A stretch of DNA of 64,000 nucleotides from an uncultured virus (IMG/VR IMGVR_UViG_3300012274_000057) (lineage: Duplodnaviria; Heunggongvirae; Uroviricota; Caudoviricetes): positions 1 through 64,000 of the IMG/VR virus record IMGVR_UViG_3300012274_000057. The stretch is one strand, 5' to 3'. The first letter of the stretch is position 1, and every line of letters begins with the position of its first letter. Made by a program: the position numbers and the translations under genes. The notes beneath the pieces were generated by a model. That model made no database searches, was not told where the DNA came from, and saw nothing but the letters and a program-made list of their open reading frames with translations. Of the stretch, positions 1 through 64,000 are shown piece after piece.

Positions 1-127
1 TAAAAACAATAGATGTAAATATTCATGTTTCTACAATACATGATGAGAGGATTGTCAAATCTCACTTCGTGAGATTTTAAAGGATGAAGTAAATAGAATT
101 TTTTTATTTACTTTTTACACTTGTCCA

Positions 128-139
128 AACAATTTATTA
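128..139 (+). promoter_or_regulatory. Late-type promoter AACA-N6-TA (representative site)
   Basis: Same motif on + at 5906, 7581, 8959, 13698, 19361, 19933, 24235, 28855, 29707, 33256, 36445, 38235, 39803, 47092, 54805, 57265, 62029, 62926 and on - at 5465-76, 19290-301, 22599-610, 30894-905, 32446-57, 51254-65; all intergenic and oriented with the downstream gene. Confidence 0.85.
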
Positions 140-189
140 ATTTACATATTTATCCTAGATAAATATATTTTTTAAGGGGGAAATTAACT

Positions 190-3060
190 ATGAAGATTAC
201 AGAACAAGGAATGAATATACTAGTAGAAAAGGAATATTTCAAAAAGGGAGAAACAGAATGGGAACACTTAGTAGATAGAGTTGCACATACTATTTCTAAT
301 GCAGAACCTACTACAGAATTGAGAAAAACAGTAAGAGATAAAATAAATAAAGCTATGAATAGAATGGAATTTTGTTTTAGTTCACCAGCTTTAATTAATG
401 CTAATCCAGATGTGAATAATCCAGGACAATATAGTTCATGTTTTATAATAGGGATAAAAGATGATTTAATGTCTATTATGGAGGCTGTACCAAGAATGGC
501 TAAAATATTTCAAAAAGCAGGTGGAGTAGGAGTATCTAATATATCTATACTAAGACCAGCTAAAACTACTGTAGAAAAAAGCAATGGGTATAGTTGCGGT
601 CCTCTAGGATTTATGGAAATATATAATACTACAGCAGAAGTTATGACAAGAGAAAATAAATCAAAAAGAGGAGCATTAAAAATAAATATGGATATCTGGC
701 ATCCAGATATCATAGATTTTATTAATTGTAAAAACGAAGATGGTAAATTACCATTAATGAATATATCTGTTTCTGCATATGATGATTTTGAAGAGGCAGT
801 AGAAAAAAATGCAGATTGGGATTTAATATTTCCTGATTTTGAAACTATGGATAAGAAAGTATATGATAAAGAATGGAACGGAGATATATATGCTTGGAGA
901 GAAAAAGGATATCCTATAAAAGTATATAAAACTGTAAAAGCTAGAGAATTAAAAAGAATGGCAGATGAAGCGATGTGGAAAAGAGGAGAGCCAGGGTGGA
1001 ATTATCAATCTAGAATGAATAATGATAATAAAAATAAACACATTGGCACTATAATATATACAAACCCATGTAATGAATTCTCAAACTTAATAGATACAAG
1101 CTGTACATTAGGAAGTATAAATTTTATGACTTGTATATCCATTAGTAAAAAGGATGGAAAACCTTACGTAAACTATAGAAAGTTTAAAAAACTAATAAAA
1201 GACGGAGTTAGATGGTTAGATGATATGGTATCTGTTAATAAATTACCATTATCGGAAATCCAAGAAATGTCTGATAAAATAAGAGCAATTGGATTGGGTA
1301 TAATGGGATTTGGTACTTCACTATTTAAATTAGGTATTCGTTATGGAAGTAAAGAATGTATAAACTTTATTAACGAAATAGGAACTGTATTATATGATAC
1401 TGCATTAAAAGCATCAATGGAACTAGCAGATGAAAAAGGAGTATATCCTGCTTGGAAAGGAAGCGAATGGGAAAAACAAGGAATCAAAGTAAGAAACTCT
1501 AATTTTATATCTATTGCACCAAATGGAACAATATCAACACTTGCAGGGGTTTCTGGAGGAATAGAACCAGAGTTTGCTCTTGTATATTGGAGAAGAACTA
1601 ATAATGGTAATAGTTATCCATTCTTAAATCCTATATTCTTAGAAGCTATAGAAGCAATAGGTTTGGATAAAAACATTATACTCGAAAAGGTTCAAAATAA
1701 TCATGGTTCTTGCCAAGGTATAGATGAAATACCACAAGAAATCCAAGATGTATTTGTTACTGCACATGATATAACTCCTGAGGAGCATATAAAAGTTGTA
1801 GGAGCATGGCAACAGCATACGGATTTATCTATTTCTAAAACGATAAACTTCAAGAATGATGCAACTGTAGAAGATATAAGCGATATAATCATGCAAGGAT
1901 GGAAAGCTGGATGTAAAGGGTTGGCTGTATATAGAGATGGTAGTAGAAAGTTTCAAACACTTTCATCAACTAAGCAAGATGAGGATAGTGATATAACTAC
2001 ACAAGTTATCAATATGGTAAAAGATTTGTCTGAAAGTGAGAAAATGGATATTATAAATAAGATACTACCTTCCAATAATATATCCGTTGAAAATATTGAA
2101 GTTGGCGAAATTGGAAATCTAGAAGAATTATTAGTTGAAAATGAAAATAAATGTGCTACATGTACAGGAAATGCTTGTGGAAAACACGATCCAGTAGAAT
2201 TATTAGGAGTAGATTATTCCACTAAAAAAAATAGCGATCATAGTGCTATAAATATAGCAGCACCAGAAATGAATACTGTAAGTAGAAAGGATTTTGGAGA
2301 AAAGTTAGCAGGGAATACTTATACTAGAGAGTCTGCATGTGGAAAATTTTATGTAACTTTAAACAGAGATCCTAGGAATGGAAAAATAATTGAAACGTTT
2401 GTTAATGTAAAAAATGGGTTATGTAAATCTAATGTTGATGCTAATACTAGATTAATTTCATTATGTCTGAGAAATGATATTCCAATGGAAGATGTAATTG
2501 AGCAATTAAAAGGTATATCTTGTGCAGCATGTACTAATACACTAGCTAAAGGAAACAAAAAAATTGATGGTATATCTTGTCCAGATATTATGGCTAAATT
2601 ATTAGAAAAAGAGTTGCAAATAGCAAAAAATAAACAACAAAAGAAAACAGTTGAATTTAATGAATTAGAAGAACCTTTATTTATAAATAAAGTACAAAAT
2701 GAAAGAGGTTTTTCAAATATAGTAAAAGAAACAACAGAGGCTATAAAAGAATACGCTTCAGATAGATTTGTAATGAATAATCCATTAGGAATAAAACTAG
2801 ACAATAAACCTACAACAGTAGAAGCAGCAAAATCTAAAGTATTCTATAACGCAGTTAAAAATAATCTTAATAAAGATAATAAAATATCACCAGCAGAATT
2901 AGATAGAATAAATTTAATGGAAAGATGCTATATTGCACCTTATGAAAAAGAAAAATCTAGAGAAGAATTATTAGCAGAGGGTATTTGTCCAGATTGTGGA
3001 AATGAACTTCCTCCTGGAAGATGTATACAATGTGTTCACTGTGGGTTTGCCACTTGTTAA
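190..3060 (+). CDS. nrdJ: Class II (adenosylcobalamin-dependent) ribonucleotide reductase with C-terminal TSCPD-like domain and Zn ribbon
   Basis: SSCF, GGVG, KRGA, TNPCNE active-site loop, IAPNGTIS..GVSGGIEP, ISKTIN and YRDGSR motifs; C-terminal CGKFYVTLN...SCPD and CPDCG..CVHCG; SD ggggg; no NrdB nearby. Confidence 0.9.
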   Translation: MKITEQGMNILVEKEYFKKGETEWEHLVDRVAHTISNAEPTTELRKTVRDKINKAMNRMEFCFSSPALINANPDVNNPGQYSSCFIIGIKDDLMSIMEAVPRMAKIFQKAGGVGVSNISILRPAKTTVEKSNGYSCGPLGFMEIYNTTAEVMTRENKSKRGALKINMDIWHPDIIDFINCKNEDGKLPLMNISVSAYDDFEEAVEKNADWDLIFPDFETMDKKVYDKEWNGDIYAWREKGYPIKVYKTVKARELKRMADEAMWKRGEPGWNYQSRMNNDNKNKHIGTIIYTNPCNEFSNLIDTSCTLGSINFMTCISISKKDGKPYVNYRKFKKLIKDGVRWLDDMVSVNKLPLSEIQEMSDKIRAIGLGIMGFGTSLFKLGIRYGSKECINFINEIGTVLYDTALKASMELADEKGVYPAWKGSEWEKQGIKVRNSNFISIAPNGTISTLAGVSGGIEPEFALVYWRRTNNGNSYPFLNPIFLEAIEAIGLDKNIILEKVQNNHGSCQGIDEIPQEIQDVFVTAHDITPEEHIKVVGAWQQHTDLSISKTINFKNDATVEDISDIIMQGWKAGCKGLAVYRDGSRKFQTLSSTKQDEDSDITTQVINMVKDLSESEKMDIINKILPSNNISVENIEVGEIGNLEELLVENENKCATCTGNACGKHDPVELLGVDYSTKKNSDHSAINIAAPEMNTVSRKDFGEKLAGNTYTRESACGKFYVTLNRDPRNGKIIETFVNVKNGLCKSNVDANTRLISLCLRNDIPMEDVIEQLKGISCAACTNTLAKGNKKIDGISCPDIMAKLLEKELQIAKNKQQKKTVEFNELEEPLFINKVQNERGFSNIVKETTEAIKEYASDRFVMNNPLGIKLDNKPTTVEAAKSKVFYNAVKNNLNKDNKISPAELDRINLMERCYIAPYEKEKSREELLAEGICPDCGNELPPGRCIQCVHCGFATC

Positions 3061-3068
3061 TAAAAAAT

Positions 3069-3100
3069 AAAGAGAAGAGGAAATTCCTCTTCTCTTTTTT
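3069..3100. terminator. Bidirectional intrinsic terminator
   Basis: aaagagaagagg-aaatt-cctcttctcttt between convergent genes. Confidence 0.85.
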
Positions 3101-3111
3101 CCCTTACTAAT

Positions 3112-3447
3112 TTAAAAGTCCTTTATCTTTTGGTAGCCTTTATCTTTTATTTCTCGAATAGAGATTAATGTATCTTCCAACTTATTTATTATATTATTGC
3201 TTAAATCTATTTCAATATATTCTAAAAAATCTACTATCTCTCCTACTTTTCTTATTTCTGATTTTATTATTCTTCTTTTCTTAAATTCAAATATACTAGT
3301 AGCACTAAGATTCATATTATAATATAACAACATATCTATTGCAACGCTTCTAATTTCTAACATATATAATTTAACAATTGATCGTTTAGCATCAATATCA
3401 TTATTATGTTTCTTATAATATTCTATTGCTCTCATAAGATCTGACAT
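3112..3447 (-). CDS. Hypothetical helical protein, paralog of 3468-3815
   Basis: 111 aa ORF with SD; FEFKKRRIIKSE resembles FNFRLKRILKKE of the neighbour. Confidence 0.7.
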   Translation of the reverse strand: MSDLMRAIEYYKKHNNDIDAKRSIVKLYMLEIRSVAIDMLLYYNMNLSATSIFEFKKRRIIKSEIRKVGEIVDFLEYIEIDLSNNIINKLEDTLISIREIKDKGYQKIKDF

Positions 3448-3467
3448 ATTATTCTTTCCTTCTTTCT

Positions 3468-3815
3468 TTATATATTATAAGTATCTTTACATTTTTTATT
3501 CTCATTTCGAAATCTAAATATTGCTTTATCTCTTATATCCATGAGTATTTCTCTACTTTCATCTAATAGTTGTCTAGTTATCTCTTCTTCAGTGATAGTA
3601 CGTGCATGTAACATAATATCAGAAACCATATTATTTTCTTTCTTCAGGATTCTTTTTAATCTAAAATTAAATTTACTAATACTAGAATATGTTATAGTAT
3701 TAAAAGATAGAGTAATAGCTCCTAATTCAAATACTGTTTCTTTATAAAGTGATAATAAAAATGTCTTATCGCTTTCTAAATATTTATTATAATCATCATT
3801 ATTTCTTATTTTCAT
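3468..3815 (-). CDS. Hypothetical protein of a small paralog family
   Basis: 115 aa ORF, SD ggggga; N-terminus MKIRNNDDYNKY resembles MIIKNEEDYDKY of the next gene. Confidence 0.7.
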   Translation of the reverse strand: MKIRNNDDYNKYLESDKTFLLSLYKETVFELGAITLSFNTITYSSISKFNFRLKRILKKENNMVSDIMLHARTITEEEITRQLLDESREILMDIRDKAIFRFRNENKKCKDTYNI

Positions 3816-3842
3816 AAATATCCCCCTAATATAAATATTATT

Positions 3843-4175
3843 TTATTGAAGTTTAATACGGTTTCCCAATAAATCTATATAATTATAAAAATTTTCTAAA
3901 GAATTATATTCATTTAATATATCTGGCAAAATCTCTTCTAAATTATTCAATACATAATTAAATGATTTATTTAATCTTCTATACATACGCATAAGCTTTA
4001 TAGAAATTACAAACATTTTTATTTTCATTATTATATTTAAGTCTAAATAGGTTGATTTAACTACATTATAAGAACTATTTGTTTTTTGCATTAAATCTAA
4101 TAATTTAGATTTAATTTTAGTTAAATATATGTCGTATATATATTTATCGTAATCTTCTTCATTTTTAATAATCAT
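3843..4175 (-). CDS. Hypothetical protein of a small paralog family
   Basis: 110 aa ORF, start overlaps the upstream stop (TAATG). Confidence 0.7.
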   Translation of the reverse strand: MIIKNEEDYDKYIYDIYLTKIKSKLLDLMQKTNSSYNVVKSTYLDLNIIMKIKMFVISIKLMRMYRRLNKSFNYVLNNLEEILPDILNEYNSLENFYNYIDLLGNRIKLQ

Positions 4176-4483
4176 TATTCGTCTACCCCCTCTATCATAT
4201 CATTTAATGCCAATTGGATATTTAAACATGAGATAAATAAACCATCTAATTTATCTTCTATATCAGTTATACCTTTTAATCCATCTATTACAAACTTAAT
4301 ATAGTCTGTAGATTCCCTATTAATAACATTTATACGATTTGTAAATTCAATAAAAATATCTGTTTGTGGTTCTATTTCAATTAGATATCTTTCTAATTTT
4401 TTACAAACATCTATTATTGCATTGAATTGTTCAATTTGATTTTTATATTTTTCCTTTCTTAAATCCTTTATTTCAGTAATCAT
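4175..4483 (-). CDS. Hypothetical early protein
   Basis: Start moved to the ATG at 4483 behind SD aaggggga; TATATATTAT promoter at 4545-4555. Confidence 0.7.
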   Translation of the reverse strand: MITEIKDLRKEKYKNQIEQFNAIIDVCKKLERYLIEIEPQTDIFIEFTNRINVINRESTDYIKFVIDGLKGITDIEDKLDGLFISCLNIQLALNDMIEGVDE

Positions 4484-4561
4484 TATTTTATCCCCCTTAA
4501 ACATACTTTTGACCTATAGAGTTTATTCTCTATAGGTCATTGATATAATATATAATTAAAA

Positions 4562-5431
4562 TTAATTTATAGTATATTCATTCATAAATGATTTAATATC
4601 TGCATTAATATTGATAAAATCCCTTTCTATTGTATTATCAGGAATATTTAATTTATTGTATCCATAATTGAATTCAAGTAATAATATTTTTTCATTAACA
4701 AATGATTCTAGTATAGCTTTCTTTATATTAATATTAAGTATCATTGGTGAATATGGTATTATAGTATAATTCTTTTTAATAAATGTAGTCAATAAATTAG
4801 ATCTTACTTTAGTATCTGTTACTATTAATTGGCTACTTGCAAGTTCATGTATATTTATTGCTGAAGTATTATTATTATAATTATCAAACCATATTAATCT
4901 ACATGGATCTTTAGATTTATATTTTATACCAGATAGAATATTTTTAATACTTTTTATTTTCTGAAAATACTCTGGAAGCAAGTTGTACATTTCTGTTAAC
5001 TTTGATTTGATAGAATTAAAATCCTGTACTGTATTTTCAAATATATTTACATCAAATATATAATCACTAAACAATCTGTTATACAAAATATAAGATAAAA
5101 TTGTTGTTGTTTTACCTGGATGCTGCCTTATTGCATTAACAAGGCAATTATTACCTTGGTGAAGTGCAGTAAGTAAGTTTATTCTTAAATTATTTGGAAT
5201 AAAACTATTTCCTTCATCCAGAGGAATTGGAATATTTAAAACTTTATAATAGAAAAAATCTGCATCTTTTCTACATATATTAATTATAATCTCCTTTTGT
5301 TCCTCGGTTAAATTTGGGTTTGAGCAGTCAACTAGATTATATAAAACATCTAAGTCTTTATGCTCAAATTTAATCCCAAATTCTAAAGCTTGTTTTTCAA
5401 ATGTTCGCATAAATGCAATATAATTATTCAT
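4562..5431 (-). CDS. Degenerate terminase-large-subunit-like ATPase domain protein
   Basis: RQHPGKTT Walker A variant preceded by C..DADFFYY..L, as at terminase N-termini; only 289 aa, no nuclease domain, Walker B reads WFDN. Confidence 0.55.
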   Translation of the reverse strand: MNNYIAFMRTFEKQALEFGIKFEHKDLDVLYNLVDCSNPNLTEEQKEIIINICRKDADFFYYKVLNIPIPLDEGNSFIPNNLRINLLTALHQGNNCLVNAIRQHPGKTTTILSYILYNRLFSDYIFDVNIFENTVQDFNSIKSKLTEMYNLLPEYFQKIKSIKNILSGIKYKSKDPCRLIWFDNYNNNTSAINIHELASSQLIVTDTKVRSNLLTTFIKKNYTIIPYSPMILNINIKKAILESFVNEKILLLEFNYGYNKLNIPDNTIERDFININADIKSFMNEYTIN

Positions 5432-5491
5432 AATTTATTATCCCCCTTGGATTTTTTTTATATTTATATGAATGTTTTGCATTTATTTAAT

Positions 5492-5785
5492 TTATACAAG
5501 TCTCTCCAATACAGTGATTCTTATATGTCTATATTCTAAAACTGTCATTTTTATATTTATTACATCCATCATAGCAGAAGAGGAAATTAATGTGAGCTTA
5601 TCATAATTCTTATTAATGAGCTTATCAATTTCCTCCAATGCTTCCCTACTATTTTTTGCTATCTCCTTTAACTTAACATCTGAAGAATTTATAATTAATT
5701 TATTATGCTCATTTATTTCTGTCTTTGTTAATTCAATTACTTCATCTACTATTTTTTCTAATTCTTGAATTTCTTTAACCATCAT
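5492..5785 (-). CDS. Hypothetical coiled-coil protein
   Basis: 97 aa ORF with SD gggagg. Confidence 0.7.
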   Translation of the reverse strand: MMVKEIQELEKIVDEVIELTKTEINEHNKLIINSSDVKLKEIAKNSREALEEIDKLINKNYDKLTLISSSAMMDVINIKMTVLEYRHIRITVLERLV

Positions 5786-5983
5786 TTGTAATTCCTCCCT
5801 TTTTATTTAGTAATTGTTTTTTTACATATAAGTTAGTTATCTTGTGAATGTAAATATATGGAATTACTTATGTTTGGGACAAGCTAAAAACATAATAATC
5901 AAATAAACATATATATAAGAAGGGAAGGAGGATAAGAAATATGTTTAAATATAAATTTTTAATTAATAATGGAGGTGAAAATT

Positions 5984-7552
5984 ATGCTTCAATATGTAGA
6001 TAAATATAGTGCTGGTGAATATCCATTCGGAATAACATTAGACAATCAAGATAATGTATATATTGTGGAATATAATAGTCATATATTAACAAAATATGAT
6101 TCGAATAAACAAAAACTTGCAGAATTTGGTACTCGTGGTATCATTAAAACTGATAATTATGGTTTACAAAAGCCTAGAGCTGTTGCAGTTGATCTAATTG
6201 GAAATGTATATGTTGCAGATACTTATAATCATAGAGTCATTAAATTAAATTCTAACCTCGAATATGTATCTCAATTTGGAATAACCAATCAAGGTAAAAA
6301 TGATAATACTGGATTACTTCATCCATCTGGCGTAACGGTGGATTCAATTGGAAATGTATATGTTGCAGATTATAATAATCATAGATTAGTTAAATTAAAT
6401 TCTAATATGCAATATGTATCACAATTTGGTATTACATTATTAGCTGAAAGTGATACATCTGGATTAACTCTGCCAGGTGGATTATCTATTGATATACACG
6501 ATAATATATACGTAACTGATGGTACTACTGCGAATAGAATTATGAAGATAAATTCTATTACAATGAATTATATATCTCATGTAAATGTTTCTGCTACAAC
6601 CAATTATACTACTTCTGGAAGCGATATATTAACAGTGGCTGTGGATAAAAAAGGATTTATATACACTGCCGATCCTACCAATTATGTGGTATGTAAATTT
6701 GATAGTAATTTACAATATATAGAAGAATTCAAATCTGATTCAGTTAAAGGTATATATTTAAAAAAAGTTTCAGGTATAGCTATAGATTCAGAAGGTTATG
6801 TTAACGTTGCAGATTATAATAACTGTGAAATATTTAGATTAGGTCGTGTTAAATCATTTATAAAGTTTTCTCCTATAGAAATAGAAAAACGCAAAATAAT
6901 TCAAGATGAACTTATAGCAAAACAAGGTCAAGTTATATTTTGCCCAGATTCTAAGCAAATGTATGTAGATGGAAGAGAGGGAAGATTTAAAGTATCAGAC
7001 ATAGAGTTTTTACAAACAGAACGAGATTTAGATTTTGTTAATACAAATGACTATAATGCTGATGGTAAATTTTATTTTATAAAGCAGAATGGAAGCGTAT
7101 ATATATACTCAGATGGATGGAATAAATTAATATCCAATGATGCTGTAAAAAAACTTGCTGTTTTATATCTCGGTACTAATAGATTGAAATTAGGATACCA
7201 ACCTATGGTGATTGCTCCTGGAGAAAATATGATTATAGACTCAATTTGGGCAATTGCAGATATTCCTGGATCTACAAAACAAACTAAATTACAGTTATCA
7301 ATTGGAAATATGAACGATACTGGAGAGATATTATGGGAAGATCCTATAAATTTCCAAGATTCTACTATTATCTTTGAACCTAACGCATATCTATCAACAG
7401 TTGCTCAAGGATTAAATTATAATATAAATTCTACAAGTCTAATAAAAATAGTTGTATTAGATACAGATATTAATATTAAAGGTATAACCATTAATATTAA
7501 CCTATTAACAATCCCTGAGTATAATATCACATATGCTCCTACACCATCTTAA
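5984..7552 (+). CDS. NHL-repeat beta-propeller protein, probably virion-associated
   Basis: Repeats P.GVAVD..GNVYVAD.YNHR..K; SD ggaggtg before the ATG at 5984; late promoter at 5906. Confidence 0.85.
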   Translation: MLQYVDKYSAGEYPFGITLDNQDNVYIVEYNSHILTKYDSNKQKLAEFGTRGIIKTDNYGLQKPRAVAVDLIGNVYVADTYNHRVIKLNSNLEYVSQFGITNQGKNDNTGLLHPSGVTVDSIGNVYVADYNNHRLVKLNSNMQYVSQFGITLLAESDTSGLTLPGGLSIDIHDNIYVTDGTTANRIMKINSITMNYISHVNVSATTNYTTSGSDILTVAVDKKGFIYTADPTNYVVCKFDSNLQYIEEFKSDSVKGIYLKKVSGIAIDSEGYVNVADYNNCEIFRLGRVKSFIKFSPIEIEKRKIIQDELIAKQGQVIFCPDSKQMYVDGREGRFKVSDIEFLQTERDLDFVNTNDYNADGKFYFIKQNGSVYIYSDGWNKLISNDAVKKLAVLYLGTNRLKLGYQPMVIAPGENMIIDSIWAIADIPGSTKQTKLQLSIGNMNDTGEILWEDPINFQDSTIIFEPNAYLSTVAQGLNYNINSTSLIKIVVLDTDINIKGITININLLTIPEYNITYAPTPS

Positions 7553-7616
7553 ATTATATAAATAATACTGTTTTAATTTTAACAATATAGTAATTAAAAA
7601 TAAGGAGGTATGCTTA

Positions 7617-8246
7617 ATGGCAACACAAGGAAAACCAATTATCTCTTGGTGGTGGGACTACATGGAGAGTGAAGTTAAGAAATACGATTATGCAGGACAA
7701 AAAGGCGGTATTGGTACTAAAAATCAATGGGATATCGGAGTTGTAAGAGCTGGTAATGAAGCAACAGTAGATGAAACACTTCAGACTTTCTATATTTGGA
7801 ATAATAAATCTGGTGTAACTGCTGTACAAAATATGACTAATTGCGAATTAACAATAAGAGATGGTAACTATACAGATGGAAGCTATCATGAAGGTAATGC
7901 TGATTCCCCTCTAGTTACTGGAAGATGGATTGAGGCTAGAACATTTAAATCAGTAAAAGATAGTACTGGAACTGAAACACCAAGTAGCTGGACTCCAATT
8001 GGATTATCAGATTTAGGAGCGATAGCTAAAATTAATTTTGAAGCTCTAGGAGATGGAACCACAGGTTCAGTAGATACATTCCAAGCAAATGAAATTTCAG
8101 GGGCTGTAAATACTGGTACATTTGATTCACAAACAGATAAAAACAATTATGCTAAAGTTCAAATGAGATTAAAAGTACCAGCAGATGCTGAAGCTGGAGA
8201 AGTTGCATTTATAGCAAGAATTTATTATTCTTCAAGAGTAGTATAA
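7617..8246 (+). CDS. Probable virion structural protein
   Basis: 209 aa, beta/Gly-rich, own late promoter (7581), strong SD and terminator. Confidence 0.6.
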   Translation: MATQGKPIISWWWDYMESEVKKYDYAGQKGGIGTKNQWDIGVVRAGNEATVDETLQTFYIWNNKSGVTAVQNMTNCELTIRDGNYTDGSYHEGNADSPLVTGRWIEARTFKSVKDSTGTETPSSWTPIGLSDLGAIAKINFEALGDGTTGSVDTFQANEISGAVNTGTFDSQTDKNNYAKVQMRLKVPADAEAGEVAFIARIYYSSRVV

Positions 8247-8249
8247 CAT

Positions 8250-8289
8250 TAATGTAGCAGAGAAATCTGCTACATTATCATTTTTTTTT
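8250..8289 (+). terminator. Intrinsic terminator
   Basis: taatgtagcaga-gaaa-tctgctacatta plus T tract. Confidence 0.8.
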
Positions 8290-8310
8290 ATATATAAGGG
8301 AGGAATATTT

Positions 8311-8901
8311 ATGATGATGAATTGGTTTTCTATAAGTAATGGAAAAACTATTAAAGAAGGTGAAGGATTTTTAGTAGAACGAGAGACATTAGAGAGATTC
8401 GGAATACAATTAACAGATGATAAAAATAACGGAAGAGAAGTATATTATAGCGTAGAAACTGGAGAATTTATTTTATCGGAAACTGAAAGAATTGGTATTT
8501 TACTTGAAATATTTGAAGATGAGATAGAAGAACAAATAAACACAAGAAAAGTAATAGAAAAAATTAATCTAACTAATAATAGTCAAATTAAATATAATGA
8601 TTGTATAGCTTTTCAAAATTCATATATGGATATAAACAATCCTAAAGTAAAACATCCAGTATTAAGAGGTTATAGTTTTGGATATAAAACTCAATTAGAA
8701 TATAATAATTATAGATTTAATATTCAACCGTTATTAGTTTTAAATATGGGTGAAAAATTAATGTTCTCTATTAAATTATTATCAAATAAAAAACTACAAG
8801 GAAGAATTATTATTACATTAAATGGGGAATTATATAGTCATAGTGATATATTTGAATTGGAAGAAAATATATCATCAAAAAATATCGATATAGTATTATA
8901 A
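8311..8901 (+). CDS. Hypothetical protein in the tail/adhesin block
   Basis: 196 aa ORF with SD gggagg. Confidence 0.7.
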   Translation: MMMNWFSISNGKTIKEGEGFLVERETLERFGIQLTDDKNNGREVYYSVETGEFILSETERIGILLEIFEDEIEEQINTRKVIEKINLTNNSQIKYNDCIAFQNSYMDINNPKVKHPVLRGYSFGYKTQLEYNNYRFNIQPLLVLNMGEKLMFSIKLLSNKKLQGRIIITLNGELYSHSDIFELEENISSKNIDIVL

Positions 8902-8995
8902 AATAATAATGCATAGTTTAATAGCTATGCATTATCAATCTGTCAAATTATATATTTTAACATTATAATAACTCAAACAAGGAGATGATGATAAA

Positions 8996-11173
8996 ATGAT
9001 AAAATATAATGGCATTATAACAACTTTAGATAATGCTTTTCCGTATAATACAGCGTATGGAAATCCTCCAAAAATAACAAATAATGAATTAATATTAGGT
9101 ACACAAGCAGGTCAAGCCCATCAAGGATCGAGTGTAATATTAAACAGTCTTCCAGAATTTATAGTAGAAGATGGGCTTAAAATAGAAATAGATTTAAACT
9201 GTTCTGGATATTATATGACTTCGTCTAACCTTGTAATATCTTTATTACAAAGAAATACATCGTATAGCGGATATGATGTATATGGTATATCAACTTTAGC
9301 TAAATTAATTAGTGCTACTTTTTCAAGAGAAGATCCTAGTAAATTTAGTAAAATTATTATAGAAGTTGTTAGTGTAGTTAATAAGACATTTAATGTGTAT
9401 GACCAAAATAATAATATTATTAAAGAATGGAATGGAGACTCATCTAGTTATTCTGGAATAAATAAATCTATGGCTACAAGTGTAGGAGGGAAATCTGCTG
9501 TACTACACATAGGTGTAGGAGCATATAATTATGAAGCTAATTATATTATAAAAAATATAAAAGTAATACAATCAGATCATATAACTATAAATACTAGTTT
9601 GCAAAGTTCATATTCATTACCACCACTCATAAATATATCATCAGCTACTGCACAACAATTGTTAGTAAAATCTGGTGATAATATTATTGTAAATAAACAG
9701 GGTATAGCAGGATTCAATTATAATATAAATTTTGATAAAATATGGGATTTATATAATGATGGCGATGTTATAAATACAGGTATAAATAATGATGAAGTAA
9801 AAATACAATTTAATAAATCGTATATTAAAAAAGAATTATATAATAATGTATATACTAATAAAGATATAGTTATAGATTATACTATAAATCCGTCCTATAA
9901 TGATTCTAATATAGCTTTACAATATATTTATAATATCACTTTAGACGGAGAGGTATTATTATATCAAAATACGTTAACAGATCAAATAACACAATCTTCA
10001 ATATCTGTACCTTATAATAAATTAATAAAAGCTGACTATAAAGATATAATAGATAGGAATTTGGTAATAAATAAAACTAATAATAGTACGGGAGAAATAA
10101 TTAGTTTTAATATACCTATAAAAATAAATCCTAAAAGATTATTTAGTAAATATTTTAATGGTACTACTAACTATATTACTATTAAAAATTGGACTAAACC
10201 TTTATCTGAATTAGTGATACAAGTAGTAAAGAAATCTTCAACAGATAGCGATTTTATTGTATCTACTGATAATACTTTAGTATCTTTATCTGGAACTGAT
10301 TTAAAAATTGGTGGGATATCTTCATTTATTGGTAATATATATGAAGTAAGAGTATGGGGAAAAAGTAAGGAACAATCATATACTTATGATCAGTTATATG
10401 GTGACGAAGAAGGATTATATGCTTTATATAGATTAAACGAGTATAATTCAAAAAATATATATGATAGTACTATAAATAAATTACATGGTGTTTATACTGG
10501 AAATTTATTAAACCAAGATATAGTACCAAGTAATAGTAATTATCTAACAACTATTAACTCTTCTATTGATATAAATGATATTGTACAACAAAAAGAAGAT
10601 TATGAATATAATTATTCTATTCAATGTAAAAAGGCATCATATAGAAATGTAAATATTGGAGTTAATGAGATATCGTTACCTTTAAATAATTTATCTATAT
10701 TACAAAATCTATTTATAAAGAGAGATTCATGGGATTACGATAGTAATTATACAGTTGGACAATCATTAACACAGCCAGAAAGAGGTTGGAAGAGAATAGA
10801 CGATCGAAATACTAATATAAAATATGGAAGTTATTACTATCCAACTGCACCTTTAGGGGCTTATAACGATACAGTATATCATAATGAAAAAAGTTCATAT
10901 ATACAATTTAAGTTTAAAGGTAGAGGGTTAAGAGTTATAGCACAAACTGGATCTAGTTATAAATGTGATAATATAAAAATAACTATAGATAGTGATATAT
11001 ATTATTTCAATACTATGTCATACAATGTTAGACAGTGTATTGTATTCGAAAAAATATTGCCAAATACAATACACACTGTTACGGTAGATACTAGAGAATA
11101 CAAATTATATTATACATTTGATTTTGATGCTATAGACATAAATGAAGATGGTTATATGATACCAATATCTTAA
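8996..11173 (+). CDS. Putative tail fibre/adhesin with a shortened LamG-like and a carbohydrate-binding-like module
   Basis: YFNG...F.GNIYEVRVW...LYALYRLNE (LamG-like); C-terminal GWKRIDDR...DAIDI module; paralog of the next gene. Confidence 0.6.
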   Translation: MIKYNGIITTLDNAFPYNTAYGNPPKITNNELILGTQAGQAHQGSSVILNSLPEFIVEDGLKIEIDLNCSGYYMTSSNLVISLLQRNTSYSGYDVYGISTLAKLISATFSREDPSKFSKIIIEVVSVVNKTFNVYDQNNNIIKEWNGDSSSYSGINKSMATSVGGKSAVLHIGVGAYNYEANYIIKNIKVIQSDHITINTSLQSSYSLPPLINISSATAQQLLVKSGDNIIVNKQGIAGFNYNINFDKIWDLYNDGDVINTGINNDEVKIQFNKSYIKKELYNNVYTNKDIVIDYTINPSYNDSNIALQYIYNITLDGEVLLYQNTLTDQITQSSISVPYNKLIKADYKDIIDRNLVINKTNNSTGEIISFNIPIKINPKRLFSKYFNGTTNYITIKNWTKPLSELVIQVVKKSSTDSDFIVSTDNTLVSLSGTDLKIGGISSFIGNIYEVRVWGKSKEQSYTYDQLYGDEEGLYALYRLNEYNSKNIYDSTINKLHGVYTGNLLNQDIVPSNSNYLTTINSSIDINDIVQQKEDYEYNYSIQCKKASYRNVNIGVNEISLPLNNLSILQNLFIKRDSWDYDSNYTVGQSLTQPERGWKRIDDRNTNIKYGSYYYPTAPLGAYNDTVYHNEKSSYIQFKFKGRGLRVIAQTGSSYKCDNIKITIDSDIYYFNTMSYNVRQCIVFEKILPNTIHTVTVDTREYKLYYTFDFDAIDINEDGYMIPIS

Positions 11174-11198
11174 TAAATAATAGAGGAGTTGAAATAAC

Positions 11199-13658
11199 AT
11201 GAGTACTATATTAAAATCAACAGAAATCATAAATATTACAGCGTCAGTACCGTCTTTTAGCAGTGCGTTTCAACCATATCACTTTAAGGATTCATCTGGA
11301 TTTGTAGCTGCTAGAGATCAGTCATTTCCAATATATTTATTCTTTGATACTAGTATAAAAGTATTACCAGATCGTATATCATTTTTATCTGTATATACAG
11401 CTGGGTATGAAGCTATAAAAAACTTTGAATTACAAGCATCAGACACTGGTTTATTTACTGGAGAAGAAGTTGTATTACTAGCTGCTATGCATCCAGATGC
11501 AAATAGTAGTGCTGTTACTTATAATATCACAAATAATAATATTAAATATAATCATTTTAGACTTAAATTCATAGATTATTATACTGGTAATGGTGGTGGA
11601 GAAATAGTTATAAAAGAGTTTAAAATGTATAGAAATAATAATATAGTAGGAGATTCTATAACTAGTCCTGAAACTGGATGGAAAAGGATAGATGATAGTG
11701 AAATTGGAAATAATTTTATAAATGGGGAATATTTAATAAATTCTAATATGTATAATGGTTCATTTCTAATGATGAATGGTGAAGGTTCAAAAGAAATATC
11801 ATTTAAATTTAAAGGTACTAAACTTAGATTAATATCAGAATGGTATGCAAATAGATCTCAAAATATAAAAATAGATATAGATAATCTACCAACAGAAACA
11901 TTTTCTCAATATATAGCTAGCGGAAATCCATTTCAGGTTATAGGATATGAGAAAGAAGGATTAGAAGATATTGTCCATGATGTAAAGATATATTCCAATG
12001 ATTTATACTCATTGGATGCTATAGATTTAGATGAAAGTGGATATATAGATAGTTTTTTCATAGGATGTAGTGTTATAAACAATGCTAATTTCCCATCATT
12101 GTTAGATATAACATTTTCTAAAAATATTACATCATTAAATATATTAATAAATAATGAATCTAAATTGCTATTATCTGGTATAAATATTAATTTATATAAA
12201 TATAATTTAGATAAAATATGGGATGAGTTATTATATGATACTAATTATAATATAATTGTATCTACAGATAAAGGAGACAGTAATGTTTATACTATAATTA
12301 AACCATCTCCAGAAATTTCTTTATATAATAATATATATACTAATAAAGATATAACTGTCAATTATACTATAAATCCATCATATGATAATACAAATACCCC
12401 ATTATTATACACATATAATATATCTCTAGATGGAGAATTATTATCAGCATCTGATGAATCATCTAATCAACAAATTTCATCATCTATAACTATACCTTAT
12501 AATAAATTAATAAAAGGTAATTATACATTTATAACTGATAGAAATTTAATATTTAGTAAATTAAATTCAGATGGTCAGACTATTAATTTTAATATACCTA
12601 TAAGAATAAATCCAAGAAGAATGTTTAGTAAATATTTCAATGGAGTTAATAGTAATATAACTATTAAAAATTGGACCAAACCTTTATCTGAATTAGTGAT
12701 ACAAGTAGTAAAAAAATCATCTATAGATAGTAATTTTATAGTAATAACAGATAATACTTTAGTGTCTTTGGTTGGAAGTGAATTAAAGATAGGCGGAATA
12801 TCAACATTTACTGGCAATATATATGAAGTAAGAATATGGGAGAAAGGATTCGAACAACCTTATACTTATGATCAATTATATGGTAATGAATATAAACTAT
12901 ATGCATTATATACGTTAAATGAATACAATTCTAAAAATATATATGATAATTGTGGCAAGTTTCATGGAACTTACACTGGAGAATTAATAAATCAAGATAT
13001 TGTTCCAAATAATATTAGCCATCTTACTATACCTATTATAGATTGTGAAAATGGTATAGTTAAACAAAAAGAAGATTATTCTTACGAATATAATATAGAA
13101 TCTCCAAAGAGTTACTTTTTTAATTCGCTTAATAATAAAAATAATGTAGTTATTGATCATATAGAAATAAACATTCCTAATAAAATAATAAATATTAATA
13201 AATTATTAATAAGAAAACCATTTGATACTAATTTTAAAGTAGGAGATATTATATTGCAACCCGAATTTGGTTGGAAACGAATAGATGATAGAGATGCAAA
13301 TATCATTTATAGTAAATCTACTCGTACAAATATATCATCTGCATATAATAATACTTACACTCAAGTAGATAATACAATTACAACTACTATTAAATTTTCA
13401 TTTTTCGGTTCTATATTAAGAATTATAGGTAGAACATATCCAACATACCCAGCTGGATTAGAAATTAATATAGATAATAGTATTGTGGAAACATTCACAT
13501 CTGTCGGTTCAGATAAATGGCAAGTTATATTATATCAAAATATAAATTTAAGTAAAGATATACACAATGTAACTATAACATGTCCTGTTAATAATCTAGG
13601 ATTTACTTTAGATGCTATAGATATAAATCAAGATGGTTACTTATTACCAATATCTTAA
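11199..13658 (+). CDS. Putative tail fibre/adhesin paralog with a discoidin-like N-terminus and two GWKRIDD modules
   Basis: KNFELQASD...YNHFRL..I (F5/8-like); shares a central ~260 aa with 8996-11173. Confidence 0.6.
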   Translation: MSTILKSTEIINITASVPSFSSAFQPYHFKDSSGFVAARDQSFPIYLFFDTSIKVLPDRISFLSVYTAGYEAIKNFELQASDTGLFTGEEVVLLAAMHPDANSSAVTYNITNNNIKYNHFRLKFIDYYTGNGGGEIVIKEFKMYRNNNIVGDSITSPETGWKRIDDSEIGNNFINGEYLINSNMYNGSFLMMNGEGSKEISFKFKGTKLRLISEWYANRSQNIKIDIDNLPTETFSQYIASGNPFQVIGYEKEGLEDIVHDVKIYSNDLYSLDAIDLDESGYIDSFFIGCSVINNANFPSLLDITFSKNITSLNILINNESKLLLSGININLYKYNLDKIWDELLYDTNYNIIVSTDKGDSNVYTIIKPSPEISLYNNIYTNKDITVNYTINPSYDNTNTPLLYTYNISLDGELLSASDESSNQQISSSITIPYNKLIKGNYTFITDRNLIFSKLNSDGQTINFNIPIRINPRRMFSKYFNGVNSNITIKNWTKPLSELVIQVVKKSSIDSNFIVITDNTLVSLVGSELKIGGISTFTGNIYEVRIWEKGFEQPYTYDQLYGNEYKLYALYTLNEYNSKNIYDNCGKFHGTYTGELINQDIVPNNISHLTIPIIDCENGIVKQKEDYSYEYNIESPKSYFFNSLNNKNNVVIDHIEINIPNKIININKLLIRKPFDTNFKVGDIILQPEFGWKRIDDRDANIIYSKSTRTNISSAYNNTYTQVDNTITTTIKFSFFGSILRIIGRTYPTYPAGLEINIDNSIVETFTSVGSDKWQVILYQNINLSKDIHNVTITCPVNNLGFTLDAIDINQDGYLLPIS

Positions 13659-13735
13659 TAATATAAATACATACTTACATATGTAAGTATGTATTTTAAC
13701 ATTATATTAATTAAATAAAGGAGAGGTGATTAATA

Positions 13736-15160
13736 ATGTCAGAATGTTTATTTAAAGCTGGTACAACGTATTATTCATTAAATTCTAATGGTGAAATAAT
13801 ATATTCAGATATAATGCCAGAAAAATTTGTTTTTAATTCTTATGATTATTTTATAAGAACAGATGTTAAAATATCTAAATCTAGTATATCTACATCTACT
13901 TTAGCCACTTTAACATCAAATAAATATCCGTTAAAAAATAAATATTATACATCAATAACTTCAGTTACATCTAATATTAATACTAAATTTATTATTCAAG
14001 ATGGAACAAAATTATATTCTATCAACCCACTTACATTGATAAAAGATAACGGGGATATAACTATAGATGATATAGCTACACATGGGCAAACAACTGTAAT
14101 ATTAAATAAAGATGAAATTAAATCATTATCAGAATCTGCTGTTTTATTATCATATGTAGATACTTCAGAAGGGTTGCAATCCAATGCTATTTTTGATATA
14201 AGTCTTAATAGAAGTTTCTTATGTGCGTTAGACCAATCAGATGTTAAATTTTTATATTACAATTTAGATGCACCTTTATTAGATACTGTTGAAATATGTG
14301 GATTAGAAAAATCCAGTTTCAGTTATTCGGTAAATATAGATAGTTCTGTAGATCCATTAATATCTGAAACTGTAAACGATGATGTAGACTCTAGCGTAAT
14401 TATACCATCTAGTCAATTTACAACTTCTGAAAATCCATATCATGTAAATATACAAGTTATAGATGAAAAATTAAAAACGTATAGTAAAACTACTACATTA
14501 TCTTTACAAAATACCGAGCCTAATATATTGGTAACTATGATTAATATGATTGCAAGAATTGATTTCAACGATCCAGATCAAAATAGAATTAAGTATAAGG
14601 TTTTTTTAAATGGTGAACAAATAGCACCAAGTGTAGGAGAATGGACTGAATTAATTACTACACCAACATATTTTACAACTAGATTCAAGTCTAATGAGAT
14701 AATAGTTGGGGGTAATAATATATTAAGAGTAGTAGCTGAAGATGAATATGGTAAACAAGGTCAAGTTATTTACAACTTTATAGGAGAATTATCTGGTTTA
14801 TTATTTATAGATGAAAATAATAATGTGTGCTCAGATGATTTAGGAAATATTATCAGAGCATTTGATATGGGTAAAATCAATGCAGGAAGGACTAGTGAAA
14901 CTAAGCTTGTTAAAGTCAAAAATACATGCGGGTACGATGTTATAAATGCTAGTATCCAAATAGAAGCACTAAATCCAGATTCAAAGTATACAGTATATAT
15001 TTCCAAGGAAAATAATCCATTTATAGATTCTAATAATTTAACTATATCTAAAATAGCAAATAATACAGAAGATTATTTTTATGTAAAAGTAGTTACTAAT
15101 CCCGAAATAGAGTACGGCGGAAACTTCTATATAAACGTTCAATCTGAACCATCTAGATAG
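13736..15160 (+). CDS. Putative virion protein with Ig-like beta domains
   Basis: 474 aa, beta-rich, late promoter at 13698. Confidence 0.55.
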   Translation: MSECLFKAGTTYYSLNSNGEIIYSDIMPEKFVFNSYDYFIRTDVKISKSSISTSTLATLTSNKYPLKNKYYTSITSVTSNINTKFIIQDGTKLYSINPLTLIKDNGDITIDDIATHGQTTVILNKDEIKSLSESAVLLSYVDTSEGLQSNAIFDISLNRSFLCALDQSDVKFLYYNLDAPLLDTVEICGLEKSSFSYSVNIDSSVDPLISETVNDDVDSSVIIPSSQFTTSENPYHVNIQVIDEKLKTYSKTTTLSLQNTEPNILVTMINMIARIDFNDPDQNRIKYKVFLNGEQIAPSVGEWTELITTPTYFTTRFKSNEIIVGGNNILRVVAEDEYGKQGQVIYNFIGELSGLLFIDENNNVCSDDLGNIIRAFDMGKINAGRTSETKLVKVKNTCGYDVINASIQIEALNPDSKYTVYISKENNPFIDSNNLTISKIANNTEDYFYVKVVTNPEIEYGGNFYINVQSEPSR

Positions 15161-15172
15161 GGGGGGATTAGA

Positions 15173-17071
15173 ATGATAGAATTTTCTCAATACAATGAGA
15201 GTACAATAGAATCAGCTAGATCTGAATATCAATTTACCACTTGGTGGGATAGCTTTATAAGCGGTAGAGCCGAAATAAGATCTAAAGCTACAATAGATGA
15301 TAGTTTTAAAGGAAATGCTTTTATATATAAGGAAAAACAATCTCTTTTAAAATTTGCAATGGGAGTAAGATCTTTATCTAGAATACAAAACAATGAATTA
15401 ATTATACAAGATACCTATGTATCCACATTAATGCCTTCTGTATCTTTTGGAGATTCTAGTTTTATCAAAATAGGTGTGGATAAATCTAATAAATATAGAT
15501 CATTATTAGATTTTGATATTTCTTCTGCAAAAGGTAAATATATCACAAAAGCTAATTTAGTATTGTTTTCACAAGATAAAAGAACTCTCACAGTGGATGT
15601 TTCATTGGCAGATAATGAATGGAAGGAAAATTCTATAACATGGAATTATCATCCTAACAAACTACAATCTGCACCATCAACACGAGTAACGCTTGATGGA
15701 ACTGTTACCAATAAATTCTCTATAGATTTAAAACCTTTTATTAAACACTATGAAGATAATAGTTTAGACTTTTCTTCTTTTAATGGTGTTATACTAACAT
15801 CTAATGAATTAGAATCTAATTATAAAACATTTTTATCAAAAGAATATTCTAATGCAGGTTTAAGACCTTATGTTTATATAGAATATTTAGACCCAGATAC
15901 ATTTATAAATGAAGATGAAATAATCAAAGGGTATGCAATGATTCATGGTTCAAGAACTTACTCTGATGAATTAAAAGGTAAAGCTTATATAGATAGAGAA
16001 GACATGTATAGCAAAATTAAATGTACAGCTTACATTAAACCTGAGAAAATAGACGGTAAAGCTAGTATATCTGTCATAAATGATATATTAAAAGCTAAAT
16101 CATTTATAGTATATGAAGATAGAAGTCTTAATGGAAAAGCAGAGATATATGGATTTAATATAGATGATACATTATCATGTAAAGCCTTAATACCTCCAGA
16201 TAAAATTAAATGTAAAGCTAGAATAATAGTAAATAGTAATATTAATGGTAAAGCCACAATCTATGGTTCTGGAATGAATGATGAATTACATGCATTATCC
16301 AATATCGTTGCTAATGATAATCAGATGAAGGGTAATGCAATAATTAAGTATTTTGATGAATCAATACAAGGTAAAGCATTGATTAGAGATTTATTAATAG
16401 ATGCTCAAATGTATGCAAAAGCTGATATTATTGCCAGTAGTACTATGCAAGGAACAGCATCTATTAGATACGATGATGCTATATCAGCAACAAGTACTAT
16501 TAAAGCTATAAATGATACATTAACAGGTAGTGTATTTATTAAACATGAAAACCAGATACAAGCTAAGTCTATAATTAAAGCTATGAATAACGATTTAAAA
16601 GGTTTAGCTGCTATTACAGTAGAAAGTATAGTAGGTACTGTTTTAGTACAGAGTACAAGTGATATACAAGCAAAATCAACTATTATGGCAATAAATAATA
16701 TTTTAGGGTTATCTTCTATACAAATTTCAGAAAAAGGTATAGACGGATTAGCTGATATTATAGTTATAAACGTAAATGATGACTTAAAGGGTATAGCTGA
16801 AATTAGAGAGATATCAAGTGAATTTAATGGTAAAGCAACTATTATAGGTGTAAATGAAACATTATCTGGTATAGTATCTATAGGACTGGAAGAAAGAGGA
16901 ATAACTGGTAAGGTATTAATCCAATCATTAGATTCAATAACTTGTACATGTAATATCATTAGTAACAATGATGAATTTAAAGCGACTGCTATTATTAATT
17001 GTCAAGAAAAAGGTATTACTGGTAAAGCTATTATAGAATCAGACGATGGGATGTTCTGGTTTATTATGTAA
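15173..17071 (+). CDS. DNRLRE-like domain protein with a C-terminal short-repeat stalk
   Basis: DTYVS..P...FG...YRSLLDFD...W.E.SITWN..P...RPYVYIEY followed by ~11-14 aa repeats (l.GkA.I). Confidence 0.7.
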   Translation: MIEFSQYNESTIESARSEYQFTTWWDSFISGRAEIRSKATIDDSFKGNAFIYKEKQSLLKFAMGVRSLSRIQNNELIIQDTYVSTLMPSVSFGDSSFIKIGVDKSNKYRSLLDFDISSAKGKYITKANLVLFSQDKRTLTVDVSLADNEWKENSITWNYHPNKLQSAPSTRVTLDGTVTNKFSIDLKPFIKHYEDNSLDFSSFNGVILTSNELESNYKTFLSKEYSNAGLRPYVYIEYLDPDTFINEDEIIKGYAMIHGSRTYSDELKGKAYIDREDMYSKIKCTAYIKPEKIDGKASISVINDILKAKSFIVYEDRSLNGKAEIYGFNIDDTLSCKALIPPDKIKCKARIIVNSNINGKATIYGSGMNDELHALSNIVANDNQMKGNAIIKYFDESIQGKALIRDLLIDAQMYAKADIIASSTMQGTASIRYDDAISATSTIKAINDTLTGSVFIKHENQIQAKSIIKAMNNDLKGLAAITVESIVGTVLVQSTSDIQAKSTIMAINNILGLSSIQISEKGIDGLADIIVINVNDDLKGIAEIREISSEFNGKATIIGVNETLSGIVSIGLEERGITGKVLIQSLDSITCTCNIISNNDEFKATAIINCQEKGITGKAIIESDDGMFWFIM

Positions 17072-17082
17072 AATGATATATC

Positions 17083-17120
17083 AAAAAAAAAGAGAGAAGT
17101 AGCAAATGCTACTTCTCTTT
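17083..17120. terminator. Bidirectional intrinsic terminator
   Basis: agagaagtagc-aaat-gctacttctct between convergent genes. Confidence 0.85.
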
Positions 17121-17127
17121 GTACTTT

Positions 17128-19260
17128 TTACAATTTTAATATATTTGTATAATTATTATTATCATTTCCTCTATAAATATTAAGTTGTTCTATTGGGAAA
17201 TGTTTTGCATTATCATTTATAATAGTTTTATAATCTATAAATTCTGTTAGCCATTTTGGAATTTCTACATTCTTTGGAACTGCAACACAATCGATTCCAG
17301 ATGCATAATCTTTTTGTTTCATTAATTCAGTTAATTTTTGAAACAATTCTGGTTCTTCTATTTCAAAATGTGTAATTTTTTTAGGGTTTATAATTACTTT
17401 AAGCAAATCTATACCATTTCTAGATGATAAATCTATTGCTTCTAAGCCTTCATCTTTTATAGCATTCCAAACTATTGAAGCTTTTATACCTTGAATTCTC
17501 ATAGGATTTTCATAGTTATTTATAGATTTTATTGTAACTGGTTTATAAAATTTCTTTTCACCACTCTCAAGAGATCGATATATTTCATTTTCGAATTTAG
17601 CTAATTCTTTTATAAGTCTTAATTCATCTATTTCATCACAAGTTAATACTTCTTCGTACATAATCTCTTGTAATCTCTCTTGGGTTCTCTTATTTAGATT
17701 TGATTTACCCATCATAAGACCTTTTATGTCTTGTTGTTTACCTTTAGGAACTATATTTCCTTCTTGAAGTTCTTGTATACTTGCATAATTTTTTTTTACA
17801 TCCATTAATAATATTCTTTTAAATAAAAATTCATTTTTCATTATTAATAAACATTTTTTATTTTTATCATAAGAATTAGAATGCATAGTGAATTTTTCCA
17901 TATAATCATTTATCACATTGCCTATGCAATATGCTAATATATTTATTATAGAGTATCTTACCCCTTCTTGTGGGATAATTTTAATTGGATTAATAGCTTT
18001 ACTCATTTGAACAATCTCATCTTGGTAGAAATCGTAATCTACTGGTTCATCTAAAATCTCAACCATTTTTTGACCATCTATTAAATCCCCAAATTCATCT
18101 TTTTCTAGAAATCCGACCATAGGAACCATTTCATGCTTGATTTTTAAATCTATATTTTGTATTTTTTCAAATACAAATCTATACCATGCATCTAAAGATA
18201 TTATACAACTATCAGTATCTGTTATTATACAAACTTTCCTAATCATATTATCATATCTATCCAATCTATCAATAATTTGATGAGAGTAGTATACATATTC
18301 CATTATAATATCATTAAGTTCGTCTAGTTCTACACTTATTTCTTTCGGTGGTTTATTAGGGTCTAGAAATGGAGATTCTAATTTACTAAGTATATATATT
18401 AAAGCTCTTTCCATAGATTTGTTTTCCATAAATGAAAATAAGTTATTTTTATAATATAATCTATTTAAATCTTGTTGGGTTAAATTACATATTATTCCCC
18501 AAACTATATCCATATCTTCCTCTGATGGAATATAATTAAATCCACTTGTAGTCATTAATTTATAGAAGCATTCTGCATGAGTTATATTTTCATCTAGTAT
18601 AAGTCTATCGTCATATTTTCTATGCTCCTGACATACATTATCTATATAAGTAACTATTTCATCTAATGAACCGAAAAGTACGTTATTCGCTAAGAACATT
18701 TCAAATTGTAAACCAGCCGCTGATATACAAGCTCTTCCTTGAGTAGTAACAGAAGCTGCAACATGAAGATTATAGTATAAACAACTATACATTCCGCATG
18801 CACCATAGAATCCATTGGCATCAATTTTTGCTAGTAATTGCAACAAATTGAATTTTTCAAATTCCTCAGAACCTTTTGGATACTTAAACATTTCTTTCTT
18901 ATAAATATTTCTACCTTCCATAAATGTTTCAAGGAGTTTAGCTATTGGGTTTGGAGCTTCAGCATGTTTCTTAAACATGACTCCATAAGGCGTAATAATT
19001 GGTTCTCTTGTCATAACATATTCCGCTAAATGCAATACATCTATATTAATCTGCTTATGTTTATAATTATTATCTATTACTGCTTTTCCATTTTTCATTC
19101 TTGAAATAATAGAATAATCTAAAGCATCTATTAATTCATCATTTGATAATGTTGGAAATGAAAGTTTTAATAACCTCATTGCCACCTTTTTATATTCGTT
19201 TACAATCTTCATTTCAAGTATTTCTTTTTGTGAATCATTAAATTTATTAAATGAACTCAT
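17128..19260 (-). CDS. Family B DNA polymerase, polymerase-domain subunit (split, phiKZ/AR9 type)
   Basis: KIDANGFYG (motif B), ITDTDS (motif C), KKNYA, IKGL; no exonuclease domain or DxxSLYP motif A visible. Confidence 0.85.
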   Translation of the reverse strand: MSSFNKFNDSQKEILEMKIVNEYKKVAMRLLKLSFPTLSNDELIDALDYSIISRMKNGKAVIDNNYKHKQINIDVLHLAEYVMTREPIITPYGVMFKKHAEAPNPIAKLLETFMEGRNIYKKEMFKYPKGSEEFEKFNLLQLLAKIDANGFYGACGMYSCLYYNLHVAASVTTQGRACISAAGLQFEMFLANNVLFGSLDEIVTYIDNVCQEHRKYDDRLILDENITHAECFYKLMTTSGFNYIPSEEDMDIVWGIICNLTQQDLNRLYYKNNLFSFMENKSMERALIYILSKLESPFLDPNKPPKEISVELDELNDIIMEYVYYSHQIIDRLDRYDNMIRKVCIITDTDSCIISLDAWYRFVFEKIQNIDLKIKHEMVPMVGFLEKDEFGDLIDGQKMVEILDEPVDYDFYQDEIVQMSKAINPIKIIPQEGVRYSIINILAYCIGNVINDYMEKFTMHSNSYDKNKKCLLIMKNEFLFKRILLMDVKKNYASIQELQEGNIVPKGKQQDIKGLMMGKSNLNKRTQERLQEIMYEEVLTCDEIDELRLIKELAKFENEIYRSLESGEKKFYKPVTIKSINNYENPMRIQGIKASIVWNAIKDEGLEAIDLSSRNGIDLLKVIINPKKITHFEIEEPELFQKLTELMKQKDYASGIDCVAVPKNVEIPKWLTEFIDYKTIINDNAKHFPIEQLNIYRGNDNNNYTNILKL

Positions 19261-19412
19261 CTTACCATCTCTCCTTGCTTTAAATCAATTACTTATATGT
19301 TTATGGGTAATTATAATGATACAATAGACTTAATTCGATAGTATTCTTATTGAATATATTAACATTTAATTAAATTATAAATTTATAAATATATTTGTTA
19401 GGAGGAATAAAT

Positions 19413-19829
19413 ATGTCAATATTCGGAGGAAATGTCTACGGGACTTCAATTGAAGATGATTTAAAAAATCCAAATGAACTTTTAGAAAGTTATATCTACG
19501 ATGAAGTATCTAGATTACCTGATGATAAAAGAGAACAATTCGTTAAAGAACATGGTACTGTTATGTGTGAGGCTGGTTTAATAGGAAAGAGAACTTTAGT
19601 TAGATTAAGCAAGGGTGACGACTTAGAAAGAAGATTAGGTATGGCTGCTCTTCAAATAGCTAAAGATAATGATGATCCTCTTTTTGCTCAACTTTCTAAA
19701 ATTAGAACTAGAGAAAGAGAACTATTGGAAAAAATTAATACTAAGTATATGTCTAAAGCATCTAAAGCTGCTAAGATTGGACAAAAACAATACTTAAAAA
19801 CAAAAATACCTTCAGGATTTATGAGATAA
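19413..19829 (+). CDS. Hypothetical late protein, possibly an internal head protein
   Basis: ATG at 19413 after SD aggagg; late promoter at 19361; terminator follows. Confidence 0.7.
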   Translation: MSIFGGNVYGTSIEDDLKNPNELLESYIYDEVSRLPDDKREQFVKEHGTVMCEAGLIGKRTLVRLSKGDDLERRLGMAALQIAKDNDDPLFAQLSKIRTRERELLEKINTKYMSKASKAAKIGQKQYLKTKIPSGFMR

Positions 19830-19970
19830 TCCAAAAGAGTAATAGCAATTGCTATTACTCTTTAAACTTTGTTAAAATTATATATTATATATGTAATAAA
19901 GAAAGGAGTTATTAGGAATTTAAATGTATTAAAACATTTAATTAAATACGTAATTTAGGGAGGATTAATT

Positions 19971-22094
19971 ATGTTATATTTAGAGAATTATGGACCATAT
20001 GCCGAATTGGTTCAAAAAAGGAGAATGGTAATAGATGTAAATTCTATTACCATTAATAACTGGCAAATGCATTTTGACTCAGTATTAAATATAATGAGAG
20101 ATGCAATAGAAACAGACTTAATGAATAATGCATTTATCACTATTCAATTCGCACCTGGAATTGATTGTGAATTAACTGTACCAGATTATTGGTTTAATAT
20201 ACTAATGTGGTATTTATTAGTAAGAACTAATAAAAGAATAGAACCTAGACATATATTCTTTAATGAAAATATGACTAGAAGAGATATAAAGAATTATGTT
20301 GATGAATTCTTTATAGAAGAAAATAGAACTTCTTATGAAAATATAGAATTAAATAATATAATAGATGATTGCTTAACTGAATTTAACCGTATAGATGAAT
20401 TTGCATTCTTCTTGGCAAATACAATAAATCTTGAAGATTTTATAGACTTAATGAATAATGTCCCAAGATTTGATCAATTAATACATTCAGATTTATCAAA
20501 TGTTCCATTAGATGAAGTTAAATCAGAAGGTTTAAAACTTACCGATGAAGCAATAAGTATTATAAAGAATTCAGAACACTGTCTATCAAATTTCTTTAGA
20601 GCAGGGGAAGGCGTTAACAAGAAACAGTTTAAAGAATTTGCAATAAATACGGGAACTAAACCAGATGGTAACGGCGGTGCATTCCCTGTAGTAGTAAATA
20701 CAAATTTATTAACAGGTGGAGCAAATGATACTGCTTCATTCTTAATTGAATCAGCTACAGGTAGAACAGCACAAACAATAGTTGAAGGAAACGTTGGACC
20801 TTCAGGATATTTCGCTAGATTGTTAGGGTTAAATGCTACAGATACATTTATAAATCCTAATCCAAATTATATTTGTAATACAAAAAACTTTCAGATTATA
20901 GAGATTAAAAACGATTTAATTTTAAATAAATTTGAAAATAGATATTATAGATTGAACCCTAATGGAGTTGAATATAAACTTACTAAAAAAGATAGACATT
21001 TAATAGGAAAAACACTATATTTCCGTTCACCTATGACATGTGCATCAATGGCTGAAGGTCATGGAATATGCTACAGATGTTATGGGGATTTAGCTCACAC
21101 TAATAAAGACATTGCTATAGGAAAGATGTCTTCAGAGATACTAGCATCTGTATTTACTCAGATGATGTTATCCGCTAAACACTTATTAGAATCTTCTATT
21201 AAATCAATGACATGGAATAAAGAATTCGGAGATTTATTTGAAGTTGAATTTAACTTTGTAAAATTAAATAGCGATTTTGATTTTTCTGGATATAAAATAT
21301 TAATGGATGCTGATAGTATAACTCCAGATAGCGAAGATGAAGATCAATTACAATGTGATTTTAATGAACATGTAACTTCATTTGATGTATTATTTCCTAA
21401 TGGTGTAATAGTAAATATGCATACTGCTGAATTAGATTTAATATATTTAACACCAGAAATTACAGAATATATTAGAGAAACAGCAACTAAATTAGATGGA
21501 AAAATAACTATAGATCTAGGAAAATTATCAGAGTTTGATGTTCCGTTATTCGCATTAAAGATTCAAAATGATGATATGTCAAAAGCACTTGAAAGGGTTA
21601 AAAATAAATTTGATAAAGTTGATACTATAAAGCAAGAAGATAGAAATTCATTATTGCAATCATTAATGGAAGTAGTAATAGATATAGGTTTAGATATATT
21701 ATCTGTACATTGTGAAGTATTATTAGCAATGCAGTTGAGAAATGTTGATGATATATTAGATTTACCACAATGGCAATATCCAGATGAACCTTATAAAATG
21801 TTGACATTAAGGCAATCTCTTGATAAACATCCATCGGTTACTATATCTTTAAGTTTTGAGAAAATAGGAAAATTATTATACAACCCATTAACATTCAGAA
21901 AGAATAAAGCATCATTTATGGATTTATTCTTCATGGAACAACCTCAAATGTATTTAGCTAATAAAGCAGAGATTCAGAAATCTAAAGCAGATGATTTTGG
22001 AATGAAGAAAATGATTTATTTTAAAGAACCAGAAGAATTAAACACTGTAGATATAGATGATTTGGATGATTTAGATATAGTAGAAGAAATATAA
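19971..22094 (+). CDS. RNA polymerase beta' C-terminal subunit, probably of the non-virion RNAP
   Basis: GTKPD, SGYFARLL (bridge helix), RSPMTC...GICYRCYG (Zn site), TQMMLSAKH (trigger loop); early-type promoter at 19878. Confidence 0.9.
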   Translation: MLYLENYGPYAELVQKRRMVIDVNSITINNWQMHFDSVLNIMRDAIETDLMNNAFITIQFAPGIDCELTVPDYWFNILMWYLLVRTNKRIEPRHIFFNENMTRRDIKNYVDEFFIEENRTSYENIELNNIIDDCLTEFNRIDEFAFFLANTINLEDFIDLMNNVPRFDQLIHSDLSNVPLDEVKSEGLKLTDEAISIIKNSEHCLSNFFRAGEGVNKKQFKEFAINTGTKPDGNGGAFPVVVNTNLLTGGANDTASFLIESATGRTAQTIVEGNVGPSGYFARLLGLNATDTFINPNPNYICNTKNFQIIEIKNDLILNKFENRYYRLNPNGVEYKLTKKDRHLIGKTLYFRSPMTCASMAEGHGICYRCYGDLAHTNKDIAIGKMSSEILASVFTQMMLSAKHLLESSIKSMTWNKEFGDLFEVEFNFVKLNSDFDFSGYKILMDADSITPDSEDEDQLQCDFNEHVTSFDVLFPNGVIVNMHTAELDLIYLTPEITEYIRETATKLDGKITIDLGKLSEFDVPLFALKIQNDDMSKALERVKNKFDKVDTIKQEDRNSLLQSLMEVVIDIGLDILSVHCEVLLAMQLRNVDDILDLPQWQYPDEPYKMLTLRQSLDKHPSVTISLSFEKIGKLLYNPLTFRKNKASFMDLFFMEQPQMYLANKAEIQKSKADDFGMKKMIYFKEPEELNTVDIDDLDDLDIVEEI

Positions 22095-22101
22095 TAAGAG
22101 A

Positions 22102-22140
22102 AAAAGAGTAGAGGATATACCTCTACTCTTTTATTTTTTT
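22102..22140. terminator. Bidirectional intrinsic terminator
   Basis: aaaagagtagagg-atata-cctctactctttt. Confidence 0.85.
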
Positions 22141-22571
22141 CTTCTTTTATTTTTATAATTCTTTTCTAAATCTAACCATTCATATATAGTTTCTAATTTA
22201 GCTTTAACACCTGGATTTTTATTAACCTTTTCCTCTTCTAATAATTTTCTAAGATTTACCATCATGCTTTCAAACATAATATCTATATCTTCAATTACAT
22301 CTTCTGAAGAGTAATCATCGGTTCCTTTAAGAATTTTAAATTCACCTTCATCTGTTTTTAATATGTCATAGGCTTCCATTAAGTCTAATGGCTGTTCATC
22401 GTATGTTAAACCTATTTCAGCAATAACATCTACATATGAATCTAATTGATCATAGTATTTTGATGTCAATTCATGATATATTTCAAAATCATGCCCCTTT
22501 ATTTTCCAATGTAAGATTTTAAAATTATGACTATAATAAATAAATATAGCCATCATTTTCTTAAAATTCAT
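22131..22571 (-). CDS. dps: Dps/ferritin-like protein
   Basis: LHW.IKG.DF..YHEL....YD.....VDVIAE ferroxidase signature. Confidence 0.8.
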   Translation of the reverse strand: MNFKKMMAIFIYYSHNFKILHWKIKGHDFEIYHELTSKYYDQLDSYVDVIAEIGLTYDEQPLDLMEAYDILKTDEGEFKILKGTDDYSSEDVIEDIDIMFESMMVNLRKLLEEEKVNKNPGVKAKLETIYEWLDLEKNYKNKRRKK

Positions 22572-22674
22572 TATTAATTCCTCCTTTATATTCTATATTA
22601 TTAATATGTTTATATTTTGAAAAAGTTATTAATAATAATTATATATTATATAAATAGTCGGGGGTGAAGAAATT

Positions 22675-23040
22675 ATGAAAAGAAAGAAAAATGCTGTTAT
22701 AAGAATTTGTAAAAGAGGTCAAACTGAAAGGAGGTTCAATACAAATATAAATGGAGACTTCTATACTTGTAATAAAACATACAGAGAAAGTCTAAATTTT
22801 ATTTTATTATGGGAACCTAGTGAAAGATTAAAAATCTGGGTTAACAAATTCTGTAAGGATTATGCTTTAATTTTAAAGCATGAAAATGTTGAAGTAAAAT
22901 TTAACTACCCGAGAGACTTTGAAGATTTAGCAGCATACATTCTAGACAAGATATCATACAACGGTGCCAACCGAGATGTGATATTAAATTCTAATAATTA
23001 TAAATTATTAGAGAGATTGTTAGAATTGAATAATTTCTAG
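22675..23040 (+). CDS. Hypothetical early protein
   Basis: 121 aa, SD gggggtg, early promoter at 22639. Confidence 0.7.
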   Translation: MKRKKNAVIRICKRGQTERRFNTNINGDFYTCNKTYRESLNFILLWEPSERLKIWVNKFCKDYALILKHENVEVKFNYPRDFEDLAAYILDKISYNGANRDVILNSNNYKLLERLLELNNF

Positions 23041-23077
23041 TAGTTAAGCAGATTTACGGTATTACGTATCTAGCTTT

Positions 23078-23275
23078 TAAACATAAGAGGGGAGGAATAA
23101 ATATGTCAAATTTAGTTTCATCAAAAGCCCTACATATTTTGACAAATTTAATTACATGTTGGAGTGTTTTTATGAATTCCAAAAATATGTCGGGAATCAA
23201 TTTATCGATTTCCGTTCCTTTCTTCTTGTGTTTATTAGTTAGATACGGGGCTTTCGCCCCGTGACTTCTTTCTTG
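23078..23275 (+). ncRNA. Candidate rod-shaped structured RNA overlapping a 53 aa ORF (23103-23264)
   Basis: 23078-23097 pairs with 23215-23234 (20 bp with G-U pairs); inner stem ccctacatatttt/aaaatatgtcggg; GC-rich terminator 23245-23262. Confidence 0.5.
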
Positions 23276-23338
23276 TTCATTTTTTACATATTCTATAACT
23301 TTAAAGTAATTATTATATTAAAAAAAGGATGGGATAAT

Positions 23339-23728
23339 ATGAAATATAAAATTAAATTTAAAAATGGAGAAGAAAAAATTATTGAACTAGAAAAATCACT
23401 TGAAACTATCAATACAGATTCAAACTTTATAAATTTAGAAAATAAGATATACATTAATAAAGACAAAGTACTATATATAGAAAAAGAAGAAATAAATGCC
23501 TCACAAAATAATATAAAGATACCAAGATATCTTTATTCAATTATATATACAAATGGTTCATCTGATGTAATTGAACTATCAGATAAATTTGATTTTGAAT
23601 TATATCAAAGAATAGCTAAACAACCTAATAATAGAATCTTTATAAGAGATAAAGATAATAATGATTGGCTAATTGATCCAGCATACATATGTAGCATAAC
23701 ACCTACATATATTAAATGTAGTAAATAG
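23339..23728 (+). CDS. Hypothetical protein with two short beta repeats
   Basis: ATG at 23339 after aggatggg; Y.I...NG....IEL occurs twice. Confidence 0.65.
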   Translation: MKYKIKFKNGEEKIIELEKSLETINTDSNFINLENKIYINKDKVLYIEKEEINASQNNIKIPRYLYSIIYTNGSSDVIELSDKFDFELYQRIAKQPNNRIFIRDKDNNDWLIDPAYICSITPTYIKCSK

Positions 23729-23732
23729 GAGG

Positions 23733-23984
23733 GTGAATATAATGTATACTTATGAAATTATACTTAATAAAAAAGCAACAATAAGAAAGTTGATAACGAC
23801 AGAAACCCCTTTGGATTTAGATAAGTTAAATGAAGCAAGATGTTTAGACAGACTAATTCAAATTTCCGATAAAGAGGTTATAGATCCAAAAGAAATAATA
23901 TGTATTGAAAGATGTATGACAGCAAAAGAATATGGGGAAAGACAACGTAAGATCATAGGTAGTTTAACCAATGACTATAAATAA
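23733..23984 (+). CDS. Hypothetical protein
   Basis: 83 aa ORF with SD ggaggg (true start probably 23742). Confidence 0.6.
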   Translation: MNIMYTYEIILNKKATIRKLITTETPLDLDKLNEARCLDRLIQISDKEVIDPKEIICIERCMTAKEYGERQRKIIGSLTNDYK

Positions 23985-24192
23985 AATAGATATAATTCTA
24001 AGATTAACTACATTGATATTTTTATTTTTTGTGGTTTTAATGAATATATTAAATAAGACGCCGATATCTGGTTTTATATTATTTATAATATTAACTGTAA
24101 TATTATGTGTATCATATATACCATATATAAATTTTATTTGTTTTTTATTATTCATAATATGTATAATTCCTAAAACTGAACGGATAAAATAA
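23971..24192 (+). CDS. Small membrane protein
   Basis: 73 aa with three hydrophobic stretches; terminator follows. Confidence 0.55.
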   Translation: MTINKIDIILRLTTLIFLFFVVLMNILNKTPISGFILFIILTVILCVSYIPYINFICFLLFIICIIPKTERIK

Positions 24193-24261
24193 TAGTGTGC
24201 TTAATTGCACACTATCTCCCTTTAAATTATTATTAACAGATAATTAAAGGAGTGATATACA

Positions 24262-24408
24262 ATGGATAAAAAATGTAAAATATTTAAAAGTGCAAAAACA
24301 GCCAATGATAACGATACAACTAATAAAATACAATATGATTATTACATAGAAATATGTCAAAATCCAAGAGTATTAAGGCAGGTAGTTATAATTCAAGAGG
24401 AGAGATAA
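24262..24408 (+). CDS. Small 48 aa protein absent from the ORF track
   Basis: Late promoter at 24235, SD aaggag, MDKKCKIF...QEER; stop overlaps the helicase start (TAATG). Confidence 0.6.
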   Translation: MDKKCKIFKSAKTANDNDTTNKIQYDYYIEICQNPRVLRQVVIIQEER

Positions 24409-26009
24409 TGATGAATAAGATTGTTGTTAGACATTCTTCTATAGTTATTAATAACTATGAAGTTGGTGATTCACCAAGATTAGAAAGTTTCTTTACATTA
24501 TATGATCGTGTACGTCATGATGTATATTATAAAGGAATAGAATATATACCAGAAGAAAAGAAACTAATCCTTCCAAGAGGATTAGATATTTATTTCTTGG
24601 AAAATATATTTAATACAAAAGCTGTAGTAGATAAGCAGTATGACCCATATGACAGAATGGATCAAATTATGATAAAATATCTACCTAGAGATAATGTTCA
24701 AAAAGAAGCATTATCATTTATGATAGGAGTTAAAGGTTATAAATCTAATATTACCCATTCACAATTATCGGTAAACTTAAATACAGGAAAAGGTAAATCC
24801 TATTGTAGTATAAGTACAGCCTCTTATTTATGTATGAGGAGCATAGTAATTACTTCATCTTTAAACTGGTTAAATCAATGGAAGGATTATATAGTAGAGT
24901 ATACTGATACAAAGCCTAGGGAAATATTTATGCTTACAGGAACACCTTCTATAATAAGTTTATTGAAAAAAGATATAAGTAAATATAAATTCATTTTAGC
25001 GAGTCATGCTACAATCAAATCATATGGAGATGCATATGGATGGGATAAGGTAACAGAATTATTTAAGTTTATGAAATGTGGTTTAAAATTCTATGATGAA
25101 GCACATCTTAGTTTTGATAATATGTGTAAAATAGATTATTATACAAATACATTTAGAACTTATTATGTTACAGCAACTCCTGCTAGAAGTGATCAGGATG
25201 AAAATAAAATATATCAACTTTATTTTAAAAATATCCCTGCTATAGATTTATTTAATGAAAATGAAGACCCACATACTGAATATATAGCGTTAAGATATAA
25301 TAGTAATCCAACCCCTCAAGATATATCAGCATGTAGAAACCAATATGGATTAGATAGAAATAAATATACCAATGGTTATATAGTAAATAAAGAAAACTAT
25401 TATAAGATATTAAAGATTGCATTAAATTTATTTTGTAAATGTAATGAAGGAAAATGTTTAATATATATTGGAACAAATGATGCTATAAATAAAACAGTGG
25501 AATGGGTAAAAAATAATTATCCAGAATTAAGGAATGATATAGGTATCTATACTAGCGTAGTAACGGATAATAAGGAAGCACAATTAAACAAAAGGATAAT
25601 ATTCTCTACAACTAAGTCTTGCGGTGCAGCGATGGATATAAAAGGTCTCAAAATGACGATTGTTTTAGCAGAACCCTTTAAATCAGAAGTTTTAGCTAGA
25701 CAAACATTAGGTAGAACCAGAGGAGATAACACATACTACATTGAAGTAGTTGACAATGGTTTTTATCATATTAATAAATATTATCATTATAAAAAACCTA
25801 TATTTGATAAATACGCTACAGCATGTACAGAGATGTCAATGAAACAAAATGAGTTAGATATAAAAACTGAAAAAATAGATAAAGATAGATGGAACACATA
25901 TTGTCCAGTACAATTCTTTGAACCTTATCATCAGAAGTTTAATAAAGACGAATTAAAGAAGTGTCCTATTTATTTTGCTAAACCAATAGAAAGAGATGTA
26001 TCTAATTAG
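24408..26009 (+). CDS. Superfamily 2 helicase, UvsW-like
   Basis: LNTGKGKS (I), YDEAH (II), TATP (III), QTLGRTRG (VI). Confidence 0.85.
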   Translation: MMNKIVVRHSSIVINNYEVGDSPRLESFFTLYDRVRHDVYYKGIEYIPEEKKLILPRGLDIYFLENIFNTKAVVDKQYDPYDRMDQIMIKYLPRDNVQKEALSFMIGVKGYKSNITHSQLSVNLNTGKGKSYCSISTASYLCMRSIVITSSLNWLNQWKDYIVEYTDTKPREIFMLTGTPSIISLLKKDISKYKFILASHATIKSYGDAYGWDKVTELFKFMKCGLKFYDEAHLSFDNMCKIDYYTNTFRTYYVTATPARSDQDENKIYQLYFKNIPAIDLFNENEDPHTEYIALRYNSNPTPQDISACRNQYGLDRNKYTNGYIVNKENYYKILKIALNLFCKCNEGKCLIYIGTNDAINKTVEWVKNNYPELRNDIGIYTSVVTDNKEAQLNKRIIFSTTKSCGAAMDIKGLKMTIVLAEPFKSEVLARQTLGRTRGDNTYYIEVVDNGFYHINKYYHYKKPIFDKYATACTEMSMKQNELDIKTEKIDKDRWNTYCPVQFFEPYHQKFNKDELKKCPIYFAKPIERDVSN

Positions 26010-26066
26010 ATACATCTCTTTAATGTATTGTATAACTTTAAAATTTAAGTTATATATTATAGTAAT

Positions 26067-26111
26067 GTATAAAAGTTTGTAAGTACTTTATATAAAATAT
26101 AATAAACTTAC
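26067..26111 (+). promoter_or_regulatory. Pseudoknot-like 5' leader, copy 1
   Basis: gtataaaag-tttGTAAGTa-ctttatat...aaACTTAC. Confidence 0.6.
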
Positions 26112-26133
26112 GTAAATGAAGGGGAGATTAATT

Positions 26134-26676
26134 ATGAAAAAACAATTAAAATTATCATTCGATACAGCTAAACAATACAAGAAACAAAAATACTATTTAA
26201 ATAAAACTAATGATATTTATAAAGATATATTGATGCAAGACGCAAAATCATTACATTTAAAACATTGTGGTAATAAAGAAATACCAATGTATGGAGAAAT
26301 GAGTAATAGATTAATTTATTTATATATGCAAAAGAATGGAGAGAATATATCTAAAAAATTAGATGAATATGGATTAGAATCTCATACTAATAAATTAGGA
26401 GGAATATTAATAATTAAAGGTACAAGAATACCATTATCTTTAATCATGCATTGCTTATCTGAAGGAATAACTATACAAAATATTTGTGAAGATTATGATC
26501 TTAAAGAAGAGCAAGTATCACAATCGATAAAATTTGTGTCAGATACATTAGATATGATATCAATAGATTTCGATCTTCATACATCATTTAAAAATATCGA
26601 AGAAGAGAATAATAAAAAGCAAAAAATGATTGAAGATATTGAAAAGCAAATATTTGAAGATACTGGAGACTTTTGA
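26134..26676 (+). CDS. DUF433-domain (VapB-type antitoxin-like) protein
   Basis: GGILIIKGTRIPLSLI...LSEGITIQNICEDYDLKEEQVSQSIKF matches the DUF433 pattern. Confidence 0.75.
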   Translation: MKKQLKLSFDTAKQYKKQKYYLNKTNDIYKDILMQDAKSLHLKHCGNKEIPMYGEMSNRLIYLYMQKNGENISKKLDEYGLESHTNKLGGILIIKGTRIPLSLIMHCLSEGITIQNICEDYDLKEEQVSQSIKFVSDTLDMISIDFDLHTSFKNIEEENNKKQKMIEDIEKQIFEDTGDF

Positions 26677-26775
26677 TGGTGACGTATTATATTATTAATG
26701 AATGATGTATGGATATAAAATGAAGAGATGGGAATATGATAAATATAGAAAGAGTAATAGAAGGAAGTTGAGAAA

Positions 26776-27150
26776 ATGAGTAATAAAATAAATAAATTAA
26801 AAAAAGAGTTAAAAACAAATTCAGATACTTTGATACAAAATCGTTCATTTAAAGGAATACAGAAGCATCTAATACGCAATGCAATACGAAATAATATACC
26901 TTTAAGTTTTTCTCAATTTGAAGATTGGGATATTATATTAGAATGTAATAAACTCCAAATACTTAAACTTGAACAGCAAAGAATGAATGTTTGTCAAACA
27001 ACATATACAGATTTAGGTGTTATTCAAGCTACATCTGATAATGTAAATTTAAACAAATACAATTATATATTATATAATTGTAATAGAAGTAGTAAGAACT
27101 TCTGTCGCAGCCCTAATATTATTAAGGGCAACATTATAAACTTACAATAA
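26776..27150 (+). CDS. Hypothetical protein
   Basis: 124 aa ORF. Confidence 0.6.
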   Translation: MSNKINKLKKELKTNSDTLIQNRSFKGIQKHLIRNAIRNNIPLSFSQFEDWDIILECNKLQILKLEQQRMNVCQTTYTDLGVIQATSDNVNLNKYNYILYNCNRSSKNFCRSPNIIKGNIINLQ

Positions 27151-27173
27151 TAAAAAATAAGGAGAGATTAATT

Positions 27174-28796
27174 ATGGAACAATTAAAAGTGGCATCAGCT
27201 TATGAATTAGCAAAGGAACTAATAAAAGAGAAAGATTTAGTTAATAAAAAGAGTTATGGAGAAATGGCAAAAGCTTATTTAGAAAATGAGATAAAATCTT
27301 TTGAAGAGAAGGTTAAAGCATTTATTAAAGCAACTACAGATATAGCTGGAGATGATATGCCTGGAATTACAGAATTATCAGAAACTATAAATGAAATTAA
27401 GACATCGGTGTATACTTCTACAGATTTCGATACAATTGATACTAAAGAATTGTATAATGAATTTGCAGAGAATTATTCATCACAAAAACTACTTAAAGAA
27501 TTTATGAATGATATAAATGGAATAAGTATGGATGCTACAAGTACTAATAATACTTATATATATCATGTACCAGATACAGAATCAAGTGAACATGTAGTCA
27601 ACTTAAGACATCATTTTATTCCAATAGTAAATGATACTGTCAATAATTATAGAAGAGCAAATAATTTAGGAGATGAAGAGTTAAATAAGAAGTTCCAAGA
27701 TAAAATTATGGGATTTGGTAAAATCTTAGATAATATCACAGATGATGATACTAAAGAAAGTATTCAATCAAAGATATTACAATTACAACAGGAAATACAA
27801 AGTATAATAGTATCTAAGAATGCTATTAAACCTGTATTATGCGGCTTAGATATAAATTCAGGTATACCAAATTATATTTATAATGATAAGATGTATTCTG
27901 AGAAAGAATTAATAGCAATGAAAGTATTAGATGATAAACAACCATCCAATCCTGCTATTGTTGGGGGACCAGTAATGCCAGCAGCTATAAATGCTGCTGT
28001 ACCAGTAAATAACCAAACTTTAATACCAACATCTTCTATGCTCCTAGATAATAGTGCTATACTTAATAAGTATGGTATATTATCTCCATTATATAATGTA
28101 TATATTAATAATGGAATGGATGTAGAAATTACAGAAACTACAAATGGATTAATTAGAATGCTACCATTCTATATTCAAAATGATCAACAAGCAGTAGGTA
28201 GAGATTTGTATGTAGATTTAAATGCTGCGTTATATAATGCAATTCCAAAAGCTGTAATACCATCTGAAATAGTACCTTTAGAAGACAGTTTTATTATACC
28301 ATTAAATGAATATGGCTATCCAGTATTATGTAACTATATAATGGGTAAAGTTACAAAAGAAGAATTAGAATTAGTGAATATGATTCCAGATGAACTTAGA
28401 AGTTTTAATAAAATAATGGATATATCTTCATTACCATCAGATCAAAATCTAAAGGATAGATTAATAGATTCAATAATGGGTTCAACTGCTACAGTAATAG
28501 GGGATGCTATTAAAGCTGATAATAAAAGTAGATTTAAACTTAAGGATTTTAAAGATTTAAATAATTATACTTTAGTATCTGATTCTTCAGTTAAAGATGG
28601 AATACTATTACCAGCTAGTAAAAGAATTACTCAAACCATAAATGTAGTAAAAGGTAAAGCTTCTTTAATAAATGAGGTTAAAGATAATTCTCCCAAAAGT
28701 GAAAAAGGTGTCAACGACAAAAAAGAAGAGACAACGAAAACAACAGGCAGTTCAAAATCACAAGAAGTCAAGAAAGGAAAAAATAGCGATAAGTAA
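27174..28796 (+). CDS. Hypothetical protein
   Basis: 540 aa, SD aaggag, charged disordered C-terminus. Confidence 0.75.
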   Translation: MEQLKVASAYELAKELIKEKDLVNKKSYGEMAKAYLENEIKSFEEKVKAFIKATTDIAGDDMPGITELSETINEIKTSVYTSTDFDTIDTKELYNEFAENYSSQKLLKEFMNDINGISMDATSTNNTYIYHVPDTESSEHVVNLRHHFIPIVNDTVNNYRRANNLGDEELNKKFQDKIMGFGKILDNITDDDTKESIQSKILQLQQEIQSIIVSKNAIKPVLCGLDINSGIPNYIYNDKMYSEKELIAMKVLDDKQPSNPAIVGGPVMPAAINAAVPVNNQTLIPTSSMLLDNSAILNKYGILSPLYNVYINNGMDVEITETTNGLIRMLPFYIQNDQQAVGRDLYVDLNAALYNAIPKAVIPSEIVPLEDSFIIPLNEYGYPVLCNYIMGKVTKEELELVNMIPDELRSFNKIMDISSLPSDQNLKDRLIDSIMGSTATVIGDAIKADNKSRFKLKDFKDLNNYTLVSDSSVKDGILLPASKRITQTINVVKGKASLINEVKDNSPKSEKGVNDKKEETTKTTGSSKSQEVKKGKNSDK

Positions 28797-28897
28797 AAAT
28801 AATAGTATAAAGAAATAGAAGAATGGGGGTCTTTTATTTCTTTATATTCCCTATAACAATTAAGTAATACTCATCGAGAAGAAGAGGGTGAACTTAT

Positions 28898-29644
28898 ATG
28901 CAACCTATGGTAACTTTTGGGAATTATGAAAAAATAGTTGATGAAATATATCCTTTGGGGCAAGGATATACATTAAGATTTAATGTAATATTATCTAGAA
29001 GATATGAAGATGGTACAAGACATAGTTTTCATACTGAATACACTTATAATTCTAATAAATATTCAGAGCCTTACACACTTGTGACATTAAAAAGACAATT
29101 TGAATGTTACTTGTCTATAGAAGGTAAAGATGAATTTGGGGATAAAGAATTTATAATGATTAGAATGCAAGATATGATCATTGTGCAGAATAATTTTAAT
29201 AGAGCTTTAAATTGGCTCAATGCATCGGCAGAAATATTTGGTAAATATAAAGGGAATTTAGTAGTAGTGAATAGACCAGAACCAATAGTAATTAGAGATT
29301 TAGCTTTGGGCAAATATATTATGCTAGAACCTGTAATTCTAACTTATAATAATATGCCTGAAATGGGGGTAAGAATGACTTTATCTGCAGACGATAGATA
29401 TATAGATATTACATTTAGTAAATATATGGGGTTAGTATATTTATTGAACAATATGAATATGTACTTAGCTGCACAAGAAGCGGTAAACTATTTACAAAGA
29501 CCAGCTTATGGAACTAACATGACGCATTTTGGAAATTCTAGAGATTTTAAAGAACCAGTTGATAGGATAGAAAGTAATACTACTAGAAAAATCCAATCTA
29601 AAAATAAACAAAGATCATATTTCGATAAGATTGATGAAATGTGA
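28898..29644 (+). CDS. Hypothetical protein
   Basis: 248 aa, late promoter at 28855, SD gagggtg. Confidence 0.75.
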   Translation: MQPMVTFGNYEKIVDEIYPLGQGYTLRFNVILSRRYEDGTRHSFHTEYTYNSNKYSEPYTLVTLKRQFECYLSIEGKDEFGDKEFIMIRMQDMIIVQNNFNRALNWLNASAEIFGKYKGNLVVVNRPEPIVIRDLALGKYIMLEPVILTYNNMPEMGVRMTLSADDRYIDITFSKYMGLVYLLNNMNMYLAAQEAVNYLQRPAYGTNMTHFGNSRDFKEPVDRIESNTTRKIQSKNKQRSYFDKIDEM

Positions 29645-29745
29645 AAAAAGAGATACATTAATTTGTATCTCTTTATTTTTTATATATAAACACTATAATC
29701 CCTCTTAACATATTTATAATATTCAATATTCAAGGGGGAGTAGTC

Positions 29746-30081
29746 ATGGGTTATAAAACAAATATAAGAAAAAAACTTAATAAATTGAAATTAAATAAAA
29801 CTGTAGTTAATTATTTTGTTGAGGCAGTAGATTATTGCATTAAAGAAGGAATAGCTCCAGTAGATGTTGTATTGACAAAGCATTTTTATCCAAATTTGGA
29901 AAAAAAATACAATACTACAAAAGCTATTATATTAAAAAACTGTATATTATCAATTAAGGAAAGCTGGAATACTGTAGAACAAAAAGTATTTATTGCACAA
30001 CTAGGGTATGGCAATAAACCTACAGTAAAGAAATTATTGGTCTTATTATTAAATGAATTAAAAGAAAAAGGTATAGAGTAA
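29746..30081 (+). CDS. Stand-alone Spo0A C-terminal (DNA-binding) domain-like protein
   Basis: YFVEAV...TKHFYPNLEKKYNTT...I...W...GYGNKPT aligns by eye with Spo0A YLREAI...TKELYPxIAKKYNTT...AW...GY..KPT; no receiver domain. Confidence 0.75.
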   Translation: MGYKTNIRKKLNKLKLNKTVVNYFVEAVDYCIKEGIAPVDVVLTKHFYPNLEKKYNTTKAIILKNCILSIKESWNTVEQKVFIAQLGYGNKPTVKKLLVLLLNELKEKGIE

Positions 30082-30100
30082 TCTATACCTTTTTTATTGT

Positions 30101-30868
30101 CTAAACAGTAATCATCATAGGTTGATGGTCATTAGAAGGCGATACATATGAACTTTCTAATTTATCTACAATCATTTCCCTTTTTTGGGCTTCTTGCTCT
30201 AATTCATTAAGTTTCAAATCTAAATTTCCAAATACAGTTTCACTGTTGTCAAAAAACTTTAAGTTATTATATAACATTTTTGCGACATCTGCTGTTGCTA
30301 ATTGTTCAAATGTTTCCATCTTAGTTGGTGATATAGTATTTAAATTTAATGCATGCTTAATAAAAACATCTATTTTAAATTCATTTATATTCATGGGAGC
30401 ACCTGTTGTATTGACTAATTTAACTCTATTGGGTTCTATAAAATCTATATATATACCATTGTTGAACAATGATGTTTGGTCTGATACTAATTGAGCTAAA
30501 CCTATATCTTCTAATGAAGCCATACTCGCATAGAAATCAATACTTCCATATAATTGGCTATTAAGACCTGCAGATGACATAGTAAATGGATCATCCCATG
30601 CTATATCTCTAACTCCTATAATTTCTATATCTCCACCAATTTTCTCTTCATCAATAAAAAAATAATCACCTTTTTTATCTGCATTAGTTAATGTTACTCT
30701 AACCTTATTAGGGAAATATCTACTAAAAGTATCTAATGTAAATAAATTAATAGTATTTACCCAAGGGTCTCCCTTCTTTATATTAGCTGGGAGATTTGGA
30801 TTTAATATTTGCATGCCTAAACTAATTTCTATTTTATCTAATAATTTAGTCATTCTATTACTAAACAT
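30101..30868 (-). CDS. Probable neck/head-tail adaptor protein (T4 gp13-like)
   Basis: LATA.VAK..Y.NLKFF......G.L.L....L..EA resembles the gp13 C-terminus; late promoter. Confidence 0.5.
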   Translation of the reverse strand: MFSNRMTKLLDKIEISLGMQILNPNLPANIKKGDPWVNTINLFTLDTFSRYFPNKVRVTLTNADKKGDYFFIDEEKIGGDIEIIGVRDIAWDDPFTMSSAGLNSQLYGSIDFYASMASLEDIGLAQLVSDQTSLFNNGIYIDFIEPNRVKLVNTTGAPMNINEFKIDVFIKHALNLNTISPTKMETFEQLATADVAKMLYNNLKFFDNSETVFGNLDLKLNELEQEAQKREMIVDKLESSYVSPSNDHQPMMITV

Positions 30869-30909
30869 CTAATCACGCCTTCCATATATTTATTATTAAA
30901 ATGTTAAAT

Positions 30910-30941
30910 TGTAAAAATTGTTAAATACAATTATATATTAT
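30910..30941 (+). promoter_or_regulatory. Early-type promoter TGTAAAA-N14-TTATATATTAT (representative site)
   Basis: Core also at 19878, 22639, 26050, 32483, 39477, 43942, 53755, 56392, 56777, 59750, 61054, 63898 (+) and 4545-55, 49520-30 (-). Confidence 0.8.
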
Positions 30942-30986
30942 AGTTATGTATAAATAATAAAACGTAAAATTTGGAGGTATAAAGTA

Positions 30987-31541
30987 ATGTGTAAATATAT
31001 GACAAAGCAATTTATATTAAAAGCAGACTCTAATGAACATGAAAAAGAACAAATAACTAACTACTTAAGAAATATGTTATCAAAACACGGTATTGAATCT
31101 AAAAAATTTCAAGATGGTTCTATTGCAGTAGATAAGAGTAATATTCGAAAAACTACAATAATATTAGGAGAAGTGAACAGTCCTAAATGTAATATAGAAA
31201 ATATAGAATCTATAATAAAATATAAAAAAGATAGTGTATTTCCAATAGCATATGATTCAGTTACTAATGAAAAGAAAGAAATTGTATGTATTAAGAAAAT
31301 AAATACTTGCGGTAAAATTATGATGTTTGGTTCTATTAAAGATGATAATAGTTTATTGGCATTTTATCATATATATGAAGCAAATAATAAATTAATCAAA
31401 TCTTCTTTTTGTGTATCCGAAGAAGATATTGATAATCATATTGATAATTCAGACGATAATAGCACCTACGTATTTGGAGTTCAAAAAAATATTCCACCAC
31501 TTGATGATTGTTTAGTTACTGATAACTATATTAAATATTAA
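30987..31541 (+). CDS. Hypothetical early protein
   Basis: 184 aa, early promoter at 30931, SD ggagg. Confidence 0.7.
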   Translation: MCKYMTKQFILKADSNEHEKEQITNYLRNMLSKHGIESKKFQDGSIAVDKSNIRKTTIILGEVNSPKCNIENIESIIKYKKDSVFPIAYDSVTNEKKEIVCIKKINTCGKIMMFGSIKDDNSLLAFYHIYEANNKLIKSSFCVSEEDIDNHIDNSDDNSTYVFGVQKNIPPLDDCLVTDNYIKY

Positions 31542-31581
31542 ATAAAACAGAGGAATCGCTATGTTCCTCTGTTTATTTTTT

Positions 31582-32415
31582 CTATTTACTACAATAATTC
31601 ATAATTTCGTCATGGATATATGATTCAAGGTTTACTACAAATAATGACCCTTCTTTAGTCATTAATTGTACTCTTCTTCCTTTATCCACTAAAGATACAT
31701 TTTCATACAACATTTCAAATGATTCCATAACTGTTTTTATATTAGCAGATTCAGATTTAATATAATCCATTATTTTTTCATTGGTAATAGGAGATATAAA
31801 TCCTGTATCGTTTTTATCTAATATTAATTGATTTCCATATTGAGTTCCAGCATTAGCAGATTCTGAAATATTTACCATTTTAGTCATATATGCTCTTTCA
31901 TGACTAGGGAATATAACTCTATCCCAAGTTATAATAGTTATATTTTCTACTTCTGCCCCTCTTCTTGTATTATTTATAGTACCTAATGCTCTTAGAGAAA
32001 ATGATGGTTTTGAACCATCCAATATTGCTTCATTAAAATCATCACCTATAGAACCAGGAGCACCTTTCACATGAGCCTTTATATCCGTTCCTTCTTTCCA
32101 ATATTTTATGATTTTACATGCTAAATTATTAGGATCTATAATTTGCTGTCTTGCTATGTCCTTAGACATTGGATGACCGTTTTCACTATACAAGTTTCCA
32201 GATTCTACAAGCTCTGTTAATCTTTTTGCTTTTAATCCTTTATCCATTTCGGGATCAGAATAAAATCTTCCGTTTCTATTTTTTACTTCAGTATCTTGAA
32301 GTATTGTTTCTATAACAGCTCTACCATCTCTATTAGATTGAGATACTATTTTGCCGTTAGGCTCAGCTGTAGCTGCAGTTTCACATATCATATATCCTAT
32401 ATTTTTACTGATCAT
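31582..32415 (-). CDS. Prohead core protease (T4 gp21-like)
   Basis: KNRNGRFY, ENGHP (catalytic His), SFSLRALG (catalytic Ser), WDRV..PS. Confidence 0.85.
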   Translation of the reverse strand: MISKNIGYMICETAATAEPNGKIVSQSNRDGRAVIETILQDTEVKNRNGRFYSDPEMDKGLKAKRLTELVESGNLYSENGHPMSKDIARQQIIDPNNLACKIIKYWKEGTDIKAHVKGAPGSIGDDFNEAILDGSKPSFSLRALGTINNTRRGAEVENITIITWDRVIFPSHERAYMTKMVNISESANAGTQYGNQLILDKNDTGFISPITNEKIMDYIKSESANIKTVMESFEMLYENVSLVDKGRRVQLMTKEGSLFVVNLESYIHDEIMNYCSK

Positions 32416-32499
32416 TTTATATCCTCCTTTAATAGTTCATATTCTTATTAAATTGTTAACTTGTAAAAGTATGTAATTTCAATTATATATTATATTAGT

Positions 32500-32551
32500 G
32501 TATAAAAAGTTTGTAAGTATCTTTTTATATATAATAAAAATATAAACTTAC
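32500..32551 (+). promoter_or_regulatory. Pseudoknot-like 5' leader, copy 2
   Basis: gtataaaaag-tttGTAAGTat-ctttttatat...aaACTTAC. Confidence 0.65.
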
Positions 32552-32569
32552 TAGGGGGAGTACTTAAAA

Positions 32570-33172
32570 ATGGAAAATAAAAAATATAATATTAAAATTG
32601 TAGAACAAAAAGAAATAGGTTTCGACAAAATAATAATCAATATAATTGATCCAAATTTAGTTAATAATCAAGAATTAAAAATGTCATTATTACATTGGGA
32701 TATTCAATATATTCATTATCAGGATAATCTTAAAATTAATATTTGTGACTCTGATAAACATAACGCCGATAATAATAAAATGGATAGATTACAAATAATA
32801 ACTCAAATTTTAAAAGATTATATACATGATGATGTAGATATAAAAGCTACAAAGAATTCACTAAGTAAAAATAGAAATAGGACGATTTATGATAAATGCT
32901 ATAATAGAATAACACGTACTGAATATAATATTTATGAAACTATGGAATTTGATGGTAGAATATATGCAAAAACTGATTATCCAGATTCAAAAGTAATGTC
33001 AATTCCTAACTGCTCTAATATTGCTACGGTATATTATTATCATGAAATATACTTAGATACAGATATTAACTCTAACACCCACGGAGAATTCATTCTGTCA
33101 TCTAAGATATTACCATATTCTAAAATCTTTTCAGCAAGAAATATGGAGTCTTTGTTTGACTTAGATTGTTAG
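32570..33172 (+). CDS. Hypothetical early protein with pseudoknot leader
   Basis: 200 aa, early promoter at 32483, SD gggggag. Confidence 0.7.
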   Translation: MENKKYNIKIVEQKEIGFDKIIINIIDPNLVNNQELKMSLLHWDIQYIHYQDNLKINICDSDKHNADNNKMDRLQIITQILKDYIHDDVDIKATKNSLSKNRNRTIYDKCYNRITRTEYNIYETMEFDGRIYAKTDYPDSKVMSIPNCSNIATVYYYHEIYLDTDINSNTHGEFILSSKILPYSKIFSARNMESLFDLDC

Positions 33173-33186
33173 AATATTATATAGAA

Positions 33187-33228
33187 AATAAAGGAGTCTC
33201 TCCCAAGAACGCTCCTTTATTTTTTTTT
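33187..33228 (+). terminator. Intrinsic terminator with an unusually large C-rich loop
   Basis: aaataaaggag-tctctcccaagaacg-ctcctttattt plus T tract. Confidence 0.7.
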
Positions 33229-33289
33229 CTATGTTCCTGCATAGTTTACACAGTTAACAATATATTAATTAAAAAATATTATAGAAAGG

Positions 33290-35491
33290 ATGAATAATAT
33301 GAATAAAATAACAATAATGGATATTAATAAAATCACACAATACTCTAATATAAAGTGTAATCAGCGTAATATTAATGAAAAGCAATGTCGAAAAGGATTA
33401 AGAACATTTATGGAAGCATATATAAAAAACTGGAAAATTGGTGATGAAGATTATTGCTTTCAAAATTTGACCAATACGTTGGAGGAATATACAACTAAAG
33501 TAAATCCATCAGAATCTAATAGAATCATTTCTTTTTTTGTTAACGAAGGTCTACCTATGGCTAAAAATTTCAAAACATGTAAAAAAATAATAGAGCAATC
33601 TAATATACCATCAAAAGAAAATGTTTTAGAAGCTTGTGATAAATATATTATATGTAGAAGAATTAAAAATAATCATGAAACATTAACGAATAGGTTCAAT
33701 GATATAGATAAATTTGTTAAGGAATATAGAATAAATGAAGATAATATACAAGATTGTATATACGAAATGTGTAATAATATAAATAAAACAAGAACGGCAA
33801 GTATAGATACTAAATATAATGTATGCTTAGAAAATATACTTTATTCTTTTCAAAAGAACAATATAAAGGTTAAACCCGAAACAGTATTAGAAACTGTCAC
33901 TGATTATTTTTTATCTAACCAATCATCTGAAAAGGAATTATCACTTATATCCAAAGTATTAAAAGAGAATAGATTATATAATTGTACCGAAAAAAATAGT
34001 TTGTCATATGTTACTGAATATAGTGCAAAAATTAATAAGGAAGATAATTTTCTTTTAGAAGGTGTTGCGTTTAATAGACAAACTGTTAAAGATATATTTA
34101 ATAATTTTAAATTAGAACCTATTAAGTCACCAGAAATTATTAATAAATTCATCGTAAAAATGTATATATTAGATGCTAAACAAGTTATAGATGAAACACC
34201 TAATTTCTTGGCTTGGTTTAGAAAATTTCTTGTATTTGGAACTTTAGGTATAAATTTATATCTTGGCTGTATAACTTATTTAGTTGATAAATTTATAGAA
34301 CTGCATATGCAAAGAAAAGATACAGAAAAAATGATTAGTAAATTTAAATCAGAAAAAGAAAAGGCTGAGAGTAAACTAAGCAAATTATCTAAAGATGAAG
34401 CTGATAGATGTAATAAATATATAAAAGAGTTAGAAAAGAATATAGATACATTAGAAATATATAAAGACTCATTATATTCTGATAAAGAATTAGCAGAGAT
34501 GAATGCTGATAAAGATGATTTTGATTTTAAATTAGAAAGCTTTATGTATGGTGAACCTGAAGGTGAATTTGATGATGAAATGAAATTAGATTTAGCATAT
34601 GTATTAACAGCATCTTTATCCGTAGAAGAATTTTTTGATAGTGATTTCGATGAAATAATGTCTATAGTAGATGAAGAAATAGATAGATTAGAATCTGGAG
34701 ATTTAGAAGAGTTATCTAGTTTTGCCAATAAGAATTCAGAAATTATTCCTCCAGAACAATTATCAAATATATTTTCTAATTATAAACAAGAATTAAATAC
34801 ACAGGAAAATAAAACACCAGAAACTTATCTTAAGTCATCAATTCTTCAGGAAGGTATATATAATTTATCTAATCGTAAAAAAAATATGGATATAAAAAAG
34901 AATAAAAAAGAATCTATTCTAGAAATCTATAAAGCTGCTCAATTATCCAAATTATTGCATGATTTTAAAAATGGAGATATCGTTACAGAGTCATCTTTTG
35001 GAACAACATTGAAAATGGCAGGACAGAGGTTAAAGAAATCTGCATTAAAACTTTCTGATAAAGAAAAAATATGGTCAAAGCAATTAGACAATTCTATTGA
35101 TAAAATGTATCAAAAAGTTGAAAAAGAATTGACTAATAAAAATAGAGAAGCAGTTATAAAAGGTTCTATAATACCATCCTTCTCATCTGCTATAAAGATA
35201 GTATTGGCTAGTGGTGCAGCAGGTGCTCTTATAAATCCAGTATTGAGTATTATTGGCGTGGTTGGTGGATTAGCAGTATCCAAAGCAGCTACCAAAAAAG
35301 AAAAGCAATTTATATTAGATGAAATCGAAATTCAATTAAGATTAGTTGATAAAAAGATCCAATTAGCCGAGAGTAATAATGATATGAAATCTCTTGAGCA
35401 ATTAATGAAAATTCAACAGAAATTAGAAAGAGAGAAAAGAAGAATTCGTTATAATATGAGAAATTATTATCCAATTACAAAAAATGACTAA
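33290..35491 (+). CDS. Probable internal head/virion protein
   Basis: 733 aa, late promoter at 33256, hydrophobic hairpins and coiled coils, next to the head genes. Confidence 0.55.
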   Translation: MNNMNKITIMDINKITQYSNIKCNQRNINEKQCRKGLRTFMEAYIKNWKIGDEDYCFQNLTNTLEEYTTKVNPSESNRIISFFVNEGLPMAKNFKTCKKIIEQSNIPSKENVLEACDKYIICRRIKNNHETLTNRFNDIDKFVKEYRINEDNIQDCIYEMCNNINKTRTASIDTKYNVCLENILYSFQKNNIKVKPETVLETVTDYFLSNQSSEKELSLISKVLKENRLYNCTEKNSLSYVTEYSAKINKEDNFLLEGVAFNRQTVKDIFNNFKLEPIKSPEIINKFIVKMYILDAKQVIDETPNFLAWFRKFLVFGTLGINLYLGCITYLVDKFIELHMQRKDTEKMISKFKSEKEKAESKLSKLSKDEADRCNKYIKELEKNIDTLEIYKDSLYSDKELAEMNADKDDFDFKLESFMYGEPEGEFDDEMKLDLAYVLTASLSVEEFFDSDFDEIMSIVDEEIDRLESGDLEELSSFANKNSEIIPPEQLSNIFSNYKQELNTQENKTPETYLKSSILQEGIYNLSNRKKNMDIKKNKKESILEIYKAAQLSKLLHDFKNGDIVTESSFGTTLKMAGQRLKKSALKLSDKEKIWSKQLDNSIDKMYQKVEKELTNKNREAVIKGSIIPSFSSAIKIVLASGAAGALINPVLSIIGVVGGLAVSKAATKKEKQFILDEIEIQLRLVDKKIQLAESNNDMKSLEQLMKIQQKLEREKRRIRYNMRNYYPITKND

Positions 35492-35551
35492 TAAAATATT
35501 ACTACTTATACCTATAGAATACTATCTATAGGTATAGGTTTTTATAAGGAG

Positions 35552-36415
35552 ATGAATAGAATGGGAATATATAATATAAGAGATTTTATATTAGAATTAA
35601 AAAGAACTAATCCAGAAACTGGTGAAGTTGAAGATACTAATGAAGGCGAAGAGCAATCTAATTATAATATTGTACCAGAAGTGGATGATAACGATGATGA
35701 AACAAACACTGAAGAAGATTCAGTAAAAAATGATGATAATGAGGAAAATTCATCAACGGATAATGAACCTAATGAATATACATTGGAAGATGACGGAGAT
35801 AATGAGAATTCCCAGATAGAAGGTGAGGAAGAACCAATAAAGCAGGAACCTGATAATAATACTGACACTGATGAACCTACTGATTATGATTTGAATACAG
35901 ATGAGGAAGAAAATGATTTAAGTGAAATACAACAAGATGATTCATCGGAAAATAGTAAAGGTGAGTCTGAAGATAATACAGAATACACTCTATCTGATGA
36001 TGGAGAAGAAAATCAGGATGGGGAAAATACTGATAGTACAGAAGGTATTGAAGATACTGTTAATAATGCTGATAATGAATTACAGCAACTAGAAGATGAT
36101 GTATTTAAAGATGTTTCTAATGCACAAAAAAATATTAGACAAGCAGAATTAAAGACTAACTATATAGAGATATTTAACACTATAGCTAATATCCTTACAA
36201 GAATGAATAATATATCAAGAACAGTGGAAAATGGTAAAATAATAGAATTTGTTTCTAAATCTTTAATGAAATTACAAGAATTGGTACAGTTTTATTTAAG
36301 CAATACATTTCAAACTAAAACGTATGTGGAGAATATGGTCACATATCAGGAATTTTTAATGGCATTAAAGAGCATAAATAAAATATTTGATGCAATTAAG
36401 GAGAAAAAGGAATAA
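35552..36415 (+). CDS. Highly acidic protein, possible scaffold
   Basis: D/E/N-rich disordered N-terminal two-thirds with a helical C-terminus, directly upstream of the putative capsid gene. Confidence 0.5.
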   Translation: MNRMGIYNIRDFILELKRTNPETGEVEDTNEGEEQSNYNIVPEVDDNDDETNTEEDSVKNDDNEENSSTDNEPNEYTLEDDGDNENSQIEGEEEPIKQEPDNNTDTDEPTDYDLNTDEEENDLSEIQQDDSSENSKGESEDNTEYTLSDDGEENQDGENTDSTEGIEDTVNNADNELQQLEDDVFKDVSNAQKNIRQAELKTNYIEIFNTIANILTRMNNISRTVENGKIIEFVSKSLMKLQELVQFYLSNTFQTKTYVENMVTYQEFLMALKSINKIFDAIKEKKE

Positions 36416-36512
36416 AAATAATTAAACTTATATTAATCAGTATGAACAATATAGTAAATAATATGATTAGTATTTAAAATTAATTTTTTAAAAATAGTTA
36501 GGAGGAATAAAA

Positions 36513-38228
36513 ATGCCAGTTATAGGTCAAAGAAAATCATTAGAAATAGGAAAAGGCTATGGTAAATCCCCTATGCATGGAGTTGCTGACTCTTTTAGGG
36601 AAATGGCACAAAATATATTACAAGAGAGTGGTGTTGACATATTTACTCAACCTGCTAATGTGATGCTAGAAAATGGTTCTAGAGAGACACTTAAAGATTT
36701 CTTTATAGAAAATTCTTGTGATCCAGAACAATTTAAAAATGATCCAGAAGGGTTTAACGACCATTTAGAAATGATGGAAGAGCAATTTTTAAACGATAGA
36801 GAAGCTGTATTAGAGTATTCTAGCGTTGGTAGCTTTAACCCAGTTATAGGAATGACATTCCCACTTCATAAAAATATTCTTATGAATAATGTATTCGATA
36901 AAGGTGCAATCCAAAAAATGGTTGCTAAAAGTCCTAAGTTTACATTAAGTATGGAAACTAGAATTCTTACTAAACCAGATGGAACTGAAATAGATATGTG
37001 GAAGAACCAAATGGATATGACAGATGCTATAGATTCTACAGCTCCAGTAACTGAGGTAGAATTAACTCTTCCTGAGTTAGGTACTACAGATATATTAGCA
37101 GCTATAAGTGCTTCTTCATTAGATAATTTATCTATAGAGACAAGCATTTCTGCAGTACAAGTTGAAACTAAATATTTAGCAGGAGAAACTAAACCAGATG
37201 GTACTCAAGCTACAGGTGAAGAAATAATAGATATATGGGTTCCAGTTGATATTCGTTTCACACCAGGATATGGTGATGATGATAAGAGATCATTCGTTGA
37301 ATCTTTATCATTAGCTTCAGTTGCAAAATTAAATGTTGCAGGAAGTAAACCAGAAGATAAAATAGAATTTATTTCTGGTCATATGTTAAAAAATAAAATT
37401 GTTATTCAAGTTGCTAAAGGAATAGTAAAAAAAGCTAAATTAAGAACAAGAAAAGATACTTCAAATGGTATGCTTCAAACTTGTTCAGTAAAATGGAAAA
37501 CAAAGACAGATATAGTAGAAATTCCATCAGCAATTCCAATAAATACACCAGTATCCCCAGAAGAAGTAAAAGATGTTGGTGCATTATACAATGTTAACCA
37601 ATTAACTAAAATCATGTCTATGATTAACGATGTTATGGGTAACTATAAAGACGATAAAATTAATAGAGGATTAAACGAATCATTCTTAAGATTAGATAGT
37701 TCTCAAAAGATTAGTGGTCAATTTGACTTCGCACCAAGAGAAGGATATGCTCTTGATCATGTTGAATGGAGACATAAAACATTCTTTGATGCGTTAGATA
37801 CACATGTAACTAACTTAATCCAAGTATTAAATGATCCAAACATGACTATAACTATATTCGGAAGACCTGACTTAATCAGAAAGGTTACTCCAACAGAGTA
37901 CACATATCAATCTCCTCAATCTATAGGACCAGTTGATATTGAGTTTACTAAAACAGTTGTAAACGCTTCTGATAAGAGAGTTTACCAATTCATTAGTTCT
38001 CAAAAACTTAAGAACAGCGATGAGTTAACTATAATTCTTAATCCAAGAAATACTGAAAGAATTATATACAGAATATACGATTACCAAATGTACGTTTCTA
38101 ATGAAATCAGAAATGCTGCACAATACACATTACCAGCAGTTCATGCATTCGAGAGATGGAAATTCGTAGAATATCAACCAGTACAAGGAAGAATTAAAAT
38201 CCTTAACCCAAGTGGTTTGAAGGCATAA
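36513..38228 (+). CDS. Probable major capsid protein
   Basis: 571 aa, late promoter at 36445, strong SD, codon usage suggesting high expression (frequent ttc/aac/atc/gac), possible propeptide ending near AVLE, close to the protease; no diagnostic motif verified. Confidence 0.6.
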   Translation: MPVIGQRKSLEIGKGYGKSPMHGVADSFREMAQNILQESGVDIFTQPANVMLENGSRETLKDFFIENSCDPEQFKNDPEGFNDHLEMMEEQFLNDREAVLEYSSVGSFNPVIGMTFPLHKNILMNNVFDKGAIQKMVAKSPKFTLSMETRILTKPDGTEIDMWKNQMDMTDAIDSTAPVTEVELTLPELGTTDILAAISASSLDNLSIETSISAVQVETKYLAGETKPDGTQATGEEIIDIWVPVDIRFTPGYGDDDKRSFVESLSLASVAKLNVAGSKPEDKIEFISGHMLKNKIVIQVAKGIVKKAKLRTRKDTSNGMLQTCSVKWKTKTDIVEIPSAIPINTPVSPEEVKDVGALYNVNQLTKIMSMINDVMGNYKDDKINRGLNESFLRLDSSQKISGQFDFAPREGYALDHVEWRHKTFFDALDTHVTNLIQVLNDPNMTITIFGRPDLIRKVTPTEYTYQSPQSIGPVDIEFTKTVVNASDKRVYQFISSQKLKNSDELTIILNPRNTERIIYRIYDYQMYVSNEIRNAAQYTLPAVHAFERWKFVEYQPVQGRIKILNPSGLKA

Positions 38229-38303
38229 TAATATAACATTTAAATAAGTCTACAGTCTAATAGACTGTAGACTATATTTTTTATTTTTTTAGGAGGTATA
38301 GAA

Positions 38304-39461
38304 ATGAATTATATAAATTATAATTTTGAAGGTTTAATAACTAGTATGTTTAATTTAAAACAAGATCAGTCACCACGAACATTAAACCAAATTAAATATG
38401 AACTTAATAAATTCTTTAAAGATTCTAAATGCTTAGATGTTATATTTACTAGAAATACCGATAAATTATTTTTCGGTATGTGTGTAATGCCAGTTGTAAA
38501 AGAAGATGATGTGATGGAAATTATGACTGGAGATAATAAATTAAGAATTAATAGTTATTATTTGGAAATAGATTCTAAGATTTTAGATCCTATATTAAAT
38601 TTATCAGCTAATGAATTGACTGCTACTATACTACATGAAGTAGGTCATATAGTAAATGATGCCACACCAGTTGAAGAAGTAAGAAATGGGCTTGCTTCAT
38701 ATTTGGCTACTAATGATGAAGCATTAATATTGTCTTCCGCTATACAATATCAACAAATATTAGCTTATGGTATAAAAGATTCTTTAAGAAAAGTAACTTC
38801 TATGTTTTCAAGAAGGGATGTTGAAATTATAGCAGATGAATTTGTAGTTAGATGTGATTTTGGAAACGAATTGGAATCTGCTTATAGTAAAATAGTAAAA
38901 TATGCGGGAAGAATAAATAGGGATGTTTCTAATAAATTTATTGTTTTGCAATATGTATTAAGAGTATATAAAAATGTAAAAATGAGAAGGATAAATGCAA
39001 TTGCCGCATTAAATAAAGGTAAAGCGTCAACCGCATCTGTATTAGAAAAAAGAGAAATTGATAATATGATTAGAAGATTAAAACAAATAGATGATGACAC
39101 ACTTATAGGTGAAAGCGTTAGTATATTTAAAAAAGCTAGCGAATCATTTAAAAAGATGAAATATAAAGGTATGAGAGCTTTAGAAGATGACTTATATGAA
39201 TATAATTTAAGAGCTAAGAACGTGGACGAACAAGATGAAGCTCTTATAATTATAAGACAATTAAATACAAGAATAGCTATGATAGACGATTTTATAAAAA
39301 CAGAAGAACAGCTTAATGAGAAAGATAAAGAAAGATGGGGTAAATTATTAGATAAATATATTCTATTGAGAGAGGATATATCTAAAAAGTCTACTTATAC
39401 TGAAAAATATTATGGATTATTTGTACAAACTCCGATCATAAAATCAAGGTATGAAGTTTAG
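38304..39461 (+). CDS. Zincin-like (HExxH) virion protein
   Basis: ELTATILHEVGH with downstream EIIADEF. Confidence 0.65.
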   Translation: MNYINYNFEGLITSMFNLKQDQSPRTLNQIKYELNKFFKDSKCLDVIFTRNTDKLFFGMCVMPVVKEDDVMEIMTGDNKLRINSYYLEIDSKILDPILNLSANELTATILHEVGHIVNDATPVEEVRNGLASYLATNDEALILSSAIQYQQILAYGIKDSLRKVTSMFSRRDVEIIADEFVVRCDFGNELESAYSKIVKYAGRINRDVSNKFIVLQYVLRVYKNVKMRRINAIAALNKGKASTASVLEKREIDNMIRRLKQIDDDTLIGESVSIFKKASESFKKMKYKGMRALEDDLYEYNLRAKNVDEQDEALIIIRQLNTRIAMIDDFIKTEEQLNEKDKERWGKLLDKYILLREDISKKSTYTEKYYGLFVQTPIIKSRYEV

Positions 39462-39555
39462 AAAATATTTATATGATTATATATTATAATGATGAGTATG
39501 TAGTTAATTACATACTCATTAACTTTTTAATAATAATATAAGGGAGTGGTTATTT

Positions 39556-39786
39556 ATGGATGAAAATAAGATACAATTACAACATTCTTTACAGTCAATA
39601 TCAGATAGCATGCTAAATATTTTTAATAATTTGAAAGAAAAACTTATGACATTATTTATTGCTGATTATTTATGTTTTGAAAATAAAACCTTTAGGAGAT
39701 TATCATACATTTATAATACAACAAAAAATAAAAGAATTAGAAAAAAAGTTTATAAGAGAATGCAGAAAATTATTATGTTAGGTTAA
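39556..39786 (+). CDS. Small basic early protein
   Basis: 76 aa, early promoter at 39477, SD agggag, TKNKRIRKK. Confidence 0.65.
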   Translation: MDENKIQLQHSLQSISDSMLNIFNNLKEKLMTLFIADYLCFENKTFRRLSYIYNTTKNKRIRKKVYKRMQKIIMLG

Positions 39787-39859
39787 TTTTTACCAGACTC
39801 TAAACATATCTATAATAATATAATGAGGCACAAAGTGCAATTTTAAGGAGGAATTTATA

Positions 39860-40633
39860 ATGGCATTAGGAGATTCTTATAACAATAATCAAGAAAAGGG
39901 AAAATATAAACCAACGGTTTATTCAGATTATAGAATGAGCAATACAAACTCATCTATAGATTCAACAAGATTATCACCAACATTTTATAACAAAATGTTA
40001 AAAATAGCTATAGAGCCTAAAGTAGAAACAAATAACGAACAAGTGGAATGGGATTCTAAGAATGCAGTTACTGCATATCTAACTCATACAAAGGCAAGAC
40101 TACTATATAATCAAATTTGTGAATTTCAAACAAATCCAACACAATGTGCTAATAGAGGAGTTCCAACAGGTTCTGGATTGATTAGTATATCAAATGGAGT
40201 AGAGTTTGGAGTTAGTTCACCATGCTTAGTAATAAGAAGATTAAATGTAGAAGATGGTAAGGTTGAGACTTCAGCAGCATATGAATTTAAAGCACAATAC
40301 CATTTTGCTATAACAAATTTTGATGAAAAAACAGGTAGATACGATCAATTATATGATGATAATATAGAATTAGAACAATTTAAATCATTATTATTGTCTT
40401 ATTTTGAGTCAATGACTGGTGCTGTGGCTTATTCAATTATAGATCATCAAAGCTATGCTAATGACAGAATGAATGGAAAAATAGATTCTATATGTGAAAA
40501 ATTAGGTGTTGAAACTAATAAAGGAAAATATAGTAACAAATCTTCTAGTTCTTATTTTAATAATAATCAAAATAAGGGTTCATCAAATTTTAAAAATTCA
40601 ACTATAGATGATATAGAAAATGAAATAGGCTAA
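39860..40633 (+). CDS. Hypothetical protein, possible ssDNA-binding protein
   Basis: Beta-rich core, N/S-rich linker and acidic tail DDIENEIG; function is a guess. Confidence 0.4.
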   Translation: MALGDSYNNNQEKGKYKPTVYSDYRMSNTNSSIDSTRLSPTFYNKMLKIAIEPKVETNNEQVEWDSKNAVTAYLTHTKARLLYNQICEFQTNPTQCANRGVPTGSGLISISNGVEFGVSSPCLVIRRLNVEDGKVETSAAYEFKAQYHFAITNFDEKTGRYDQLYDDNIELEQFKSLLLSYFESMTGAVAYSIIDHQSYANDRMNGKIDSICEKLGVETNKGKYSNKSSSSYFNNNQNKGSSNFKNSTIDDIENEIG

Positions 40634-40688
40634 TTCTTAAAACCAGATATATTAATTTATATCTGGTTTATTTTTTGGAGGTTAGATT

Positions 40689-41354
40689 ATGGGAGACACA
40701 TTAAATCATATATTAGTAGATTTTAATATGATAGTAAATACAGATATCGGTCTTATATATACTATAAAAGATGAATATAATCAACAAGTTTTTTTTGAAC
40801 AATTTATATTTAATATTAGCGAAAAAGAATTAATTGGGGAATTATTAAATATGGAATCAATAAATCCAATAAATATGTTTATTAAACCTAAAGATGAAGG
40901 ATTGGCAGATAAAATAAGAAATCAATTTTTAGAAAAAGAGTATGATAAAATATTAAATAAATCTATTCATACTGATATAAAAAATATTATGGAATTATAT
41001 CTCACATCTGGGTTAGTATTTATAGATATACTGTGTAGAAATAAACAAGAAGAACAATTAATTAAATCGATAAATAGTAAATTCAACACTATAATAGTAA
41101 ATGACTATAAAGAAGTAAATATTGATAACTATAGTGCTATATATATTAAAGATTTTAGACAAATATTAAATTTTAATCCTATAAAAGGTAAGACTATTTA
41201 TATAGCAAATTGCAAATTTAATTTAGAAGAAAATAAAAATAAACGCATAATACCTCTTAGTGAGGTGAGTATATTATTAGCCGATGTTAATAAGATGTGT
41301 GTTATAGACCTATATGAAAAACAAAATTATATAATCATACAAGGAAATTATTAA
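40689..41354 (+). CDS. Hypothetical protein, possibly degenerate HAD-like fold
   Basis: N-terminal ILVDFNMIVNTD loosely resembles HAD motif I. Confidence 0.4.
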   Translation: MGDTLNHILVDFNMIVNTDIGLIYTIKDEYNQQVFFEQFIFNISEKELIGELLNMESINPINMFIKPKDEGLADKIRNQFLEKEYDKILNKSIHTDIKNIMELYLTSGLVFIDILCRNKQEEQLIKSINSKFNTIIVNDYKEVNIDNYSAIYIKDFRQILNFNPIKGKTIYIANCKFNLEENKNKRIIPLSEVSILLADVNKMCVIDLYEKQNYIIIQGNY

Positions 41355-41370
41355 AGGGGGAAATTAAATT

Positions 41371-43080
41371 ATGTTAGTTTCAAACATTGTTAAAAAAGAA
41401 ATATTAAGAGAGGTTCAATCAAATACGTTGAAAGAAATTAGAAACTCTCTAGAAAGATCATTCGGACCTATGGGTTCAAATACAGAAATGTGTAAAACAG
41501 CAGGTAGTAATGGAAATGGAGAATTGTATGTAGAATATACTAAAGATGGTCATACCATTTTGCAAAACTTAGTGTTTTCAGATGTAATAGAACAAAGTGT
41601 TGCTAAAGACCTTGTTAAAGTTACGAGAAATGTAGTTAAAGAAGTAGGAGATGGAACAACATCTGCTATAATTTTATCTGAAATATTATTTAATGAATTA
41701 AAAGCATTAGAAAATAACAGTGCTCCTTATGCTCTAATTCAACAATTTAAAGATGCTGTTAAAGATATATCCGAAGAAATTAAAAAGAATATACAAGAAT
41801 TTACTCCACAAAAAGCTTACGATATATCTCTAATATCTACAAATGGAAATGAAGAAGTAGCAAATAATATTAAAGATATATATGAGAAATATGGTAATGA
41901 TGTATATATAGACGTAGCAATTTCTAATACAGCAGATTCTTTATTAAAGTCTTATGACGGTATGACATTACCAGTAGGATATTCAGATACAGCATATATC
42001 AATACTAAACAAGGATTATCTTCATTGAGAAATCCTAGAATATATGCTTTTGATGACCCGATAGATACACCAGAAATGATGGTACTACTCGATAAAATTA
42101 TAGATGAGAATATTACTAGTCATTATGATGATAGAAAATCGAATGAACCACCAGTTCCTACAGTAATTTTAGCTTCAAAAATATCTAGAGATATGTCAGG
42201 GTTTATAGAAAAAGTAGTAAACTTTTTATTAAATTTCAATAATGAACTGTTATCTCAAAAGCCTCCACTATTAGTTGTTACTAATATTAATAATAGGGAA
42301 CAATTTGTGGATATAGTGAGACTATGTGGATGTAAACCTATTAAAAAATATATAAATCCAGATCAACAAGAATTAGACATTAAAAAAGGTTTAGCTCCTA
42401 CATTAGAAACTGTTACAGAATTCTATGGAAGTGCTGATTTAGTAGAGTCTGATTTAGATAAGACTAAGTTCATTAATCCAGCTAAAATGCTTGTAAATGG
42501 ACAACCTAGTGAAGAATATAAGAGTTTATTAAGTTTCTTAGAAGCTGAACTACAAAATGCATATTCAAATAATGATAATAATAATGTTACTGGTACCCTA
42601 AAAAGGAGAATCAATTCATTAAAAGCTAATATGGTTGATTATTTAGTTGGCGGAGTTTCTATAATAGATAGAGATAGTTTAAGAGCTTTAGTTGAAGATT
42701 CAGTATTGAACTGTAGATCAGCTGCACAGTATGGTGTAGGCTATGGTGCTAACTTTGAAGGACTAAGAGCATCGTATAAATTACGAGATAAATCTGATAT
42801 GCATAAAGCTATATTTAATGCATATATGGCATTATCAACTATATTATATAATTCAGTATTTCATGATATGGGCGAAAGTGAAAAATATATAGATATAAGT
42901 ATGAATCAAGGAACCCCTATGAATTTAAGAACATCAGAATTTGATGGTAAAGTATTATGTTCTATTCGAACAGATATGGTTATTCTTGATACAATTTCAA
43001 AGATAGTTTCAATTATGTTTACAACTAATCAATTTTTATGTCCACTACCATCAATGAATAAGTATTTATTCGGTAACTAA
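41371..43080 (+). CDS. Phage GroEL-like chaperonin
   Basis: SFGPMG, TKDGHTIL, EVGDGTTSA, VEDSV, GVGYGA. Confidence 0.9.
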   Translation: MLVSNIVKKEILREVQSNTLKEIRNSLERSFGPMGSNTEMCKTAGSNGNGELYVEYTKDGHTILQNLVFSDVIEQSVAKDLVKVTRNVVKEVGDGTTSAIILSEILFNELKALENNSAPYALIQQFKDAVKDISEEIKKNIQEFTPQKAYDISLISTNGNEEVANNIKDIYEKYGNDVYIDVAISNTADSLLKSYDGMTLPVGYSDTAYINTKQGLSSLRNPRIYAFDDPIDTPEMMVLLDKIIDENITSHYDDRKSNEPPVPTVILASKISRDMSGFIEKVVNFLLNFNNELLSQKPPLLVVTNINNREQFVDIVRLCGCKPIKKYINPDQQELDIKKGLAPTLETVTEFYGSADLVESDLDKTKFINPAKMLVNGQPSEEYKSLLSFLEAELQNAYSNNDNNNVTGTLKRRINSLKANMVDYLVGGVSIIDRDSLRALVEDSVLNCRSAAQYGVGYGANFEGLRASYKLRDKSDMHKAIFNAYMALSTILYNSVFHDMGESEKYIDISMNQGTPMNLRTSEFDGKVLCSIRTDMVILDTISKIVSIMFTTNQFLCPLPSMNKYLFGN

Positions 43081-43151
43081 CTTAATAATAAGTCGATAGT
43101 ACGTGTTGCTATCGACTTTACACAGTTTGTTAAGAAGGTGAGGGTAAAAAT

Positions 43152-43940
43152 ATGAAAATGACATTTGATCAATATATTGCAAATCCTATGGGAATAAAAA
43201 ATGCTGTATATTCTAATAGAGAAATGTATAGAAATTTATATTCTGAGAAATTAGATAAAATTATAGTTAGGGAAGTCGGTAAAATAAAATATAAACTTTA
43301 TACCAGTAAAGATGATAGATACTTCGTCCACTTGAAGATACCTTCAGAAGTTATTAAAAATTTCTATTATGATACAGTAATAGAATTTTATACCGATCAA
43401 TCAGGTGTATCTGTATCTAAATCTCTCAAAGATTATTATATAAGATTTTATTCTAACGATCCATCATTTGTTTATACATTTGCATATGCGATGATAAAGA
43501 ACGAATTGTTCATTAAAGACCTAGTACCTAGAATGTCGAAAGAAGCAGTAAAAAAGGTAGCTAGCGAAAAGAACCCTAAAGCGGAAGTAGGATATGTAAA
43601 GTCTATTTATTTTGCATATTTATTAATGAGAAATTATAGTTTGTTCGATAAATTATTATATAGCACTTATGGTGAAAATTATGATAAAAAAATATTATTA
43701 AAGAATATAATCCATGCAGATGAAAAGGTGAAAGCAAGACAAGAAGCTGCTGCTACATTATCCAAATCGAAAAAAATACAAAATAAAAAAAATAGTATGC
43801 AGGATAGAAATCCTGGCTTAGCTACAGTAAACACTAGCACAATTTCTAATACTAAAGGTATTGGTAATATTGCAAAAACTAATAGGGTGAAGAATACAGT
43901 AAATAGTGTTAGAACTGTGCATAAGACAAAAAAGATTTAA
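43152..43940 (+). CDS. Hypothetical protein
   Basis: 262 aa with a basic tail, between the chaperonin and the putative sigma-like gene. Confidence 0.75.
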   Translation: MKMTFDQYIANPMGIKNAVYSNREMYRNLYSEKLDKIIVREVGKIKYKLYTSKDDRYFVHLKIPSEVIKNFYYDTVIEFYTDQSGVSVSKSLKDYYIRFYSNDPSFVYTFAYAMIKNELFIKDLVPRMSKEAVKKVASEKNPKAEVGYVKSIYFAYLLMRNYSLFDKLLYSTYGENYDKKILLKNIIHADEKVKARQEAAATLSKSKKIQNKKNSMQDRNPGLATVNTSTISNTKGIGNIAKTNRVKNTVNSVRTVHKTKKI

Positions 43941-43972
43941 ATCATATATTATATCATTGAGGAGGGATATGT

Positions 43973-45463
43973 ATGCAACAACTTGTTACATTTAAAGAAA
44001 GAGAAGAATTCATTCCAGTTGATGAATGGATTCCTAAAGAGGAGGAAATAATATTTCAACATACAAAGGGAGCGATAATATTACCTGTAGCTAAATTTTA
44101 TAATACAACAAATCCAAACTTAGATTATTTTATGACAGCCCCAAAGAGAAGTTATAACTCACCAGAAATGAGAGATCACTGTACTCATTATTTAAATTAT
44201 TTTGAAAGATTTTATGATCAAGATAGGGAACTCTTGATGGTGTATTTTAAGATAAAATTCTTAATGGATTTAGAACCAGCTTATGACGAACAAGCTTTTC
44301 TGTATGATATAAAAAGATATATATTATCCCCTGGGATATTATATAAGTTTACATTAATGAATAGAGATAATTATAATCTTAGTTTAAGATATGAGAGGGA
44401 AGAGAACTTAAGATATACAAATAAACATGGATTTATATTAATGAATATAAGTCTTATTATGAATGCACTTATTCCATTAATGACTCACTTTATATCAGTA
44501 AAGAAAGTTGCAGTTAACCCATTCTTACTAAAAGTGTATGATGAGGTTCTTGATTTATTTGATGTAGATATATTTAGTAAACTATATGAAACATCAAATA
44601 CAAATATAACAAAGAATACTAATCATAATCCTATATGGGGTAAACAAGATATAAGAGGTGTAAATACAACAACATTATCAATAAAATCAGTAGAAAATAT
44701 ACTTATAAATATAATGCCTAAATATCAATATCAACAAAATATGGTTTGTTTTAACTTTAGAAGTATTGTTAAAACAATAAAATATCAAGTTACAGATATT
44801 GCATATGAATATGATTTTATATCTCTATCTTCATCTAAAAGAGATGAAGAAAATAATAGTGAGTTTGACAAGTTCGAATCTTATTTAACTAAACAAGATG
44901 AGTCATTGTATTTACAAAATAAAGTTAACTGTCAAGAGACTATGAAATTTATAGAAAATTGCTTTGGACCTTTTGATAAAAATGAAATCAATTACTATAT
45001 GAAAACTTTATCAGATGGAGATAATATAATTATAAATGGATTTCAACAAGATTTAATATTTAATCTATTTTATAAGTATTTTGGGGACGTCACCTCTATT
45101 AAAGCTATCAATAAAGAGGACTATGTGAAGCTTATTATTGCAGCTCGAAAGACTTTACAATCTAACAATATGGTTATACTGCCATATATAATTAGTAGTA
45201 AAGTTACAAGATTAACAACAAGAAAAAATATTAATAAAAAAGAATTAATTAAGTTACAAGCATCTCCTTTTTATAAAGTGATTCAAGAAAAATATAAAAA
45301 TGAAAAAATTCTTACACAGATATTATCTTTAATAGCAACAATACTAGCATCAGAATTTGTTACTATTGATTTCTATGATAAGGAACTTGACGGTAAACCA
45401 CTTAATAGTTTACCTGCTGATATTATTTCGGAAGAAATATTAATGTATATCTGTTTGATATAA
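43973..45463 (+). CDS. Putative sigma-like promoter-specificity subunit of the non-virion RNAP (AR9 gp226/phiKZ gp68-like)
   Basis: 496 aa helical protein two genes after the chaperonin (AR9 gp228 and gp226 have this spacing); early promoter at 43942; assigned from size and synteny only. Confidence 0.55.
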   Translation: MQQLVTFKEREEFIPVDEWIPKEEEIIFQHTKGAIILPVAKFYNTTNPNLDYFMTAPKRSYNSPEMRDHCTHYLNYFERFYDQDRELLMVYFKIKFLMDLEPAYDEQAFLYDIKRYILSPGILYKFTLMNRDNYNLSLRYEREENLRYTNKHGFILMNISLIMNALIPLMTHFISVKKVAVNPFLLKVYDEVLDLFDVDIFSKLYETSNTNITKNTNHNPIWGKQDIRGVNTTTLSIKSVENILINIMPKYQYQQNMVCFNFRSIVKTIKYQVTDIAYEYDFISLSSSKRDEENNSEFDKFESYLTKQDESLYLQNKVNCQETMKFIENCFGPFDKNEINYYMKTLSDGDNIIINGFQQDLIFNLFYKYFGDVTSIKAINKEDYVKLIIAARKTLQSNNMVILPYIISSKVTRLTTRKNINKKELIKLQASPFYKVIQEKYKNEKILTQILSLIATILASEFVTIDFYDKELDGKPLNSLPADIISEEILMYICLI

Positions 45464-45595
45464 TTAAGGAGTTAAAATAAACAATTGGTGAGATTGATTT
45501 CTCACCAATTTATTTTTAGGATGATTCTATAATGATAGCAGACTGTCCTAGATTAGAATATTATAAGAAAATGTTAATTTAAAGGAGGATACATT

Positions 45596-46030
45596 ATGAG
45601 TAAATTATTTCCTAATTGGAAAGCAGCTGATATAACATTAAGAACTATAGTACAAGACTTTTTTAAGTTAAATATTATAGCAATTGATAATAATACTATA
45701 AATATATCATTTATAAATCTTGAAGATATTACAGCTCATATTCCATCAGAATATGTAGGTAATTTTATAGATATTTATAATAAATTCGTGAATGATATTG
45801 CTCAAAGAGTAGAGTTGATGAAAACGTTAGACAAATATATGGGAAATCCACTGTCTGATTCAATGCTCATTTGTTTACAAAACGATTGTTTGAATTTAAT
45901 AAATAAATATGAGACAATAGAAAATATGAAATTGAAAGATATATTTCTTTATAAATATCTCAGAGTCTCTGTGGTATATTATCAAATAGGAAGTGATTCA
46001 AATGAAAGAAGAGTTAAGAGAACAATTTAG
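45596..46030 (+). CDS. Hypothetical protein
   Basis: 144 aa with SD aggagg. Confidence 0.65.
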   Translation: MSKLFPNWKAADITLRTIVQDFFKLNIIAIDNNTINISFINLEDITAHIPSEYVGNFIDIYNKFVNDIAQRVELMKTLDKYMGNPLSDSMLICLQNDCLNLINKYETIENMKLKDIFLYKYLRVSVVYYQIGSDSNERRVKRTI

Positions 46031-47063
46031 AGATGCTTTATTGACTATACCTTCAGCACGATTGGTATCTGGGGGCAAAGAAGTGTTAATGAGATGTAGA
46101 TACTGTGAAGATAGTAGAGATCCTAAATCTGCTCATATGTATGTAAGTATCCCACAAAGCGATGATTCAGTAAGTTTATTTAACTGTTATAAATGTCCTG
46201 CAAGTGGGGTTGTTACACATAGTAAATTGATAGAATGGGGATTATATCTAGATACAAATCTATTAATAGAAGTGTCTAAATATAACAAGAAAACCTTAGC
46301 ATTAGATAAAAATAAAATGCTTCGAGATAGTGCTGTATACAGATTAGATAATAGTTTTATATCAGATAATAAACTATCTCAAGTTAAATTAAAATATATA
46401 AATAATAGATTAGGAATAAATTTATCATATAATGATTTATTAGAAAAGAAAATAATACTAAATCTATATGATTTACTTAAAACTAATAATATTCAAAAAC
46501 TTAGTAGAAATAGTAATATAGTAGATCAATTAAATGAAAGCTTTATAGGATTCATTACTCAAGATAATGCATTTGTAAATATGAGAAATTTGACGCCAGG
46601 TAAAGTACACAAATCTATTGATAAAAGATATATTAACTATAATATATTTAATAAGATGGATAACACCCAAAGATATTATACAATACCTACAAGTATTGAT
46701 TTAACAAACCCTAAAAGAATAAGATTAAATATATCAGAAGGTCCTTTTGATATATTATCAGTATTTTATAACTTAAGAAATCAAGAGAGTTATCATAATA
46801 TATATTCATCTATATTGGGTAGTAGCTATCTTGCTATATGTAGACATTTTATAAATGTAATGAAATTAATAAATCTAGAAGTTCATGTATATATAGATAA
46901 TGATATAAAAGATTATATTATTCAAGAGCTTAAAGAACTCCTATATCCATTTAATATACCTTTATATATTCATAAAAATATATATCCAGGAGAAAAGGAT
47001 TTTGGAGTAAGAATAGAAAAAATAAACGAGCAGATATTTCCTATACTAACAGAAAGAGGGTAG
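46002..47063 (+). CDS. DNA primase (Zn finger plus TOPRIM)
   Basis: RCRYC.DS...FNCYKC Zn ribbon; SEGPFD and IDND TOPRIM motifs. Confidence 0.85.
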   Translation: MKEELREQFRDALLTIPSARLVSGGKEVLMRCRYCEDSRDPKSAHMYVSIPQSDDSVSLFNCYKCPASGVVTHSKLIEWGLYLDTNLLIEVSKYNKKTLALDKNKMLRDSAVYRLDNSFISDNKLSQVKLKYINNRLGINLSYNDLLEKKIILNLYDLLKTNNIQKLSRNSNIVDQLNESFIGFITQDNAFVNMRNLTPGKVHKSIDKRYINYNIFNKMDNTQRYYTIPTSIDLTNPKRIRLNISEGPFDILSVFYNLRNQESYHNIYSSILGSSYLAICRHFINVMKLINLEVHVYIDNDIKDYIIQELKELLYPFNIPLYIHKNIYPGEKDFGVRIEKINEQIFPILTERG

Positions 47064-47124
47064 GCATACCCTCTTTATTTTTTGTTTTTCAAACATTTAA
47101 TTAACAAGAAAGGAGAGATATATT

Positions 47125-48339
47125 ATGGCAAATTTTATAAATACACAGCATAAAACTGTATTAAACTCTATGATAGATATATATAAATCTAAAATAGATA
47201 ATCCTTATTACTTATATATGGATTCTAAACCTACTGTTGTCACTTATTATAGTCAAAATAAAGAGAAATCTACATTAGATGATGCTCTGCATACAAATTA
47301 TTCACCTCTAGGAAAAGATAGTCCATTACGATTTAATAAAATCAATGATTTTTATTTATATGGATTAGATAGAATTATTACTAACTTAGATGATGGCGAA
47401 TGGGGAATAGAAGCAGATACTATTGAAGGAGAAGCTATTATATTACCTAATACAATAGTACCAGTTGGCAATGATTATTTTATAATAGATTATCTAAAAG
47501 AAAAGAAATTATTATTTCAAGTATTAAGTTCTTCTTTTGATACAATAGATAATGGTGCTAACTTATATAAAATTACTTATAAATTAAGTACCGTAAATGA
47601 TGATGTTGATAAGATAGAAAAACAAATAGTAGAAGAGTATAATATGGTTACCAATAATTTAGGGACAGAAATGTCTAATATTATTAAAATTGAAAATTAC
47701 AATTATATCGAAGATACCGAGGCAGTATTAGACAAACTTAGGGAATATTATTTAGATATATTCTATACCCAAAGGGTACAAACTTTTATTTTACCTCATA
47801 ACGGTAGATATTTCTATGATCCTTATCTTATAAACTTTATAAAAAAAAATAATCTGATGATTGGAAAAGAATATGTATATATAGCACATCAAACATATCT
47901 ACAACAATCATTCGGACTAGATTATGATAAAACATTTTTTAGAGTTGTAGAAAAGGGAGATATGTATAAAGGATTTAATAGTACTACATCTCAAGCTAAA
48001 ATTATACAAGATGCTACAAGTATATTTACTTGTAGGAAAGAAGATTATTTTAAAATAGAATACATCACTGGTGGACTTATAAACTATCATTTATATATTA
48101 TAGAGAATTTTGATAAAGATTTAATGAAGCATATAAAAGATTATGAACTGTATACTGAAGATTCCCATAAATATAAGAATATAATAATTAAATATTTTAA
48201 CAATACAACAATAGAAAAAGACGATATTAACGCTATTGAGGATATAGATTATTCTACAAATATAGAATTGTTTTACAACATTCCTATAATAATCTTTATC
48301 TTAGAAAAAGATATTGTCAATAAACTATTAAAAAAATAA
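47125..48339 (+). CDS. Probable virion structural protein
   Basis: 404 aa, late promoter at 47092. Confidence 0.55.
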   Translation: MANFINTQHKTVLNSMIDIYKSKIDNPYYLYMDSKPTVVTYYSQNKEKSTLDDALHTNYSPLGKDSPLRFNKINDFYLYGLDRIITNLDDGEWGIEADTIEGEAIILPNTIVPVGNDYFIIDYLKEKKLLFQVLSSSFDTIDNGANLYKITYKLSTVNDDVDKIEKQIVEEYNMVTNNLGTEMSNIIKIENYNYIEDTEAVLDKLREYYLDIFYTQRVQTFILPHNGRYFYDPYLINFIKKNNLMIGKEYVYIAHQTYLQQSFGLDYDKTFFRVVEKGDMYKGFNSTTSQAKIIQDATSIFTCRKEDYFKIEYITGGLINYHLYIIENFDKDLMKHIKDYELYTEDSHKYKNIIIKYFNNTTIEKDDINAIEDIDYSTNIELFYNIPIIIFILEKDIVNKLLKK

Positions 48340-48355
48340 AGAGAGGTGTTTTAGT

Positions 48356-48475
48356 ATGATATCACCAAGTCCAGTAGACGATATATTATTACTAGAAATG
48401 GCTGCTGAAGATGAACAGGAAGCTATGTTGCTAGAAATGGCATGTTATGATATTTTATTAGACGTAGTAGATTAA
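48356..48475 (+). CDS. Small acidic 39 aa peptide absent from the ORF track
   Basis: SD gaggtg; MISPSPVDDILLLEMAAEDEQEAMLLEMACYDILLDVVD. Confidence 0.6.
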   Translation: MISPSPVDDILLLEMAAEDEQEAMLLEMACYDILLDVVD

Positions 48476-48488
48476 GGAGGAATTAATA

Positions 48489-48947
48489 ATGAAGAAAAAA
48501 GTAAATGTGTATCCAACTATACCAATAATGGGAACTAATCCACCAATACTGGGAATTACTTATGCAACAGAATTATCTATAGGAGATATATCACTATGTA
48601 TATTTGCAAGAGCTAAAGTAGAGGAGATCCTTAAAAATGGCGAAATACTGCCTTTAAATTTATCAAATTATGATAAGGATAATAATAAAGATATAGTTGT
48701 CGAAAAAGTTAAACAAGAGGAAACTATTCCAGAACCTATCTTTATACCTAAACAAAAAGAGGAAATAAAGATAGAAGAAGAGATTAAACAATCTGTAGAA
48801 GAAGACAATACAGTTTCTATTGAAACCAAAGATATCCCTGAAGAAGAAATGATTGTTTCTAATAAAGAAGAATCAATTGATACTGGGGCAGAACAAATTA
48901 ATTCAGTACAAAGGAATAACAAATCAAATTATAAAAAAAATAGATAA
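48489..48947 (+). CDS. Hypothetical late protein
   Basis: 152 aa, folded N-terminus and Glu-rich tail, SD aggagg. Confidence 0.7.
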   Translation: MKKKVNVYPTIPIMGTNPPILGITYATELSIGDISLCIFARAKVEEILKNGEILPLNLSNYDKDNNKDIVVEKVKQEETIPEPIFIPKQKEEIKIEEEIKQSVEEDNTVSIETKDIPEEEMIVSNKEESIDTGAEQINSVQRNNKSNYKKNR

Positions 48948-48959
48948 TTATAATATTAT

Positions 48960-49515
48960 ATAGATAGAGGCTTGAAACCTCTATCTATATAAACTTTATT
49001 TTTTCAGGTCTTACTTTGACTGACCATAGTTTCTATTACTTCTAACTCTCCCCTTAGAAAATAATAGAAACAAATATGTTGTTAGTTTAGTAGTTATATT
49101 ATCACATTTCTTATAAGAAATAAGTACTATCTCTTTTTATTCAAACTACTATTATACTTAATGCTACAATTATGTGTTCACTCATTTATTTCATATGTTT
49201 TCATAAGAGGTTTATCCATTATTCGTTTCCTACTGCTGAGAAATCGTCCATGGTATCACCTCTTTCCACTGTTCTTCTACTTAATCACGAAAGAGAAATG
49301 ATTAAGTTTTTTCTTTAGTACGTAAAAAATTCTTTATCAATTTTATCATATGTTTTCACCCCCTCTAAATTAGTTGTACTTAGAAGGGTATACTCATGTT
49401 TCTGCTGTTAAAAAGCGATAGACCAAATCTATCATCACCTCCTTAGACTTGATATAGTAACTATGATCAGTCATTTATTCGGTTTTTATTACTTTAATAA
49501 GCATTCTGTATTCGT
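48960..49515 (-). ncRNA. Candidate large structured RNA / minigene transcript
   Basis: Own early promoter (49520-49551, minus strand), no ORF of 60 aa or more, 15 bp end-to-end stem, several hairpins, terminator hairpin 48958-48990. Confidence 0.6.
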
Positions 49516-49581
49516 GATTATAATATATAATTATAAAAGTCAATTTTTACAAAGTAGAGAGAAGAGTATATACTCTTCTCT

Positions 49582-51234
49582 CTAATATTCTGGCTCTGAT
49601 AATTTTGTTCCAGGTAGAATTAGTGTCATATTATATAAACTTTGTATAGCTTCTTTAGAAGATTGTCTTATATTTTTTCCTCCTAAGTTAATATAATGAG
49701 CTTTAGAATTCATAAATCTGTCCAATTCATCATTTGCTTCTATACTATATGCTACTTTACAGGTTACTTGGTCACCATCATAATCTCCTCCTATAGCATC
49801 TAAATAACAATTACAGATATTCATTGTGTCTACAAATTTATTACTAGTATTTGATCCGATATCTTTTTCCCTTATTTTTGGATAATGTTTATAAAATATA
49901 TTATCTACAAACATGGGTTCTGTTTCTTTTGTAGAAGAAACTACAATTTTAGTAGGAAATTGTCCAAAGTAATTATCTAAGGGATATCTTGTGATAAGTG
50001 CATGTTTATCTTTAGAACAATCAACTGCAGCCATAAATATCAAATCACACCATGTCAATCTTCTCGATAGTAGTGGAGTGTTACCTGGCTGTGTTTCGTT
50101 TGGCTTTTCAGATAATTTACCAACATCTTGAGAATCAGTATATCGACCCTTAAATGACATACTTAATAGTTTATTCTCTTCTGTTTCTACTTCAACAGGA
50201 ATAAATCTATTAGAGTAACCGTACATAAATCTTTCTATTTCTTTTTTTATTCTCGTATCTGAAAATTGTATTAACGGATCTTTTGCTTTAACAAATCTAA
50301 TATTTCCTTCTTTATTTCTAACAGGAAATTCAGATGTTCCCGAGAATTGATTTTCAAAAAACCTTCTTATCCAGAAAATTATATAAGGAAATAAGTTAGC
50401 ACATACAGATGCTAAAGGAACAGCAGAATGATCTAAGTCGACCATTAAATCTTCTAATCTTTCTACTTTAAGCTCTGGTGCTGATAATACAAGTCTTGAA
50501 GCATAGTCGGAAGTTTTAGCCATTACAGATCTTTTAATGATACCTGGTTTACCTGCAAGACCTGAACCTGAATTCTCAGTACCTTTAGTAAACCAATTAT
50601 ACAATTGTAAAAGTATCTCCTGTATTCGCCCGTTAGTTGCATCGGACATTTGTAATCCATAATCTGCTGTCTCTTTAAGTGCTCTAACTGCGATTAATAA
50701 TGAGTCATATAATTTATTAACTTCACCTACACCTATATATCCTCTATCAGAATTGACATCTCTATAGTATGCTGGAATTACAATCCATTTTCGTATAAAC
50801 ATATTGTGTTTATACCTATCTAAAAAATCTATTTTATCGTCCCTCTTTGTAGAATCAGTAGATTTTATTTTTATTTTATCCATATTATTTTTTAAGAATT
50901 TTATTCCAGTACTACCATTTTCATCTTCTACTAATTGTCCAGATGCATCTATTTTAAATTTATTTGTCCCATGAACTATTTGTCTTATTTTCTTATCCAT
51001 ACCGACCCATATTTTATATGTGTATGGATGAATAAACCAGTCTGATAGATCTATATATCCAAATATACCAGCCCTGTCATCTTTACTTATACCAAATATT
51101 TCATTAGATAATAAACCGTCTGATGTAGGAACACCATCTCTTATAAAAAATATAGGATTTGTGATTTCCTGCAGTTCATTTATTTTAACTAATTTATCTG
51201 GATCTAATAAATCGAATTTTAAATGTTTTTCCAT
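49582..51234 (-). CDS. RNA polymerase beta' subunit with catalytic loop, probably of the virion RNAP
   Basis: GLLSNEIFG, FGYIDL, VIPAYYRD, TRYP and GGDYDGDQ (DxDGD); late promoter at 51254-51265. Confidence 0.9.
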   Translation of the reverse strand: MEKHLKFDLLDPDKLVKINELQEITNPIFFIRDGVPTSDGLLSNEIFGISKDDRAGIFGYIDLSDWFIHPYTYKIWVGMDKKIRQIVHGTNKFKIDASGQLVEDENGSTGIKFLKNNMDKIKIKSTDSTKRDDKIDFLDRYKHNMFIRKWIVIPAYYRDVNSDRGYIGVGEVNKLYDSLLIAVRALKETADYGLQMSDATNGRIQEILLQLYNWFTKGTENSGSGLAGKPGIIKRSVMAKTSDYASRLVLSAPELKVERLEDLMVDLDHSAVPLASVCANLFPYIIFWIRRFFENQFSGTSEFPVRNKEGNIRFVKAKDPLIQFSDTRIKKEIERFMYGYSNRFIPVEVETEENKLLSMSFKGRYTDSQDVGKLSEKPNETQPGNTPLLSRRLTWCDLIFMAAVDCSKDKHALITRYPLDNYFGQFPTKIVVSSTKETEPMFVDNIFYKHYPKIREKDIGSNTSNKFVDTMNICNCYLDAIGGDYDGDQVTCKVAYSIEANDELDRFMNSKAHYINLGGKNIRQSSKEAIQSLYNMTLILPGTKLSEPEY

Positions 51235-51286
51235 ATTATAAACCTCCTTTAATTAATATAATGTTAAAAGAATAGAGTTTCTGGAA

Positions 51287-51595
51287 TTAACCAGAAACTC
51301 TTTTTATTAAATTTAAAAATATATTATTATCCATTCTATTAGAAACCACATTATAAGTTTTATTATATATCGTAATTTCGGAATTATTCAAATATCTTTC
51401 AACTTCTTTAGCAGTCTCTTCAGAAGAGAATAGTAAATTGAAATTCATATTACAACTGTTGTTGTAAGATGAGATAGATGATATTTCATAGTCCCCCACT
51501 AAATCATATAATGCCATTACTTCATCAAAATATACAACAACATCTCTATTAAAATTTTGACTTTCTATAGATTTTGTAAAATCGATTCTTTCCAA
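51287..51595 (-). CDS. Hypothetical protein
   Basis: 102 aa, TTG start after SD gaggagg. Confidence 0.65.
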   Translation of the reverse strand: MERIDFTKSIESQNFNRDVVVYFDEVMALYDLVGDYEISSISSYNNSCNMNFNLLFSSEETAKEVERYLNNSEITIYNKTYNVVSNRMDNNIFLNLIKRVSG

Positions 51596-51766
51596 TTATA
51601 ATCCTACCTCCTCTTCTAGCTTTTCTTCTAATACGCCGTTAGCAGCTCTTTCAATTCCTTCTTTAGTCTCAAAGGATTTTACTTTTCTTGCATATAGCCC
51701 ATGGAACATTCTATTTGGTAAATGTATAGCCTCTTCAACTGATATTTTACCTTTATAATGATCCAT
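51596..51766 (-). CDS. Small 56 aa protein, possible T4 gp51-like baseplate hub assembly partner
   Basis: MDHYKGKISVEEAIHLPNRMF... fills the gap after the gp26-like gene; weak SD. Confidence 0.5.
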   Translation of the reverse strand: MDHYKGKISVEEAIHLPNRMFHGLYARKVKSFETKEGIERAANGVLEEKLEEEVGL

Positions 51767-51783
51767 AAATCTTTCTATCTTTT

Positions 51784-53253
51784 CTACGAATTCGCTATAC
51801 CTGCTAACTGATGACGTGTAAAAAGGAGACCATCTGAAGGTGTTGGAACTTCCTCAATTTCTTTTTTACAATGAGGGCATGTTATTGCTGGAAGAACATA
51901 AGAAACTTCATCGTTGTTTTCTCCTATAGCTTCTATATATGCAGTAACTTGATAGAATTGGTCTGAACTAATTGATTGTAGTATCTTAGCATATTTAAGA
52001 ACTTTTTCTTTACATGTCTTAGCCATATTATTTGGGTAATTTTTAAGATCTATAGGTCTTAAAGTATTTGATGAATAATCTATAACATATATAGAATCTA
52101 TATAAGATATAATATTCAATAAATCACTATATTTAACTCTAAATTTTTCATCTAATATAGCATTTTCAAATATAATATTATATACAGAAGGCTCTCTAAA
52201 ACCAAATACAAATTCATTAGATATCTGGATGTTTTGTACTTCATAAAGTCTTGCTTGTGTGTTTGTATCTGAATTACAAAGTTTTGTTATAAACTCTTTG
52301 CTGGCTTCATCTTTATATTTAACCATTTCTTCTATATCAATATTATCTGACATAAATGATTGTTGGCAATGAGGACAATTATAAGGTATAAAATTAGAAT
52401 CTGCAAAACTTGATTTATATATACCAAAATATACATGCTGAAGGTCTGTAAATTTAAGTAGCTTAACCCATTCTTCCATAGTAGCTGGTTTATTATCATC
52501 TACGATATGATCGAATATTCTTTGATATATATCTTTGTATTGATTATATAAATTTCTAGATCTGCTTTCAGGATTTAATTTCTCTATTTCAAATCCTGAG
52601 AATTCTTTTATAGAAAATGCTCTTTGGGCAGATACTAAAACCCAATCAGCAATGTGTTCTTTTGGTGCCACTTTTAAAGCATTATTTAAAGTAATTGGTT
52701 TTGCTGCTATAGTAAAGGAAGATAAATCTATTTTATTAGTAATAGGAGTTATTTTTTCCTTGATTGCTGTTTTTATTTCTTTTAATTGTGCTTCAGCCTT
52801 TTCTTGTTCATCTTCTATCTCTAATTCATCATCTTCATTTAATACTTCATCAAAGTCATCTTCATCTATTATTAATTTTTTATTTACAATTGTTTTTACT
52901 GGTTCTTGTTCAACTTGAACTTCTTCAATGATATCATTTTCTTTAGATAATTCATTTTCTATTTCAGAATCTATATCATCTGAATCTGCTTCCAGTTCTC
53001 TTTCAATTTCTTCCTGTTCAATCTTAGCCTCTACTTCTTCGACATAATCTATAGATTCTTGTGCTATTCTATCAATAGCAGAATCTACTTTATTAAATAT
53101 ATCTTGTTTTTGTGATGCGGTTATATCCTCTTTAACTGTATAAGGTGCTATCTCTTCTATAGATGCCCCTTTTAAAGATGATAAACTTGTTGTTTGCTGA
53201 TTTACTTCAGTATTGTTTGTTTGTTTTAATGATTCGATTGAAAAATTTTCCAT
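51784..53253 (-). CDS. Baseplate hub assembly protein (T4 gp26-like) with acidic N-terminal extension
   Basis: L..TDL.......YKSS...YNCPHC, FREPS and ITCPHCKKEIE motifs. Confidence 0.6.
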   Translation of the reverse strand: MENFSIESLKQTNNTEVNQQTTSLSSLKGASIEEIAPYTVKEDITASQKQDIFNKVDSAIDRIAQESIDYVEEVEAKIEQEEIERELEADSDDIDSEIENELSKENDIIEEVQVEQEPVKTIVNKKLIIDEDDFDEVLNEDDELEIEDEQEKAEAQLKEIKTAIKEKITPITNKIDLSSFTIAAKPITLNNALKVAPKEHIADWVLVSAQRAFSIKEFSGFEIEKLNPESRSRNLYNQYKDIYQRIFDHIVDDNKPATMEEWVKLLKFTDLQHVYFGIYKSSFADSNFIPYNCPHCQQSFMSDNIDIEEMVKYKDEASKEFITKLCNSDTNTQARLYEVQNIQISNEFVFGFREPSVYNIIFENAILDEKFRVKYSDLLNIISYIDSIYVIDYSSNTLRPIDLKNYPNNMAKTCKEKVLKYAKILQSISSDQFYQVTAYIEAIGENNDEVSYVLPAITCPHCKKEIEEVPTPSDGLLFTRHQLAGIANS

Positions 53254-53275
53254 AAATTAATTCCTCCTTAATAAT

Positions 53276-53644
53276 TTATAATTCTACTAATTTTATTGAA
53301 TTGTTTGGACTATCAGTAGTAAATGAATATAGAGTTCCGTCTATAGTTATATCTATTAATAGTTCCTTATTGAAATCGTTTGAAGTAACCTGAACTTCAA
53401 CTGCTTGAAATTTAGGCAAATAAGTGTTTATTTGTGTTTCTATTTCTTTAGTTAAGTTTGGTATTTCGTCTATACTACTATACCTCCATCTTGTTACTAT
53501 ACCTATTCCCATAGTCGGTCTTGATTGTATAGTACCTGGTGTCAATAATAATAATCTTATTAAGAGTATGCATATCGCATCTTTCCCTTTTAATTGTTTT
53601 GGTTGTTCAAATTCATCCACTGAATAAAGAGATTCTTTAATAAT
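53276..53644 (-). CDS. Baseplate wedge protein, gp25/GPW-like
   Basis: LLLLTPG....RP.MG.G...I.TYLP pattern; SD position points to an ATT start at 53644 or 53641. Confidence 0.65.
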   Translation of the reverse strand: MIKESLYSVDEFEQPKQLKGKDAICILLIRLLLLTPGTIQSRPTMGIGIVTRWRYSSIDEIPNLTKEIETQINTYLPKFQAVEVQVTSNDFNKELLIDITIDGTLYSFTTDSPNNSIKLVEL

Positions 53645-53771
53645 AATAACTCCTCCTCTCTTTCTATCTTATTAATAAGTTTATTTGGTATAAATATACA
53701 TACTATTTTCTATGTTCCTATGTGATATTTTTTTGTAAAAGTTTATATTTATAGTTGTATATTATAATAGT

Positions 53772-53826
53772 GTATATAAAGTTGTAAGTCATCTTTTTAT
53801 ATTAAAAATATTTTTTAAAACTTACA
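53772..53826 (+). promoter_or_regulatory. Pseudoknot-like 5' leader, copy 3
   Basis: tatataaag-tTGTAAGTcat-ctttttata...aaACTTACA. Confidence 0.6.
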
Positions 53827-53840
53827 GAAGGAGTATTAAA

Positions 53841-54278
53841 ATGGAAAATAATTTAATAAAATCAGTAGAAAACAATTATGCACAAAAAACATCAAAGGTT
53901 CAGGAAATAATCTATTCAAATTTAATTAGAGTATTAGAGGATGATGAAAAATTATCTCAAATTATAGATGATATCGAAATAGCAAAAATAGATAGCTTGG
54001 ATGAATTTGAAATTGATATATTGCAATTTTTAGATAGCTATGTAAATCCCAAAACAGCGAATTATGATATATTGATTAAGTATACAGAGAGGGGACACAT
54101 TATGAAAGATAACTATGATCCTATATTAAAACAAATGATTAAAGATATAAGAGAAGTAGATAAAAGAGCAGATAAGCTGTTTAGTATGATTATTAGTCTT
54201 ACTGGACAATTAGATATTGTGCCTACAATAGAAAATTTTTGTAGATTCATATGTAGGTCCAGAAGATGCAGATTATAA
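53841..54278 (+). CDS. Hypothetical early protein with pseudoknot leader
   Basis: 145 aa, early promoter at 53755, SD aaggag. Confidence 0.7.
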   Translation: MENNLIKSVENNYAQKTSKVQEIIYSNLIRVLEDDEKLSQIIDDIEIAKIDSLDEFEIDILQFLDSYVNPKTANYDILIKYTERGHIMKDNYDPILKQMIKDIREVDKRADKLFSMIISLTGQLDIVPTIENFCRFICRSRRCRL

Positions 54279-54438
54279 TTCTCTAAAGAAATATATTGTA
54301 TCAATACAAGGAATATAAATTACAGCATAAATTGATTAGACTCCTTGGGGAGGGAGTCTAATTCTATTTCGTATATTCATAAAATCTGATGATGTAAAGT
54401 GTGTTATCGAATTATGATGAATAAAAGGGGTTATATTA

Positions 54439-54762
54439 ATGAAGATCGGAAATGAAACTAAGAACTATGAGAGTATACTAAACATTGCAAAGAAAAATAG
54501 AATAGCAATCGATATGCATGACGATAACAAAAGAATTAAAATTAAAGGAATTGCCCTACTTAAAAATGGTGGAACAGTTGCTTTAATCGATAGTAAATTA
54601 TATTGTTTAAATGCATTGTATATGAGTAGAGATAGAAAGAAATTATTGTTATCAACATTAACTATAGGAGATATGATGCTTGATAATGATATTGATTCAT
54701 ATAACTACAGACTAGGTCAAGGTTTCAATGGCAGCAAGATAGACAGATTTGAATGGTTGTAA
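54439..54762 (+). CDS. Hypothetical protein
   Basis: 107 aa, SD agggg. Confidence 0.65.
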   Translation: MKIGNETKNYESILNIAKKNRIAIDMHDDNKRIKIKGIALLKNGGTVALIDSKLYCLNALYMSRDRKKLLLSTLTIGDMMLDNDIDSYNYRLGQGFNGSKIDRFEWL

Positions 54763-54835
54763 AGAATAAACTAGCTAAGCTAGTTTATTTTTTGTATCAT
54801 TTCCAACATTATATTAATTAAAGGAGGTAATTATA

Positions 54836-56344
54836 ATGGGAATATTTACTACATCAAAAAAAGTACAGCCATTAAAAATAGAAGTTTTTAGAGAATCTTA
54901 TATTATAAATGAATCTACTAATACTAAAAATAAATCAGAAAGGAAAGTTAAATGCCCTTTCTGTAATTTAAAAGATACTAAAGAAAATATAGTTCATCAT
55001 GTTGCAGAAGAACATGAGGATATGATACCTCAAGATTATACTGCAGCTAGAGTTGTTTTTAATTATTTAAATAAGAAAGAATTTGGTAGATGTATAGAAT
55101 GCAGAAGAGAAACTAAATGGAATGAAGAAAATTGGAGATATGAAAGACTTTGTGAAAGAAAAACATGTTATGATTCATATGTAGCTAAAGTTAAAGGAAG
55201 AATGGTAAAGAAATATGGTAAAGAACATCTTTTAGATGATATGGAACAGCAAAAGAAAATGTTAGACAATAGAAGCATATCAGGTAGTTATAAATTTAAA
55301 GATGGAGGAATTAGAACATATGTAGGAACTTATGAAAAGAAATTATTGGAGTTTTATGATAAAGTTTTAAATGTTTCTTCGACTGATATTTTAACTCCTG
55401 GTCCTAATATTGAATACGAGTTCAATGGTAAAAAACATGTTTGGATTACCGATCTTTATTACATCCCTTTGAATTTAGTTCATGATGTAAAAGATGGTGG
55501 AGATAATCCCAATAATAGGGATATGGGTGATTATAGAGCTAAACAAATAGCTAAAGAAACAGCTATAACAGAATTAAATAAATTTAACTATATAAGATTA
55601 ACTAATAATAATTTTGAGCAATTATTATTTATAATAGCAGAAATAAAATCACAATTAATGGATTCCGAATCTAATGAATACACTGTCCATATAAATGAAA
55701 TGTCCGCAACAGGAGGAGTAATGGCTCCAGCTAATGCTAATGATGGATATGTAATACCCTGTATGATTAATAATGGATTTATAGGATATGCTTTTTCCAC
55801 TGATAAATATCTTGATAATACATTTATGGTTAAAGATAATAAAATTAAAAAGATAACACCAGAAGAAATGAAAGACTATAAAATTACTTTATATAAATAC
55901 AATAGAGAAGATGCAATTGAAAAAATAGATTCTATAATAAATGATTATAAAACACAATCAGTAATAGAAAATACAGATAATTATTTTTATAATAAGTTTA
56001 CTGGAAGAGATCTATTATCTATAGATCAATTATCATTTGATGAAAACTTTGAAGAAGTAATAGACGGATTTACAGAATCTATAGAAAAACAGAATATAAT
56101 AGAAGAAAGTTTAAAATATAAATATGATAGACTTAGAGGTTTTATAGATTATAGTATTCCTGTGATAGGAGTTAAAGAAAATAATATAAAAGAATCTATA
56201 ATTAAAAACTTTAAAAATATAGATGTGTTGCAAGATTATAATGGTTATCATGTGAAAAATATTTATACAGAGTCTAGAAGTAGGAATTATGATAATATAA
56301 CCGATATTCCTAAATATATATTAGAGTTAGTAAATGAAAACTAG
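54836..56344 (+). CDS. Zn-finger plus PD-(D/E)xK nuclease (TnsA / T4 gp4 head-completion-like)
   Basis: CPFC...H....H and C..C Zn motifs; Y.GTYEKK...IEY....H.WITDLY...DVK nuclease pattern; late promoter at 54805. Confidence 0.6.
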   Translation: MGIFTTSKKVQPLKIEVFRESYIINESTNTKNKSERKVKCPFCNLKDTKENIVHHVAEEHEDMIPQDYTAARVVFNYLNKKEFGRCIECRRETKWNEENWRYERLCERKTCYDSYVAKVKGRMVKKYGKEHLLDDMEQQKKMLDNRSISGSYKFKDGGIRTYVGTYEKKLLEFYDKVLNVSSTDILTPGPNIEYEFNGKKHVWITDLYYIPLNLVHDVKDGGDNPNNRDMGDYRAKQIAKETAITELNKFNYIRLTNNNFEQLLFIIAEIKSQLMDSESNEYTVHINEMSATGGVMAPANANDGYVIPCMINNGFIGYAFSTDKYLDNTFMVKDNKIKKITPEEMKDYKITLYKYNREDAIEKIDSIINDYKTQSVIENTDNYFYNKFTGRDLLSIDQLSFDENFEEVIDGFTESIEKQNIIEESLKYKYDRLRGFIDYSIPVIGVKENNIKESIIKNFKNIDVLQDYNGYHVKNIYTESRSRNYDNITDIPKYILELVNEN

Positions 56345-56448
56345 AGATTCATTCTCTAGTTTTTTCTCTATGTAAAAATTAGAATATATAATTATATATT
56401 ATATATAGGAATAGTTGATAGTAATCTATTGCAAGTATAAAATTTAGT

Positions 56449-56605
56449 TAAGATATTAATTATACCATAAAAAAGTTTATCTCCCTCGTATATCGTGCAT
56501 AAAAAATATATTGTAGATTGAACTTATTTGGAATATCGTGATATCTACTAGGTATAGTTAATTTATCTTATTGAAGGGAGACCAAGGAATCTCCCTTCAT
56601 TTATA
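56449..56605 (+). ncRNA. Candidate small RNA unit 1
   Basis: taagatattaattatacc (56449-56466) pairs with ggtatagttaatttatctta (56551-56570), followed by hairpin 56572-56599; early promoter at 56392. Confidence 0.6.
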
Positions 56606-56618
56606 TTTTTAATTAGCC

Positions 56619-56747
56619 AAGATATTAATTATATTTCTATACTACCCCGATAAGCCTATGCCTCTTATAAACACCGTTCATAATATCTGTATAGAGATTA
56701 ATAATTAATTTATCTTATAAGAGAGGTGTCTCCTCTCTTTATTTTTT
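56619..56747 (+). ncRNA. Candidate small RNA unit 2
   Basis: aagatattaattat (56619-56632) pairs with ataattaatttatctt (56701-56716), followed by terminator 56719-56747. Confidence 0.6.
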
Positions 56748-56831
56748 ATATAAATACATTTTAAAATTATTTTTAACTATATATTATAGATATGTATAAC
56801 AATAAAAATAATTTTTAAGGAGAGATTAATT

Positions 56832-57203
56832 ATGGAAAACAAACAATTAAATTTAAAAGAGGTATTACAATTAAAGGAGGTTCAAGATGGAATAAACTTT
56901 AATATCTTTAACAATCAAAATACAACTGATACGTCTGAAGACGTATTTAGTACATTATTAGAAGGTATATTATTATCTGAGGAAGATAATAATATAAATA
57001 TAGATGCTACAATAGATGGTAAAGAGGTTATACTTGAAAATTCATTGTATGAAAAGAAAATATATCTATTAGAAACTAGAGCCTTTGATAAGGAATCAGA
57101 ACAAATGGTAGGTTGTTATTTACAAACTATCGAACCTGATGGAAGTATTATGCCTAATCCAGATGATGATGTATGGGGTAATACAGAATGGAAATTAGTA
57201 TAA
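56832..57203 (+). CDS. Hypothetical acidic early protein
   Basis: 123 aa, early promoter at 56777, SD aaggag. Confidence 0.7.
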   Translation: MENKQLNLKEVLQLKEVQDGINFNIFNNQNTTDTSEDVFSTLLEGILLSEEDNNINIDATIDGKEVILENSLYEKKIYLLETRAFDKESEQMVGCYLQTIEPDGSIMPNPDDDVWGNTEWKLV

Positions 57204-57297
57204 AATAAAATAACAAATAAGGCTCTTAATCGAGCCTTATTTATTTTTTGTCTTAAATATACGAAACATAATATTAATACGTAAAGGAGATGATAAA

Positions 57298-59721
57298 ATG
57301 TCTATTTATTATAATAAATATATAAAAGAAAATAATAATTCGTTGCCTATTGATGATAAAACAGAAGAGCATATAGAAGATTATGAATCTTCTAGTGGAA
57401 ATGTGATTATAAGAGAACCAAAAGATCTTGAGGATTTGGAAAAACAATATAACGATTATCAATCAATACCTGTAGATCAACAACGAATGAGCGATGATAA
57501 AAGTATACAACTATTTGGAATGACAAATATAGACCATTATGAAAAACTTAGATCAAAATTTTTATCTAATTTAAAAGAAGGTTTAGATGATCATTTTGAT
57601 ATAGAATTTGAGGAAGACGACTCTCAGGAACATAGAATAGAAGATGAAACAGATATTGATAAAGCAAAAGATTGGTGTCAACAAACTATGCTATACCTTA
57701 TAATTCCTACAAAAAATCCCGATGAGCTAGATGAATATTGGAGTCATTGGAACTCTATGACTGTAGATCAAAAAAGAATGAGTGATACTAAAGCTATTGA
57801 ACTTTTCAATATGACCAATGAAGATATATACAATAAATATAGTAATTTAATTAATCATAAAGAAATAAATGGTAGAGAGGAAATAAAATTAATAAATGTA
57901 TCTGAAAATATTAATAATATAATAGAAACAATAAAATATAATATAGTTCATGAAGATAGAAGAACTGTACTAGGAAATATAATAAAGTTAATATCTGAAG
58001 AAACTAATAATATAATAGAGGACACATTAGTTACCAATGTTATTGACAATACTATAGAGTTTATGCATAATGATGTATGTAGAATATTTGATACCGTTGA
58101 GGATTTACCTTATTTTTCACCAATAGAGATGGAAGATAAAGGTGTATTTATAGGTAATACCTATTATAATATTGATGCCGATAATGGTTATATAGATGAA
58201 GAGAAAAAAATAAAAACTTCTGTTTGGTTTGAGAATTATAAAGCTATATTTAATGGCTATATTACTCAAGACAGAACTGAATATACTAAATTATGGACTA
58301 ATAAATTATATGAATTATATTCAGATTATAATTCTATAAAAGAGTCTGGAAATATAAATATAATAAATGCAAGAAAACAATCTATATTAGAATTGGGCTG
58401 GAATCCTGAATTACCATTTACACCCATTATTAGACATAAAGTTACTCAAAATATGAAAGATAAAATAAGAGCTAAATATGAGAATGTGAAGTTTACAGAC
58501 TTATCTGCTTTTGTAGAATCTGCTAGTAACGAGCAATTATCAAATACTTCTGAATCTACAGATAATAAATTTCCAGTTTACGTTGTGTTATCTTATACTG
58601 GTACCACATTTGGTAAAGTAGTAAGAAAATTTACAGATGCTATATATACCCATGCCGCTATAAGTTTAGATAGTAAAATGAATAGACTATACAGTTACAA
58701 TATTGCCCAACATGGATTTTCATTAGAAAATATAAGTAAATACAATAATAGTAAAGATAATGTAATTTCAATATACACATTTTTCCTAAATAAAAAGAGC
58801 TATCAAAAACTTAAGATGAAATTAGATTATTTTATATCCAATAAAGAAAATACTAAATACAGTTTCATTAATTTATTGGGAGCTTTAATAAATAAACCTA
58901 TTAAATTGGTAGATGAAATGATATGCTCTCAGTTTGTAGATTCTTTAATGAAATATGTAAATCTAGATATAACTCATAAGGATAGCTCTCTAGTAAAACC
59001 TCAAGATTTTGCTAATATAACAGATAGTAGATTTATTAAATTATATGAAGGACCCATAAAAGATTATGATTCTTTAAAAGTATCTAATACAATAAAGTCC
59101 CTATTGGGTAATATAGTTGTAAGAGAGAATGTAGAAATTATAAATGAGGCTCAATATATAAAGTGCATAAATGATAATATATCTAATCTTGGGATGCTAT
59201 CATACTTAAATGAACATTCGGACATCCTTAGTGGAAATAGTAAAAGAGTATATGATGCTTTCTTAAAGCCATTATTTGAAACTTATATATGTGAAACAAA
59301 AGAATTTCCTATACAATTTGATAAAGAGGGTAACTTATTAATAAAAAATATGAAGAAGATAGATTTTGAAAGTGAATATTCACAGTCACATAAGTTATTA
59401 TTAGTATATGAAAAGAATTCTAATATAGAAGGGATGAAATATGAATTATCTAAATTATGGTTTTTGAATGTATTATTAGAAAAGAAAATTTATGATAAAA
59501 ATAATCAAAAAGATAAAGACGATATTCATAAAGTAAGAGCTAGAATATTAAACGATTTTAATAAGTATTTAAAGATAGTAACTAAAGATGATAAAGAGTT
59601 TAATTTTACCCAGTATTATGAATCTACCCCGTTTAGTGATGCTACGATTAAAATAGATAATCATACATTAAAATATGGAGGAAAATTTATTAAGCATATA
59701 GCAACTAAATTAATAATGTAG
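57298..59721 (+). CDS. Virion protein with a permuted papain-like (NlpC/P60, YiiX-like) domain
   Basis: YTHAAISLD precedes ICSQFV (His-before-Cys order); N-terminal duplicated Q.RMSD.K.I.LF.MTN; late promoter at 57265. Confidence 0.7.
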   Translation: MSIYYNKYIKENNNSLPIDDKTEEHIEDYESSSGNVIIREPKDLEDLEKQYNDYQSIPVDQQRMSDDKSIQLFGMTNIDHYEKLRSKFLSNLKEGLDDHFDIEFEEDDSQEHRIEDETDIDKAKDWCQQTMLYLIIPTKNPDELDEYWSHWNSMTVDQKRMSDTKAIELFNMTNEDIYNKYSNLINHKEINGREEIKLINVSENINNIIETIKYNIVHEDRRTVLGNIIKLISEETNNIIEDTLVTNVIDNTIEFMHNDVCRIFDTVEDLPYFSPIEMEDKGVFIGNTYYNIDADNGYIDEEKKIKTSVWFENYKAIFNGYITQDRTEYTKLWTNKLYELYSDYNSIKESGNINIINARKQSILELGWNPELPFTPIIRHKVTQNMKDKIRAKYENVKFTDLSAFVESASNEQLSNTSESTDNKFPVYVVLSYTGTTFGKVVRKFTDAIYTHAAISLDSKMNRLYSYNIAQHGFSLENISKYNNSKDNVISIYTFFLNKKSYQKLKMKLDYFISNKENTKYSFINLLGALINKPIKLVDEMICSQFVDSLMKYVNLDITHKDSSLVKPQDFANITDSRFIKLYEGPIKDYDSLKVSNTIKSLLGNIVVRENVEIINEAQYIKCINDNISNLGMLSYLNEHSDILSGNSKRVYDAFLKPLFETYICETKEFPIQFDKEGNLLIKNMKKIDFESEYSQSHKLLLVYEKNSNIEGMKYELSKLWFLNVLLEKKIYDKNNQKDKDDIHKVRARILNDFNKYLKIVTKDDKEFNFTQYYESTPFSDATIKIDNHTLKYGGKFIKHIATKLIM

Positions 59722-59794
59722 TGGAGTTCCACTACATTATTTTTTATAATTATATATTATACATATGAATAAATTTTTAAGGAGGGATTAAATT

Positions 59795-59986
59795 ATGTGT
59801 ACTATAAAGGATATAGACGATAAAGATATATGCATTAATTTTGGCTGTGTAGATGAAGATTGCAGAAAATGTGATTTAATGTGTAATCCTCAATGCGTCA
59901 ACTATGAAAGTAATAATACAAGACAAGAAATATTAAATGAAGAAAAATATAATATAGGGGGAGAAAATTATGTTATTAGAGCGTAA
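59795..59986 (+). CDS. Small Cys-rich early protein
   Basis: 63 aa with 7 Cys, SD aggagg, early promoter at 59750. Confidence 0.6.
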   Translation: MCTIKDIDDKDICINFGCVDEDCRKCDLMCNPQCVNYESNNTRQEILNEEKYNIGGENYVIRA

Positions 59987-60530
59987 GGACAACAAAGAAA
60001 GTACCGATTTATCTTCATATATAGATTCTATTCCTAATAACGAAATTAGAAATAATATAATAGAAACCAATTATGTGGAGCAACCAGATATGAGTAATAA
60101 TGATGGATTTTGTTTATTAACTCTTGAACCTACATCAAATTGTATAACAGATAATTGTAGCGATTGTAATATATTTCAAGATTATAATCAATCTAGAGTG
60201 TTGAAATTTGAACAATTAAACAAATCAGGACTGATTTCATTTATAGAAGAGTATGATAGTTATGTACAGAAAATAATAGATGAAAATGAATTTATAGTTA
60301 AAGAGCAACTTATGCGTACATCAGAATTTCTCAATAATGATTTTAAAGAAATAGAAGATATTGGTTGGTGTATACAAGAATATGATTATAGTCAACAAGC
60401 AGATAAAATTATAGAATCAGTAAAATCTAATATCATAATTCATGATGAAGAAATTTCATATAATGAATTAGAATTGAGGGATACCATATGTGAAATACTT
60501 ATGTATAATGATGGCTACATTGAAACTTAA
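59970..60530 (+). CDS. Hypothetical acidic protein
   Basis: 186 aa, SD gggggag. Confidence 0.7.
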   Translation: MLLERKDNKESTDLSSYIDSIPNNEIRNNIIETNYVEQPDMSNNDGFCLLTLEPTSNCITDNCSDCNIFQDYNQSRVLKFEQLNKSGLISFIEEYDSYVQKIIDENEFIVKEQLMRTSEFLNNDFKEIEDIGWCIQEYDYSQQADKIIESVKSNIIIHDEEISYNELELRDTICEILMYNDGYIET

Positions 60531-60568
60531 AAATAATATATCATATAACTTATTAAGGAGAGATTGAA

Positions 60569-60991
60569 ATGAACTTTGAAATTATACAAGGTCAAAATAG
60601 TATAGAAACGAAGACTGAATCATTAAACATGTTAAAGCAAATAGTAAATTTATATATCGATATGCATATAGAGAGTTATAATGATTATTCTTGGTTAGCA
60701 GAAGCTCCTAAATGCATCCAAAAACATAAGATACAATATAGTAATGATATAAGAAAAAAGATGAATAAAGAAATAATTACAACTCTATATACAAAGTATC
60801 CTAATACCAATTTTATAATTAAGAATAATATTGATAAAGGAGGCTTTTTCAATATCTTATATGATAATAAAGCTCTTCAATATGATGAAGATTTCTTTAG
60901 TTTTGCATATAATATATGCTTCAAAAAATTAAGGGGAAAAGAGAGAGATAATTTATCTATTATTTATGATTATTTAGGTGAAATACGATGA
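60569..60991 (+). CDS. Hypothetical protein
   Basis: 140 aa, SD aaggag. Confidence 0.7.
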   Translation: MNFEIIQGQNSIETKTESLNMLKQIVNLYIDMHIESYNDYSWLAEAPKCIQKHKIQYSNDIRKKMNKEIITTLYTKYPNTNFIIKNNIDKGGFFNILYDNKALQYDEDFFSFAYNICFKKLRGKERDNLSIIYDYLGEIR

Positions 60992-61123
60992 TAAACAAAA
61001 GATAATAAATCTATAAAAACTATATATTAGAAGAATGATAAAAACATTTATAATTATATATTATTATTGGAATAGGAGTATAGAATATGCTCTTTATAAT
61101 TTATTTTAAAGGAGAGATTAATT

Positions 61124-61930
61124 ATGGAAAATACAGTAATTAAAAAAGATATTAATGATGTAAACATTTTTGAAGAATGGAAAGAATATGATGATAAAGG
61201 AAATATAATACATTATAAAAATTCTAATGGGTATGAAGAATGGAAAGAATATGATGATAAAGGAAATATAATACATTATTCTAATGGATGTGAATATTGG
61301 AATGAATATGATGATAAAGGAAATTTAACTCATTATAGAAATTCTATTGGATATGAATATTGGAAAGAATATGATGATAAAGGAAATTTAATACATTATG
61401 AGGATTCTGAAAAATACGAACATTGGAATGAGTATAACGATAAAGGAAATATAATCTATAATAGAAATTCTAATGAATATGAAGAATGGAAAGAATACGA
61501 TGATAAAGGTAATATGATTCATTATAGGAGTTCCGATGGAATTGAATATTGGCAAAAATATAATGATAAAGGTAATATGATTCATTATAGGAGTTCCGAT
61601 GGAATTGAATATTGGAATGAATATGATGATAAAGGAAATTTAACTCATTATAGAAATTCTACTGGATATGAATTTTGGAGAGGATATGATGATAAAGGAA
61701 ATTTAATACATTATGAGGATTCTAATGGATATGAAAAGTGGAAAGAATATGACGATAAAGGAAATCTAGTGCATCGTAAAGATTCTAATGGATATAAAGA
61801 ATGGAAAGGATATGATGATAAAGGAAATATAATATATAAAAAAGATTCTAATAATGATAATATTAATAATGAATATAAATATGATGATAAAGGAAATATA
61901 ATATATAAAAAATCATATACTACATTATAG
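61124..61930 (+). CDS. YD/RHS-like tandem repeat protein
   Basis: 12 copies of ~21 aa W.EYDDKGN.IHY..S.GYE; early promoter at 61054. Confidence 0.8.
   Translation: MENTVIKKDINDVNIFEEWKEYDDKGNIIHYKNSNGYEEWKEYDDKGNIIHYSNGCEYWNEYDDKGNLTHYRNSIGYEYWKEYDDKGNLIHYEDSEKYEHWNEYNDKGNIIYNRNSNEYEEWKEYDDKGNMIHYRSSDGIEYWQKYNDKGNMIHYRSSDGIEYWNEYDDKGNLTHYRNSTGYEFWRGYDDKGNLIHYEDSNGYEKWKEYDDKGNLVHRKDSNGYKEWKGYDDKGNIIYKKDSNNDNINNEYKYDDKGNIIYKKSYTTL
61170..61915 (+). repeat. Coding tandem repeat, ~63 bp period, 12 units
   Basis: gaatatgatgataaaggaaat recurs at mostly 63 bp spacing. Confidence 0.9.
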
Positions 61931-62071
61931 TAGAGTGGGAATTTGATAAAAGGGTAGATTAAAAATACCCTTTTATTTTTTATAATAAGCTATTTATATC
62001 TAATTAAATAATAATTAATAGACTATGTAACAGTATAATAATTTTAAATTTGTTAGGAGTTGTAAATAAAA

Positions 62072-62596
62072 ATGATTTTAGGTGGAAAAGAAATAATTAA
62101 AAGAGTAGAAAAGGGAGATATCTATATAGATAACTTTGATCCCGAGAAAGTAAATCCAAATAGCTATAATCTTACTTTAAATAATAAACTTCTAGTTTAT
62201 ACTGGAGATGTCTTAGATATGAAATCTCCCAATAAATACAGAACAATAGAGATTCCAGAAGAGGGGTTAGTGCTTCAACCAGGAACATTATATTTGGCTA
62301 GAACTAACGAAAGAACTATTACTGAAAAACTAGTACCAATGTTGGAAGGCAGATCTTCTATAGGAAGATTAGGAATGTCCATTCATGTAACAGCTGGATT
62401 TGGCGATGTAGGATTTGATGGGTTTTGGACTTTAGAAATCTATTGTGTACAACCCTTAAAAATATATCCTAATGTAGAAATATGTCAAATATACTATCAT
62501 ACAATTGATGGTGAATATGATAAATATAGAAGTGGTAAATATCAATTCAATGTAGATATTCAACCAAGTCTTTTATATAAAGATTTTCAAAAATAA
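62072..62596 (+). CDS. dcd: dCTP deaminase (possibly bifunctional with dUTPase)
   Basis: NPNSYNLTL, EGRSSIGRLG, TAGFGDVGFDG..TLE, GKYQ. Confidence 0.92.
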   Translation: MILGGKEIIKRVEKGDIYIDNFDPEKVNPNSYNLTLNNKLLVYTGDVLDMKSPNKYRTIEIPEEGLVLQPGTLYLARTNERTITEKLVPMLEGRSSIGRLGMSIHVTAGFGDVGFDGFWTLEIYCVQPLKIYPNVEICQIYYHTIDGEYDKYRSGKYQFNVDIQPSLLYKDFQK

Positions 62597-62614
62597 TTAA
62601 AAGGGGATGGAGAT

Positions 62615-62881
62615 ATGAGAGAATTAACATTATCGGATTTATTGAATGGATTTAAAATAGCCAGAGAAGAGGAATTTAAATTTATGGCTGTAAAAATAAG
62701 TATGCAAGGATTTGATAAGCCAGAAATCATTATAAATTCTAAGGAGAATTTTGAAACCAAAGCAGCTTATTATCAAAAAGCATACAATGAAGATTTAACT
62801 TTGAAAACCTTTAATGGAATCAAAATTGAGAATTTTGCATATGCTAATTCATTTGACGATATTCAGACAGTTCTGATATGA
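62615..62881 (+). CDS. Hypothetical phage protein
   Basis: 88 aa, PEIIINS.ENF..K..YY..AYNEDL. Confidence 0.7.
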   Translation: MRELTLSDLLNGFKIAREEEFKFMAVKISMQGFDKPEIIINSKENFETKAAYYQKAYNEDLTLKTFNGIKIENFAYANSFDDIQTVLI

Positions 62882-62964
62882 TAAAATAGGACAATTGTCC
62901 TATTTTATTTTTTTAATGTATCACCAACATATTAATATAGGAAAGTATAGGGAGGAATTTATTT

Positions 62965-63894
62965 ATGAGAATATATTTAGGTGACAAATTTTACAAGTAT
63001 ATAGAGAAGGAAGATAGAGTCGAAATTATTAGAATCATTAAAATAAAAAATGAAGATAGTTTCGTAGCAATGTCAGAAAATAATGAAACACTTAGATTTA
63101 ATAAAGAGAATTTACTAAAAGAATATACTAAGATAAAAGGAGATGGAATGTTAGCTTTCAATCTAGTAGATTTAGATGCAGATGCTAAGGATGTAATTAT
63201 TGCATTATATAGAAATAGTGATTTAGAAAGTGGAGATACACTTCCATATTGTTGCTGTAGACAAAATATAGTGGACTTATTTTCTAATATTATTAAAACG
63301 GAAAATGATACACATATGTATGTAGGAATGTCTGTAAGTAAAGATACTATTCCAGAAGATACACCTTATGAAATTACATTAGCATGTAATGGTATATCTT
63401 ATTCAATAATGGTTACTATTTATATGGATGATACTTTAGATGAAATATTAAATATGGTTAAAACAGATAAGTTTGATATGGGGCTATTTAAATTATATAA
63501 TAGTATTGATAGGAATAAAGTAATAGGATACTATAAATCTTTAAAAGAATTACTTCAAGGGTGTAATTTTATGTATGACTTTTATAAAGCATTTAATATA
63601 TATGAAGTTCCATTTAAAGTGAGTATAAATGGGGATTATTCATTACCAATAGAACAACATAGATATCTAGAAGATGAAATAAGGGTTGAAATGTTTAGAA
63701 CGTATGTAATGGAATATTCTAAAGAGATCGATCTTAAAAAAGTTGAAAGAAATTATATTATGGTTATAGATATCGAAATGAAAGCATATATAATTGCTTA
63801 CGACAAAGGTGAGTATATTAATAGAAAATATCAAAACTTAATAAAGGATAAAAGAGAGGCTATAACAATGTTGAAAAACAAAAAACATTTATAA
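62965..63894 (+). CDS. Hypothetical late protein
   Basis: 309 aa, late promoter at 62926, SD gggagg. Confidence 0.75.
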   Translation: MRIYLGDKFYKYIEKEDRVEIIRIIKIKNEDSFVAMSENNETLRFNKENLLKEYTKIKGDGMLAFNLVDLDADAKDVIIALYRNSDLESGDTLPYCCCRQNIVDLFSNIIKTENDTHMYVGMSVSKDTIPEDTPYEITLACNGISYSIMVTIYMDDTLDEILNMVKTDKFDMGLFKLYNSIDRNKVIGYYKSLKELLQGCNFMYDFYKAFNIYEVPFKVSINGDYSLPIEQHRYLEDEIRVEMFRTYVMEYSKEIDLKKVERNYIMVIDIEMKAYIIAYDKGEYINRKYQNLIKDKREAITMLKNKKHL

Positions 63895-63961
63895 TTATAT
63901 ATTATTGTAATAGAAGTATTATACTTCTATTACAATTTATTTTAAAGGAGAGATAATATTA

Positions 63962-64000
63962 ATGATAAATATATTTAAGAAAGGTCATAAAACATTGACT
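63962..64000 (+). CDS. Start of an early gene truncated by the window end
   Basis: Promoter at 63898, 5' hairpin, SD aaggag, ATG at 63962. Confidence 0.6.
   Translation, partial: MINIFKKGHKTLT

Follow-up and report, generated by a model that had tools for sequence, protein, structure and literature searches.

A predicted early unit with a strong Shine-Dalgarno site and a ten-codon reading frame in the largest gene-free gap of an AR9-like jumbo phage

A promoter, a Shine-Dalgarno (SD) site, a micro-ORF and a terminator are, as judged from sequence comparison, conserved at one syntenic site in an uncultured phage and its relatives. In the 230 kb genome of the phage described here this site is a 634-bp gap separating two convergent genes, the largest gene-free stretch of the genome, at 48948-49581 of the 64,000-nucleotide stretch of DNA that was analysed (the window). 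Across five diverged lineages the promoter-to-terminator cassette measures ~145-560 nt and has as its core a strong SD followed by an acidic ORF of 9-12 codons. We consider the chances about evenly balanced that the gap is a self-contained early unit whose selected core is the strong extended SD (GAGGTGAT type) plus the 10-codon acidic ORF MDDFSAVGNE; its transcription, its translation and any function we infer. Judged by its RNA polymerase (RNAP) and virion proteins, the source phage is an AR9/PBS1-type relative, an AR9-like jumbo phage.

Results

A gap with a predicted early promoter and a terminator

All that an earlier note on this DNA had described at this place, an early promoter, a terminator and no long ORF in a gap of 630 bp (634 bp by our count), was found at or near the positions it had assigned. 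The flanking genes and the signals at the two ends of the gap are as follows.

49582-51234, minus strand: gene of beta'-N (550 aa, DYDGD motif), the N-terminal piece of a split multisubunit RNA polymerase beta' subunit
49555-49584, minus strand: perfect 15+15 palindrome, 3' hairpin of the beta'-N gene, overlapping its stop codon
49514-49551, minus strand: predicted AR9-type early (virion-RNAP) promoter, with upstream TGTAAAAAT at 49551-49543, core AATTATATATTAT at 49532-49520 and spacer AATCAC
49513, minus strand: predicted transcription start, G at +1, from the AR9 rule core-N6-G(+1)
48956-48992, both strands: bidirectional intrinsic terminator of 17 and 15 pairs, shared with the convergent 152-aa gene
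48489-48947, plus strand: convergent neighbour encoding a 152-aa protein, syntenic in relatives

No ORF of 30 aa or more lies on the minus strand of the gap (24, 25 and 16 stops in its three frames), and the longest ORF on this strand, the one predicted to be transcribed, is 15 codons. Every minus-strand frame contains all three stop codons, so that recoding one stop would open nothing, and an alternative genetic code was rejected; plus-strand coding was rejected as well, the 40-48-aa plus-strand ORFs having no SD at or below -8 kcal/mol. Two places considered as larger or similarly empty stretches of the genome, 189731-190972 and 134171-134705, have ORFs inside and were set aside. The beta'-N protein, the anchor of the synteny comparison, matches phrog_2986 (E 2.1e-82) and is ~33-35% identical to its homologues in Listeria phage LPJP1, Bacillus phage Goe21 and AR9. 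The 152-aa protein is 51% identical over 69 aa to the neighbour in L006, a locus from metagenome contigs, and has tblastn matches in L021, L041, L066, L082 and L084. A terminator-like hairpin occupies in L021 the place that the palindrome has here.

The match to TATATATTAT at 49529-49520 (minus strand), followed by six bases and the G(+1), reproduces the make-up of AR9 early units, for which the sections of the AR9 study cited here (Lavysh et al. 2017, PMC5312081) give the consensus AAATATATATTAT-N6-G(+1) and prove the class to be early and dependent on the virion RNAP. Unlike the AR9 early start sites described in those sections, which precede annotated genes, the unit here leads into no ORF longer than 15 codons. 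Within this genome, the exact 10-nt core with a G at +17 is found at 31 intergenic locations, and 25 of these are followed within 100 nt by an SD and an ATG ORF of at least 40 codons. By this consensus match the early promoter claimed for the minus strand is borne out as a predicted AR9-type promoter, not a sigma-70 one; a 15-nt spacer separates TTGACT from TATAAT, and the pair is absent from the sigma-70 scan list. The core AATTATATATTAT is kept in four of the six cassettes (window, L006, L041, L021) despite unalignable flanks. Unlike the phage's own early promoters, however, the one in the gap has C in place of the locally invariant T at -1 (all 27 gene-linked early promoters of the genome have T; L006 also has C, L041 has T), and its position weight matrix score of 21.5 is under the training minimum of 24.5, not within the genome's own early-promoter profile; scored without positions -3 to -1 it reaches 26.2, inside the range of 21.9-36.7. 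Given this C and the low score, the promoter is perhaps weak or used in another way. The AR9 late motif AACA-N6-T[AG] is 5.8-fold enriched upstream of genes in the window phage; its two matches within the gap (start sites 49389 and 49167, ~0.55 expected) are not significant and were discarded. A terminator scan returned two sites against 0.3 expected, and the one at 48956-48992, which scored on both strands, is the terminator that had been claimed.

Strong Shine-Dalgarno sites and very short reading frames

Between these signals lie the following candidate translation elements.

49434-49444, minus strand: SD1, AAGGAGGTGAT, -17.6 kcal/mol, an 11-nt match and the genome's strongest
49394-49435, minus strand: mini-ORF 1, ATG 49435 giving 13 codons and TTG 49426 giving 10
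49357-49366, minus strand: SD2, AGAGGGGGTG, -16.7 kcal/mol, rank 3 genome-wide
49302-49349, minus strand: mini-ORF 2, MIKLIKNFLRTKEKT, 15 codons, the first of them within copy 1 of a direct repeat
49255-49265, minus strand: SD3, AAAGAGGTGAT, -12.7 kcal/mol, 7 nt before ATG 49251
49219-49251, minus strand: conserved micro-ORF, MDDFSAVGNE and stop, the sole element common to relatives
49178-49219, minus strand: mini-ORF 4, MDKPLMKTYEINE, overlapping the micro-ORF stop via TAATG, absent from relatives

The three near-perfect SDs of the earlier note are confirmed and exceed chance by far. Scored against an anti-SD string that we take to be the generic motif, 66 sites on both strands of the 230 kb genome are at or below -12 kcal/mol, and three of them fall in the 516-nt RNA, those ranked 1 and 3 (SD1 and SD2) included; only 8 of 9184 sliding windows hold at least three such sites, and the remaining top sites genome-wide are mostly true gene ribosome-binding sites (RBSs). 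Three cultured relatives (180-251 kb) contain the motif RGGAGGTGAW 0, 0 and 2 times and therefore have no analogous extended-SD cluster. The extended GGTGA pairing is retained in five of the six cassettes, and the GGTGAT(A)YC context around SD3 is common to L041 and L082.

The coordinates given for the mini-ORFs were correct. The micro-ORF has a properly spaced SD, whereas the start codons available to SD1 are an ATG only 2 nt past the GGAGG core and a TTG within a 3-nt hairpin loop. SD1, 70 nt from the predicted 5' end and with an unpaired probability of 0.39, belongs putatively to an upstream, degenerate copy of the SD and micro-ORF module, and the conserved micro-ORF probably has a decayed paralogue in mini-ORF 1; no counterpart of mini-ORF 1 was found in the relatives' cassettes. 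A block in L021, GTGAAACATTTGATAAAAAT, upstream of its micro-ORF, resembles mini-ORF 2. The mini-ORFs apart from MDDFSAVGNE are not conserved; they are as long as random sequence would give (mean 10.6 codons) or lie in the degenerate duplicate. The micropeptide transcript proposed earlier thus stands in part: MDDFSAVGNE recurs with a strong SD at the syntenic position in four other diverged lineages, the other three mini-ORFs do not.

Conservation among relatives

A scan with back-translated GGDYDGDQ gave at least 80 loci, of which 76 match beta'-N; the best 32 among the listed matches (beta'-N identity 44-61%) were examined. A micro-ORF directly follows beta'-N in five of these 32 loci (L041, L021, L082 = L046, L072) and in L006, preceded by SDs of -8.7 to -17.4 kcal/mol and encoding MDDNQTMGWEED, MGETIGVRH, MDNETVGYDD, MGDNEGCGG and a 24-aa MYNDYEEYDD... 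peptide. We regard those of L041, L082/L046, L006 and L021 as orthologues and that of L072 as a possible one; beta'-N identity among the cassette carriers is 48-70%. Terminators follow the cassette in L041, L021, L082 and L006, and in L021 and L082 the entire unit is ~145-150 nt, with little beyond the micro-ORF. The slot downstream of beta'-N otherwise differs between relatives: the cassette is absent from L084 and L066/L032, which have the same synteny, and from loci where other genes fill the slot, and is therefore dispensable.

Against a null set of 1633 other ATG micro-ORFs of 8-13 codons in the window phage genome, the BLOSUM62 global score of the window peptide with that of L041 (20) is reached by none, as is the score between L041 and L082 (30), and the summed score of the window peptide against four relatives is 50 with a null maximum of 38; the comparison of window and L021 is not significant alone (202 of 1633 null micro-ORFs as good). 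Gly at position 8 is invariant with a codon that varies between GGA and GGC. Only L041 and L082 give a clear third-position excess, with 2, 1 and 6 changes at codon positions 1, 2 and 3. Over all pairs (75 pairwise codons, hand-gapped alignment) the differences are 35, 32 and 42, so that periodicity is weak, with 47 non-synonymous against 11 synonymous codon changes (hand-placed gaps). The peptide conservation, as far as these sequences go, is loose. When the homologous loci were compared, as had been suggested, micro-ORF peptide and SD proved to be shared and the RNA body not. In the codon-aligned and MAFFT views, read by eye and unscored, shared positions lie in SD, spacer and ORF, and no similarity was seen upstream of the SD or past the stop in the MAFFT alignment; against L006, the closest relative, the RNA body has no similarity beyond the promoter (153 of 300 shuffles score equally).

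With the gap as query, blastn in distant mode found no match among 50,697 phage records, and homology searches of viral and genome contigs with beta'-N or the window-L006 alignment gave nothing, the GGDYDGDQ scan later finding the relatives; that of metagenome contigs gave one locus, L006. The promoter-plus-leader DNA pattern had 0 matches in viral contigs, and its three matches in genome contigs were rejected as unrelated bacterial MAG sequence without beta'-N. The SD-plus-micro-ORF DNA pattern gave 20 loci in viral contigs, with L105 (L041's contig) as sole member; the other 19 were rejected as chance matches within longer ORFs of GC-richer contigs. The micro-ORF as a detached tail of beta'-N was likewise rejected, no such sequence being present at the C-termini of 11 beta'-N proteins, and the idea that the relatives' slot genes are homing endonucleases was dropped because five proteins tested matched 0 Pfam families.

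Predicted fold and internal repeats

The structural elements below are those of the predicted fold, with the repeats.

49459-49473, minus strand: 5' arm of a 15-bp closing helix, pair probability 0.96
49360-49388, minus strand: hairpin A, CCCUUCUAAGU pairing with AUUUAGAGGGG, sequestering SD2, pair probability 0.92
49279-49307, minus strand: hairpin B, ACUUAAUCAU pairing with GUGAUUAAGU, pair probability 0.90
49205-49264, minus strand: hairpin C, AAGAGGU/ACCUCUU and CCAU/AUGG, pair probability 0.89-0.98
49182-49203, minus strand: copy 2 of a 22-nt direct repeat (copy 1 at 49337-49358)
49088-49151, minus strand: 3' domain D, stem UAGUAGUU/AACUACUA around two small hairpins
49032-49068, minus strand: hairpin E, loop showing GGGGAGAG (49053-49046), unpaired probability 0.93
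49017-49031, minus strand: 3' arm of the closing helix, pairing with 49473-49459
49116-49449, minus strand: putative internal tandem duplication, RNA positions 65-220 aligning with 244-398

The pairing of the ends over 15 bp that the earlier note had seen is reproduced at pair probability 0.96, and so is its preference for the minus strand: the helix has one U-G pair where the plus strand would give A-C. A duplex energy as low as its -20.8 kcal/mol occurs in none of 300 shuffles and in two of 300 random genome windows. The internal hairpins, too, are present in the structure prediction (49388-49360, 49307-49279, 49264-49205 and 49068-49032; mean pair probabilities 0.81-0.92). The overall folding energy is moderately unusual (z -3.5 against shuffles without the terminator; -2.5 for the plus strand), and with GC correction 31 of 400 random genome windows fold equally well or better; the RNA is 41% A, 17% G and 11% C. 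The SD2 core has an unpaired probability of 0.13 in the stem of hairpin A. The entire conserved micro-ORF lies inside hairpin C, in which the SD3 core is buried (unpaired probability 0.00) and the start codon mostly paired (0.32). The 13-nt direct repeat reported earlier is confirmed and, at 86% identity, can be followed over 22 nt. The duplication is a modest signal (local alignment score 56, reached by 8 of 500 mononucleotide shuffles), and the long form found here resembles a cassette that was duplicated internally.

Discussion

We propose that the virion RNA polymerase would initiate at G 49513 soon after infection, that the SD would recruit ribosomes very efficiently with translation of the micro-ORF, and that the transcript would stop at the terminator 48956-48992. 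The functional output might be the ~10-residue peptide or, perhaps, the act of loading and translating ribosomes on the RNA. In this reading the basic cassette, ~145-300 nt in relatives, has grown to ~560 nt here, apparently by internal tandem duplication. The upstream copy would then have decayed, which would account for SD1 and mini-ORF 1, and the local hairpins and the closing helix would have been added, probably stabilising the RNA. Counting against this scheme are the pairing of the SD3 core and start codon, the loose peptide, the dispensability of the cassette, the C at -1 and the modest evidence of duplication. It is a possibility we entertain only tentatively that uncultured AR9-like jumbo phages possess, clade-wide, a dedicated gene for a 9-12-residue peptide, with its own virion-RNAP early promoter, the strongest RBSs and a terminator, serving the first minutes of infection, or else a ribosome-loading RNA. 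We know of no precedent in phages for a functional stand-alone peptide of 9-12 residues.

The nearest coding comparisons are partial. The minigenes of lambda bar, two to a few codons long, act through peptidyl-tRNA drop-off. Like them, the unit here is a phage-borne SD with a very short ORF and no obvious protein product; unlike them, it has frames of 9-15 codons, a loosely conserved peptide and a dedicated (predicted) promoter and terminator. The B. subtilis yrzI operon, as described in the cited part of PMC12067863, codes for as many as four peptides of small size and likewise consists of a short transcript (predicted in our case) with tiny ORFs each behind its own SD, but here the conserved ORF has merely 9-12 codons and one of four frames is conserved.

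Strong ribosome recruitment as the selected property is a live idea. Taken by itself, we think it unlikely that the unit is a non-coding RNA selected for very strong binding of the 16S rRNA 3' end or the 30S subunit, its short ORFs incidental, whether for protection from 5'-to-3' decay in the manner of STAB-SD and hbs or for early titration of ribosomes. The clustering of the genome's strongest and third-strongest sites in this RNA (8 of 9184 windows with at least three) is what such a reading would predict. It would also fit the retention of extended GGTGA pairing in five of six cassettes while the peptide is loosely conserved, an SD1 apparently without usable start (ATG 2 nt after the GGAGG core, UUG in a tri-loop), mini-ORF lengths that match the random expectation of 10.6 codons, and the four sites at or below -8 kcal/mol in ~290 nt of L006, against three in 1461 nt of coding sequence. 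On the other hand, SD2 and SD3 lie mostly within stems, the phage needs the same ribosomes, and start codon, open 9-12-codon frame and peptide similarity are conserved although a pure 16S-binding site needs none of them; the minimal cassettes of L021 and L082 have one such site, too few for a sponge. The large structured sponge that the earlier note offered as one alternative finds no support in the form given, with a body that is unconserved, a length of ~145-560 nt, no enrichment of GGA and two of three SDs buried. In the portions of PMC4113751 and PMC5737220 cited here, the STAB-SD of B. thuringiensis cry3A mRNA, and the strong SD with 5'/3'-UTR protection of B. subtilis hbs mRNA, stabilise mRNAs of normal proteins. 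Our unit shares with them an SD-like site of long 16S 3' complementarity in the 5' region and, as in hbs, RNA ends that pair around a strong SD (PMC5737220); unlike them, no such protein follows here, and the conserved site has a start codon and a conserved short frame.

That the gap is instead the leftover of a variable accessory-gene slot, its cargo lost and its signals orphaned in a non-functional or decaying spacer, we hold to be decidedly improbable. The slot is certainly hypervariable: unrelated co-oriented ORFs fill it in L058, L060/L071, L025, L079, L081, L059, L093 and others, some of them behind an early promoter core, and L084 is nearly without spacer. A remnant would also be consistent with an RNA body unalignable between window and L006, a promoter that departs from the otherwise invariant -1 base and a stop-codon density equal to that of random sequence in all frames. 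Yet promoter core, strong SD, start codon and 9-12-codon frame persist in five lineages at 48-70% beta'-N identity, where neutral decay would have erased them, and the SDs are not weakened ones but the genome's strongest. Nor is there a trace of cargo: tblastn with 18 proteins encoded downstream in relatives had no match below E 0.01 (best 0.016, with a tiny database), and the six frames, read through with X, had 0 Pfam matches and one PHROG match at E 0.19. The earlier note had named a decayed protein gene or a known intron or RNA family as what would speak against it; in these searches neither Pfam or slot-protein similarity nor an Rfam match at gathering score appeared.

Regulatory leader and arrest peptides such as the cat/erm leaders and TnaC are, like the micro-ORF, very short and somewhat constrained ORFs in structured RNA near a terminator. 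By analogy, translation of the micro-ORF might act in cis on folding or termination and hence on antisense read-through into the convergent late structural genes, which we consider a slim chance. The unit is always directed towards convergent virion genes, whose 3' ends it faces across a terminator; this terminator lies ~15-25 nt past the stop in L021 and L082; hairpin C encloses the micro-ORF in the window; and AR9 makes antisense RNAs to several genes according to the cited sections of PMC5312081. Against this, stop and terminator are ~230 nt apart in the window and ~170 nt apart in L041, local hairpins differ between phages, and the terminators are both strong and bidirectional. Unlike the known leaders, the unit has no downstream gene under its control, and no alternative terminator/antiterminator pairing was found.

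A transcript that primes replication at an origin or through an R-loop, for which ColE1 RNA II and the T4 and T7 origin transcripts are the comparisons, would likewise be an untranslated, purine-rich early RNA of ~560 nt with G clusters; it is most improbable here, the site lying between convergent genes and not at a strand-bias switch, a strong terminator ending the RNA, the relatives' units being only ~145 nt and no iterons or AT-rich unwinding element having been noted. To a known RNA family (ROOL, GOLLD, 6S, tmRNA, a riboswitch), a self-splicing intron or a CsrA sponge we give next to no credence: the unit resembles ROOL, GOLLD and CsrB-type sponges in size (~560 nt), in its closed multi-hairpin predicted fold and in being phage-borne, but differs from them in its unconserved RNA body and in having no covariance-model match, since the Rfam search (Rfam 15) that the earlier note had suggested gave 0 matches at gathering score in the 64-kb window (48800-49700 has 10 sub-threshold matches with E up to 10, the highest of them at 21.8 bits where the gathering score is 37), ARAGORN found no tRNA or tmRNA, GGA is not enriched (6 against 6.8 expected; ANGGA 3 against 2.8), which argues against a CsrA sponge, and beta'-N ends where its homologues end, so that the gap is not an intron of it.

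To return to the SD and micro-ORF as the selected core, if the reading is true, the unit would rank with the smallest stand-alone genes so far known from any phage. Frames of ~10 codons are dropped by gene callers and small-ORF surveys, so that such a conserved, separately transcribed micro-gene would go unseen in all jumbo-phage annotations. A real peptide would offer a very small, easily synthesised handle on early host takeover by phages with their own transcription machinery. If translation itself matters, the cassette would represent a new type of RNA device for loading ribosomes in a phage bringing its own RNA polymerase, and an RNA-based counterpart of the early ribosome-targeting proteins reported for phiKZ in the cited part of PMC13282480. 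Irrespective of function, a 150-nt cassette can, as it appears here, inflate to a 560-nt lookalike of an ornate ncRNA, which calls for caution when large ncRNAs are called from a single sequence.

Genome setting and anatomy of the gap

The virus record is 230,112 bp long (estimated completeness 93%, G+C ~26%), the window being its first 64 kb, and its genes mark the phage as a relative of the AR9/PBS1 jumbo-phage group. The region considered here has the following layout.

49582-51234, minus strand: N-terminal piece of a split multisubunit RNA polymerase beta' subunit (beta'-N), 550 aa; phrog_2986, E 2.1e-82
49513, minus strand: predicted transcription start (G)
49434-49444, 49357-49366 and 49255-49265, minus strand: Shine-Dalgarno sites SD1, SD2 and SD3
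49473-49459 with 49031-49017: 15-bp closing helix
49251-49219, minus strand: conserved micro-ORF
48956-48992: terminator, scored on both strands
48948-49581: gap of 634 bp between convergent gene blocks
left of the gap, plus strand: gene block including a head-tail joining protein (PF24214)

Beta'-N is ~33-35% identical to homologues of Listeria phage LPJP1, Bacillus phages Goe21 and AR9, and Staphylococcus jumbo phages. The tblastn match to it extends to residue 537 in Goe21, BpSp and LPJP1 and ends near residue 420-427 of 550 in AR9, PBS1, MarsHill, LY01 and AH12; the shorter match is consistent with a gene interruption (intron or split).

The earlier note had described the gap as a structured minus-strand RNA with paired ends, hairpins, SD sites and tiny ORFs, and every feature that it listed was found there. 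On the transcribed (minus) strand the longest ORF is at most 15 codons, and its three frames are interrupted by 24, 25 and 16 stops, which are as dense as chance predicts for this composition. The closing helix, which has one U-G pair, is predicted with a pair probability of 0.96. Its duplex energy, -20.8 kcal/mol, was reached by none of 300 shuffles and by only 2 of 300 windows drawn at random from this genome. Mean pair probabilities of the named hairpins in the predicted fold are 0.81-0.92, and the GGGGAGAG loop is predicted to be 0.93 unpaired. Global folding energy is less striking: with the terminator excluded, the minus strand has a z of -3.5 and the plus strand one of -2.5, and after GC correction 31 of 400 random genome windows are at least as stable as the gap RNA.

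The early promoter

The TTGACT/TATAAT pair at the proposed early promoter, spaced by 15 nt, is absent from the sigma-70 scan list; the sequence represents a phage-specific motif instead. The motif, AATTATATATTAT followed by six bases and G, is repeated through the genome, the gap promoter being one copy, and it matches the early consensus of AR9 that was defined by experiment, AAATATATATTAT-(6N)-G+1, which the virion RNAP reads (PMC5312081). Transcription is predicted to start at G 49513, giving an RNA of ~560 nt. The exact 10-nt core plus G occurs at 31 intergenic sites, 25 of which have an SD+ATG ORF of at least 40 codons within 100 nt; the gap promoter is among the other six. All 27 gene-linked early promoters have T at -1; the gap promoter has C, and its score (21.5) therefore falls just below the gene-linked minimum of 24.5.

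Shine-Dalgarno sites

Richness in SD sites was the central observation of the earlier note. In a scan of both genome strands for 12-mers able to pair with the 3' tail of 16S rRNA, taken as a generic motif that may differ from the host's, only 66 sites reached -12 kcal/mol or stronger, mostly ribosome-binding sites of real genes. Three of them fall in the gap RNA, among them the sites ranked first (AAGGAGGTGAT, -17.6) and third (AGAGGGGGTG, -16.7), and three such sites lie together in only 8 of 9184 sliding windows; the clustering is thus genuine and well beyond what chance would give. In the predicted folds, however, little of SD2 and SD3 is accessible, their cores having unpaired probabilities of 0.13 and 0.00. 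SD1, at 0.39, is half open, and it lacks a suitably placed start codon.

A variable slot after beta'-N

The related-locus search gave a single relative, metagenome contig L006 (beta'-N ~60% identical), whose syntenic gap measures only 324 bp, shares the promoter core and the G start, contains a terminator and lacks any long ORF. The comparison of homologous loci proposed earlier showed a shared SD/micro-ORF core, and the RNA bodies of the window and L006 are unalignable beyond the promoter (local score equalled by 153 of 300 shuffles). Scanning IMG/VR with a degenerate back-translation of the beta' motif GGDYDGDQ gave at least 80 loci, and 76 of those listed match beta'-N. We analysed the best 32 of the listed loci, 44-61% identical in beta'-N, with near-duplicates among them (e.g. 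L082=L046, L066=L032); the scan found at least 31 contigs in this identity range.

Judged from these loci, the slot that follows beta'-N has variable content. Many relatives carry unrelated co-oriented ORFs in it (L058, L060/L071, L025, L079, L081, L059, L093 and others), and L084 has almost no spacer; none of five slot proteins tested belongs to a Pfam family, and none of 18 resembles the window gap. The L066/L032 slot holds, on the opposite strand (oriented 3456-3316), a 46-aa acidic, Tyr/Trp-rich ORF, MKSARFYYDDDCPWYDDDDPNCEDGELNDPFSDGELDIYVCEDLGY, preceded by GGAGGTGATT (-15.6 kcal/mol). The encoded peptide has 16 acidic and 8 aromatic residues, with aromatic-plus-acidic runs reminiscent of micro-ORF C-termini (GYDD, GWEED) and of the 24-aa frame in L072; this may reflect analogous function or mere coincidence.

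The conserved micro-ORF cassette

At 5 of the 32 loci (L041, L021, L082/L046 and L072), and likewise in L006 and the window, beta'-N is directly followed by an early-promoter core and then by a micro-ORF behind a very strong SD; the comparison covers only five or six cassette sequences.

Micro-ORFs of the cassettes
Window: MDDFSAVGNE
L041: MDDNQTMGWEED
L082: MDNETVGYDD (GTG start)
L006: MGDNEGCGG
L021: MGETIGVRH
L072: 24-aa frame, starts MYNDYEEYDD

Terminators lie downstream, and in L021 and L082 the entire unit is only ~145-150 nt. The carriers are deeply diverged (beta'-N 48-70% identical). In a codon-aligned view and in MAFFT, read by eye and unscored, the shared positions are the SD, a GGTGAT(A)YC spacer and the frame, with no similarity upstream of the SD or past the stop. 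The null set was all of the genome's 1633 other frames of 8-13 codons with an ATG start. The window micro-ORF has a summed score of 50 to the relatives' peptides (null maximum 38), and no null frame is as similar; likewise none reaches the L041-L082 score of 30. The window-L021 comparison alone is not significant (reached by 202 of 1633). Gly at position 8 is invariant, its codons varying between GGA and GGC, and L041 and L082 differ at 2, 1 and 6 first, second and third codon positions, mostly the third. Across all pairs, in a hand-gapped alignment, these differences number 35, 32 and 42, a weak periodicity, with 11 synonymous versus 47 non-synonymous codon changes. Because that periodicity is weak and the gaps are hand-placed, peptide-level selection is suggested, not proven.

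Why the window's cassette is long

The leader from the start site to the conserved ATG is 262 nt in the window versus 22-116 nt in relatives. Two parts of the RNA, positions 65-220 and 244-398, align with each other at a score of 56 that 8 of 500 shuffles also reach, in agreement with the direct repeats D2, D3 and D5 of the gap; SD1 and its context resemble SD3 over 16 nt (81%), a 22-nt block follows each copy, and the SD-ATG spacer is lost from the upstream copy, whose frame differs. The simplest reading would be that the basic cassette was long ago duplicated in tandem and that its upstream copy has since decayed. Hairpins made of purine-rich SD-like arms and CCUCUU-type arms would explain the SD-studded look. 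Since L041 also has an unrelated 3' part that is long and rich in hairpins, variable structured tails seem to be tolerated or favoured.

Possible functions

We observe a defined anatomy, SDs of exceptional strength and a conserved cassette, and we give about an even chance to the gap being a stand-alone early micro-gene, which would be transcribed, translated and functional. The main rival, considerably less probable, is that the RNA serves to bind ribosomes or 16S rRNA and the frame is incidental: conservation is higher in the extended SD than in the peptide, and SD1 resembles a STAB-SD, yet the start codon and the frame length have also been kept, and a minimal cassette offers just one site. 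That the gap is a decaying remnant of the variable slot is unlikely, and hard to reconcile with signals that have lasted through such divergence and with SDs that rank strongest in the genome. Control of antisense read-through by a leader peptide finds little support and is somewhat more doubtful still. An origin transcript, likewise little supported, is very improbable, and a known RNA family marginally more so: Rfam 15 gave no match at gathering score across the window and only weak sub-threshold noise within the gap, and ARAGORN found no tRNA or tmRNA in window or genome. The six frames of the gap, read through with X, gave no Pfam match and one PHROG match at E 0.19; GGA motifs are not enriched in the gap RNA, and its own genome holds no paralogue of the gap except promoter-like matches.

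Other ORF-less early units and promoter classes

Exact-core sites with a non-T at -1 (49513, 56409, 103845, 44334, 141943 and 170530) have no proper gene downstream. One belongs to a second ORF-less early unit, at 56345-56831 (plus strand), whose early promoter is complete (the exact core, G at 56409 and TGTAAAAAT upstream), although -1 is G. It comprises two tandem units of ~150-190 nt, each closed by AAGATATTAATTATA...TTAATTTATCTTAT pairing and ending in its own terminator-like hairpin (56573-56600 and 56722-56740); the fold z is -3.1, and the region has no plus-strand ORF of at least 20 aa, no strong SD site and no Rfam match. Elsewhere in the whole genome (G000:C1 ~150748, plus strand), the hairpin GGGTAGGATTAATCCTACCC comes directly after an exact early-promoter core whose +1 is G, and no same-strand gene occurs for the next ~15 kb.

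Genome-wide, a subset of early promoters (in the window, e.g. start sites 26067, 32500 and 53772, plus strand) has an upstream TGTAAAAGT element ~38 nt before the start and shares a leader, GTATAAAAAGTTTGTAAGTAnCTTTnTATA, able to form a 5' hairpin. The AR9 late-promoter motif AACA-N6-T[AG] is 5.8-fold denser at -80 to -10 upstream of genes across the genome, and among 236 genes called crudely, 82 have at least one copy there. Both AR9 promoter classes thus seem to be present in this phage.

Follow-up and report, generated by a model that had tools for sequence, protein, structure and literature searches.

An early-type promoter followed by two units of the same layout, each with near-identical outer arms around an unrelated interior, occupies a gap without open reading frames (ORFs) in a jumbo-phage genome, and raises the question of what such a cassette is: a source of small RNAs, a set of guides, a leader of the genes that follow, a DNA element or the remains of lost genes. 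To our knowledge, hardly any work has addressed small RNAs in giant phages, apart from a few Pseudomonas phages. A full-text search found no literature on small RNAs of AR9-like phages; in the AR9 transcriptome paper antisense RNAs are mentioned and the term 'noncoding' is absent (PMC5312081).

Genomic setting of the cassette

The window analyzed here, a stretch of 64,000 nucleotides, starts at position 1 of an IMG/VR virus genome of 230,112 bp with 26.6% GC and a CheckV completeness of 93%. The split multisubunit RNA polymerase of this virus showed 33–35% identity to those of Listeria phage LPJP1, Bacillus phages AR9 and PBS1 and Staphylococcus jumbo phages, and this identity makes it, by homology, a distant AR9-like jumbo phage. 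No tRNA or tmRNA gene was found in the window or in the whole genome. Of the words sampled, a fraction of 0.17 occurred in one freshwater DNA sequencing run.

The gap (pos. 56345–56831) lies between a Zn-finger/endonuclease gene (54836–56344, + strand; phrog_15137), directly 5′ of it, and a 123-aa ORFan, P0003 (56832–57203, + strand), whose start region reads GAGAGATTAATTATG, the stereotyped site to which the arms of the cassette are similar. The gene 3′ of the ORFan encodes a protein of 807 aa and has the same strand as the cassette units. A terminator hairpin of the endonuclease gene (56341–56365, + strand; predicted by the terminator scan at 56338–56362), consisting of CTAGAGAttcatTCTCTAG and a T run, forms the left boundary of the cassette. 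The sequence-only reading that drew attention to this locus had described an ORF-free gap of ~490 bp, and the gap indeed measures 487 bp and contains stops throughout all six frames. Comparison with 401 small ORFs of 47 related loci revealed no coding trace in it (best match, 18 bits). ORF-free gaps of at least 220 bp number 10 in the 230 kb, and this gap is one of the 2 among them that hold two or more terminators on the same strand. The genome has a second ORF-poor early unit (48948–49581), with tiny Shine-Dalgarno-led ORFs, which is apparently decayed.

Promoters and the transcription unit

By motif match, the early-type promoter P1 (56371–56409, + strand) consists of (A)TGTAAAA, 14 nucleotides, TTATATATTAT, 6 nucleotides and a start at G56409, with TGTAAAA at 56371–56377 and TTATATATTAT at 56392–56402; its core in short form is TATATATTAT-N6-G. 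When the genome was scanned for TGTAAA with a TATATTAT-like box after it, 33 sites were listed, 16 of which, including P1, have a full TATATATTATA-type core. Of five related complete phage genomes, three contain the exact pattern TTGTAAAA-N12-15-TTATATATTATA, in 3, 1 and 7 copies, with no match for a reversed control pattern, and the promoter was the sole part of the cassette found by short-word BLAST in the 47 related loci. The early consensus of the AR9 virion RNA polymerase, AAATATATATTAT-(6N)-G, was derived from 41 experimentally mapped start sites (PMC5312081). The P1 core fits this consensus, which is why the start of the unit 1 transcript is placed at G56409. The call of a full early promoter at 56371–56402 thus held, and by these comparisons the motif is genuine for this phage group.

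A second early-promoter core, P2 (56778–56794, + strand), reads TATATATTAT-AGATAT-G, likewise matches the AR9 consensus as given there (PMC5312081), and serves the ORFan at 56832–57203. Since the ORFan has an early core of its own, transcripts from P1 would have no coding purpose and the cassette would be a separate transcription unit. Upstream of unit 2, no recognizable early promoter of its own was found, only a 9/12 sigma-70-like match. With no ORF or coding remnant, an early-like promoter at its head, two strand-specific terminators and a further promoter downstream, the gap behaves as a candidate stand-alone non-coding transcription unit. It has what is generally asked of a small-RNA gene, namely its own promoter, identified by motif match only, and a same-strand intrinsic terminator with no ORF in between.

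Layout of the two units

Both units have the order of near-identical 5′ arm, unrelated interior, near-identical 3′ arm and intrinsic terminator, all on the + strand, and every element of the two-unit layout described earlier was recovered in its place. In unit 1, a 5′ leader (56409–56443), which holds GTTGATAGTAATCT, the 5′ arm of a leader hairpin of class-A early genes (see below) whose matching 3′ arm has been lost, precedes the 5′ arm (56444–56463, core 56450–63; TTAGTT followed by AAGATATTAATTAT). The interior of 90 nt (56464–56553) contains no ORF; it includes UAUCUCCCUC at 56478–56487 and the two internal repeats reported before, ATATCGTG and CATAAAAAA, each present twice. The 3′ arm (56554–56570), ATAGTTAATTTATCTTA, is the antisense of the 5′ arm apart from a UU bulge and one U-G pair, and the terminator T1 (56572–56610, hairpin 56572–56599) has a 10-bp stem and an 8-nt loop, CCAAGGAA, followed by TTTATATTTTT. 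Unit 2 begins with its 5′ arm (56613–56632, core 56619–32; TTAGCC followed by AAGATATTAATTAT) and has an interior of 68 nt (56633–56700), the first and last 10 nt of which extend the stem around a 46-nt C-rich loop (56643–56688). Its 3′ arm, ATAATTAATTTATCTTA, occupies 56701–56717, and its terminator T2 (56719–56748, hairpin 56719–56739) pairs AAGAGAGG with CCTCTCTT around a 5-nt loop, followed by TATTTTTTAT; T2 is of a purine-run type common in this phage. Two terminators, each with a T run, were thus found in the gap, against 0.1 expected from shuffled sequences.

The 5′ blocks (56444–56464 and 56613–56633) are identical at 19 of 21 positions and the 3′ blocks (56554–56571 and 56701–56718) at 17 of 18. 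The exact arms occur in two copies each in the 230 kb, on the + strand only, and near-matches elsewhere in the genome lack a partner arm or a terminator. Between the interiors no homology was detectable (alignment z −0.55 against shuffles), and the terminator regions of the two units are still alike (z 4.3).

Folding and composition

In the minimum-free-energy fold of both units the arms form a helix of 6 bp, a UU bulge and 8 bp, as had been proposed, with pair probabilities of ~0.9 in single-unit transcripts. The stem extends beyond its constant part by 3 bp in unit 1 (ACC/GGU) and by 10 bp in unit 2 (AUUUCUAUAC/GUAUAGAGAU). Both non-Watson-Crick pairs of the stems are U-G on the + strand, in agreement with the strand that a G-U pair in unit 1 had been taken to indicate. 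Units without their terminators folded no better than shuffled sequences (z −0.61 and −0.40), and the z-scores of −3.2 and −3.6 obtained with terminators arise mainly because the terminators are included. The stems alone are not thermodynamically remarkable, and the evidence for the helix is therefore its shared register and the conservation of the arms, not its energy. In a genome-wide scan with a fixed 20-nt window, the closing stem of unit 1 ranked third of 175 terminator-adjacent stems (−13.3 kcal/mol against a mean of −6.8 kcal/mol), and that of unit 2 was not among the 25 listed. The remaining high-scoring stems next to terminators are within coding sequence, which means that the genome does not use this architecture generally. 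Between the two units, only 2 pairs of the helix extension differ; real covariation is absent because no homologue was found.

The interiors had been described as unrelated, of ~85 and ~68 nt, and unusually rich in C. Their lack of relation was borne out, the first length is 90 nt, and the enrichment applies to one of them: the 46-nt loop of unit 2, with a mean unpaired probability of 0.74, has 30% C, within the top 0.8% of windows, and the interior of unit 1 has 14% C, at about the 43rd percentile, with a single local CTCCCTC. The suggestion that C-rich loops pair with Shine-Dalgarno regions fared unequally in the two units when 230 predicted translation-initiation regions of the phage were used as targets. 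Pairing of the unit 1 segment UCUCCCUC was stronger than that of shuffles (mean −11.2 against −8.6 ± 1.1 kcal/mol), and the C-rich loop of unit 2 equalled them (−11.9 against −12.0 kcal/mol). A search for antisense targets in the phage genome gave only A/T low-complexity matches of 12–15 nt.

Origin of the arms from an early-gene module

The phage carries a repeated early-gene module, here called class A, that reads TTGTAAAA-N14-TATATATTAT-N6-GTATAAAAAGTTTGTAAGT...AAACTTACAGAAGGAG...ATG; seven copies were aligned (8 modules in alignment A3, which includes the cassette). Its leader hairpin covaries among the copies (GTAAGT/ACTTAC, GATAGT/ACTATC and ATAAGT/ACTTAT). The leader of unit 1 shares 15 identical nucleotides with that of the class-A copy at 130.4 kb (gene at 130526), and in alignment A3 the cassette segment TTTAGTTAAG--ATATTAATTATACCATAAAAAAG stands against CTTACAGAAGGAGAATTAATTATGAAAAAAG; compared with the class-A start segment, GGAG is deleted from the 5′ arm and ATG is changed to ATA. 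The 5′ arm differs at 2 of 14 positions from the start region GAGAGATTAATTAT(G), which occurs verbatim at nine genes, and ATTAATTATG is present at 13 of 230 predicted genes. The stereotyped start region of the phage genes takes the form GGAGAGAUUAAUUAUG.

By this alignment, P1, the leader and the 5′ arm are a paralogue of the class-A module of promoter, leader hairpin, Shine-Dalgarno sequence and ATG. It follows from that paralogy that the 5′ arm with its TTAG prefix is a disabled leader 3′ arm, Shine-Dalgarno sequence, spacer and start codon, that is, a disabled ribosome-binding site, and hence that the 3′ arm is the antisense of such a site. Since the same disabling changes are present in both units, the units are duplicates of an ancestor that was already non-coding. 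Against phage start regions the 3′ arms gave mean energies of −5.9 and −5.6 kcal/mol, compared with −4.6 and −4.5 ± 0.5 kcal/mol for shuffles, and thirteen pairing sites were at or below −10 kcal/mol, against 1–2 in control windows. Read on in frame after the 5′ arm, unit 1 gives ATA AAA AAG TTT ATC TCC CTC..., which resembles a dead 'MKKFISL...' start.

Arms that are 19/21 and 17/18 identical beside interiors that cannot be aligned are not the outcome of uniform neutral decay after duplication. This contrast points to constraint on the clamp formed by the arms, and it is this probable constraint that favours two sibling small RNAs.

Searches for relatives, RNA families and partners

Alignment of homologues of the 807-aa neighbour retrieved 47 IMG/VR loci. 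Of these loci, 32 preserve the order of endonuclease gene and 807-aa gene, and 22 of the 32 have a gp25-like gene upstream as well; the ORFan and the two small genes upstream of the endonuclease gene are absent in all 47. In some relatives the endonuclease and 807-aa genes abut or overlap, one (L083) has three extra ORFs between them, and others carry an early promoter and small Shine-Dalgarno-led ORFs directly after the endonuclease gene. The nearest homologues of the 807-aa protein, from Logan/ENA contigs, have 40–52% identity, with 52% for P0004 and 40–43% for P0005–P0010. Searches with single proteins led to no close relative: P0002 and an RNA polymerase subunit gave none, and P0001 matched a single distant locus. 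P0003 itself had no homologue in a collection of 5.8 billion proteins or in phage records. Because cassette and ORFan are missing from the syntenic relatives, and the ORFan has no homologue, the two form a lineage-specific insertion.

The scaffold was absent from the 47 syntenic loci by short-word BLAST, and its exact pattern gave no match in IMG/VR or in JGI metagenomes. A looser pattern gave 8 matches in IMG/VR and 55 in GTDB, none of the 63 with both full arms and a terminator; the sole one with both full arms (L054) spans the end of a 455-aa gene and was discarded. A covariance model was confined to the arms because MAFFT misaligned the terminators and, in alignment A4, the 3′ arm too. In the phage's own genome only the two units and terminator look-alikes scored with it, and four complete relatives gave nothing credible, the best hit (25.7 bits) being a look-alike terminator. 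Further copies or covariation in relatives, which had been set as a check, were therefore not found in the collections, the 47 loci or the four complete relatives, and no homologue with the compensatory changes that would support an RNA family was seen in the collections or those four genomes. ORF-free gaps with tandem terminators in a relative (G001, 69–75 kb) are unrelated in sequence and layout.

The earlier impression that the cassette belongs to no named family agrees with Rfam 15, which gave no match at the gathering threshold in the 64 kb and none above threshold in an E-value search of 701 nt; the best sub-threshold match, cow-rumen-4 on T1, reached 25.5 bits against a gathering score of 48.5. 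The proposed guide function found no backing. Beyond the two units the scaffold was found nowhere, neither arm formed a CRISPR-like spaced repeat in 185,579 species genomes, a collection from which the host genome may be missing, and no Pfam-recognizable RNA-guided or RNA-binding partner was present among 218 phage ORFs (14 + 96 + 108). Reverse transcriptase (PF00078), Ro/TROVE (PF05731) and RNase III had no match in the phage. A retron msr-msd was rejected for want of the first of these, and a Y RNA of a Ro system for want of the second and of a Rfam Y-RNA match. The notion of a constant scaffold with variable interior as small RNAs thus stands for the ORF-free stand-alone unit, the constant stem and the unrelated interiors, and not for the guide role.

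Comparison with known systems

In enterobacteria, OmrA and OmrB are encoded side by side by two paralogous small-RNA genes; their ends are almost identical, their centres differ, each has its own terminator, and the conserved 5′ end is a single-stranded seed. The cassette is similar in being a tandem of paralogues with conserved termini (19/21 and 17/18) and a divergent centre (z −0.55). In contrast to OmrA/B, its conserved ends are predicted to pair with each other, it is phage-borne, and it has one promoter for both units and no Rfam family. RsaE/RoxS and RNAIII are small RNAs of Firmicutes that act on Shine-Dalgarno regions through C-rich loops. The unpaired C-rich loop of unit 2 and the UCUCCCUC segment of unit 1 are reminiscent of these RNAs; unlike them, the units share no common repeated UCCC motif, and they gave no match to the corresponding Rfam models. 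In type I toxin mRNAs such as hok, a fold-back of the 5′ and 3′ ends masks the ribosome-binding site, and in the cassette, too, the 5′ strand, which resembles a ribosome-binding site, pairs with a 3′ strand located just ahead of a terminator. The cassette differs from hok in having no ORF, in the destruction of Shine-Dalgarno sequence and start codon in both units and in the lack of an evident antisense RNA gene; an intact small hydrophobic ORF with Shine-Dalgarno sequence and start, as a type I toxin mRNA would have, was looked for and not found. The promoter-early stem-loop (PeSL) cassettes of T4-type phages are said to lie on either side of protein genes, where they probably promote shuffling. 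The class-A module, a repeated cassette of early promoter and leader hairpin, is similar to them, and the putative small-RNA cassette grew from one copy of it; unlike in PeSL, the gene of this copy is gone and an antisense 3′ strand and a terminator have been acquired. Finally, in the report of tracr-L its repeat-like strand follows a short 5′ segment and is joined by a large loop to an anti-repeat strand, after which comes a terminator (10.64898/2026.06.01.729453). The cassette shares with tracr-L and viral single-guide RNA (vsgRNA), as outlined there, the repeat-like strand, the loop, the bulged duplex with the 3′ strand and the rho-independent terminator, and differs in that no cognate CRISPR repeat was found, in having one 3′ hairpin and phage-derived arms, and in lacking recognizable neighbouring Acr genes.

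Weighing the explanations

Judged from the features assembled above, the reading that needs the fewest assumptions is a pair of small RNAs. In its specific form, that of two sibling early small RNAs in which a clamp of former translation-initiation region and anti-translation-initiation strand presents variable loops, we give it about an even chance. It seems unlikely, though well worth weighing, that the cassette is a non-functional relic of one or two small early genes of class A, which lost Shine-Dalgarno sequence and start, were duplicated and are now decaying; in one variant, the ancestral mRNA may have had a 3′ segment masking its own ribosome-binding site in the manner of a type I toxin. 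The paralogy of P1, leader and 5′ arm to the 5′ ends of class-A genes is what a relic would show, as are the resemblance of unit 1 after its arm to a dead 'MKKFISL...' start, the promoter and small Shine-Dalgarno-led ORFs that relatives carry at the same position, the status of the cassette as a singleton insertion beside an ORFan, the other ORF-poor early unit at 48948–49581 and the unexceptional energy of the stems. The shared disabling changes place inactivation before duplication, yet the arms have stayed 92–94% identical and complementary and the interiors have no similarity; retention of the arms would need selection on them or a very recent conversion of the arms only, and a coding remnant was not detectable. 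We consider it quite improbable that the units are a cis-acting leader, that is, tandem attenuators or insulators gating P1 read-through into the ORFan and the 807-aa gene with the interior C-rich segment as anti-terminator. Both units do lie 5′ of the next genes on the same strand, and each has an interior segment able to base-pair with its own terminator's 5′ arm: ATCTCCCT of unit 1 (56479–86) is identical to the terminator 3′ arm at 56589–96, and CTCTTATAA of unit 2 (56662–70) is complementary to TTATAAGAG at 56715–23. However, such matches of 8–9 nt are near chance in an AT-rich region with 35 inverted pairs listed, folds that end before the terminator 3′ arm keep the closing stem over the anti-terminator, P2 provides the downstream gene with a separate early core, Rfam holds no riboswitch or leader family for the cassette, and interiors that would serve as aptamers are unrelated to each other.

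An element acting as DNA, with the arms as inverted repeats at the ends of a mobile element, as invertase or recombinase sites or as operators, is in our view very unlikely. Imperfect inverted repeats of 14–16 bp do enclose short variable segments, twice and with the same arms, in a block that as a whole is an insertion relative to relatives, but no further copies exist in the 230 kb or the collections, the flanks show no visible target-site duplication and the 218 ORFs contain no recombinase or transposase domain. Moreover, the 3′ arms end 1–2 nt before strand-specific terminators and both mismatches are U-G on the + strand. We would be surprised if the units were decoys of the tracr-L or viral single-guide type, mimicking a crRNA:tracrRNA duplex to sequester a Cas9-like nuclease or another stem-recognizing factor of the host. 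Such a decoy would fit a layout like that of tracr-L, as given in its report (10.64898/2026.06.01.729453), a stem with a 6-bp lower part followed by a bulge, and a phage that carries anti-defence genes, for example a Tad3 homologue; against it, neither arm is a spaced repeat in the 185,579 species genomes, a single hairpin and no nexus follows each 3′ arm, Rfam gave no tracrRNA or CRISPR repeat match, and descent from the phage's own ribosome-binding site already explains the arms.

Proposed mechanism and implications

For the two sibling small RNAs, the motifs suggest that the virion-type RNA polymerase of the phage starts at G56409 from P1. Part of the polymerase would stop at T1 to give an RNA of ~200 nt, and part would pass T1 and reach T2, so that unit 2 (~140 nt) would come from read-through, perhaps with subsequent cleavage within the long AU-rich stems. 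In each RNA, the 5′ strand would pair with the 3′ strand 1–2 nt before the terminator hairpin, which would close the molecule and present a unit-specific apical domain. The alignment shows that the 5′ strand of this clamp descends from a copy of the class-A module through loss of GGAG and change of ATG to ATA, which makes the 5′ strand a former ribosome-binding site and the 3′ strand an anti-ribosome-binding site. The clamp may stabilize the RNA or flag it for a factor that binds stems or for a double-strand RNase. C-rich stretches left single-stranded, namely UCUCCCUC in unit 1 and the CCCC and GCCUCUU of the 46-nt loop in unit 2, would be the effectors and would most likely pair with the G-rich Shine-Dalgarno regions of mRNAs of the host or the phage.

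A bolder possibility, which we rate as improbable, is that the 3′ arm, AUARUUAAUUUAUCUU, is itself a self-masked anti-ribosome-binding-site riboregulator, inert while paired with a disabled copy of the stereotyped start region to which it is antisense. Opening or cutting of the clamp, for example by a double-strand RNase of the host early in infection, would free this strand to block translation of a defined set of phage genes, with the loops as a second address for each sibling. If true, this would be a translational timer that the phage built by recycling the 5′ end of its own gene.

If the cassette is only a relic, it still documents the decay of an early-gene module in this phage group. 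If the two sibling small RNAs are real, they would point to a route to new regulatory RNAs in which an early module is copied, its translation is disabled and an antisense strand and a terminator are added, the outcome being a reusable clamp around interchangeable loops. With an identical scaffold and different cargo, the two units form a compact, testable pair for separating the roles of stem and loop.

Recurrent early modules and translation starts

The class-A early module, which combines an early promoter with a leader hairpin, is present in the window at 26025-26116, 32458-32570 and 53730-53841, and further copies are located at about 100.7, 120.1, 130.4 and 133.5 kb of the whole phage genome (G000). 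All share the layout TTGTAAAA-N14-TATATATTAT-N6-G, with the leader hairpin next and the Shine-Dalgarno sequence directly adjoining its 3' arm. The hairpin arms covary among copies (GTAAGT/ACTTAC, GATAGT/ACTATC and ATAAGT/ACTTAT); the class-A leader hairpin is a conserved 5'-UTR structure. A second recurrent element, the stereotyped translation start region GAGAGATTAATTATG, occurs verbatim in nine genes, and ATTAATTATG was found at 13 of the 230 genes. Its sites lie at 27162, 56820 and 61112 in the window and include G000 104807, 106194, 113302 and 208813 elsewhere; the relative G002 also carries the motif, near 166990. Small proteins of 201–275 aa with one RHS repeat match each are clustered at window 61124-61930 and G000 64297-66095, and several of these are preceded by the stereotyped start region.

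ORF-free gaps in the phage and a relative

The largest ORF-free gap (634 bp; window 48948-49581, minus strand) contains a class-A early promoter (49551-49519). Across the roughly 560 nt into which this promoter is directed, the only ORFs are tiny Shine-Dalgarno-led ones of 7–15 codons, and the stretch is closed by a bidirectional 17-bp terminator (48956-48992). This stretch is either a decayed gene or a further non-coding early unit. Besides the cassette, the only ORF-free gap with two same-strand terminators in this genome was G000 110357-110780 (terminators at 110541-69 and 110668-89), where an early core at 110718 follows both terminators and precedes the next gene. In the relative G001, a 0.9-kb ORF-free stretch on the minus strand (72540-73520) contains two copies, roughly 200 nt apiece, of an AT-iteron-rich repeat (tatatggaatatatata...) together with four terminators, and the neighbouring gaps at 69.0-70.4 and 74.9-75.3 kb contain tandem terminators. 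In sequence, these G001 stretches bear no relation to the cassette.

Terminator T1 and the genes around the cassette

The terminator of unit 1 (T1) and the AU-rich stretch after it (window 56571-56628) gave a sub-threshold match to the Rfam cow-rumen-4 motif (25.5 bits versus a gathering score of 48.5; E 0.075), whose GGUAAGGAAC loop is similar to the T1 loop CCAAGGAA. Upstream of the cassette, window 54836-56344 encodes an 'endonuclease fused to N-terminal Zn finger', far longer in some relatives (867 aa in L070, 734 aa in L079). Here it is not a mobile homing gene; its position upstream of the 807-aa gene that follows the cassette is kept in 32 of the 47 related loci, L067-L113, and in 22 of those 32 a gp25-like baseplate gene likewise lies upstream.

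The product of G000 127321-128019 (L155:11321-12019) is homologous to Tad3, an inhibitor of Thoeris (Pfam PF25185, E 6e-25); the phage therefore has at least one recognisable anti-defence gene. AR9/PBS1 DNA contains uracil. The presence of a ThyX-type thymidylate synthase and a thymidylate kinase (G000 100775-103048, L154:2775-5048, minus strand), as well as a dCTP deaminase-like gene (window 62072-62596), suggests that the DNA of this phage contains thymine, unlike that of AR9/PBS1.
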